From: a virus | Lineage: Duplodnaviria > Heunggongvirae > Uroviricota > Caudoviricetes | Length of the DNA: 29,932 nucleotides | Direction: 5' to 3' (one strand) | Virus record (IMG/VR): IMGVR_UViG_640753024_000007 | Coordinates: 1 to 29,932 of that record | Shown here: positions 1 through 29,932 of the stretch, piece by piece | Position numbering within the stretch: the stretch's first letter is position 1 | How the letters are laid out: each line of letters begins with the position of its first letter | The notes under the pieces: model-generated | Told to the model about the DNA's origin: nothing | What the model saw: only the letters and a program-made list of their open reading frames with translations | The model's database searches: none | Program-made: the position numbers and the translations under genes

Positions 1-1131
1 TCAAATGACCAGTTTTTTCCACTCCTTGCCGCGTGCATCGTTGTAAATATCGGTCATTTTTTGATTCGAATGACCCAGCAAAATTTGGGTATCAATTCCC
101 TGCTCTCTGAACAATCGCTCTGATAAAGATCTCTGCTCATGGAAAGAGGGTGGGGTGCCATTAGCACGCCAGTTGTAATCCACAGAATCCCGCGCTTTTT
201 TAAATGCAACGGTTAACGTTGCTGGCTTAACCATCCCGCCGCGCTTAGCTGTCCCTTTCGCGTGATGATGGTGCAATAGCCACGGACTAAGAACGCAATC
301 GCGACAGGATGACACCACATCATCCAGGGTGAGATTTAATTTATCGCAACGCAGAGCCAGAGGGATGGCAATCCGGGTTCCTGTTTTTTGCTGTTCGACA
401 TGAAGATAACCATCCCGGATATCCGAAAATTGCATTTTGCAAATATCTGAAAGGCGCTGGCCTGTCATCAGTGCCAGCAGCATACCGCGCTGTAAAAAGT
501 AACCATCCTTTTCCGCTGCGTTATAAATCATCGTCCACTCATCAAAAGTCAGTCGCTGTCTTGATATCCGCACCTGTGGTTTTTTTGCCGATTCTGCAGG
601 GTTAAAGCCTGGCGGGACATCGCCCGTTTGCTGAGCCTCCCGGAAAACATCGATCAGTACCTTCCTGAAAATTTGTCCCATTCTGTTATGTCCTCTGGAC
701 TTGTACTCTTCCAGCACCGATACCACATCCTTTACGGTTATGGCATCTAACGGTCTGGTGCCAAAACGTTCATCAAATACCCTGAGAGGGGCCGCTTTCT
801 GTTTCAGCGTGTTGAGTTTGATCTCGCCGTTTTCATATCTTTCCTGTTGAATTTTTCTGTAATTATTCAGAAAAATGGTAACGGTTGATGAACCGCCGGT
901 ATCACTAATAATTTTCTCCTGCAGACTGAGCATTTGTTCCATTTGCTGCCGGGCAAGACGGCTGTTCGCTTCTGCTGCAATGGTTTCTGCCAGTTTCTGG
1001 TCAATACTGCCGAGACCGTGATTTTTGCCTGTTATGGGATGCCTGTAACGCCAGTAAACTTTGTTATTTCTTTTGTCAAAATACGGAGATAATCCCGGAA
1101 CATCGGTTTTATATTTTCGCGGGCGCGCCAT
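1..1131 (-). CDS. int: Tyrosine recombinase, lambda-family integrase
   Basis: 376-aa ORF; C-terminus (HEQRSLSERLFREQGIDTQILLGHSNQKMTDIYNDARGKEWKKL) closely resembles the lambda Int catalytic C-terminus as I recall it; stop codon at window positions 1-3; overlapped by an excisionase-like ORF at its start. Confidence 0.93.
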   Translation of the reverse strand: MARPRKYKTDVPGLSPYFDKRNNKVYWRYRHPITGKNHGLGSIDQKLAETIAAEANSRLARQQMEQMLSLQEKIISDTGGSSTVTIFLNNYRKIQQERYENGEIKLNTLKQKAAPLRVFDERFGTRPLDAITVKDVVSVLEEYKSRGHNRMGQIFRKVLIDVFREAQQTGDVPPGFNPAESAKKPQVRISRQRLTFDEWTMIYNAAEKDGYFLQRGMLLALMTGQRLSDICKMQFSDIRDGYLHVEQQKTGTRIAIPLALRCDKLNLTLDDVVSSCRDCVLSPWLLHHHHAKGTAKRGGMVKPATLTVAFKKARDSVDYNWRANGTPPSFHEQRSLSERLFREQGIDTQILLGHSNQKMTDIYNDARGKEWKKLVI

Positions 1132-1357
1132 CTTCCAGTATCCTCTTCAAAGCAGGGTGATCTGTGGCGATCACCTCCGGCTTGTTTACCATTCCGACAA
1201 AGCGAGCTTGCGGATCCACTCGCCAGCGTCTTCCAACTTTTTTGGGGAGAGGAAATATCATTCCGGCTTTAGCGTATTTACTTAACGTGCCCGGAGTAGG
1301 GACCGGTTCACTGAATTCCTCTTTTGCCCACTCAGTGAGCAGAATAAGTCTTGCCAT
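1109..1357 (-). CDS. xis: Excisionase (Xis-like DNA-binding protein)
   Basis: 82-aa basic ORF overlapping the int start by 23 nt, the classic xis-int arrangement; winged-helix-like FPLPKKVGRRWRV segment. Confidence 0.8.
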   Translation of the reverse strand: MARLILLTEWAKEEFSEPVPTPGTLSKYAKAGMIFPLPKKVGRRWRVDPQARFVGMVNKPEVIATDHPALKRILEDGAPAKI

Positions 1358-1421
1358 GGGCGTCGTTCGCTAATCATGGTCGCCGCCACTATAGCTGGTG
1401 GGCAACGACCGGGGTTGAACA

Positions 1422-3893
1422 TTAAAAATCAGCCTGACTCGGGATCAGTTTTTGCCAGATAACTGAAACGTATTTTGCCTGGTAACGGGCGTCATCAAGT
1501 GCATTATGGCGCTCACCTTCGAATGGAATAGCCGTTCTGGCATCGAAGTCTATGGCTTTCCCCAGCTCAACGATTGTGCGTACATCGCGATCGTTGTAGT
1601 AACGCCACGGGCAGGGGATCCCCTGCCGTTCGTATGAACGGCGCAAAATCGTGTTGTCGAAGTTGGCTCCATTTCCCCAGACCTGAACAAAAAATTCACC
1701 GGAGTTTTCGTCGATAAATTCCCGCAATTGTAACAGTGCATCATCTAACGGGATTTCATCGGTCATAATGGCAGATTGCGCTTCGCGTGATTGCTTAAGC
1801 CACCATTTAATGGTGTCCCGATCAATGACTCCGCCAGCAGTTTCCAGATCGATAGTCTTACTAAATTCCGGTCCCATATCTCCGGTTTGCGGATCGAAAA
1901 ATATTGCACCTATTGAGATGATCGGGGCATCAGGATTTTTTCCCATGGTTTCAAGGTCTATCATTAGATGGTCACACGTCCTGCTGGTGGATGTGATTAC
2001 GTGATGACCGTTCACCTTAATTGAGTGATCTGCCGTCTCGCCAGTTTCATTATCGCTATCGTGATGCTGATTGCCGCCAGTGTTCTCCTTGTGTGGATGT
2101 TCAGCGCCTTCCATTTCCTCCGGATCATCTTCCTGAACTTCAACCTGATACTCTTCATCGAATGTTTCCTGGTATGTTGCGTCGCCCATCACCGCGCCAC
2201 AATCAGGGCAATTGCCGCCGCCGGTCTGACCGCAGGCGGTGCAGACTTTTTCCACTTCCTGTTGCGCCACTGGTTCAGGCTGTTTCGTTTCTGGCTCGTT
2301 TTGTAACGCATTTGGGCTGTTTTGTTCCGCTTTTTGGTAGTTCCGTTCCGATTCATGCTGGTTCTGGTTTACAGAATCGCGGGTCTGGATCCCCTTAACC
2401 CATTTCGGATCATTCGGGTCGCTAATCCCTGCAACAAATTCTCCGCGAGAGGCAGCAAGCAACTTATCGGCGTCAGGCTGGCTGATATTGGCTGCCTGCA
2501 TAATTTTGTTTACTTCGTCAGCGGTAACTTTTACCGGCCCTGGTTGTGCGGTCGTGTCAGATGCACCAGTATTTTGTTGTGAACCTGAGTATGTACCGTT
2601 TTTGTGGGCGAAATATTCTTCTTTCGTGATTTCAGTAGCCCCGGCAGCCAGTGCCTTATCCAGACCAGAAAGTTTGTTTGCGCGACCGTATTTTTCGCCA
2701 TCCTTGTCGGTGAAGAGGAAGTAGAACGGCCCCTCACGCTCTACAGATGGTTCGACTTCCACTTTGCATTCGGTTTTTTCGTTGTCCGGAATTGCCGTTT
2801 CCACTGCATCAGTTTCTGGTACTGGCGACGAGAGAGTATCAGTTGCGCTCTGATTTCTTCCTTCATCTTCAAACACGCCCTTTGTAGTCAGGTATTCAGT
2901 AATGTATTTGTTCAGTGCCACAGGGTCTTTGTGAATGTCGATCGGACGTTCACGGACAAGGCCAAAAATAGTCTGGCGGTCGTAGCGAAGGGCATCAGGC
3001 TGTTTGCGCATTGATGCCGAGATACGCTTCCAGTCTTCGCGGTCGTTGTCGATAACTTCATTTTTTGCCCAGCGATGGATGCTGCCGTCAATGTTTCCGG
3101 CATCCACATCACCAGGCCAGAGAGCGTAGGCCAGTTCGTCATCCAGTGTTTTCCATGTCTGCTTGTATTCGCGATGAATGGCAGCAATGACCAGGCTGAT
3201 TTTTCCTGTTGAATTTTCAGTGTGCTGTTGATTGACTCTGGCGCGGGCGAGATCAACAACAGACGTGTATTTTCCGGTTTCCTTGCGTTCACCTTCGCGA
3301 CGTTTTTTCCAGATGCGCATCTCTGCCTGAATTTCGGGCCATTTGGCACCAGGCTTACATTTATGCTTAACCCACCCGATGGCATGCAGCTTAAGCTCCG
3401 GATACATGGCGTTAACATCTGGCATTTTCATCAACGCTTCAACGATATGTCCGTCGAATGTTGCCATGTCTTCCTGCAACAATTCCTGTGCGCTAATAAC
3501 CATATCAACGGTGATGTTTTCACATGTGTCGAACTTAACCATGACAGCGTTCTGTACTTCAGGGGCCAGCTTGTCAAAAGTGACGTTCATCGGATCGGCT
3601 TCAGTCTCAACCGGGACAAAGGAAGCAGACTCCTCATCCCAGCGGTTTTCCTGCATATATTCAGCATCCCAGGAATCGAGGGCAGGGCGGGGTATACCGG
3701 GTTTATCCTCGCAGACAAGAAATTTATAAGCGCAGTCCTGAGCAGCCGGATAATGTTCCAGGAATTGCCAGTGAAATTTTGCGCGGGCGCGACGTTCATC
3801 ACCGGCTTCAATGGCAGTGGCTACAGCGACGGCACCTTCTTCCTTTATTGCCTGTTCGTCCGGAATGGCGGCGCAAATAAAGACTTTACTCAT
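1422..3893 (-). CDS. Large prophage exonuclease with C-terminal DnaQ-like DEDDh 3'-5' exonuclease domain (family often annotated exodeoxyribonuclease VIII)
   Basis: 823-aa ORF; C-terminal motifs IDLETMG, WGNGANFD and HNALDDARY match DEDDh Exo I/II/III; internal CxxC-x-CxxC zinc ribbon (CTACGQTGGGNCPDCG) and an acidic low-complexity linker. Confidence 0.8.
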   Translation of the reverse strand: MSKVFICAAIPDEQAIKEEGAVAVATAIEAGDERRARAKFHWQFLEHYPAAQDCAYKFLVCEDKPGIPRPALDSWDAEYMQENRWDEESASFVPVETEADPMNVTFDKLAPEVQNAVMVKFDTCENITVDMVISAQELLQEDMATFDGHIVEALMKMPDVNAMYPELKLHAIGWVKHKCKPGAKWPEIQAEMRIWKKRREGERKETGKYTSVVDLARARVNQQHTENSTGKISLVIAAIHREYKQTWKTLDDELAYALWPGDVDAGNIDGSIHRWAKNEVIDNDREDWKRISASMRKQPDALRYDRQTIFGLVRERPIDIHKDPVALNKYITEYLTTKGVFEDEGRNQSATDTLSSPVPETDAVETAIPDNEKTECKVEVEPSVEREGPFYFLFTDKDGEKYGRANKLSGLDKALAAGATEITKEEYFAHKNGTYSGSQQNTGASDTTAQPGPVKVTADEVNKIMQAANISQPDADKLLAASRGEFVAGISDPNDPKWVKGIQTRDSVNQNQHESERNYQKAEQNSPNALQNEPETKQPEPVAQQEVEKVCTACGQTGGGNCPDCGAVMGDATYQETFDEEYQVEVQEDDPEEMEGAEHPHKENTGGNQHHDSDNETGETADHSIKVNGHHVITSTSRTCDHLMIDLETMGKNPDAPIISIGAIFFDPQTGDMGPEFSKTIDLETAGGVIDRDTIKWWLKQSREAQSAIMTDEIPLDDALLQLREFIDENSGEFFVQVWGNGANFDNTILRRSYERQGIPCPWRYYNDRDVRTIVELGKAIDFDARTAIPFEGERHNALDDARYQAKYVSVIWQKLIPSQADF

Positions 3894-3972
3894 TTTGTTT
3901 TACCTCATTACAGATTTAAGGGTGAACAAATCCCTGCCATTGCTGGCATATAAAAATGAAACTGGATATTAA

Positions 3973-4176
3973 TTACGGCGCTGTTTTTAATCCTGCCGGG
4001 ATTTCGTTATTGTCCATGTGAATAACTTTATCGACCGGATAACAGTTGCCGGGAATTTTCTGTTCCGCTGCGGCAGCCATGCATTCTTTCATTGAGTTGT
4101 ACATGCCGGTGATTGCATCAAGCGACTCACCAGTATTGAGATGTACAGTCAGAATGAGTACGAATAATGTGTTCAT
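3973..4176 (-). CDS. Small hypothetical protein with N-terminal hydrophobic (signal-like) segment
   Basis: GGAGA Shine-Dalgarno 6 nt before the ATG at 4176; ATGA overlap with the stop of the upstream DicB-like gene; hydrophobic N-terminus LFVLILTVHL. Confidence 0.5.
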   Translation of the reverse strand: MNTLFVLILTVHLNTGESLDAITGMYNSMKECMAAAAEQKIPGNCYPVDKVIHMDNNEIPAGLKTAP

Positions 4177-4361
4177 CGCCACTCTCCGAAAATACCGAGT
4201 TTAAGAAGGGCAATTCTGGAGAGTATGGAATTGTCATTCAGCAGGTAGGGTTCATATTTTCTCATATTGATTGCATCCTCGGTGAAATCCCTGTTACTGA
4301 GCAGAACACCAATATTAAAGCACCCGTCAGACGTATTAACGTTTGGTAGTGACGTTTCCAT
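4173..4361 (-). CDS. dicB: Cell division inhibitor DicB homolog
   Basis: 62-aa ORF METSLPNVNTSDGCFNIGVLLSNRDFTEDAIN... strongly resembles my recollection of E. coli DicB (62 aa, MKTLLPNVNTSEGCFEIGV...FTEDAIN); GAGGA RBS. Confidence 0.75.
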   Translation of the reverse strand: METSLPNVNTSDGCFNIGVLLSNRDFTEDAINMRKYEPYLLNDNSILSRIALLKLGIFGEWR

Positions 4362-4371
4362 TATCGCGTCC

Positions 4372-4929
4372 TCAACAATGAATTTTTAGCAATTGCTCCA
4401 CAGTCATATTTTTAATTGCGCTCCGGTTTACAAGAGTCCATCCTTGTTTCTCCAGATAAAAGCGGAAAGTATCCAGAGTACAGACGAGAGCGCCGTCAGG
4501 AACGGTTTCGGTGAATTTGATATTGCCGCGTTCGTCGAAGTGAACAACGAGAGTGCGACCATCACCAGGAATTATTTTGTCTGTGGTAGTGGTATTAAGC
4601 TGGTACAACTCTGCCTCCATGCGATCGAATTCAGCGATGTAGGCTTCCTTGAAAGCTGCGGCTTTTTTGCCCGTGAAGCCCATCACCAGGAAAACGAAGC
4701 CGTTTTTGGTGATTTGGTACATAGGGAGTTTGCGCCCGGTTGAGTCGGTGTATTCGCTCACCTTAAAATTAAGGGCAGTGAATTCAGGGGAGCAATCCAG
4801 TAATTTTATTTTTTGAATAACATTGTCGTGGCGTTTGCCAAAGAACTCGGCGATCGCAACAGACGTAGTGACAGCGCGACCATTTTCGATGGTTACGTCA
4901 GGTTGAGAAAGGGTAGGGATAGTAGCCAT
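4372..4929 (-). CDS. Rha-family phage regulatory protein (antirepressor-like)
   Basis: N-terminal signature GRAVTTSVAIAEFFGKRHDNVIQKIK typical of Rha; start chosen at the internal ATG (4929) with a GAGG RBS because the in-frame upstream extension to 5226 contains a terminator hairpin and conserved non-coding-looking elements. Confidence 0.75.
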   Translation of the reverse strand: MATIPTLSQPDVTIENGRAVTTSVAIAEFFGKRHDNVIQKIKLLDCSPEFTALNFKVSEYTDSTGRKLPMYQITKNGFVFLVMGFTGKKAAAFKEAYIAEFDRMEAELYQLNTTTTDKIIPGDGRTLVVHFDERGNIKFTETVPDGALVCTLDTFRFYLEKQGWTLVNRSAIKNMTVEQLLKIHC

Positions 4930-5070
4930 GATAGCAGCCTCGTTAGTGAATTTGATTAACTCACCACCAAGGTTTTCCACGACCATAAGGGTGGTGAGAC
5001 GTACAGGGGTGGAAATACCGGTCACTAACGAACCCGGCCAGCCTTGCGGCTGCCCTGCACGTCCCACCAT

Positions 5071-5098
5071 AATCTGAATGTGGCTGTGCATTACGCAT
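5071..5098 (-). terminator. Putative intrinsic terminator in the leader upstream of rha
   Basis: On the minus strand: ACCGC-gctcag-GCGGT followed by TTTTTTT. Confidence 0.45.
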
Positions 5099-5446
5099 AA
5101 AAAAACCGCCTGAGCGCGGTTATGCGCGTTAGTGAACATCGGGTTTCCACGCCCGGCACCCGTTTTATGAGGTGCAGGTGCACTATAATTCCACCCGTTC
5201 TGGTTTTCAATAGCTACATTCAACATTTTCTCTACCTTTCATCACCTAAGTGAACTTTGTGATGCGGTGCCTGGTGCCTCCAGGTGACGTTAACCAGTTA
5301 ACAATTAACGCCGGATGATTCACCCATAACACTTGTGTTTTTAACTGTTCTGCGTGCGCTGAGCCGCATTCACCGCATCACGAAATTCACTTTTTACTTC
5401 ATAGACCGTGATATGATTTAGCTTTCCACAGTAAAAAGGAGTGTTT

Positions 5447-5710
5447 ATGTCCCATATACATAGTCGTGAACACATGAATGATGGTGACCTTGTCAGGGTT
5501 CAATGTTCACACCAGATTAATGTTTTATTAATGGATGATTCAAATTACCAGGCTTTCAAGCGGGGCGGGCGTTTTACCTATTACGGCGGTTTCTATGAAC
5601 GATTCCCTGCCAATATTACCGTGCCCCACTCGGGTTACTGGAATGTTGTATTAGCACTCCCTCCCGGTCATCGAGCCAATATCAGATACTCCATTAACGT
5701 TATCAGATAG
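5447..5710 (+). CDS. Hypothetical protein
   Basis: AAAGGA RBS 6 nt before ATG 5447; 87-aa ORF with no recognisable motifs. Confidence 0.5.
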   Translation: MSHIHSREHMNDGDLVRVQCSHQINVLLMDDSNYQAFKRGGRFTYYGGFYERFPANITVPHSGYWNVVLALPPGHRANIRYSINVIR

Positions 5711-5872
5711 CAGAATTTGGCTTGTCGCCTGAGTTAATGCACTTGCAAGGGCGGTAATGATTTTTTGTTGAGTACCGTCCTTTATACAAGTCATATTCAT
5801 TATGTGTTTCTGGCTGACGGTATCGTATGACCAGAGCAGCTTATTATTCCCGTCTGTGCATTGAACTATCAT
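5651..5872 (-). CDS. Hypothetical protein (73 aa)
   Basis: Strong GGAGGA RBS 3 nt before the internal ATG at 5872; converges on and overlaps the 3' end of the 5447..5710 gene by 60 nt. Confidence 0.45.
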   Translation of the reverse strand: MIVQCTDGNNKLLWSYDTVSQKHIMNMTCIKDGTQQKIITALASALTQATSQILLSDNVNGVSDIGSMTGREC

Positions 5873-6232
5873 TTTTCCTCCGGTTAGACCCCATATATCT
5901 ATAGCAGTATGAGTTATGGCGGGGTTGTCACTTAAGCGTATGGTCAACCTGACAACCCGGTGTCCTCAACGGGGGAAGGAATAACCCCGCCATACTTACC
6001 GCCGCGCCATTTCGCGGAGTGCCACAACCGGAAGCGCACGGTCGAAGAAATTAACGACAAGCCTCATAGGTGAAGGCCTTCGCCGTACGCTTTCGTGTTA
6101 TGCCCTGACTTTTCAGGGAAATATCCTTTCAGTAAACTGTCAGTGCCGGATTCTTATCCGTGTCCGGCGCACGACCACACGTAGCCCCGTATTGGTCTCC
6201 ATTTCTAACCCAGAACCTAAATGGAGGATAAA

Positions 6233-6517
6233 ATGGCAAAATTTACAGTCAGGATCGAACTTCGCGATTCCAGTTCCGCTGATTACGATAAGCTTCATGA
6301 ACGAATGGAAGCAAAGGGATTCTCCAGAACGATTACAACCTCTTTAGGGAACACCTACCGTCTTCCTAATGCCGAATATATATATTCAAGCAAGAATGAA
6401 GACAAAGAATCTGTTGCTGACCTTGCTGAATCAGTGGCCTCAAAAGTTAAGAAAAATCCCGGTGTTCTTGTTACCGAATCTAATGGGCGCTATGTAAAAA
6501 ACTTAGATGATGCTTAA
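6233..6517 (+). CDS. Hypothetical protein (94 aa)
   Basis: GGAGGA RBS 4 nt before ATG 6233; charged, Lys/Glu-rich soluble protein. Confidence 0.6.
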   Translation: MAKFTVRIELRDSSSADYDKLHERMEAKGFSRTITTSLGNTYRLPNAEYIYSSKNEDKESVADLAESVASKVKKNPGVLVTESNGRYVKNLDDA

Positions 6518-6660
6518 CCTTCATCATCACGACCTGACTCAATAGCGTACAATGCCAGCCAGATGCGGGCTTCAGTGCCTGCATTTGGTTCCAGTTGCTG
6601 GAGGCGTTTTGCATCCTCCAGAAGCAGAGCGATAACGTGTTTTAATTCTGTTTCGTTCAT
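6514..6660 (-). CDS. Small hypothetical protein (48 aa)
   Basis: ATG one nt downstream of the stop of the 6662..6817 gene (translational coupling); lies just below the ORF-track length cut-off. Confidence 0.35.
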   Translation of the reverse strand: MNETELKHVIALLLEDAKRLQQLEPNAGTEARIWLALYAIESGRDDEG

Positions 6661-6661
6661 T

Positions 6662-6817
6662 TTATTCACCTGAATGTCTTACCAACCAACGACGCGCGCC
6701 AGATTCGGTTTTAAACGTTTTGCTTTTGGTATACGTCATCGCGGTGAACGTTCCGTCCTGGTTGGGAAACACACCGCACACCAGAGATTCGTTGTTGCCA
6801 AGATCGATAGTTTCCAT
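6662..6817 (-). CDS. Small hypothetical protein (51 aa; alternative start 6910 gives 82 aa)
   Basis: Internal ATG at 6817 has a GAGG RBS whereas the upstream ATG at 6910 has none; first gene downstream of the dicA-proximal operator-like palindrome, the position held by ydfA in Qin as I recall it. Confidence 0.45.
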   Translation of the reverse strand: METIDLGNNESLVCGVFPNQDGTFTAMTYTKSKTFKTESGARRWLVRHSGE

Positions 6818-6931
6818 GTTGACCTCATTTCCCCTTAACGCTGGGGTGGCGGAACTGTTTGCTGAGAACACCGTGCGGTGTCTTGATGGGTGGTAATTTA
6901 GTTTTCTCATGAATGTTGGTCAAGTGTTTTT

Positions 6932-6947
6932 AATGAGAAAACTCAAT
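6932..6947. promoter_or_regulatory. Operator-like palindrome TGAGaaaaCTCA (second copy)
   Basis: Shares the core TGAG-AAAA-CTCA with the palindrome in the dicA/dicC divergent region; sits just downstream of dicA at the head of the minus-strand small-gene operon. Confidence 0.45.
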
Positions 6948-7007
6948 ATTTAATGCAAAATAAAGCCAATACATTGAAATGTAAGGCTTTAAAATTTGTG
7001 AAGGGGG

Positions 7008-7415
7008 TTACTGATGTTTGTTACGTTTGCGAGCTTCTAGTAGCTCGGTGAATAGGCGATTAAAATTCTCAACGCGGGCACGGAGTTCGCTGATTTGTGC
7101 TTGCTGCTCTGATTTTGGAAGTGCGCGATACAATCGCAACATCTCCAACTCATCTTCCGATAAGTCTAAGGCGCTGTTGAGTGCAACTGGTGGATCTGGT
7201 GTTTTATCCTCGTCACCAAACAGTATCCAAGTTGGTGAACATTGCAATACCTCAGCCAGGCGATGCAAATTTTGCCCACGCGGGGCTGTATGGTCGCTTT
7301 CCCATAGTGAAATTGATGAGCCAGATACGCCAGCGGCTTTGCTTAAATCGTTTTGACTTAAACCAACCTGTTTGCGTCTTTCTCTAATTCGTTGACCTAA
7401 AGTTTTCTCGTTCAT
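7008..7415 (-). CDS. dicA: HTH XRE-family repressor, DicA-like (cI functional analog)
   Basis: 135-aa ORF; the segment LQCSPTWILFGDEDK and the C-terminal ELRARVENFNRLFTELLEARKRN closely match my recollection of E. coli DicA. Confidence 0.85.
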   Translation of the reverse strand: MNEKTLGQRIRERRKQVGLSQNDLSKAAGVSGSSISLWESDHTAPRGQNLHRLAEVLQCSPTWILFGDEDKTPDPPVALNSALDLSEDELEMLRLYRALPKSEQQAQISELRARVENFNRLFTELLEARKRNKHQ

Positions 7416-7464
7416 ATTTAGATATCTTAATAACCCTTGACTTGAGATTCCTTGAGTGATTACT

Positions 7465-7480
7465 ATTGAGAAAACTCAAT
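7465..7480. promoter_or_regulatory. Operator-like palindrome ATTGAGaaaaCTCAAT in the dicA/dicC divergent promoter region
   Basis: Perfect 6-bp arms with a 4-bp spacer, between divergent repressor and Cro-like genes. Confidence 0.5.
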
Positions 7481-7492
7481 TTTGGAGGGGTG

Positions 7493-7720
7493 ATGTTTAA
7501 ATCAGACGTAATTAATTTTTATGGGACGAAAGCCAAAGTAGCGAAAGCTGCTGGTGTTGATCCATCTGCTGTTTCTCAATGGGGGGAACTGGTTCCTGAA
7601 GGTCGCGCGATGCGCCTGCAAGAGGCATCCGGCGGGGAACTTCAGTACGACCCCAAAGTTTATGACGAATATCGTAAGGCAAAGCGGGCGGGGCGGTTGA
7701 ACAATGAAAATCACCCCTGA
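7493..7720 (+). CDS. Cro/DicC/YdaS-like small regulator
   Basis: Divergent from the dicA-like gene; GGAGGGG RBS before ATG 7493; 75 aa. Confidence 0.7.
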   Translation: MFKSDVINFYGTKAKVAKAAGVDPSAVSQWGELVPEGRAMRLQEASGGELQYDPKVYDEYRKAKRAGRLNNENHP

Positions 7721-8255
7721 ACAGGTTTGTGAGGCTCTGGATGCCTGGGTATGCCGACCAGGAATGACGCAGGAGCAGGCGACGATATTAATCACGGAAG
7801 CATTCTGGGCTCTGAAAGAACGCCCGAACATCGATGTTCAACGCGTCACGTTTAATGATGGCGAGGTTGATCAACGGGCGCTGGGCGTTAACCGGGTGAA
7901 GATATTCGAACGCTGGAAAGCTATCGACACCAGGGATAAGCGGGAAAAATTCACGGCGCTGATTCCGGCAATTATGGAGGCTATCCGGATCAGCGATTTC
8001 AGGTTGTATTGTGAAATTACTGACGGAAAAAGCATTACATACATGATCGCCGGATTAAACAAAGAATATGGCGATGTGGTGGAGTCCGGGCTGCTTTTTG
8101 CGGATCCATCTGTTGTGGAACGTGAGACTGACGAGCTTATAGAAAAAGCTATTGCTTTCAAGCATGCGTATCGTCAGCAATATCAATATTACTTTGCAGA
8201 TAAACAAATGTCTGCCAGGGGTTCGTATGAGTATCGATGCACTACGATGGGCTAA
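7704..8255 (+). CDS. YdaT-like protein
   Basis: Lies immediately downstream of the Cro-like gene, the position ydaT holds after ydaS in Rac as I recall; N-terminus MKITPEQVCEALDAWV and the motif LIPAIMEAI recall YdaT. Confidence 0.6.
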   Translation: MKITPEQVCEALDAWVCRPGMTQEQATILITEAFWALKERPNIDVQRVTFNDGEVDQRALGVNRVKIFERWKAIDTRDKREKFTALIPAIMEAIRISDFRLYCEITDGKSITYMIAGLNKEYGDVVESGLLFADPSVVERETDELIEKAIAFKHAYRQQYQYYFADKQMSARGSYEYRCTTMG

Positions 8256-9267
8256 AAAGGTGAAAACCGGAAGTTCATCCAGTAAGTCTGTATTGACCTG
8301 GCTTGCTGATATGTGCGGTGCCGATTTGTGTGCATACCCGTCTGTATCTGCACTGGCAGAAGTAACGGAACTAAACAAAAAGACTGTGCAGGACAGCTTA
8401 CGACACCTGATGGAGATTGGGTTAATTGTTGATACCGGTGAGAGAAAAGGCAGAACAAAGCAAATTGTGGTGTACCGACTTATCGGTGTAGAAGAAAGTG
8501 TTGCCGAGCTTGAATACACCCAAAAACGGGAGTCTTTAAAGGTGGGTAAAATTGGTGCTGTTAATAAAAACAGTACCGAAAATGGTTATGTTTCAGCACA
8601 AAACAGACCCAAAAACGGAACTCTTAGCTGCATGGAAAATAACCAAAGACACCCAAATTTTCCATCAAAGACACCCAAAAACGGATCACGGAACCCAAAG
8701 GAACCCAAAGATCTAAACCCCACACATAACGCACGCGAGAGTGCTCCGACCAGTGAGCAGGAAGTTTTGTCGTTACAGGCAGCACCCCTTGTATTCCTGG
8801 ATGGCCTGAGCGAACCCATCGGAAAATTTCCGATGACCGATAGCTGGTATCCGTCACGGGATTTTCGACGACGGGCTGCGTTGTGGGGGATGGCTTTGCC
8901 GGAGACAGAATTTACACCTGCTGAACTTGCCGCCTTCCGGGACTACTGGGCAGCGGAGGGGAAAGTGTTTACGCAGATTCAGTGGGAGCAGAAATTCGCC
9001 CGTCACGTAAATCACGTCAGGGCGCAGGTTAAACCAGTCAGCAAGGGGGTAAACCATGCAGCAGCACCAGGTGGCACCGCATCACGGGCAGTTCAGGAAA
9101 TTCGGGCAGCACGTGAGCAGTGGGAACGTGAAAACGGATTTATCAGCGACGGAAACGGTCTGGAAGCTGTGGGAACTCATGGGGGAGGTTTATTCGAACC
9201 GCTGGACCCAGAAGAACGGGGCCGCACCTTCGAAGCTCTGGATTGTACAGATTGGCGCGATGACTGA
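8227..9267 (+). CDS. Replication initiation protein (lambda O functional analog)
   Basis: Sits before a lambda P-like gene; N-terminal HTH-like region; contains an internal iteron cluster; start chosen at ATG 8227 (MSIDALRWAKKV) rather than the ORF-track start at 8152. Confidence 0.65.
   Translation: MSIDALRWAKKVKTGSSSSKSVLTWLADMCGADLCAYPSVSALAEVTELNKKTVQDSLRHLMEIGLIVDTGERKGRTKQIVVYRLIGVEESVAELEYTQKRESLKVGKIGAVNKNSTENGYVSAQNRPKNGTLSCMENNQRHPNFPSKTPKNGSRNPKEPKDLNPTHNARESAPTSEQEVLSLQAAPLVFLDGLSEPIGKFPMTDSWYPSRDFRRRAALWGMALPETEFTPAELAAFRDYWAAEGKVFTQIQWEQKFARHVNHVRAQVKPVSKGVNHAAAPGGTASRAVQEIRAAREQWERENGFISDGNGLEAVGTHGGGLFEPLDPEERGRTFEALDCTDWRDD
8600..8715. repeat. Iteron-like direct repeats (candidate replication origin) inside the O-like gene
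   Basis: Five or more copies of (A)GAC(A)CCCAAA within about 110 bp, including a tandem GGAACCCAAAG pair. Confidence 0.5.
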
Positions 9268-9721
9268 GCAGCAAATCCGACAGGTTTGCCGCCAGTGCAT
9301 GGACCGCTGCCGGGCGGGTGAAACATGGCCTCCAGACCTGGCTGAGTTTGTGACACTGATTTCGGAAAGCGGAGCCAATTCATTCGGTCTGACGGTGGAT
9401 GCTGTGATGGAGGAGTACCGCCGCTGGCGCAATGAGTCCTGGCGATATGACGGAAGTGATAAGTACCCGTGGCCTCAGCCTGTGCTGTATCACATTTGCC
9501 TCGAGATGCGTTCAAAGGGGATTGAGCGTCAGATGACCGAAGGGGAATTAAAACGGCTTGCAGAACGGCAGCTGACGAAATGGGCAAAGCAGGTTGGTAT
9601 GGGCCGGAGTGTTCCGCCAGTCCGGCGACAACTGGCAGCACCAGAACGCCCACCGGGGCCAACGCCAATTGAGTTGCTGAAACAGGAATATGAGCGCCGG
9701 AAGGCAGCTGGTTTTGTATGA
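9056..9721 (+). CDS. Replication protein P-like (helicase loader)
   Basis: Segments EQQIRQVCRQCMDRCRAGETWPPDLAEFV and YPWPQPVLYHICLEMRS align with my recollection of lambda P; AGGGGG RBS before ATG 9056; 5' 212 nt overlap the O-like ORF in another frame. Confidence 0.7.
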   Translation: MQQHQVAPHHGQFRKFGQHVSSGNVKTDLSATETVWKLWELMGEVYSNRWTQKNGAAPSKLWIVQIGAMTEQQIRQVCRQCMDRCRAGETWPPDLAEFVTLISESGANSFGLTVDAVMEEYRRWRNESWRYDGSDKYPWPQPVLYHICLEMRSKGIERQMTEGELKRLAERQLTKWAKQVGMGRSVPPVRRQLAAPERPPGPTPIELLKQEYERRKAAGFV

Positions 9722-10146
9722 ATTGTGAAGGTGATTTTTCAGGAGGAGTTGTGGCAAAAGTATATACACCCGAACAGAGGGAGGAGCTGAAGGCTCGAAT
9801 CATCGCTCTGGTGCGCAAAAATGAACGCATGACGATGTCGCAACTGGAGAGAGCGACGGGAGCAGGCTGGCATTCGGTCCGACGTTGCCTTGTGGATGTA
9901 CTGGCTTGTGGCGATTTATACATGTCCGGGAAGTACGGTGTTTTTGCATCAGAGCAGGCGTATCGCGTATGGCGTAAGACACCGGAGAAAACAACTGACC
10001 AGACACTGATTCGAAAGTTACCAGACGGAGAAATACGTCGTTATGACAGGCACCAGAACATAATTTGTCGTGAGAGCAGGAGGAGCGAAGTTATGCAGCG
10101 TGTGCTGGCGTTCTATCGGGGAAACTTTCAGGAGGTGATGGAGTGA
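9718..10146 (+). CDS. Hypothetical protein (142 aa)
   Basis: ATGA overlap with the P-like stop; no recognised motifs. Confidence 0.6.
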   Translation: MNCEGDFSGGVVAKVYTPEQREELKARIIALVRKNERMTMSQLERATGAGWHSVRRCLVDVLACGDLYMSGKYGVFASEQAYRVWRKTPEKTTDQTLIRKLPDGEIRRYDRHQNIICRESRRSEVMQRVLAFYRGNFQEVME

Positions 10147-10439
10147 GGGTGAGAGTTTATATTGCCGGTCCAATGACGGGATATGAAAATTTCAACCGTG
10201 AGGCGTTTCACAAGGCGGAAGATGAACTGAAACGGGAAGGGCATACCGTCTTAAACCCGGCAGTACTTCCGGACGGGCTGACACAGCCACACTACATGGA
10301 TATCTGCATGGCGATGATTCGTTGCGTGGATGCGATTTACATGCTGCAAGGCTGGCAGCGGTCAGCAGGCGCTAAGGCGGAACTGGCGCTGGCGGAGAGG
10401 CTGGGGCATGCAGTTATTTTCCAGGAGGAGGTACAGTGA
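10143..10439 (+). CDS. DUF4406-family protein (nucleoside 2-deoxyribosyltransferase-like fold)
   Basis: N-terminal VYIAGPMTG signature; GTG start with an AGGAGG RBS. Confidence 0.65.
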   Translation: MRVRVYIAGPMTGYENFNREAFHKAEDELKREGHTVLNPAVLPDGLTQPHYMDICMAMIRCVDAIYMLQGWQRSAGAKAELALAERLGHAVIFQEEVQ

Positions 10440-10642
10440 ATATCGACGCAACAATGACGATTGGTACGGCCCTCAATACGGGGCTGGCGCTTCTTGGTTG
10501 GTGCTACGTCATGTTCTGCTCATGGCGGTGGCTGTCACTGATGTTACTGAAAAAATGGAATAAACGCTGTAAACAGACGCAGCGGCAGAAGGCAATGAAT
10601 GCGTTTTTTGAGACCTTCGATATTGACAGTATGGAACCATGA
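10436..10642 (+). CDS. Small hydrophobic protein (68 aa)
   Basis: GTGA overlap with the preceding stop; AGGAGG RBS; predicted TM segment LALLGWCYVMFCSWRWLSLML. Confidence 0.45.
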   Translation: MNIDATMTIGTALNTGLALLGWCYVMFCSWRWLSLMLLKKWNKRCKQTQRQKAMNAFFETFDIDSMEP

Positions 10643-10819
10643 GAGCCAGCTCGCGTGATTAGCAGAGGTGACGTTGTAATTCTTGTATACCGGAGTGAAG
10701 AGAAAAATGAGCGAAATTAACTATCAGGCACTGCGTGAAGAAGAGAAAGCATAATCCAAATCTGAATAATTAAATTCAGCACTGTAAATAAAATTTAATC
10801 CTTAACCGGAGGAGTATCT

Positions 10820-11032
10820 ATGTTAAATACACAAAAAAACATTAACGCGGAAAAATATAACGAGTGGGTGAAAAAATTTTCTGAGCAGATTTTTAAAATT
10901 ACTGGCGACGAGAATGCGGCAAAAAGTGAATTAGAACCATGGACACCTGAAGGAGCCAACCCAAATTATTGCTGGTGGGATGTTGATCCAGTTGATGCTG
11001 CAAATGAAGCCATGAGTTACCACAACGATTAA
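10820..11032 (+). CDS. Hypothetical protein (70 aa)
   Basis: GGAGGAG RBS; AT-rich; followed by a GC hairpin at 11041-11060. Confidence 0.5.
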   Translation: MLNTQKNINAEKYNEWVKKFSEQIFKITGDENAAKSELEPWTPEGANPNYCWWDVDPVDAANEAMSYHND

Positions 11033-11070
11033 TGTCAGGAGGCCGCCCGAAAGGGCGGCTGTTCCGCTGT

Positions 11071-11625
11071 TCAATTATCTAAAATTGTGCTAAATCTTTT
11101 TATTACCATTAAGAACGTTATAACAGTGATAAAAAAGGATGTATAGGCTAAAAAGCTAACAATATATGCAGGTGCGCGAAAATACCATTTCATTAAATCC
11201 ACTGCATTGTCAGGCAGGAAATATATTATCACTGAAAATATAACCAATACTATTGAAGTTAATATTGCATAAGCGACGTTGTGGCATAACTGCTCATATA
11301 TGGTTTTGTTAGTGTTTAATGATATCAATTTGTCTCGGGATTTGTTTCCTTCAATTATGTCTGATATCTTAGTGATGGTTTTTTGTTTTTGTTCATAAAT
11401 CATTATTACTGCACTCATTAATAGTGCTGTTGTAATAGCCCCGAAGTTAACGAAGACGGAAGCAATTGCCGGTTTCATTATTCCGTATGTCCGGCACAGA
11501 ACGAAAGAAAGAGATAACGGAACAATAAAATGTACGATAATGTCGCTCATCAACATTGTTCCACGCTGATCTGACATTGTTTTGTAGTGTTTTATTATTA
11601 CACCCAGCACATTTATTTTATTCAT
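11071..11625 (-). CDS. Four-TM small membrane protein, candidate effector of a two-gene module
   Basis: 184-aa ORF with four hydrophobic helices; its ATG overlaps the stop of the upstream 310-aa gene (ATGA); very AT-rich. Confidence 0.65.
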   Translation of the reverse strand: MNKINVLGVIIKHYKTMSDQRGTMLMSDIIVHFIVPLSLSFVLCRTYGIMKPAIASVFVNFGAITTALLMSAVIMIYEQKQKTITKISDIIEGNKSRDKLISLNTNKTIYEQLCHNVAYAILTSIVLVIFSVIIYFLPDNAVDLMKWYFRAPAYIVSFLAYTSFFITVITFLMVIKRFSTILDN

Positions 11626-12554
11626 ATAATCACCCCTTTGTTTCCGCTATGCAGTTCTAACAATATATCATTAGAAAGGTTTTTTATCGTGTCATGAAGT
11701 GCTGTTAGATCAGGTATGCCTGTTAATGGGTCGATTTTTAAATCATTATCATCTAACTCTGCAGAAATTCCTTTTTTTAGTATAGTCTCATAATTGAAAA
11801 CGACAGTCCGACTGCCGAGTTGTAAGCTTACTTTTATTGCATCACATTTATCTTCAATAATCTCAATGATGTTTCCTATATTCTTGTTTCTTAAATCCCT
11901 GAAACTTCCGAACATGCCATCGTTTGCTTTTATTATTAAGTCTGTCTTGATGTTTGTTTTGTTTTGACCAAAGGAATCAGCAATGTCTTTTGGTGCTTTA
12001 TATCCTTGAGCCTTAATTTGTTTTAATTCGGAATTGAGAATATATTGAGGGATTTTCTTATGATGTAATGGATTGATTCTTGCTTCGAGTTGAAATTTGT
12101 TTTTTAGATATTCAGTGATAGAATCAGAAAGGACACCTCGGGCAGAAATATTATCGCAAGAGTGGAATGCAATAATTCCTTCTTCAAGGGCGTCTGGTAG
12201 GTATATTAAAATATAACGTTCTTTGAGTGTTACATCATAAGCAGTTGTCCTGTAGTGGATTTTTTTGAGTTTTACATCTTTTATTTCACTGCTTTCTCCA
12301 TATTTCCCAACTTTTATATAACCATATATAATTTTCTTTGAGTTATCAAAGTGAAGTTTAGCGTGTTGTTCCAGAGATATTTTAGTTTTGGATACGCCAA
12401 ACTCGATGGGGGTGTTTTTATATAGAGTAAAATAATCAACAAAAAGTTCATATGCCGTTTTTTTATTACTTAAACCCAATTCATTAAGTTTTTTGCTGGC
12501 TCGACTGCCTTTATGGGTCAATACGCGGAATGAATAGAAATTAACGCTGTGCAT
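11622..12554 (-). CDS. 310-aa soluble protein of unknown function, candidate sensor/partner of the membrane protein
   Basis: AAAGGA RBS; Lys/Ile/Asn-rich, AT-rich composition unlike the flanking prophage genes. Confidence 0.65.
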   Translation of the reverse strand: MHSVNFYSFRVLTHKGSRASKKLNELGLSNKKTAYELFVDYFTLYKNTPIEFGVSKTKISLEQHAKLHFDNSKKIIYGYIKVGKYGESSEIKDVKLKKIHYRTTAYDVTLKERYILIYLPDALEEGIIAFHSCDNISARGVLSDSITEYLKNKFQLEARINPLHHKKIPQYILNSELKQIKAQGYKAPKDIADSFGQNKTNIKTDLIIKANDGMFGSFRDLRNKNIGNIIEIIEDKCDAIKVSLQLGSRTVVFNYETILKKGISAELDDNDLKIDPLTGIPDLTALHDTIKNLSNDILLELHSGNKGVII

Positions 12555-12980
12555 GAAAAGTCCTTTTGAACATATAGGAATATACTAGAACATAAATAGA
12601 TGCAATGCATAAAGGAAAAGCTACCGCAGGGCGCACTCACCCACCGATAGCTCTTAACTGCTTGTTTGTAAAAGATAATACATAAATTTGGGTCTGTGTA
12701 AAGAGGTAAGCATCGTCAGGGCAAGGGAGATGTGTTAGGCAATATTGGTAAAATTTACGTTGAGGATAAAAACGGTTTGCGGGAAAAGGAGAGTTAAGTA
12801 GAATTGCTGCGGGTGCTTGAGGCTATCTGTCTCAGGCATGAACACCAAAAGGCAGATAGAGAAAAGCCCCAGTTAACATTACGCGTCCTGCAAGACGCTT
12901 AACATTAATCTGAGGCCCAATCTATGTCTCACAAATGTAGGTTAGCCTCTTACGTGCCGAAAGGCAAGGAGAAGCAGGCT

Positions 12981-13136
12981 ATGAAGCAGCAAAAGGCGAT
13001 GTTAATCGCCCTGATCGTCATCTGTTTAACCGTCATAGTGACGGCACTGGTAACGAGGAAAGACCTCTGCGAGGTACGAATCCGAACCGGCCAGACGGAG
13101 GTCGCTGTCTTCGCAGCTTACGAACCTGAGGAGTAA
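12981..13136 (+). CDS. hokD: Hok/Gef-family type I toxin
   Basis: MKQQKAMLIALIVICLTVIVTALVTRKDLCEVRIRTGQTEVAVFAAYEPEE matches the Hok family and the HokD/RelF sequence as I recall it; AGGAGA RBS; an in-frame upstream extension from 12924 occupies the mok position. Confidence 0.85.
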   Translation: MKQQKAMLIALIVICLTVIVTALVTRKDLCEVRIRTGQTEVAVFAAYEPEE

Positions 13137-13206
13137 GAGACCTGGCGAGGGAGAAATCCCTCGCCACCTCTGATGTGGCAGGCATCCTCAACGCACCCGC
13201 ACTTAA

Positions 13207-13230
13207 CCCGCTTCGGCGGGTTTTTGTTTT
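13207..13230 (+). terminator. Intrinsic terminator at the 3' end of the hok transcript
   Basis: CCCGC-ttcg-GCGGG followed by TTTTTgTTTTT. Confidence 0.7.
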
Positions 13231-13352
13231 TATTTTCAACGCATTTGAAGTTCTGGACGGTGCCGGAATAGAATCAAAAATACTTAAGTAGCGCGCAGGG
13301 ATAAGAGGGATGGTCCCTTAAAGGGGAGAGCTAATTATCCGGAAGGATTCTG

Positions 13353-13604
13353 ATGATGAACATCGAAGAACTGCGTAAAATTTTTTGTGAAGATGGCCTC
13401 TATGCTGTGTGCGTTGAAAATGGAAATATTGTTAGTCATTACCGCATTGTGTGTTTGCGAAAGAATGGGGCTGCGTTAATTAATTTTGTGGATGGTCGAG
13501 TGACAGACGGATTTATCTTGCGCGAAGGTGAGTTTGTCACTTCATTACAGGCACTGAAAGAGATCGGAATAAAAGCTGGCTTTTCTGCTTTTTCAGAAGA
13601 ATAA
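13353..13604 (+). CDS. Hypothetical protein (83 aa; size and position recall Qin rem)
   Basis: GGAAGGA RBS; lies between hok and the DUF968 gene. Confidence 0.5.
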   Translation: MMNIEELRKIFCEDGLYAVCVENGNIVSHYRIVCLRKNGAALINFVDGRVTDGFILREGEFVTSLQALKEIGIKAGFSAFSEE

Positions 13605-13670
13605 ACTCATCTACAATCTTGCGCGGGGCTGAACTCCCGCTGAGTAACACCGTGCCACCGGAGGAAACCG

Positions 13671-13949
13671 ATGGCACGCAACGCAAAATATTACAATCAT
13701 GATAATTCGACCGTTCTTGCCCACACGCACGAGCGGTATTCTCACGCATTTAAGTCAGACTGGTACCAGCATCCCCCATGCACTGAAGAACAGGCCGAAT
13801 GGCTCATTCAGTGTTACCGTAGGCGCGGATGCGAGGTTAAAAAAGCCCTTAGCCTCGACTACCGTCACTGGATAATCTCCGTCAGTCTGCCTTACTCCGA
13901 ACGCCCACCGCGTCTGTCCCGCACATTCCAGCAACGCATCTGGAGGTAA
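13671..13949 (+). CDS. Hypothetical protein (92 aa)
   Basis: GGAGGA RBS 6 nt before the ATG. Confidence 0.5.
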   Translation: MARNAKYYNHDNSTVLAHTHERYSHAFKSDWYQHPPCTEEQAEWLIQCYRRRGCEVKKALSLDYRHWIISVSLPYSERPPRLSRTFQQRIWR

Positions 13950-13950
13950 C

Positions 13951-15000
13951 GTGCGGGTATTACTTCGACCTGTTCTGGTACCGGAACTCGGGCTGGTGAT
14001 CGTTAAGCCGGGCCGTGAATCCATGCCGGTATTCCACAATACCCGGGTACTGGTGGAGCCGGAACCGAAAAGCATGCGTAATCTGCCGTCCGGGGTTGTT
14101 CCTGCCGTTCGCCAGCCGCTGGTGGAAGACAAAACATTGCTGCCGTTTTTCAGTAACGCACGGGTGATTCGTGCTGCTGGTGGTGCTGGCGCATTGTCTG
14201 ACTGGTTACTGCGCCATGTTAAATCCTGCCAGTGGCCACACGGCGATTATCACCACAGTGAAACCGTCATTCACCGTTATGGTACCGGCGCAATGGTGTT
14301 GTGCTGGCACTGCGATAACCAGCTGCGCGACCAGACCTCAGAATCACTTGAGCAACTTGCTCAACAAAACCTGACAGCATGGATGATTGACGTCATCCGT
14401 CACGCAATAAGCGGTGCGCAGGAGCGGGAATTATCGCTGGCTGAATTATCCTGGTGGGCTGTCTGCAATCAGGTGGCGGACGCACTACCGGAGGTAGTAT
14501 TACGTCGTTCTCTGGGGTTACGTGCGGAAAAAATTCGCTCGGTGTACCGCGAAAGCGACATCATACCGGGAGAGCAGACAGCCACCAGCATACTGAAGCA
14601 GCGCACAAAAAATATTGTGCTATCGCCTCATGTCCACCGGCAACAGAACTCACCGCAGGAAAAGGCGGTGGTCAGCATTGCTGTTGATCCGGAGTCTCCG
14701 GAATCTTTCATGAGGCGACCTAAACGTCGCCGTTGGATAAATGAGAAATATACGCGCTGGGTGAAGACACAGCCGTGTGCGTGTTGTGGTAAGCCAGCCG
14801 ACGATCCCCATCACCTGATTGGTCATGGTCAGGGCGGAATGGGAACAAAATCCCACGATATTTTCACGCTACCGCTGTGTCGAGAGCATCACAACGAACT
14901 TCATGCGGATCCGCTGGCGTTCGAAGAAAAGCATGGTACTCAGGTTGATTTAATTTTTCGTTTTCTTGATCACGCCTTTGCAACCGGTGTGCTCGGGTAA
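13951..15000 (+). CDS. DUF968-family protein (YdfU-like) with C-terminal HNH-like Cys/His motif
   Basis: C-terminal CACCGKPADDPHHLIGHGQGG...LPLCREHHNELH; nin-region position upstream of rusA. Confidence 0.7.
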   Translation: MRVLLRPVLVPELGLVIVKPGRESMPVFHNTRVLVEPEPKSMRNLPSGVVPAVRQPLVEDKTLLPFFSNARVIRAAGGAGALSDWLLRHVKSCQWPHGDYHHSETVIHRYGTGAMVLCWHCDNQLRDQTSESLEQLAQQNLTAWMIDVIRHAISGAQERELSLAELSWWAVCNQVADALPEVVLRRSLGLRAEKIRSVYRESDIIPGEQTATSILKQRTKNIVLSPHVHRQQNSPQEKAVVSIAVDPESPESFMRRPKRRRWINEKYTRWVKTQPCACCGKPADDPHHLIGHGQGGMGTKSHDIFTLPLCREHHNELHADPLAFEEKHGTQVDLIFRFLDHAFATGVLG

Positions 15001-15012
15001 AAGAGGTTACTG

Positions 15013-15372
15013 ATGCGTATAGAGTTTGTTTTGCCTTACCCGCCGACGGTGAACACCTACTGGCGTCGTCGTGGCAGCACATATTTTGTTTCAAAAGCCG
15101 GTGAGCGTTATCGCCGTGATGTGGCGCTAATTGTTCGCCAGCAGCGACTGAAATTAAACCTGTCCGGAAGGCTGGCGATAAAGATTATTGCAGAGCCGCC
15201 GGATAAGCGCCGTCGTGACTTGGACAATATTCTGAAAGCACCACTGGATGCACTGACACATGCGGGGTTGCTTATCGACGACGAGCAGTTTGATGAAATC
15301 AATATTGTGCGCGGACTGCCTGTTCCTGGTGGTCGGTTGGGGATAAAAATCACAGAGCTGGAGTGCGCATGA
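15013..15372 (+). CDS. rusA: Holliday junction resolvase RusA
   Basis: 119 aa; the motif DKRRRDLDNILKAPLDALTHAGLLIDD matches the RusA catalytic region. Confidence 0.9.
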   Translation: MRIEFVLPYPPTVNTYWRRRGSTYFVSKAGERYRRDVALIVRQQRLKLNLSGRLAIKIIAEPPDKRRRDLDNILKAPLDALTHAGLLIDDEQFDEINIVRGLPVPGGRLGIKITELECA

Positions 15373-16058
15373 ATAACCAGTATTTACAGTTTGTTCGTGA
15401 GCAGCTCATTATCGCCACCGCTGATTTGAGTGGGGCAACAAAAGGTCAGCTTGAAGCCTGGCAAGAGAATGCCATGTTCGATACAGGGCGTTACAGGCGT
15501 AAAAAAATCCGGTACCGCGATGAAGTGACTGGAAAAATGATAACGCGGGATAATCCACCAATCCCGGGAAAGCAATCGCTGGCGAAAGGTTCATCAATTG
15601 CCCTGGTCAGTCCGGTTGAGTTTTCGACATCATCATGGCGACGCGCCGTTCTGTCTCTTGAAGAGCATCAGAAGGCGTGGGTGCTGTGGGTATACAGTGA
15701 AAATCCGAGTTGGGATTATCAGGTGGTCATTGCGAAATGGGCGTGGGATAAGTTTCAGGTGCATTTTGGCACCAGAAAAATTACAGGGAAAACGCTTGAG
15801 CGTCTGAAGAAATTAATCTGGCTGGCGGCGCAGGATGTCAGGGGGAGGATTACTGGGCGTGACGTCTACCAGCGACAGGAACTTGCCAGACTGTGTGGAG
15901 TTAAGCCTGACAACTGGAGCCATAATTATGCGAACTACTGGCGTGAGATGTGCGACATTTTTAAGAAACTCGATACAGAATCCTTGATTTGCACCGTGAA
16001 AATGAGATCGCAACAAAAAGCGACCTTTTCACGACGAGATATTGCAAAAGTCAATTAA
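15369..16058 (+). CDS. Late-gene antiterminator, Q-like
   Basis: ATGA overlap with rusA; position immediately before a terminator and the late region; 229 aa. Confidence 0.65.
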   Translation: MNNQYLQFVREQLIIATADLSGATKGQLEAWQENAMFDTGRYRRKKIRYRDEVTGKMITRDNPPIPGKQSLAKGSSIALVSPVEFSTSSWRRAVLSLEEHQKAWVLWVYSENPSWDYQVVIAKWAWDKFQVHFGTRKITGKTLERLKKLIWLAAQDVRGRITGRDVYQRQELARLCGVKPDNWSHNYANYWREMCDIFKKLDTESLICTVKMRSQQKATFSRRDIAKVN

Positions 16059-16105
16059 ATCGCATACATTTTATGTAAATGTGATATTTTGCCGTATAGT
16101 GTGTA

Positions 16106-16130
16106 AACCCGCTTAAATGCGGGTTTTTTG
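16106..16130 (+). terminator. Intrinsic terminator downstream of Q
   Basis: CCCGC-ttaaat-GCGGG followed by TTTTTT. Confidence 0.7.
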
Positions 16131-16202
16131 CTTAACTCTGTGGACCTTTTTATCTGTAGTTGTAAGATATGGATATTCTTACAATTTAGGTCGGTGAGCT
16201 TA

Positions 16203-16967
16203 ATGGAAGAACAGCACGGTAATTACTTTATAAAACGAATTCAGTTGATTGGAAGAGGTGCATTTGGCTTTGTTGAACACGTTAAGGTTTACAACCTCAA
16301 CAAGGGTGAATGTGGGGATTATGCTAGAAAGGTTTTAGCCCCCGAAAAACCAGAGCTTTTGGCGCAAATAGAGCAGTTTAGAAGGCGTTTTAAAAGGGAG
16401 GTCGTGTATCAATCACATTGCGTACATAGCAATATTGTTCCTATTTATTTGTGCGATTTGTTTGCCGAGAATCCATGGTTCATTATGGATAAAGCAGAAT
16501 GTGATCTTGAGCACGAAATAACGAACAACCTTCTTACAACAGATCAAAAAATTTCAATAGTGAAAATGGTATTAGATGGTGTAGCTCACATCCATGCGAA
16601 AGGCTATTTACACAGAGATATAAAACCATTTAATGTCTTGCGATTTAGCGACGGAACATACAAGGTGTCTGATTTTGGTCTGGTAAAAGATACAAATCCC
16701 GAAGGGGATACCACTAAATTGACCGAGATCGGTACCCGTATGGGAAGTACAAGATATATGGCTCCCGAGATTTTATATAATGCCGAGTATTCAGTTAAGA
16801 CTGATGTTTATGCGGTGGGGCGGTTAATTGAGGACTTAAATTTAGATGATAAAAAAATAAAGCCTATCATAGCGAAGTGTACCAGGATGGATAAAGATGA
16901 TAGATATCAGACAATAGATGATGTGGCGTTTGATTTTGTGCATTCTTTTTTAAGGAGTGAGTCATGA
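16203..16967 (+). CDS. Hanks-type Ser/Thr protein kinase (kinase domain only)
   Basis: Gly-loop GRGAFGFV, beta3 Lys in YARKVL, catalytic loop HRDIKPFN, DFG, APE; AT-rich. Confidence 0.85.
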   Translation: MEEQHGNYFIKRIQLIGRGAFGFVEHVKVYNLNKGECGDYARKVLAPEKPELLAQIEQFRRRFKREVVYQSHCVHSNIVPIYLCDLFAENPWFIMDKAECDLEHEITNNLLTTDQKISIVKMVLDGVAHIHAKGYLHRDIKPFNVLRFSDGTYKVSDFGLVKDTNPEGDTTKLTEIGTRMGSTRYMAPEILYNAEYSVKTDVYAVGRLIEDLNLDDKKIKPIIAKCTRMDKDDRYQTIDDVAFDFVHSFLRSES

Positions 16968-17707
16968 TTCAGCTGATAGCGACTTCATCATTCTCGTATC
17001 CAAAAGAACCAGGTAGGGTCAACGAAGATTCATTGCTTCCTCCCAAAATTGTAGGGGATGGCATCTTATTTGCCGTAGCTGATGGTGTAGGTTCATACAC
17101 TGGTGCCAGTCAGGCTTCATCAATGGCAATTGCTGAGCTTTCAGCATTGACAAGCTTATCTTTTGACACAGTTCCGGATGTATTTGATGAAGTTAAGCGA
17201 AAGGTTATGTCGTTAGCTGATGTTAATGATGAGTTCGATAAAGCTGCTACTACACTTACGTTTTGTTATGTTTGTGATAGCGGAATTATTATTGGTCATA
17301 TTGGTGATTGTCGTTTGTATTGCATTGGAGAGAAGAAAGCATACCAATTGACGAAGGACGATACCAGGCATCAGATGCTAATTGATCAGAATATTTTTAA
17401 ACCCAGAGATTTGAAGGATAAACCGGGCAAAAATATCTTAACGACGGCTATAGCCTCAAATGTTGATATGGAATACGACTGTGATTTTATCACATGGAAA
17501 GATTTACCTAGTATTAACGGGGTATATCATCTGTGTATCATGTCTGATGGGGTTCATAACGTTTGGGAAAAACGCCCCAGATTTACATCAAATACGATGA
17601 GTAATAGTCAGAAGTTTTCTAATGGCATTTTGCGTCGTATAGAGAGAGCCGGACCTGATGATGACTTTTCTTTAGTAAGTATAATGGTGCGTGTGACGTC
17701 AGATTAG
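16964..17707 (+). CDS. PP2C-family (PPM) Ser/Thr phosphatase
   Basis: ATGA overlap with the kinase stop; metal-binding motifs NEDS, AVADGVGS, GDCR and SDGV. Confidence 0.8.
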   Translation: MIQLIATSSFSYPKEPGRVNEDSLLPPKIVGDGILFAVADGVGSYTGASQASSMAIAELSALTSLSFDTVPDVFDEVKRKVMSLADVNDEFDKAATTLTFCYVCDSGIIIGHIGDCRLYCIGEKKAYQLTKDDTRHQMLIDQNIFKPRDLKDKPGKNILTTAIASNVDMEYDCDFITWKDLPSINGVYHLCIMSDGVHNVWEKRPRFTSNTMSNSQKFSNGILRRIERAGPDDDFSLVSIMVRVTSD

Positions 17708-17926
17708 TTGTATAAACTCAGTAGGGAATGCTAATTTCACATACAACATAGTTAAAGAAAACTTAATTTTAATGTAAAAAGGCTGCCCTCAGGCGGTCTT
17801 TTTATGCTCGAAAATTGATGCAGTACGTTAAACGCGCTGGTGGTTGCGAATACCGTTTTTTCAGCTTGCTGGCTTTTTAGACAAGAGTTATTGGTATGTC
17901 ACGTTAACCAGAAAAGGGAAAAAGAC

Positions 17927-18124
17927 ATGCTAAAACAGCAGGATATGACCGAAACCGCCAGAGTGGTGTTTAATGAATTAAGCGTCACCGAACCGGCGAC
18001 CGTCGGGGAAATTGCGCAGAATACTTACCTTTCACGCGAACGCTGCCAGTTAATACTGACTCAGCTTGTTATGGCGGGTCTGGCAGATTATCAGTTCGGT
18101 TGTTACAGACGCCTTCCTCAGTGA
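17927..18124 (+). CDS. Small hypothetical protein (65 aa)
   Basis: AAGGGA RBS before ATG 17927; followed by a terminator. Confidence 0.5.
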   Translation: MLKQQDMTETARVVFNELSVTEPATVGEIAQNTYLSRERCQLILTQLVMAGLADYQFGCYRRLPQ

Positions 18125-18133
18125 AGGTTTTTT
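18112..18133 (+). terminator. Intrinsic terminator overlapping the stop of the small gene
   Basis: CCTTC-ctcagt-GAAGG followed by TTTTTT. Confidence 0.5.
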
Positions 18134-18274
18134 AATTTGTGGTAATGGGCGGCTGGTGGGTGTTAGCGGCACCTGCCAGCCATCTGCTCATGCGTTGGGG
18201 TCACAAGCAAACCTCAGGCCCATCTGCTTTGCGCAAAAGCGGTATGAGCCTATCAGAGAAGTGCTTATTGATCT

Positions 18275-19321
18275 ATGGTTAATACTGTAAAAATATCCAG
18301 TTGTGAGTTAATCAACGCTGATTGCCTGGAATTTATCCAGACCTTACCGGAAAACTCTGTCGACCTGATAGTCACAGACCCGCCATACTTTAAAGTGAAG
18401 CCCGAGGGTTGGGATAACCAGTGGAAGGGCGACGATGATTACCTGAAATGGCTGGATCAGTGTCTGGCGCAATTCTGGCGGGTACTGAAACCTGCCGGAA
18501 GTCTCTACCTGTTCTGTGGTCATCGCCTGGCATCTGATATCGAAATCATGATGCGTCAGCGCTTTAATGTGCTGAACCACATTATCTGGGCGAAGCCGTC
18601 CGGACGCTGGAACGGATGCAACAAGGAAAGCCTGCGGGCGTATTTCCCGGCAACAGAACGCATTCTGTTTGCAGAACATTATCAGGGGCCATACCAGCCC
18701 AAAAATGACGGCTATGCGGCAAAGGGGCGCGAGCTAAAACAGCACGTCATGGCCCCGCTGATTTCTTACTTTCGTGATGCGCGTGAATCACTGGGAATAA
18801 CGTCAAAACAGATAGCGGAAGCCACCGGAAAGAAAAACATGGCTTCGCACTGGTTTGGTACCAGTCAGTGGCAGTTACCGAACGAGGGTGATTACAACAA
18901 ATTGCAGGAGTTGTTTGCGCGTGTTGCGGCAGAAAAACATCAGCGCGGGGAACTGGAAAAGCCACACCACCAGCTGGTCAGCACATACAGTGAACTGAAC
19001 CGGCAATATGCCAGCCTGCTGGCAGAGTACAAATCTTTACGGCGTTATTTTTCCGTATCGGCTGCTGTTCCTTATACGGATGTCTGGACGTACAAGCCAG
19101 TGCAGTATTATCCGGGCAAACATCCCTGTGAAAAACCAGCGGATATGTTACGTCAGATAATTACCGCCAGCAGTCGTCCGGGAGACTTGGTTGTCGACTT
19201 TTTTATGGGGTCAGGCTCCACAATTAAAGCCGCAATGACGCTGGGGCGTCGGGCAATTGGTGTGGAACTGGAAAAAGAGAGATTTAATCAAACTGTAACT
19301 GTAATAGAAAATAATCTTTAA
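18275..19321 (+). CDS. DNA methyltransferase (beta-class amino-MTase, DPPY motif; N6-adenine or N4-cytosine)
   Basis: Motif IV LIVTDPPYF lies N-terminal to motif I DFFMGSGST (beta-class order); no adjacent restriction endonuclease. Confidence 0.85.
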   Translation: MVNTVKISSCELINADCLEFIQTLPENSVDLIVTDPPYFKVKPEGWDNQWKGDDDYLKWLDQCLAQFWRVLKPAGSLYLFCGHRLASDIEIMMRQRFNVLNHIIWAKPSGRWNGCNKESLRAYFPATERILFAEHYQGPYQPKNDGYAAKGRELKQHVMAPLISYFRDARESLGITSKQIAEATGKKNMASHWFGTSQWQLPNEGDYNKLQELFARVAAEKHQRGELEKPHHQLVSTYSELNRQYASLLAEYKSLRRYFSVSAAVPYTDVWTYKPVQYYPGKHPCEKPADMLRQIITASSRPGDLVVDFFMGSGSTIKAAMTLGRRAIGVELEKERFNQTVTVIENNL

Positions 19322-19385
19322 ACACGCTTTCTTTTATTTATTAATTATTGAAACAATAAAAACATATGAGTATATATTACAAATA

Positions 19386-19416
19386 TTGACATTGATTTTT
19401 ATTGAAAAAATATCTT
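19386..19416 (+). promoter_or_regulatory. Candidate sigma70 promoter for the tRNA pair
   Basis: TTGACA at 19386-19391 with TATCTT/AATATC candidates 17-19 bp downstream, about 70 nt before the first tRNA. Confidence 0.35.
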
Positions 19417-19487
19417 ATCTCGTTAATATTCTCACCCGGTTCCGAGGGGGTATTGCTGGGGCATTTTATTTTTCTTGAGGAACCATT

Positions 19488-19563
<76 letters not shown>

Positions 19564-19566
19564 TAT

Positions 19567-19641
<75 letters not shown>

Positions 19642-19996
19642 TCATTATTCTGGCAACACGAATTATACAGCACTGGCGTGTTTTTTTACGTGGGGGCAGG
19701 TTGTTTTAAGACATCTTTGGTCCTCAGGCTATGGTTTAAGGTCGGTTATAGCCTCAGTGCTGATTTTTTACACCAATGGAATGGTGCATTATCGGTGGAG
19801 ATTTAGTATTTCCTGGCAGGGCTGATGATGCACTATCCCGGTGTTGTAAAAACACTACAGAGGTGTTCCTCAGTGCGAGGGTGGTTTAAAGAGTCGGTTT
19901 AGCGGGAAACCACAGTATCCTTGTGGGGCTGGATGCTTCGGGAGGCACCCGACACTTCTGAATACAATTAAATCATGCGTTTTTATATGCCATTAA

Positions 19997-20021
19997 CCGC
20001 CGCTCCAGGCGGTTTTTTTTT
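19997..20021 (+). terminator. Intrinsic terminator
   Basis: CCGCC-gctcca-GGCGG followed by T9. Confidence 0.7.
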
Positions 20022-20641
20022 ATTCAAAGTTCGGGGTTACAAGTGCTCGCTTCCACTACTTTGGTTTTTACAATTATAGTTTTTGGGAGAATCTTCATGG
20101 GGCGTGCTTCATCCTTTGCAATTCGCTGATCCTGGTGTATGAGACAATGAAGTCCATGCGGTAACGAAGGTCGGATATCTGCTCGGTTTTATTCTGGTAA
20201 TTTGGGGCCTTCGCTTTTTACGGATGCGGGCAGCACAAGGTTATTGGGGCGACGGCCATCATTGTTGCATTTGCAGGAGTTATTCTGAGTCCGACAAGAA
20301 TGTGCTGTTGAGTGCACGGTTGGCTGAAAGAAACTGCCACCTGAAGAATGGTGAACTTATTTAGTAGGGGATCCTGGATGAAATTGAACGGGATGATAAC
20401 TCCGAAATTAGTCCACTGAGGAATGCCTTATACAAGAGATCATGGATAACCCTCGGGCATTTACAGGAAGCAAACGCTACTTACTTCACTACCCCGGAGA
20501 AGTGGGGACTGTCAATATGACAGATAACAAAATCTGAAAATGAGTCTCTCCAGTTGAGAAATATACGATGAAGGAGCATTCTGTTCAGCGCAAAGTAATC
20601 CGTTTTGTGATGAATAATCTCGAGAGTCATTTTTCATTCCT

Positions 20642-20670
20642 GCCAGCCTCCCCAGAGCTGGCTTTTTTTT
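20642..20670 (+). terminator. Intrinsic terminator
   Basis: GCCAGC-ctccccaga-GCTGGC followed by T8. Confidence 0.7.
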
Positions 20671-20733
20671 GAGGCCTGTTCTGACGGGCTTTTTTGTATT
20701 CGCTCCACGTCCCATACATATCAAATCTGAATA

Positions 20734-20781
20734 ACACCACACAAAGGCATCTGCGGATGTCTTTGGTGTGGTGTTTTTTTT
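20734..20781 (+). terminator. Strong intrinsic terminator (long hairpin) followed by a second small GGCC hairpin with its own T-run
   Basis: ACACCACACAAAG...CTTTGGTGTGGTGT stem of about 13 bp followed by T8; then GGCC-gctggt-GGCC followed by T6. Confidence 0.7.
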
Positions 20782-20821
20782 GGGCCGCTGGTGGCCTTTT
20801 TTAATTTACAGGAGAAAAAGT

Positions 20822-21172
20822 ATGTCTGAACCCTTATCCGGTTCCGGCACAGCTGCTGCGCTCGGTGGGGCGACTGTTTTCGGGCTGTTTACCGGAACGG
20901 ATTTCGGGATTGTGTTTGGCGCATTTGCGGGGGCGTTGTTTGTTGCAACGATACCGCAGGCGCTTTCAGCATGGCGGGTGAAGGGGCTGCTGCATCACGG
21001 TCTGAAACTGAACCGTCTGGCTGAACGGGCGGCGCAGGATCTGTCATTCATGGAGCCGCCTCCCGCGCAGCCGGAAGAAAAAATCAGTTTAAGTATGCCG
21101 GGCGCAAAAGCACCGGAGACACCCCGTAAGAAAATACCGCTGCATATGAGGCTTGCAGGAGTGAGACGATGA
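20822..21172 (+). CDS. Hypothetical protein (117 aa) with N-terminal glycine-zipper hydrophobic segment; translationally coupled to gpW
   Basis: AGGAGA RBS; ATGA overlap with the W-like gene; occupies the position where lambda terminase large subunit would end. Confidence 0.5.
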   Translation: MSEPLSGSGTAAALGGATVFGLFTGTDFGIVFGAFAGALFVATIPQALSAWRVKGLLHHGLKLNRLAERAAQDLSFMEPPPAQPEEKISLSMPGAKAPETPRKKIPLHMRLAGVRR

Positions 21173-21420
21173 TGAATCCCCCCGGCGTGTTTGCCGGAAT
21201 GTCAAAAGAACAACTGAAGGCGGCACTGAATGAAGCTCAGGCGGCCTATATTGAGCTGCTTTCAGGGCGGCGTGGCGTGAGTTTCTCCTATGCACAGGGA
21301 GACGGCACGCGCACCGTGACTTATTCACAGGCCAGCAGTGCTGATTTGCTGGCGCTGATCGCGACGCTCCAGCGGGCGCTGGGGATAAGGACGAGAAGGT
21401 CTCTGAGCGTGCGTTACTGA
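21169..21420 (+). CDS. Head-tail joining protein, lambda gpW-like
   Basis: 83 aa; immediately precedes the portal gene; charged N-terminal helix and a GDGTRTVTYS segment recall lambda W. Confidence 0.6.
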   Translation: MMNPPGVFAGMSKEQLKAALNEAQAAYIELLSGRRGVSFSYAQGDGTRTVTYSQASSADLLALIATLQRALGIRTRRSLSVRY

Positions 21421-21428
21421 GGTGAGCG

Positions 21429-22511
21429 ATGATAGTCGATAAAAATGGCAGACCTTTTCCGCAACAGACGGAAAAAAAACGCGCACTGAATGACAGCGGG
21501 CGGATCCCCTACGACTCTGCCGGTTTCTCGCACGGTTCGGTGGTGGGCTGGAACCCGGTACTGTGGTCACCGGACAATGAAGTGAATATCTGGCGTAACC
21601 GTATGGTTGCCAGAATGCGCGACCTTGTCCGCAATGACGGCTGGGCGAATGGCAGTATCACCCGTCTGCTGGACAATGCCATGGGGGTGGTTTTTCGCCC
21701 GAGGATGAAGCCTGACTACCGGATGCTGGCAGAGATGACCGGCAACCGGGCATTTGATGCAGACTGGGCGGATGAGTACGGGCGCTGTGTGGAGGCACAC
21801 TGGCGCAACTGGGCCAGTGATGCCGGGTGTTACTGCGACCTTGAACGCAGACAGACCCTGCCGCAGCTTTTCCGGCTGGCATTCCGCCACAAGATGATCG
21901 ACGGCGATGCGCTGGCGGTCATCCACTGGCGACCGGACAGAATAGCCCCTGGTCGCGGGCGTTACGGTACGGTGGTACAGGTGATTGACCCCGACCGGCT
22001 GAGTAACCCGAACGATGCGTTTGACATGCCGCATATTCGTGGCGGTGTGGAAATTGACGCGGACGGGGTGCCGGTAGCCTATCACATCCGGTCCGCACAC
22101 ATGGGGGACTGGTGGAGCGGCAGTGACACGATGCACTGGGAACGCGTGCCGCGTGAAACGTCGTGGGGAAGGCCGGTGGTGGTGCATGACTTTGATCATG
22201 ACCGTGCGGGCCAGCATCGTGGTGTCGGTATTCTCAATCCCGTGGTTCAGCGTCTGAAAATGCTTATCAAGTACGACCAGGTGGAGCTGGAAGCCGCCAT
22301 CATCAATGCCATGTTCGGTTTTTTCATCACGTCGCCCTATGACCCGAAACTGACAGAAGATCTGATGAGTGACGCGGAGGTGATTAATGGCTACCAGGAT
22401 GCGCGCATGAAGTATCACGATACTAACCGGATTTCGATGTCGGGCGTGCGTATTCCCATCACGTTCCCCGGCGAAGAGCCAAAAGCCGTGAGCGCCGCCC
22501 GACCGAGGTGA
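21429..22511 (+). pseudogene. Portal protein (lambda gpB-like), 3'-truncated by deletion
   Basis: 360 aa versus about 530 for lambda B; recalled B motifs conserved (VRNDGWANG, CYCDLERRQT, DRLSNPN); ORF terminates where capsid-E homology begins in another frame. Confidence 0.75.
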
Positions 22512-22942
22512 TTTTCACGCCGTCAGCCTGGACAGCGTTCATGAACGACAGTTTCATTCGTGAGAACGCCATCAACATGCCCGCCCTGAACCCGACCAGC
22601 AACGTGGTGAACCCGGGGACGCAGATCAACACCGGTGCGGTGTACAAGGGCAGGTGGGGGAACTTCAACCTCTGGCTGTATAACGACTGGTTCATCGATC
22701 CGGATGACGGAACCGAAAAACCGATGCTGGATGACGGCAACGTCATTCTGACCGGGGCGGCCCTGATGGGGACCCGCGCGTTCGGCTGTATCATGGATCC
22801 GGCGTTTAATTACGGCCAGATGGCCTATGCCCCGAAAATGTGGGATCAGCAGGATCCGGCACAGCGTTTCCTGATGATGCAGTCGGCACCGATTGTCATC
22901 CCGTCCCGTGTCAATGCGTGCCTGTGCGCGTCGGTGGTGTGA
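22508..22942 (+). pseudogene. Major capsid protein (lambda gpE-like), C-terminal third only
   Basis: VIFTPSAWTAF, GTRAFGCIMD and FLMMQSAPIV resemble the C-terminal part of lambda E as I recall it; no N-terminal two-thirds present. Confidence 0.7.
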
Positions 22943-22943
22943 G

Positions 22944-23129
22944 ATGGCGTCCGGCAAAAAGGGCGCGCCGGTTGACTATGTTGTGCTGCGCGGTTGTGTG
23001 CAGCACAACGGACAACGGGTGGCGCAGGGTAATGTGATCACCCTGAGCGAAAGCGAGGCGCAGCGTCTTCTGCGTCTGGGGGTGATTGTTCCACTGGCGG
23101 AGATGAAGGGTGATGGCCGGACCGGTTGA
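22944..23129 (+). CDS. Small head-associated protein (61 aa), function unknown
   Basis: Lies between the capsid and FII-like genes; weak GGTG RBS. Confidence 0.4.
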   Translation: MASGKKGAPVDYVVLRGCVQHNGQRVAQGNVITLSESEAQRLLRLGVIVPLAEMKGDGRTG

Positions 23130-23445
23130 CTGGGACAAAAATCTGTTGTCCCCGTTGTTCGGGGTGTTTGGTGAGGAATGCGAACACCGCCCGCGTGGCG
23201 GTGAGGCGTACCGGCTGACCGGGATTTTTGACCGGGCGTACACGCAGCAGCTTGTCGGCGAGGACGGGGGCACGGAATCAAACTCCACGCTGCCCGTGCT
23301 GGGCGTGCGGGATGCGGCGTGTCGCGTGAAGCCGAAGCAGGGCGATATTTTCCTCATCGTGCGCACGGGGGAGCTGTATATCGTGCGGGATGTGCAACCG
23401 GACAGCCACGGCGGCACGCGACTTGAACTGAACAGGGTGAAGTGA
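23113..23445 (+). CDS. Head-tail connector, lambda gpFII-like
   Basis: GIFDRAY...RVKPKQGDIFLIVRTGELYIVRDVQPDSHGGTRLEL parallels the recalled lambda FII (GVFDDPEN...RRGDTLTIGEENFWVDRVSPDDGGSCHLWL). Confidence 0.6.
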   Translation: MAGPVDWDKNLLSPLFGVFGEECEHRPRGGEAYRLTGIFDRAYTQQLVGEDGGTESNSTLPVLGVRDAACRVKPKQGDIFLIVRTGELYIVRDVQPDSHGGTRLELNRVK

Positions 23446-23564
23446 TGAATACCGCAGAAGCCAGAAAAATTGTCACCCGGGCACTGAACGACTGTTCCGG
23501 TTTTGGCGGTCGGGTGTATTCCCCGCGCACCCTGCCGGTGATGCCGGACCAGTACAGGGGCTGA
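23445..23564 (+). pseudogene. 39-aa remnant, probable 5' fragment of a tail gene
   Basis: ATGA overlap with the FII-like stop; ORF stops after 39 codons where a baseplate-protein remnant begins in another frame. Confidence 0.35.
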
Positions 23565-23593
23565 GCAGTGCCACGGCGGCACTGAAGGCACGG

Positions 23594-23791
23594 GTGGAGA
23601 GTGCCATCAGCGAGGTGCTGTACAACGTGGGTGAACCGGACGGCAGCGGGGTGATTCACCTTTCAGACCTCTGGTACGCCATTGCGGACACAGAGGGGAC
23701 AGACGGGTTCATTCTGGTGTCTCCTGACAGCAACATCACGCTGTCGCAGGGAGAGCTGCCGGTGACCGGAACGATAACCTGGGCAACATGA
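23594..23791 (+). pseudogene. C-terminal remnant of a baseplate J-like protein (Mu gp47 / P2 gpJ family)
   Basis: No start codon upstream in frame; ATGA overlap with the downstream gp48-like gene, the Mu-type baseplate/tail-fiber gene order. Confidence 0.45.
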
Positions 23792-26334
23792 GGAACAGGA
23801 TGAGTCGTTTTTCACATGATGACTACACGCGCGCGATGCTGAACCTTCTGCCGTCAGGGATTGCCTGGAGCCGTCTGCCTGACAGCGTGCAGCACAGGCT
23901 GATACGCGGACTGGCACAGGCGTACCGGAAGAGTGACGCTGATGCGTGCGCACTGATAACGGGCGCCTTCCCGGAAACGGCGGATGCGCTCACTGATGAG
24001 TGGTATGCCTCGCTGGGGCTGAATGATGAATGCGGGACGCAGGCATCCACCACAGACCCGGCGCAGGCCAGAAAATTCATTCTGGCGAAACTGCTGTCGA
24101 CGGGCGGGCAGAGTGTGGCGTATTTCACGGAACTTGCGGCGACGATGGGGTACAGCATCAGTATCCGTGAGTACCGCACACCACTGTGCGGATTTTCGTG
24201 GAGCGGGCATCTGCTGAGTGACGACAACCGGTTTAACTGGACCGTGGTGGTGGCCCCGCCGGGGGATGAGGTGACCACCTCACGGGCGTACCTGGAGTGC
24301 CTGTTTCGTCGTTATGCCCCGGCGCATACGCTGGTGACGTTTGAGTGGCAGTCATCGTACAGCGCCGCCCTGAGCATTGCGTGGGACAACATCACACACG
24401 TTCTTTCCGGTGCGCTCACGGCAGATGAGGGGGTGGTGGTGTCGGGGGTGACGGTGAATGTTGTCATCAAATCCGCGTCGGGACAGCGGTATGTGGCGAC
24501 AGTGACAACGGACAGTGAAGGGCACTGGTCGTATGAAATGGAGGATGATGATTTTGCAAACGGCTGGTACAGCAGCACGGCTTACAACGACCTGGTCAGA
24601 CTACGTCAACTTCCGGCGGGACAAAAATCCTGTAGCTACCTTGCGAGTAATACCCCCAGTCTGGTGAGTATTGACAGCGGCGCATTCCGTTTTTGCAAAA
24701 ACGCTACGGCATTCGACAGTGCATTTTACCGGTGTAAAGGACTGACTGCGATACCTCCGGGGCTGTTTGCTGAGTGCGCCAGCGCCACGACGTTCTATCA
24801 GGCATTTTACGAATGTACGGGACTCACTGCAGTCGGTGACAGCGCGTTTGCCGGCTGCACAGGCGTAACGACTTTTCGTCAGGCGTTTTACGGCTGTACC
24901 GGGCTGAGAGCGGTGGGTGAGAGCGTGTTTGCCGGGTGCACCGGTGCCACGACGTTTGAGGATACCTTTTATGGTTGTACCGGACTGAGCACGGTGGGTA
25001 ACAGCGTGTTTGCCGGATGTGCCAGTGCCACAACGTTTTTGCAGGCCTTTTATGGCTGCCAGGCGCTGACATCATTAGGTCAGGGGATATTTGCAGACTG
25101 CACCGGGGTGACGACATTCCTCCAGGCTTTTTATAACTGCAGGGGACTGACGGCATTGCCGGAAGGGATGTTTGACAGCTGCACTGCCGTGACCACGTTC
25201 AGTAATGCCTTTTATGGCTGCACGGCTCTGACAGCAATACCGGAAGGGTTGTTTGACAGTTGTACCGGGGTGACGACATTCAACCGGACGTTTTATGGCT
25301 GCGCGGCCCTGACAGCGATACCGGCAAAATTGTTCGCAAACTGCACAGAGGTTGCGACGTTTGAGGGGGTGTTTTCGGGATGCTCGGGGCTGGTAACGAT
25401 ACCGGCAGGGTTATTTGAAAAACTCACCAGTGTCACGACGTTTGACAGCGCGTTTTACGGGTGCAGGGCACTGACAACAGTGGGTGACAGAGTATTTGCT
25501 GGTTGTACAGGTACCACAACATTCGCAAGCGTATTTGAAGGTTGCACCGGACTGGTCACGATACCGGCTGACGTGTTTGCTGGTTGTTCGGGTGTCAGAT
25601 CGTTTTACCGGTCGTTTTTTGGGTGTACAGGACTGGCAATGGTCCCCCCGGAATTGTTTGCAGATTGTACCGGAGCCACGACGTTCTATACGACATTTTA
25701 CCGTTGTACCCGTCTGTCGGAAGTTCCTGCAGAGTTGTTTTCCGGTTGTACCGGAGCAAAGTCTTTCTATAAGACTTTTGGCGAATGTACCGGGTTGTCG
25801 GAGGTACCGGCCAGATTATTTGCAGATTGCACCGGTGCCACGACGTTTGAGGGGGTGTTTTCGGGATGCCGGGGGCTGACAACGATACCTGCAGGGTTGT
25901 TCGCTAACAGCGCCAGTGTCACCACTTTCTTTCAGGCGTTTTACGAATGCACGGGCCTGACCGCGATACCGTCAGGATTGTTTGCAGACTGTGTAAGTGT
26001 GACAACCTTCAGGCAGACCTTTTACGGTTGTTCCGGGCTGAGATCGATGGGCGACGGCGTGTTTGCGGGGTGCGCCAGTGCGACGACGTTTGAGGGCACC
26101 TTTTACGGTTGCACAGGGCTGGAAAGTGATGTGAATGACATCCTCCCGGCGGAGGAGTACCCGCAAATAACCAGTGTGTACAGTTGTTTTTACAACTGCC
26201 GCTCATTGCAGGGAAGCGGATGTGCGCTCATTGAGAAGTTGCCTGGCGTGACGAGTTACGCGGATGCGTTTTATAACTGCGTATCCCTGAGCGATTTCAG
26301 GACCTTGTCTGAGCGTTATCCAGTCTGGGTTTAA
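23788..26334 (+). CDS. Tail protein: N-terminal Mu gp48/YmfQ-like domain (DUF2313) fused to about 19 tandem 27-aa Cys-containing LRR-like repeats
   Basis: N-terminus DDYTRAMLNLLPSGIAWSR typical of the gp48/YmfQ family; repeats of consensus AFYGCTGLTAIPxGLFAxCTGVTTFxx from about residue 295 to 790. Confidence 0.75.
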   Translation: MRNRMSRFSHDDYTRAMLNLLPSGIAWSRLPDSVQHRLIRGLAQAYRKSDADACALITGAFPETADALTDEWYASLGLNDECGTQASTTDPAQARKFILAKLLSTGGQSVAYFTELAATMGYSISIREYRTPLCGFSWSGHLLSDDNRFNWTVVVAPPGDEVTTSRAYLECLFRRYAPAHTLVTFEWQSSYSAALSIAWDNITHVLSGALTADEGVVVSGVTVNVVIKSASGQRYVATVTTDSEGHWSYEMEDDDFANGWYSSTAYNDLVRLRQLPAGQKSCSYLASNTPSLVSIDSGAFRFCKNATAFDSAFYRCKGLTAIPPGLFAECASATTFYQAFYECTGLTAVGDSAFAGCTGVTTFRQAFYGCTGLRAVGESVFAGCTGATTFEDTFYGCTGLSTVGNSVFAGCASATTFLQAFYGCQALTSLGQGIFADCTGVTTFLQAFYNCRGLTALPEGMFDSCTAVTTFSNAFYGCTALTAIPEGLFDSCTGVTTFNRTFYGCAALTAIPAKLFANCTEVATFEGVFSGCSGLVTIPAGLFEKLTSVTTFDSAFYGCRALTTVGDRVFAGCTGTTTFASVFEGCTGLVTIPADVFAGCSGVRSFYRSFFGCTGLAMVPPELFADCTGATTFYTTFYRCTRLSEVPAELFSGCTGAKSFYKTFGECTGLSEVPARLFADCTGATTFEGVFSGCRGLTTIPAGLFANSASVTTFFQAFYECTGLTAIPSGLFADCVSVTTFRQTFYGCSGLRSMGDGVFAGCASATTFEGTFYGCTGLESDVNDILPAEEYPQITSVYSCFYNCRSLQGSGCALIEKLPGVTSYADAFYNCVSLSDFRTLSERYPVWV
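24670..26160 (+). repeat. In-frame 81-bp tandem repeat array (about 19 units) inside the tail protein gene
   Basis: Periodic recurrence of ...TTTTA(C/T)GG(C/T)TG(C/T)AC(C/G)GG... every 81 nt; translated repeats each carry two Cys. Confidence 0.8.
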
Positions 26335-26380
26335 TAACAGGAGGATCCCGCCGCTCCGGTGGCGGGGTAAGGAGATATGC

Positions 26381-27172
26381 GTGAAGAAAATATCTGATAT
26401 CACACCGTATGTTGATGAAAACGACGAGTTTACTGACGGCGCGCCTGCCACAGGGCTGAAGCCTACGCCGTTGCTGGCGGCGTGGTTTAACGTCATTCAG
26501 CGGGAGCTGGTGAAGGTTGTGGAGAGTGCGGGGCTGACGCTGGATCCGACTGATGACACACAACTCTGGCAGGCGTTATCGAAATACTTTGCCTCACAGG
26601 AGAATGTGAACACCGCCATGGGTGCTCTGGGTACGATGGCCGGTCAGAACAGTGATGCGGTGGAAATCACCGGCGGCGCGATAACAGGGACATCCCTCAC
26701 TGGCGATCTGACGGGCAATGCGGATACAGCCACAAAACTGAAAACGGGCCGGACAATCCAGGTAAATCTTGGCAGTACGGGTGCAGTTACTTTTGATGGC
26801 AGTGCGAATGTCACGCCGGGCGTGACCGGCACATTGCCGGTGAGCAGTGGTGGTACCGGGGCCACCACTGCGTCAGGGGCCAGAACAAATCTGGGGCTGG
26901 GAGATGTGGCAACCCAGAATCTGAGTACGCTCGATGCCCGTTACCTGCTGACGACGGGCGGTGTGTCGGCAGTGAGACTGAGTAGCGCCAGCTCATACAC
27001 GCCTTCCGGTAACGAGGTGTCGTGGACCAGTAATCTCTCCTACGGAAATGTGCTCACAGGGATTATTGTTCAGGAAACGGGATCAAATTCAGCAGATAAC
27101 ATTGGCGGAATTTATTACAGGCAGATTCAGTACTGCATAAACGGTACATGGATAAATGCGGTATCACTGTAA
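26381..27172 (+). CDS. Tail fiber protein (short, Gly/Thr-rich)
   Basis: GTG start with TAAGGAGA RBS; GTSLTGDLTGNADTATKL-type fiber repeats; followed by a tail fiber assembly gene. Confidence 0.75.
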   Translation: MKKISDITPYVDENDEFTDGAPATGLKPTPLLAAWFNVIQRELVKVVESAGLTLDPTDDTQLWQALSKYFASQENVNTAMGALGTMAGQNSDAVEITGGAITGTSLTGDLTGNADTATKLKTGRTIQVNLGSTGAVTFDGSANVTPGVTGTLPVSSGGTGATTASGARTNLGLGDVATQNLSTLDARYLLTTGGVSAVRLSSASSYTPSGNEVSWTSNLSYGNVLTGIIVQETGSNSADNIGGIYYRQIQYCINGTWINAVSL

Positions 27173-27184
27173 AGGAGAGCACTA

Positions 27185-27724
27185 ATGATAAACATCAAAA
27201 ATTTCAGGCAATACACCCCGGAAAACCCGCCCGTGGCGTGGGCGACATATCTCATCAGCGAGGATGGTCAGGACTGGTATGAATGCCAGACGCAGTTTGC
27301 AGAGGATACATACAAAGTTGCGTACGACAGTGACGGTATCGTGCGCAGTATTTCGACCGATGTGTCGGCACTTTGTCCTGTCAGTCTGAGTGTTGCTGAG
27401 GTTGAGTCGCTGCCGGACGGTGCGGATATCGACGGCAATTGGGTGTTTGACGGGGAGAGTGTGGTTGCGCGGACGCTGACGGCAGCGGAGTGGCAGGCAA
27501 GGGCGGAATCGCAACGAAGCGCATTGATATCGGATGCGAAGGAGAGAATCAGCCTCTGGCAGTCAGAGCTTCTGCTGGACATCATCACTAATTATGACAA
27601 GGAAAGCCTGACGGAATGGCTGGCTTACATAAAGGCGCTTCAGGCGCTGGATTTAAGTGGTGTGACGGATGAGGCGAGCTACAACGCGACAGTCTGGCCG
27701 GACGAACCTAGAGTCACGTCATAA
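27185..27724 (+). CDS. Tail fiber assembly protein (Tfa)
   Basis: 179 aa; position after the tail fiber gene; Tfa-like N-terminus with YTPENPPVAW. Confidence 0.8.
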   Translation: MINIKNFRQYTPENPPVAWATYLISEDGQDWYECQTQFAEDTYKVAYDSDGIVRSISTDVSALCPVSLSVAEVESLPDGADIDGNWVFDGESVVARTLTAAEWQARAESQRSALISDAKERISLWQSELLLDIITNYDKESLTEWLAYIKALQALDLSGVTDEASYNATVWPDEPRVTS

Positions 27725-27963
27725 AGGCTACTGAGAAGCTTTTTTGCTTCAGTGAAACAAAATATTGGCTACTGTAGCATCGTGTTTAAAGAAAACCGGC
27801 ATGGTTCATGCCGGTTATATCAAAGTACGATATAAAATAAGTATAAAAGGATTTCAGGAGAGACAAACTAACAAAAAGGCATATTTGAATCAAATATATG
27901 CCTGTGTATTGTTATTAATTTATCGTTTCGTGATTTTTTATGACCTATTTATACATATAAGAG

Positions 27964-28754
27964 TTAACTTTGACTCTCAGTGTGTTTTTGTAACCATTTT
28001 TTTATTATGGTATTTACTTCTTTTGCATGTGTGACATTCAATGCATGATTGGCGTCAGGTATAATCGCAAGCTCAGAGTGCGGGATCATTTTGTGCATTT
28101 CAAGAGCTTTCTCCGGTGGTATTCCTGTATCGACGGATCCATGAAGAATCAGGGTGGGCGCTTTGATCGTATGAACTTTATCTGAAATATCGTCTCGCTC
28201 CAGCATTGCATTCATAGCTGGTTTGATGTTTTCAGGTTTATGACGTAGCCATACTTGTCTCCATATCTCTGCTTCAGAGATATTCTTTCCAAAGAAAACG
28301 GGTAATAATGAGGATATTATCTCTTCTTTTATGAGTGAGTTATGCCATCCATTACATAGTTCCATATAACTGGATGCAATTTCTGGCGGGTCCTGCTCGA
28401 CCTGAGTTGCCATAAGGATTAGTCCTGACAAACGCTCTGGATGTGACAGGGCAAATCGTAATGATATATACCCCCCCATCGACATCCCCCCCCTAAAATA
28501 AACTTATCCAGTTGTAGTGAGTCTGCGACGTTTAAAATGTCATCAACGATGTCATAGAGCGAGAATGGCTCAGTTTTTTCGGAGGGGGCATCGAAACCCC
28601 GAACATTAATGCAAACAACTCTATGTTTTTCTTTTAGTTCGTCAAACTGGTATTTGAACATTTCATTATTCATGAAAAATCCATGAACGAATATGGTAGG
28701 GGGATTGTTTTTATTTGTTTCAGTGTATCCAGAGTCAGTAAACGTAAAATTCAT
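27964..28754 (-). pseudogene. Alpha/beta-fold hydrolase interrupted by a frameshift in a poly-G tract at the nucleophile elbow
   Basis: Two overlapping minus-strand ORFs (28419..28754 N-part, 27964..28485 C-part); G-M-S-M-G-G nucleophile motif, HGSVD and ANHAL present; frames joined by changing the 8-G run at 28486-28493 to 9 or 6. Confidence 0.7.
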
Positions 28755-28889
28755 GAGTACTCCGTTATTTAGACAGTTATGTTGTACATTTGACTAATTA
28801 TAGCGAAGAGCTTTATTGACCTGCTGAACAGAAATCCACTTGTCAAAAACCTTCGAAGTTTATCTACCAAGATGGAGATAATCTTGTCA

Positions 28890-29188
28890 AGTATTCGTTA
28901 GGGCATAAAAGCATGGGTTTAATAGTAAATCTAAGACTTTTACGTGCGACAACACGCCTCATTCGTGTTGTGTTTTGTCGCAGTTTGTTCTTAAATTCTC
29001 GCAAATCATTTCCCTCTAATTTGAAGTAGTGCCTCCCACAAACAAACCGCTCAGAGTTACGGGTGTAATTGACTCTGATGTTGTTGATCTTGGCACCTAA
29101 AGCTGATCCAAAAGTTCGGTGATGATAACAGGAATCTGGTTATGGATGAGCGGGGATATGGTTTCAACAGAGATTTGAGTTGTCATAA
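28890..29188 (-). pseudogene. Degraded duplicate of the antirepressor N-terminus
   Basis: MTTQISVETISPLIHNQIPVIITELLDQL then stop, continuing out of frame as ...RFVCGRHYFKLEGNDLREFKNKL; parallels the N-terminus of the intact gene at 29372..29932. Confidence 0.6.
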
Positions 29189-29371
29189 TGACGTCCTCTA
29201 GTGGTTTCTAAACTTAAACTATCACCACCGTCAGGTTCCAATCATCGGGTGGTGAGACGCACAGGGTTGGAACTACCGGGAAACCGACCGACGAGCTTTT
29301 CAGCTCCCCCATGCGCCCCACAATAATTCATATGTGCGCGTGCATACGAGAAAAAACACTTGTTATATCTG

Positions 29372-29932
29372 CTAAAGCTGCATCAGCCTTTCCACCAGTT
29401 GTTCTTTACGGGCAACGAGCCAGCCGTGTTGCTCCAGATAAAATTTAAACCGTTCCAGAGTGCATACCATCGCATCGGCGGGGACTTTTTCTGTGAACTC
29501 TACCTGACCGTGTTTATCAAAGTGGATCAGTAATGCGCATCCATCATTTGGGGTGGGTGAGTTTTGTGTTGCTGGTGGTTGTTTTTGGCTGAAATAACAG
29601 TCTTCCAGTTTTTCGAACACTTCCCATGCCTGATCGGTTTCGAGCATTTTGGCATGGCGGGCTGCGCCACGTTCTGTCCAGAGGATAAGGGAACGGGCAT
29701 TTTTACCAACTAACCCGATTGTTTCAGGTCTGTTCTTAAACTCGCGTAATTCGTTTTTTTCAATTTTAAAGTAATGCTTTCCTACCACGAATCGCGTCGT
29801 GTTGTTCCGAAAGTTATCAGAAATGTTTTTGATTTTTGTTCCGTATAACTGCGCCAGAAGTTCAGTTGTAATAACGGGGACCTGGTTGTGGGTGATTGCA
29901 GGAAGAGTGTCGACAGAAATTTGAGTGGGCAT
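29372..29932 (-). CDS. Phage antirepressor (AntA/KilA-N-type N-terminal domain; C-terminal domain shared with the Rha protein at 4372..4929)
   Basis: 186-aa ORF whose ATG is the last codon in the window (true start could lie beyond it); C-terminal FTEKVPADAMVCTLERFKFYLEQHGW parallels the Rha C-terminus FTETVPDGALVCTLDTFRFYLEKQGW. Confidence 0.7.
   Translation of the reverse strand: MPTQISVDTLPAITHNQVPVITTELLAQLYGTKIKNISDNFRNNTTRFVVGKHYFKIEKNELREFKNRPETIGLVGKNARSLILWTERGAARHAKMLETDQAWEVFEKLEDCYFSQKQPPATQNSPTPNDGCALLIHFDKHGQVEFTEKVPADAMVCTLERFKFYLEQHGWLVARKEQLVERLMQL

What the first reader, a model, noticed from the sequence alone, without database searches (positions are those of the whole stretch)
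28419..28500. Alpha/beta hydrolase split by a frameshift in an 8-G homopolymer at the catalytic elbow
The N-terminal and C-terminal halves of an otherwise intact serine hydrolase (GMSMGG nucleophile motif, Asp and His present) are in different frames. The break falls within an 8-G run (a 7-G run lies 8 nt away); changing the run by +1 or -2 restores a continuous ORF reading FILGG(G)MSMGGY. This is either a sequencing homopolymer error, a recent inactivation, or a slipped-strand on/off switch for a cargo enzyme at the prophage end.
Basis: seen in the sequence. Interest (0 to 1): 0.5.

Follow-up and report, generated by a model that had tools for sequence, protein, structure and literature searches.

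The report
Slippage-broken esterase gene in prophage
A prophage-carried esterase-like gene in E. coli E24377A is truly broken by two extra G's in a run of G's next to its catalytic serine; the same run has changed length many times in related strains, which looks like ordinary decay at a slippery spot rather than a sequencing error or an evolved switch.

Summary
On the minus strand an 8-G run (28486-28493) and a 7-G run (28471-28477), 8 nt apart, sit at the nucleophile elbow of a 262-aa alpha/beta hydrolase. The gene is split into a 111-aa and a 173-aa ORF.

The intact state is 6 G (FILGGMSMGG), as in the closest intact E. coli allele (99.3% identical DNA). It is not 9 G. The window is therefore a +2 G allele.

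The window is E. coli E24377A (CP000800.1). The same 8-G allele occurs on 41 contigs, including DS26-1, Illumina drafts and run-level assemblies. It is a real, inherited frameshift, not an assembly error.

Exact-sequence look-ups show that both tracts vary in length among near-identical alleles:
- Tract 1 ranges from 5 to 10 G and tract 2 from 6 to 8 G; one allele duplicates the 16-nt unit.
- Most variants are out of frame.
- Alleles with 7, 8 or 9 G form one clade, and no return to 6 G was seen there.
- The rare in-frame 9-G form adds a Gly found in none of 17 natural homologues.
- More distant alleles have interrupted tracts and are intact.

Best reading: slippage has inactivated a dispensable prophage cargo gene at a mutational hotspot. 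An adaptive on/off switch is not excluded but is poorly supported. Interest is low to moderate.

The parts
27964..28754 (-). Whole disrupted alpha/beta-hydrolase (esterase-like) gene. With 6 G it would encode 262 aa with Ser91/Asp208/His236.
   Evidence: AlphaFold model of the intact allele P0017: pLDDT 91.2.
28419..28754 (-). N-terminal fragment ORF, 111 aa: native residues 1-89 (through beta5, ...KFILGG), one extra Gly, then an out-of-frame tail CRWGGIYHYDLPCHIQSVCQD.
   Evidence: The exact protein is on 41 contigs.
27964..28485 (-). C-terminal fragment ORF, 173 aa, starting MSMGG (nucleophile Ser, cap domain, Asp, His).
28486..28493 (-). Poly-G tract 1, 8 G here and 6 G in intact alleles. 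It encodes Gly88-Gly89 at the end of strand beta5 and is the site of the +2 frameshift.
   Evidence: Strand E85-90 in the model.
28478..28485 (-). Spacer ATGTCGAT between the two tracts: codons Met90-Ser91 and the first two bases of the Met92 codon (its G is the first base of tract 2).
28471..28477 (-). Poly-G tract 2, 7 G: the last base of the Met92 codon plus Gly93-Gly94. Wild-type length here, but 6 G and 8 G variants exist in other isolates.
28760..28763 (-). GGAG Shine-Dalgarno-like motif 5 nt upstream of the ATG at 28754.
   Evidence: Read directly. Function is inferred.
27794..27816 (-). Terminator-like hairpin (10 bp stem, T-rich tail) about 150 nt downstream of the hydrolase stop codon.
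   Evidence: consensus scan only.

Best explanation
The gene is a prophage cargo gene (a 'moron') for a small carboxylesterase-like serine hydrolase. It lies between the tail-fibre assembly gene and the prophage end, in a prophage inserted into ompW of E. coli E24377A.

In one allele lineage, synonymous codon use turned the conserved Gly-Gly pairs of the LGG-M-S-M-GG nucleophile elbow into uninterrupted runs of 6 G and 7 G. Replication slippage then lengthened the first run to 8 G, probably through 7 G. This shifts the frame one codon before the catalytic Ser91.

The N-terminal 89 native residues and the C-terminal 173 residues are now separate ORFs, neither of which can form the fold. The gene is a pseudogene, inherited clonally by E24377A, DS26-1 and dozens of related isolates.

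Because the runs are long and the gene is no longer under selection, both runs keep drifting in length. The site is a mutational hotspot, not an evolved switch.

Shown: the sequence, the frame, the ancestral 6 G, the recurrence of 8 G in independent assemblies, the length polymorphism, the single clade of expanded alleles, and the fold and catalytic triad of the intact allele.

Inferred: the slippage mechanism, the stepwise 6 to 7 to 8 route, the loss of function, and the lack of selection.
For: Anatomy.

Ancestral state: 10 fetched loci with intact genes read TTAGGGGGGATG, TTAGGGGGAATG or TTAGGTGGAATG, giving LGGMSMGG. The nearest (PapM-36-2, 99.3% identical over 951 bp) has 6 G and 7 G.

Source: 11 kb of the window is an exact substring of CP000800.1.

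Not an error: the 111-aa 8-G product occurs on 41 contigs from NCBI, Logan and ENA. All 30 fetched loci of this allele read 8 G/7 G.

Hotspot, given as (tract 1, tract 2) lengths and contig counts (locus L055):
- On the Ile20 background: (6,7) intact 42; (7,7) 48; (8,7) 42; (9,7) 4; (10,7) 1; (10,8) 6; (6,6) 21; (6,8), (8,6), (7,8) and (7,6) 1-3 each; a tandem duplication of the G-run+ATGTCGAT unit 3; and (5,7) in L055.
- On the Thr20 background (the window's): (8,7) 41; (7,7) 2; (9,7) 1; (8,6) 2; (6,7) none.

Single clade: all 7/8/9-G loci share T at -1217 and GG at -566/-564, whereas 6-G loci have AA. The 7-G locus L030 is 1 SNP and the 9-G locus L032 is 4 SNPs from 8-G loci over 6.1 kb.

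Non-canonical 9 G: all 17 natural homologues, down to 42% identity, have h-L-G-G-x-S-M-G-G with no extra residue.

Fold: AlphaFold pLDDT 91.2, strand 85-90, Ser91, helix 92-103. Best PDB match is the Thermogutta terrifontis esterase 4uhc/4uhe (phmmer E 1e-35; Foldseek TM 0.88).

Dispensability: the E24377A prophage has also lost about 18 kb of morphogenesis genes relative to DS26-1.
Against: Tract length differs among nearly identical backgrounds (7, 8 and 9 G within 1-5 SNPs). That is also what a phase-variable locus would show. An in-frame 9-G form has arisen at least twice, once on each background.

Contig counts are not independent isolates: the same genome can appear through several sources. 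Some singleton variants, such as the 3x-coverage metagenome contig L052, could be assembly errors.

No expression or activity data exist for any allele. I had no reads, so heterogeneity within a culture is unknown.

DNA for the abundant Ile20 7-G allele could not be fetched, so the 6 to 7 to 8 route is inferred.
Confidence: 0.8

Rival explanations
1. Adaptive contingency locus. The twin poly-G tracts act as a slipped-strand on/off switch, giving a subpopulation with active esterase (6 G or 9 G) and a subpopulation without it.
For: Twelve distinct tract-length combinations plus one duplication occur among alleles at least 99% identical. Alleles with 7, 8 and 9 G occur within 1-5 SNPs of each other. 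In-frame 9 G arose on both backgrounds (P0016, P0023).
Against: The tract lies mid-gene, inside the catalytic motif. It exists in only one allele lineage: other alleles read GGGGGA or GGTGGA and GGCGGA or GGGAGG, and are intact.

No canonical 6-G revertant was seen in the expanded clade; Thr20 with 6 G is absent from 15 billion proteins.

The only in-frame expanded form inserts a Gly in beta5 that no homologue has. One 'in-frame' form, (7,6), replaces M-S-M with D-V-D and so loses the nucleophile.

Each length class is carried by tens of contigs, which means states are stable over clonal expansion. In-frame forms make up only about 3% of expanded-allele contigs.
Confidence: 0.12
2. Homopolymer sequencing or assembly error: the real genome has an intact gene.
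For: Homopolymers are classic error sites. Some singleton length variants in low-coverage assemblies may well be errors (L052, coverage 3.2).
Against: The same 8-G/7-G allele appears in CP000800.1 and CP035879.1. It also appears in draft genomes GCA_002485165, GCA_001912545, GCA_002207345 and GCA_002206965, in Logan assemblies of several ERR/SRR runs, and in an ENA metagenome. The error would need to be +2, which is uncommon. From my own knowledge, E24377A was finished by Sanger sequencing (Rasko et al. 2008).
Confidence: 0.02
3. Recoding: -1 ribosomal frameshifting on G GGG GGA, or transcriptional slippage on the G run, yields a full-length LGGGMSMGG protein from the 8-G allele.
For: The zero-frame heptamer G GGG GGA has the X XXY YYZ form, and a -1 shift gives the C-terminal frame (read; frames).
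Against: There is no stimulatory structure downstream: the 101-nt fold has z = -0.80, and 43 of 200 shuffles fold as well. The frameshift is not conserved, since homologues are single ORFs. The product would carry the non-canonical extra Gly.
Confidence: 0.03

Closest known systems
Homopolymer-slippage frameshift pseudogenes in bacterial genomes (indel rate rising steeply with run length, G:C runs especially; established knowledge, e.g. E. coli mutation-accumulation studies)
   Same: An indel within a mononucleotide run splits an otherwise intact gene. It is clonally inherited, and run length drifts further after inactivation.
   Different: Two runs 8 nt apart both vary, and a 16-nt unit duplication between them also occurs. 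The spectrum is unusually rich for E. coli (tract 1 of 5-10 G, tract 2 of 6-8 G).
Simple-sequence contingency loci (poly-G/poly-C phase-variable genes of Neisseria, Haemophilus, Campylobacter)
   Same: A poly-G tract inside an ORF whose length decides the reading frame, with length polymorphism among close relatives.
   Different: The tract is short and lies mid-gene in the catalytic motif. It is not conserved across alleles. No canonical ON revertants were seen, and states are stable across many isolates. E. coli is mismatch-repair proficient and is not known for switches based on simple-sequence repeats.
Thermogutta terrifontis carboxylesterase TtEst (PDB 4uhc-4uhh) and the PcaD/aryl-esterase branch of alpha/beta hydrolases
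   Same: Same fold and size, LGGxSMGG elbow and Ser-Asp-His triad. About 31% identity, TM 0.88.
   Different: The substrate is unknown. NCBIfam PcaD, BioH, RutD and MenH models all score far below their cut-offs. The family is confined mainly to E. coli prophage ends.
Prophage morons: cargo genes beside tail-fibre genes at lambdoid or Mu-like prophage ends
   Same: A stand-alone transcription unit with lower G+C (39.8% against 48.2% for the window). It lies between the tail-fibre assembly gene and the attachment site, and recurs in different prophages at different integration sites.
   Different: There is no known phenotype and no PADLOC defence match. Here it is inactivated.

Membership tests
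Alpha/beta-hydrolase fold serine hydrolase (Pfam PF00561 Abhydrolase_1) | Profile match above the curated cut-off | tested here: met
   Repaired 262-aa protein: 88.7 bits against a 25.8 cut-off, E 6.2e-25. Also Hydrolase_4, Ndr and Abhydrolase_6.
Alpha/beta-hydrolase fold serine hydrolase (Pfam PF00561 Abhydrolase_1) | Nucleophile elbow G-x-S-x-G after strand beta5, plus catalytic Asp and His | tested here: met
   G89-M-S91-M-G93, D208 and H236 are invariant in 18 sequences. The model has strand 85-90, Ser91, then helix 92-103. The motif aligns to GGLSMGG, D and H of 4uhc.
Alpha/beta-hydrolase fold serine hydrolase (Pfam PF00561 Abhydrolase_1) | One continuous ORF encoding the whole fold (needed for a functional member) | tested here: not met
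   In the window the fold is split into 111-aa and 173-aa ORFs in different frames. It is a pseudogene of this family.
3-oxoadipate enol-lactonase PcaD / BioH / RutD / MenH equivalogs (NCBIfam) | Score at or above the equivalog cut-off | tested here: not met
   PcaD 105 against 255.85; BioH 90.5 against 206.95; RutD 77 against 238.5; MenH 74.6 against 208.55.
Simple-sequence contingency (phase-variable) locus | Repeat tract in the ORF whose length varies among close relatives | tested here: met
   Tract 1 of 5-10 G and tract 2 of 6-8 G among alleles at least 99% identical. 7, 8 and 9 G occur within 1-5 SNPs over 6.1 kb.
Simple-sequence contingency (phase-variable) locus | Reversible switching between a functional ON state and OFF states | tested here: inconclusive
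   No 6-G revertant in the expanded clade. The only in-frame expanded form (9 G, 5 contigs) has a Gly insertion seen in no natural homologue. Its activity was not tested.
Simple-sequence contingency (phase-variable) locus | Tract maintained across alleles and lineages of the gene | tested here: not met
   Other alleles interrupt both tracts (GGGGGA or GGTGGA; GGCGGA or GGGAGG) and are intact.
Simple-sequence contingency (phase-variable) locus | High-frequency length heterogeneity within a single culture | not testable with these tools
   This needs raw reads or colony-level sequencing; only assemblies were available.
Programmed -1 ribosomal frameshift site | Slippery heptamer plus stimulatory element, with the frameshift conserved among homologues | tested here: not met
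   The heptamer-like G GGG GGA is present. The downstream fold is no better than shuffles (z -0.80), and homologues are single ORFs.
Anti-phage defence system component (PADLOC) | Match to a defence-system protein model | tested here: not met
   No family matched at E <= 0.01. PHROGs gives only 'esterase/lipase'.

The most novel reading that the evidence does not exclude
The twin poly-G tracts form a true simple-sequence contingency locus in an E. coli (enterotoxigenic E. coli, ETEC) lineage. Slippage toggles a prophage-borne esterase between OFF (7, 8 or 10 G) and a tolerated ON form (9 G, LGGGMSMGG), giving mixed populations. Phase variation based on simple-sequence repeats is rarely documented in E. 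coli.
Probability: 0.08. Interest if true: 0.55.

Novelty: new member of a known kind. Interest (0 to 1): 0.25.

Why it matters
The main value is as a clean, well-documented case.
- It settles that the split is biological. It is shared by E24377A, DS26-1 and many related isolates, so it should be annotated as one pseudogene. RefSeq currently lists two 'alpha/beta fold hydrolase' CDSs in DS26-1.
- It shows how synonymous choice of GGG codons at a conserved Gly-Gly catalytic motif created a slippage-prone site that has killed the gene repeatedly. Alleles with interrupted tracts stay intact.
- The tract lengths could serve as a fine-scale lineage marker.
- If within-culture switching were ever shown, it would be a rare example of repeat-mediated phase variation in E. 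coli.

Tried and rejected
- I first assumed the window was DS26-1, which is 100% identical over the gene. That was wrong: the window is a deleted derivative and matches CP000800.1 exactly.
- The reading '9 G = intact' is rejected in favour of 6 G.
Neighbouring window genes were used instead. This yielded one 7-G and one 9-G locus, but none for the abundant Ile20 7-G class.
- The JGI metagenome scan and the IMG/VR scan gave only 1 and 4 loci.
- A downstream RNA structure for recoding was sought and none found.
- The promoter scan found nothing upstream of the gene; its one hit lies inside the ORF.
- PADLOC gave no hit.
- Literature searches for this locus, for poly-G phase variation in E. coli prophages, and for DS26-1 sequencing details found nothing specific.
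- A split, two-subunit functional hydrolase was considered and dismissed. The break lies inside the central sheet, immediately before the nucleophile, and the N-terminal fragment ends in 22 out-of-frame residues.

Full report
**1. What is in the sequence**

On the minus strand the region reads ...CTG GAT AAG TTT ATT TTA GGGGGGGG ATGTCGAT GGGGGGG TAT ATA TCA....
- The 8-G run is window 28486-28493.
- The 7-G run is 28471-28477.
- They are separated by the 8-nt spacer ATGTCGAT (28478-28485).

An ORF from 28754 to 28419 (111 aa) encodes MNFTF...LDKFILGGG followed by 22 out-of-frame residues. An overlapping ORF from 28485 to 27964 (173 aa) begins MSMGGYISLRF....

These are the only G/C runs of 7 or more in the whole 29.9-kb window. 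They exist because they are GGG codons for the two conserved Gly-Gly pairs flanking the nucleophile.

**2. What the gene is**

The repaired protein is a canonical alpha/beta hydrolase.
- Pfam: Abhydrolase_1, 88.7 bits, E 6e-25.
- Closest solved relative by sequence: the Thermogutta terrifontis esterase 4uhc (E 1e-35), with GGLSMGG, Asp and His aligned.
- Structure: an AlphaFold model of the intact allele P0017 has pLDDT 91.2. Strand beta5 spans residues 85-90, Ser91 sits at the elbow, and a helix spans 92-103. Foldseek returns the same esterase at TM 0.88.
- Conservation: Ser91, Asp208 and His236 are invariant in 18 family members.
- Function: NCBIfam equivalogs (PcaD, BioH, RutD, MenH) all score far below their cut-offs. 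PHROGs says only 'esterase/lipase', and PADLOC has no match.

The substrate is unknown. The safest label is an uncharacterised carboxylesterase- or lactonase-like serine hydrolase.

The frameshift falls at Gly88-Gly89, one codon before Met90-Ser91, inside the central sheet. Neither fragment could fold into an active enzyme (inference).

**3. Where it sits**

The window is an exact match to E. coli E24377A, CP000800.1 (11 kb exact).

The gene lies between a tail-fibre assembly gene and an ORF6N gene. This is the end of a prophage inserted into ompW, next to yciEFG and the trp operon.

Homologous hydrolase genes occupy the same slot in different prophages at other sites: icd, zinT/msrQ, prfC, dusA and bioA/ybhB. 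The slot is just past the tail-fibre or tail-fibre assembly genes, near the prophage end. With its lower G+C (39.8% against 48.2% for the window), the gene is a typical mobile cargo gene ('moron').

The E24377A copy of the prophage is itself decaying. Compared with the full-length relative in DS26-1 it has lost about 18 kb of head, tail and lysis genes in three sharp deletions, plus part of the leucine-rich-repeat tail protein.

**4. Which tract length is the intact one**

In 5,426 complete E. coli genomes the gene occurs in 28. All ten intact copies I fetched read LGGMSMGG. Their DNA is TTAGGGGGGATG (6 G), TTAGGGGGAATG or TTAGGTGGAATG. The closest, PapM-36-2 (99.3% identical), has 6 G followed by the same 7-G run.

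An alignment of 17 natural homologues down to 42% identity shows no extra residue between the strand and the elbow.

The window therefore carries a +2 G insertion. The 9-G option is not the native state.

**5. Real mutation or error?**

It is real.
- The exact 111-aa product that only an 8-G/7-G allele can encode is present on 41 contigs from NCBI, Logan and ENA, in 52 blocks of the collection.
- The fetched examples are CP000800.1, CP035879.1 (DS26-1), several draft genomes, run-level assemblies of independent ERR/SRR runs, and a metagenome scaffold. All read 8 G/7 G.
- A +2 error repeated across platforms and laboratories is not credible.
- From my own knowledge, E24377A was Sanger-finished (Rasko et al. 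2008); I did not verify this here.

**6. The unexpected part: both tracts are length-polymorphic**

Exact-sequence look-ups of designed variants gave the counts below. Each entry is (tract 1 length, tract 2 length) followed by the number of contigs.

| Allele (tract 1, tract 2) | Ile20 background | Thr20 background (the window's) |
|---|---|---|
| (6,7), intact | 42 | none |
| (7,7) | 48 | 2 |
| (8,7) | 42 | 41 |
| (9,7), in frame with extra Gly | 4 | 1 |
| (10,7) | 1 | none |
| (10,8) | 6 | – |
| (6,6) | 21 | – |
| (8,6) | 1-3 | 2 |
| (6,8), (7,8) | 1-3 each | – |
| (7,6), in frame but M-S-M becomes D-V-D | 1 | – |
| Tandem duplication of the G-run+ATGTCGAT unit | 3 | – |

('none' = looked up and absent from the collection; '–' = not looked up.)

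An IMG/VR contig adds (5,7), and a low-coverage metagenome contig adds another (6,6).

Counts are contigs, not independent isolates, and singletons may include errors. The classes with tens of contigs cannot be errors.

Alleles whose tracts are interrupted by synonymous A, T or C (P0018 with 41 contigs, P0019 with 12, and the more distant clusters) were found intact at the motif.

**7. History**

I compared a 6.1-kb alignment of 27 loci.
- Every 7-, 8- or 9-G locus shares T at -1217 and GG at -566/-564. All ten 6-G loci have AA at the latter sites. The expanded alleles therefore form one shallow clade.
- The Ile20-to-Thr20 change arose inside that clade, after inactivation.
- The 7-G locus L030 differs by 1 SNP from 8-G loci, and the 9-G locus L032 by 4 SNPs. 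Single-step changes of one G have thus continued on very short time scales.
- I found no expanded-clade allele that returned to 6 G.

**8. Interpretation**

The simplest account is replication slippage at a run that became long by synonymous drift. A dispensable cargo gene was inactivated, and both runs then drifted neutrally. Longer G runs slip more often (established knowledge).

An adaptive phase-variation switch is not excluded, since mutability and recurrent in-frame 9 G are what such a switch would show. Several observations argue against it:
- The tract sits inside the catalytic motif.
- It is absent from the other allele lineages.
- Each state is stable over dozens of contigs.
- No canonical revertants were seen.
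- The 9-G product has a non-native Gly insertion.

Recoding by -1 frameshifting on G GGG GGA is formally possible. It has no stimulatory structure (z -0.80), it is not conserved, and it would give the same non-native product.

**9. Verdict**

- Sequencing error is refuted.
- Recent inactivation is supported.
- The switch is supported only insofar as the tract is hypermutable.

This is an ordinary kind of event, a homopolymer-slippage pseudogene in a decaying prophage, with an unusually rich spectrum of tract-length alleles for E. coli. Interest is low to moderate. The decisive experiment is a read-level count of tract lengths in single-colony cultures, plus an activity test of the 9-G protein.

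Noticed in passing
window 17819-24569 (junctions near 23553-23555, 22498-22505 and 20979-20980): Compared with the full-length relative in E. coli DS26-1, the E24377A prophage has three sharp internal deletions of about 9.4, 3.1 and 5.4 kb. They remove baseplate, sheath, tube, capsid, terminase and lysis genes and leave fragments: a 65-aa baseplate J C-terminus, a 144-aa capsid piece and a 360-aa portal piece. The prophage is defective.
   Followed up: partly
window 23788-26334 (+): The leucine-rich-repeat tail protein is 848 aa here, against 1470 aa in DS26-1 and 1443 aa in PapM-36-2. The BLAST pattern suggests an internal deletion between its own repeats.
   Followed up: no
window about 28864-29170 (-): A second, partial and frameshifted ORF6N-domain copy lies between the intact ORF6N gene (29372-29932) and the hydrolase. 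RefSeq marks it as a pseudogene in DS26-1, PapM-36-2, C8 and ST2350, so it is an old lesion shared by the whole prophage group.
   Followed up: no
L005-L010 (other E. coli genomes) versus window 27964-28754: The hydrolase gene recurs at the same place in different prophages integrated at other sites (icd, zinT/msrQ, prfC, dusA, bioA/ybhB): just past the tail-fibre or tail-fibre assembly genes, near the prophage end. A 40-aa ORF annotated 'ferredoxin' often lies about 340 bp upstream. It looks like a mobile moron cassette of unknown function.
   Followed up: partly
L001/L011 (DS26-1, NZ_CP035879.1 795363-796060): RefSeq annotates the two fragments as separate, non-pseudo CDSs (WP_235834879.1, 80 aa; WP_235834878.1, 171 aa) instead of one frameshifted pseudogene.
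   Followed up: yes
protein P0008 (139 aa, 3 contigs): One allele reads LGGGMSMGGDVDGG..., which is a tandem duplication of the 16-nt unit (G-run + ATGTCGAT). The two G runs therefore also act as short direct repeats for larger slippage events.
   Followed up: partly
L058 (CP148380.1), about 6420-6480 of the locus: A more distant allele with interrupted G tracts is split at a different place. One base is missing immediately after a T7 run (TTTTTTTCGG becomes TTTTTTTGG), giving 168-aa and 124-aa ORFs. I could not tell whether this is a real mutation or a long-read error.
   Followed up: partly
window 19488-19641 (+): The prophage carries tRNA-Thr(TGT) and tRNA-Gly(TCC) genes. tRNA-Gly(TCC) reads GGA/GGG, the codons that make up the slippery tracts. 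This is probably a coincidence.
   Followed up: no

What the first reader, a model, noticed from the sequence alone, without database searches (positions are those of the whole stretch)
28890..29345. Degraded tandem duplicate of the antirepressor N-terminus, and Rha/Ant proteins sharing a C-terminal domain
Downstream of the intact antirepressor (29372-29932) lies a frameshifted partial copy of its N-terminal domain, preceded by the conserved leader element described above. The intact antirepressor and the Rha protein 25 kb away share a C-terminal module while having unrelated N-terminal DNA-binding domains (KilA-N/AntA-type versus Rha), pointing to domain shuffling among antirepressors within one prophage.
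Basis: seen in the sequence. Interest (0 to 1): 0.45.

Follow-up and report, generated by a model that had tools for sequence, protein, structure and literature searches.

The report
Decayed second antirepressor cassette with C4 RNA
Next to an intact prophage antirepressor gene lies the broken, truncated remnant of a second antirepressor cassette that still carries its small regulatory RNA. This is an ordinary product of the known module-swapping among phage antirepressor genes.

Summary
Window 28985-29186 (minus strand) holds the first 68 codons of an ORF6N antirepressor gene. It has a 1-nt deletion after codon 30 and ends inside the domain. RefSeq already annotates it as a frameshifted, C-terminally truncated pseudogene.

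The "leader element" (29245-29328) is a C4 antisense RNA (Rfam RF01695, 58 bits) with its two downstream target boxes.

The intact neighbour (29372-29932) is a full-length homologue of Gifsy-1 AnrP (68.6% identity). Its own promoter, isrK and C4 leader lie just beyond the window end.

The pseudogene is not a recent copy of that neighbour. It is 64% identical to it at the nucleotide level, against 81% to ORF6N genes in the nin region of other E. coli prophages. It is a second, diverged cassette cut off by an alpha/beta-hydrolase moron.

The shared C-terminal module of the ORF6N and Rha proteins is real (48% identity, E 2e-19). It is about 55 aa, has no Pfam family and matches no solved fold. 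Elsewhere it is fused to ORF6N, Rha, AntA or P22_AR_N domains, or stands alone. The exchange happened in the wider prophage pool, not between these two genes (58% nt identity).

All of this fits the described "Bro network" and the IsrK/C4 control system, so interest is low.

The parts
29372..29932 (-). Intact AnrP-like antirepressor gene, 186 aa. The ORF6N domain covers residues 13-96 (29645-29896), a disordered linker covers residues 117-129, and the C-terminal module covers residues 128-186 (29375-29551). Its promoter, isrK and C4 leader lie just past the window end.
   Evidence: Pfam ORF6N 75.6 bits. phrog_2379 'anti-repressor', E 3e-93. 68.6% identity over 98% of its length to Gifsy-1 STM2616/AnrP. 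AF2 model. Upstream promoter, isrK and C4 in L001 at 7451-7226.
29329..29371 (-). Spacer between the stop codon of the intact gene and C4 copy 2. It holds only the T-run remnant (29351-29359) of an isrK terminator, which marks the left boundary of the second cassette. There is no isrK (a1/b1) element and no promoter-like site.
   Evidence: Alignment to the L003 and L004 cassettes begins at GTGTTTTTT. No isrK hit. No promoter-like site.
29245..29328 (-). C4 antisense RNA, copy 2. This is the 'conserved leader element'.
   Evidence: Rfam RF01695, 58.4 bits, E 5e-9. It differs from the L003 C4 by two substitutions: one gives a G-U wobble in hairpin 2, the other a mismatch at the base of the outer stem. 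MFE is -35.8 against -44.9 kcal/mol.
29187..29244 (-). Translation-control leader. It contains box b2 ATTGGAAC (29235-29242), box a2 GAAACC (29203-29208), Shine-Dalgarno GAGGA (29194-29198) and a 6-nt insertion relative to its relatives.
   Evidence: The boxes are complementary to the single-stranded region and the hairpin-2 loop of C4, and they co-vary across six cassettes.
28985..29186 (-). ORF6N antirepressor pseudogene: codons 1-68, a 1-nt deletion (TAT to TA-) at about 29098 giving a stop at 29097-29099, then truncation inside the ORF6N domain.
   Evidence: PGAP pseudogene at L001 6222-6427, which equals window 28981-29186.
27964..28984 (-). Alpha/beta-hydrolase moron with its upstream region. 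Its junction truncates the pseudogene. The hydrolase gene is itself frameshifted in this window.
   Evidence: Homology to the APEC O1 and other prophage-end hydrolase modules runs up to about 28976-28982. The gene is an intact 801-bp CDS in strain C8 but is split into two ORFs here.
4372..5226 (-). Rha cassette. It comprises promoter TTGAAA-17-TATAGT (about 5181-5209), isrK (5099-5175), C4 (4987-5074), boxes b2 (4973-4980) and a2 plus SD (4938-4950), a likely short start ATG at 4929, the Rha domain (4615-4869) and the C-terminal module (4375-4569). A long 284-aa ORF reads in frame through the RNA genes.
   Evidence: Rfam C4 80.3 bits and isrK 65.9 bits. Pfam Phage_pRha 107.6 bits and Phage_ASH 64.3 bits. 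Sequence read directly. Target boxes.

Best explanation
The region is the decayed second unit of a tandem pair of 'immunity RNA plus antirepressor' cassettes at the right end of an ompW-integrated lambdoid prophage.

A complete cassette has five parts in order: a constitutive-type promoter; IsrK (a short terminated RNA carrying boxes a1/b1); a C4 antisense RNA; a leader with boxes a2/b2 at the ribosome-binding site; and an antirepressor gene of the Bro network. C4 pairs with a2/b2 and keeps the antirepressor untranslated. Free IsrK pairs with the C4 region and relieves this block. The antirepressor then inactivates a prophage repressor.

Unit 1 is complete, and its protein is an AnrP homologue made of ORF6N plus a roughly 55-aa C-terminal module. 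Unit 2 lacks a promoter and IsrK. It keeps C4, both target boxes and the start codon. Its ORF6N gene is dead: it is frameshifted and cut off after codon 68 where an alpha/beta-hydrolase moron was joined.

Unit 2 derives from a different allele lineage, the nin-region type, and reached this position by recombination between prophage cassettes, probably through the conserved RNA leader.

The C-terminal module shared with the Rha protein is one of the exchangeable segments of this protein network. I infer that it is the effector or partner-binding part common to both proteins. That step is not shown.
For: Shown by tool results:
- Cassette anatomy by Rfam in the window and in six related loci.
- Three-way co-variation of the isrK, C4 and leader boxes across four specificities, with cognate duplexes the most stable.
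- Pseudogene anatomy.
- Closer relatives elsewhere than next door: 81% against 64% nt identity.
- A sharp junction with the hydrolase module.
- The same structure in four complete E. coli genomes.
- Strain 135 and similar genomes keep only the 5' half of C4 copy 2, so the second unit was eroded independently at least twice.
- Tandem cassettes are intact in Mixta (L042), and one is decayed in Entomohabitans (L022).
- 33 of 40 ORF6N genes from different species have a C4-class RNA directly upstream.
- The C-terminal module is fused to ORF6N, Rha, AntA or P22_AR_N, or is stand-alone.
- Modules 89-90% identical to the ORF6N one occur on Rha-family fragments.

From the literature:
- IsrK activates orf45/anrP translation, and AnrP induces Gifsy-1 (PMC4825925).
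- The Bro network of domain-swapping proteins has embedded CI/C4 and seqA/isrK RNAs (PMC10111431).

Against: - No expression data exist for this locus.
- C4 copy 2 has no promoter of its own, so it depends on read-through from unit 1.
- The role of the C-terminal module is pure inference. It has no Pfam family, no PDB sequence hit and no fold match.
- The target repressor of these proteins was not identified.
- An ancient local duplication followed by divergence and gene conversion from other prophages cannot be formally excluded.
Confidence: 0.8

Rival explanations
1. Recent local tandem duplication of the intact antirepressor's 5' part with its leader, followed by decay.
For: The two units are adjacent, co-oriented and colinear from the leader T-run through C4, the boxes, the ATG and 205 nt of coding sequence. 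A true tandem duplication with identical C-terminal parts exists in Mixta L042.
Against: The two units are only 64-69% identical at the nucleotide level. The pseudogene is 81% identical, and its leader 89-91% identical, to nin-region cassettes in other genomes. The hairpin-2 loop specificities differ: TTTCCGTAC in unit 1 against CGGTTTC in unit 2.
Confidence: 0.1
2. The remnant is retained because C4 copy 2 still works. On this view it is an orphan immunity RNA made from the 3' UTR of the AnrP-like mRNA. It would either feed back on unit 1, which has the same b' box, or silence incoming or co-resident nin-type antirepressor cassettes, giving P1-style immunity in trans.
For: C4 copy 2 scores above the Rfam gathering threshold. 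It has only two substitutions against intact relatives, one of them wobble-compatible. Its b' box is identical to that of unit 1, and its a' and b' match L003-type leaders. The coding part is far more damaged than the RNA part.
Against: - The predicted fold is weakened (-35.8 against -44.9 kcal/mol).
- The RNA has no promoter of its own.
- Other lineages have lost its 3' half.
- The four genomes carrying it are nearly identical in this region, so conservation says nothing about selection.
Confidence: 0.2
3. The fragment encodes a functional small protein: either the 29-aa peptide from 29097-29186 or a re-coded ORF6N fragment.
For: The start codon and Shine-Dalgarno sequence are intact.
Against: The ORF ends after 29 codons, within the N-terminal third of the ORF6N domain. 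The downstream frame runs into unrelated hydrolase-module DNA. PGAP calls it a pseudogene. No related genome shows it as a distinct intact small gene.
Confidence: 0.03
4. The frameshift is a sequencing or assembly error and the gene is merely truncated.
For: It is a single-base deletion.
Against: The region is 100% identical in the independent complete genomes DS26-1 and ST2350, and strain C8 is also annotated as frameshifted. In any case the gene lacks everything after codon 68.
Confidence: 0.02

Closest known systems
Gifsy-1 isrK-orf45-anrP locus (Salmonella; Hershko-Shalev et al. 2016, PMC4825925)
   Same: The order of parts is the same: promoter, IsrK, C4/orf45 region, then an ORF6N protein carrying the same C-terminal module. 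STM2616 is 68.6% identical to the intact window protein over 98% of its length.
   Different: The window locus sits at the prophage end next to attR (ompW), not after gene Q. It is followed by a second, decayed C4-antirepressor unit rather than by isrJ. The small upstream ORF is not coupled to the start codon here: it stops 45 nt before the ATG.
Phage P1/P7 immI (c4-icd-ant) and P4 immunity (seqA-CI-seqB inside eta)
   Same: A processed antisense RNA with two short recognition sequences pairs with copies of the boxes upstream and downstream on the same transcript. One downstream box lies at the ribosome-binding site of the antirepressor operon. Rfam C4 and c4-a1b1 hit these loci. In the Rha cassette a long ORF reads through the RNA genes, as P4 eta does.
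   Different: There is no icd-like coupled gene. The antirepressor belongs to the ORF6N or Rha families, not to P1 Ant. RNase P processing and Rho-dependent polarity were not tested.
Bro network of domain-swapping phage proteins (Iyer et al. 2002, cited from memory; Williams-lab paper PMC10111431)
   Same: N-terminal ORF6N, Rha, AntA and P22_AR_N domains are combined with interchangeable C-terminal segments, and immunity RNAs are embedded in the same zone.
   Different: The C-terminal module here has no Pfam family. It is covered only by PHROGs 25059, 340, 2379 and 995.

Membership tests
ORF6N-domain (KilA-N-like) antirepressors / AnrP | Pfam PF10543 match above the gathering score | tested here: met
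   The intact gene scores 75.6 bits against a cut-off of 27.8. The restored pseudogene scores 44.8 bits but covers only profile positions 6-62 of 86.
ORF6N-domain (KilA-N-like) antirepressors / AnrP | Full-length homology to the experimentally studied AnrP (Gifsy-1 STM2616), including the C-terminal part | tested here: met
   68.6% identity over residues 1-183 for the intact gene. This cannot apply to the pseudogene, which lacks everything after codon 68.
ORF6N-domain (KilA-N-like) antirepressors / AnrP | Antirepressor activity (repressor inactivation or prophage induction) | not testable with these tools
   Known only for Gifsy-1 AnrP, from PMC4825925.
C4 antisense RNA system (Rfam RF01695; P1 immI type) | Covariance-model match above the gathering score | tested here: met
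   29245-29328 scores 58.4 bits against 45. 4987-5074 scores 80.3 bits. The copy upstream of the intact gene scores 78.9 bits.
C4 antisense RNA system (Rfam RF01695; P1 immI type) | Two downstream boxes (a2/b2) complementary to C4 loops, one at or near the ribosome-binding site | tested here: met
   Present in all three cassettes of this prophage, and they co-vary with C4 in six cassettes.
C4 antisense RNA system (Rfam RF01695; P1 immI type) | Upstream a1/b1 element (isrK / c4-a1b1) and its own promoter | tested here: not met
   Absent from the pseudogene cassette, where only the terminator T-run remains. Present in the Rha cassette and in the cassette of the intact gene.
C4 antisense RNA system (Rfam RF01695; P1 immI type) | Stable processed RNA that represses antirepressor translation | not testable with these tools
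   No expression data were available.
Rha family (PF09669) | Pfam match above the gathering score | tested here: met
   107.6 bits against a cut-off of 29.9, residues 120-204 of the 284-aa ORF.
Recent tandem gene duplicate | The two copies are each other's closest relatives | tested here: not met
   64% nt and 63% aa identity to the neighbour, against 81% to L003 and L004.
Curated C-terminal antirepressor domains (ANT/KilA-C, P22_AR_C, ORF6C and similar) | Pfam match of the shared C-terminal module | tested here: not met
P4 Eta/Ash-like long ORF (PF10554) | Pfam match, with the ORF reading in frame through the immunity-RNA genes | tested here: met
   64.3 bits against a cut-off of 26, on residues 14-109 of ORF 4372-5226, which overlap isrK and C4. 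Whether this long form is translated was not tested.

The most novel reading that the evidence does not exclude
The orphan C4 RNA left behind by the dead cassette is still made, from the 3' UTR of the AnrP-like mRNA. It would act in trans as a feedback brake on its own antirepressor, or as cross-immunity against the nin-type antirepressor cassettes of other prophages. Separately, the un-curated 55-aa C-terminal module may be the partner-binding part, which would make the ORF6N and Rha proteins of one prophage converge on the same target.
Probability: 0.15. Interest if true: 0.4.

Novelty: new member of a known kind. Interest (0 to 1): 0.15.

Why it matters
The main value is in annotation.
- It shows that the "leader" is a C4/IsrK immunity-RNA system, and that a C4 copy can outlive its gene.
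- It flags a small, widely shuffled C-terminal module of antirepressors that no curated domain library covers.
- It illustrates that conserved RNA leaders mark the boundaries at which antirepressor cassettes are exchanged and stacked.

None of this changes the current picture of prophage induction control.

Tried and rejected
- Sequence search of the PDB with a family profile: no hit.
- hhalign of the ORF6N profile against the Rha N-domain: E 0.3, inconclusive.
- The word-indexed homologue search with the module alone returned mostly fragments. The exhaustive HMMER search was more useful.
- An exact-pattern scan of species-representative genomes for the junction sequence found nothing.
- I first assumed that the 284-aa ORF over isrK/C4 was spurious. 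I withdrew that because of the P4 eta precedent (PMC10111431).
- I looked for a genome with an intact second gene at this site. None was found among 5,426 complete E. coli genomes.

Full report
**Context**

The last 1,173 bases of the window are 100% identical to E. coli DS26-1 (NZ_CP035879.1). There the region is the right end of a lambdoid prophage inserted in ompW, next to yciE and the trp operon. The window as a whole is a roughly 30-kb deletion derivative of that 50.4-kb prophage. Several late-gene blocks and an IS1 are missing. In the complete prophage the Rha gene and the right-end antirepressor are therefore about 44 kb apart, not 25 kb.

**Checking the observation**

The intact gene 29372-29932 (minus strand, 186 aa) carries a Pfam ORF6N domain at residues 13-96 (75.6 bits). 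It matches PHROG 2379 'anti-repressor' over its full length.

Downstream on the same strand, 29186 to about 28985 aligns with the first 205 nt of that gene. One base is missing after codon 30 (TAT to TA-), which gives a stop at 29097-29099. With the base restored, the translation is 63% identical to residues 1-68 of the neighbour (E 2e-30). It hits ORF6N profile positions 6-62 of 86.

Similarity to any ORF6N gene stops at about 28985. From 28982 downwards, the DNA is homologous to an alpha/beta-hydrolase module. That module sits at the ends of other prophages without any antirepressor, for example in APEC O1. The fragment is thus both frameshifted and truncated inside its domain.

RefSeq annotates exactly this pseudogene in DS26-1 and in strain C8. 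The arrangement occurs in 4 of 5,426 complete E. coli genomes.

**The 'leader element'**

Rfam finds a C4 antisense RNA (RF01695) at 29245-29328 on the minus strand (58.4 bits). It finds a second C4 at 4987-5074, preceded by isrK at 5099-5175, in front of the Rha gene.

The intact ORF6N gene has the same leader just beyond the window end. It consists of promoter TTGACA-18-TATATT, then isrK, then C4 (78.9 bits).

Six cassettes were compared: three from this prophage and three from other E. coli prophages. In each, the single-stranded stretch after C4 hairpin 2 and the hairpin-2 loop are complementary to two boxes in isrK. They are also complementary to two boxes between C4 and the start codon, the second of which lies at or next to the Shine-Dalgarno sequence. 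The boxes change together between cassettes:
- GTTCCAA pairs with TTGGAAC.
- GTTCCTAA pairs with TTAGGAAC.
- ACGCCAA pairs with TTGGCGT.
- ATTTCCAC pairs with GTGGAAA.

Cognate duplexes are the most stable. This is the P1 c4 / P4 CI design. Rfam's c4-a1b1 family hits the isrK element in Gifsy-1 and other loci.

**Identity of the intact gene**

The best phage hit is Gifsy-1 STM2616, at 68.6% identity over 98% of the protein. STM2616 lies directly after gene Q and is preceded by isrK and C4. This is the isrK-orf45-anrP locus studied by Hershko-Shalev et al. (PMC4825925). In that work the isrK promoter reads through into anrP. IsrK acting in trans switches on orf45/anrP translation. AnrP raises antQ transcription and induces Gifsy-1. 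The window gene is therefore an AnrP homologue under the same type of control.

**Is the fragment a tandem duplicate?**

The two units are colinear from the terminator T-run through C4, the boxes, the start codon and 205 nt of coding sequence. Over that span they are only 69% identical, and 64% in the coding part.

The fragment is 81% identical to ORF6N genes in the nin regions of other E. coli prophages (L003, L004), which carry a P22_AR_C C-terminal domain. Its leader is 89-91% identical to theirs. Its hairpin-2 loop specificity is theirs, not the neighbour's. It is a separate cassette lineage placed behind unit 1.

Its left boundary lies in the T-run of a former isrK terminator (29351-29359). 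It has neither isrK nor a promoter.

Strain 135 and similar genomes share the first 85 nt after the stop codon, including the 5' half of this C4. Their sequence then diverges into different DNA. The second unit is therefore older than the four-genome group and has been eroded at least twice.

Stacked cassettes are not unique to this locus:
- Mixta mediterraneensis has two intact isrK-C4-ORF6N units in tandem.
- Entomohabitans has a decayed unit in front of an intact one.
- L003 and L004 have a second Bro-network gene right behind the first.

In 33 of 40 species-representative loci, the ORF6N gene is directly preceded by a C4 or sRNA-Xcc1 hit.

**The shared C-terminal module**

Residues 122-186 of the ORF6N protein align with residues 214-282 of the Rha ORF (48% identity, E 2e-19). 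No other part of the two proteins aligns.

The module has no Pfam match. It does match PHROGs 25059 and 340, which are small proteins of unknown function.

An exhaustive profile search of 1.84 billion representative proteins found only 38 hits. The medium-sized hits carry ORF6N, Rha, AntA or P22_AR_N N-terminal domains. Others are stand-alone proteins of 60-120 aa.

Rha-family fragments exist whose module is 89-90% identical to the ORF6N one. The two copies within the window are only 58% identical at the DNA level. The module is clearly mobile between N-domains, but the exchange did not take place between these two genes.

Strain C8 carries the same module, identical in sequence, on a different ORF6N N-terminal half. 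This points to breakpoints near the disordered linker at residues 117-129.

The function of the module is unknown. My inference, marked as such, is that it is the partner-binding or oligomerisation part common to both antirepressors.

**Comparison with what is known**

[quoted passage not shown] Immunity RNAs detectable with the Rfam C4 and isrK models are embedded in it (PMC10111431). The pseudogene is already in RefSeq. The control system is the Gifsy-1/P1/P4 type.

What has not been described, as far as I could find, is limited to three points:
- this particular stacked arrangement;
- the survival of a near-intact C4 behind a dead gene;
- the absence of any curated family for the C-terminal module.

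**Verdict**

This is a real feature, correctly spotted. It is better described as a decayed second IsrK/C4-type antirepressor cassette than as a tandem duplicate. It is ordinary in kind.

Noticed in passing
window 4372-5226 (-): A 284-aa ORF, annotated by PGAP as one 'Rha family' protein, reads in frame through the isrK and C4 RNA genes. Its N-terminal 100 residues hit Pfam PF10554 Phage_ASH. Its ATG (5226) lies upstream of the cassette's own promoter (TTGAAA-17-TATAGT). It could therefore be translated only from upstream transcripts, like P4 eta. The likely short start is at 4929. Phage_ASH also hits other N-extended ORFs (P0150, P0160).
   Followed up: partly
window 27964-28754 (-): The alpha/beta-fold hydrolase moron is itself frameshifted here into two overlapping ORFs of 111 and 173 aa. 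It is an intact 801-bp gene in strain C8. This makes a second pseudogene right next to the first.
   Followed up: partly
L005 3474-3542 (E. coli strain 135, same ompW prophage end): The 5' half of C4 copy 2 is joined to about 25 nt that look like the 3' end of ssrA (tmRNA). Rfam gives a partial tmRNA match (E 7e-6, below the gathering score). The identity to ssrA is from memory. A DinI-like gene follows. This could be a recombination or integration scar in a tRNA-like RNA gene.
   Followed up: partly
whole window compared with NZ_CP035879.1 794092-844059: The window is colinear with the 50.4-kb DS26-1 prophage but lacks several late-region blocks. The junctions are near 20979, 22500, 23554 and 24567. 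It also lacks an IS1 (near 12490) and differs over 16092-17819. It is either a defective derivative or a different strain.
   Followed up: partly
window 12811-12986 (+): A sok antitoxin RNA (Rfam RF01794, 120 bits) of a hok/sok-type module lies in the prophage early region.
   Followed up: no
window 4173-4361 and 5252-5332 (-): The Rha cassette sits between a 5' fragment of dicB and a complete dicB (DS26-1 annotation). It looks as if the cassette was inserted with a short duplication of dicB.
   Followed up: no
L015, L016, L020, L028, L032-L034, L036, L038, L040, L041, L043, L047, L051 (about 2370-2465) and L003 2824-2914: Rfam sRNA-Xcc1 (RF02221) occupies exactly the position of C4 in front of ORF6N or BRO genes in many Enterobacterales. 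It appears to be the positional equivalent of C4, although Rfam does not place it in the C4 clan.
   Followed up: no
L002 5613-6176 (strain C8): The orthologous intact gene has a different ORF6N N-terminal half but an identical C-terminal module. This is an intragenic mosaic with a breakpoint near the linker.
   Followed up: partly
L048 2384-2455 (-): A P22-type sar antisense RNA hit (47 bits) lies on the opposite strand just upstream of an ORF6N gene in Pectobacterium brasiliense. That is a different RNA control solution at the same position.
   Followed up: no
window 19488-19638 (+): Two tRNA genes lie after the DNA methyltransferase gene. They are annotated as tRNA-Thr and tRNA-Gly in DS26-1.
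   Followed up: no
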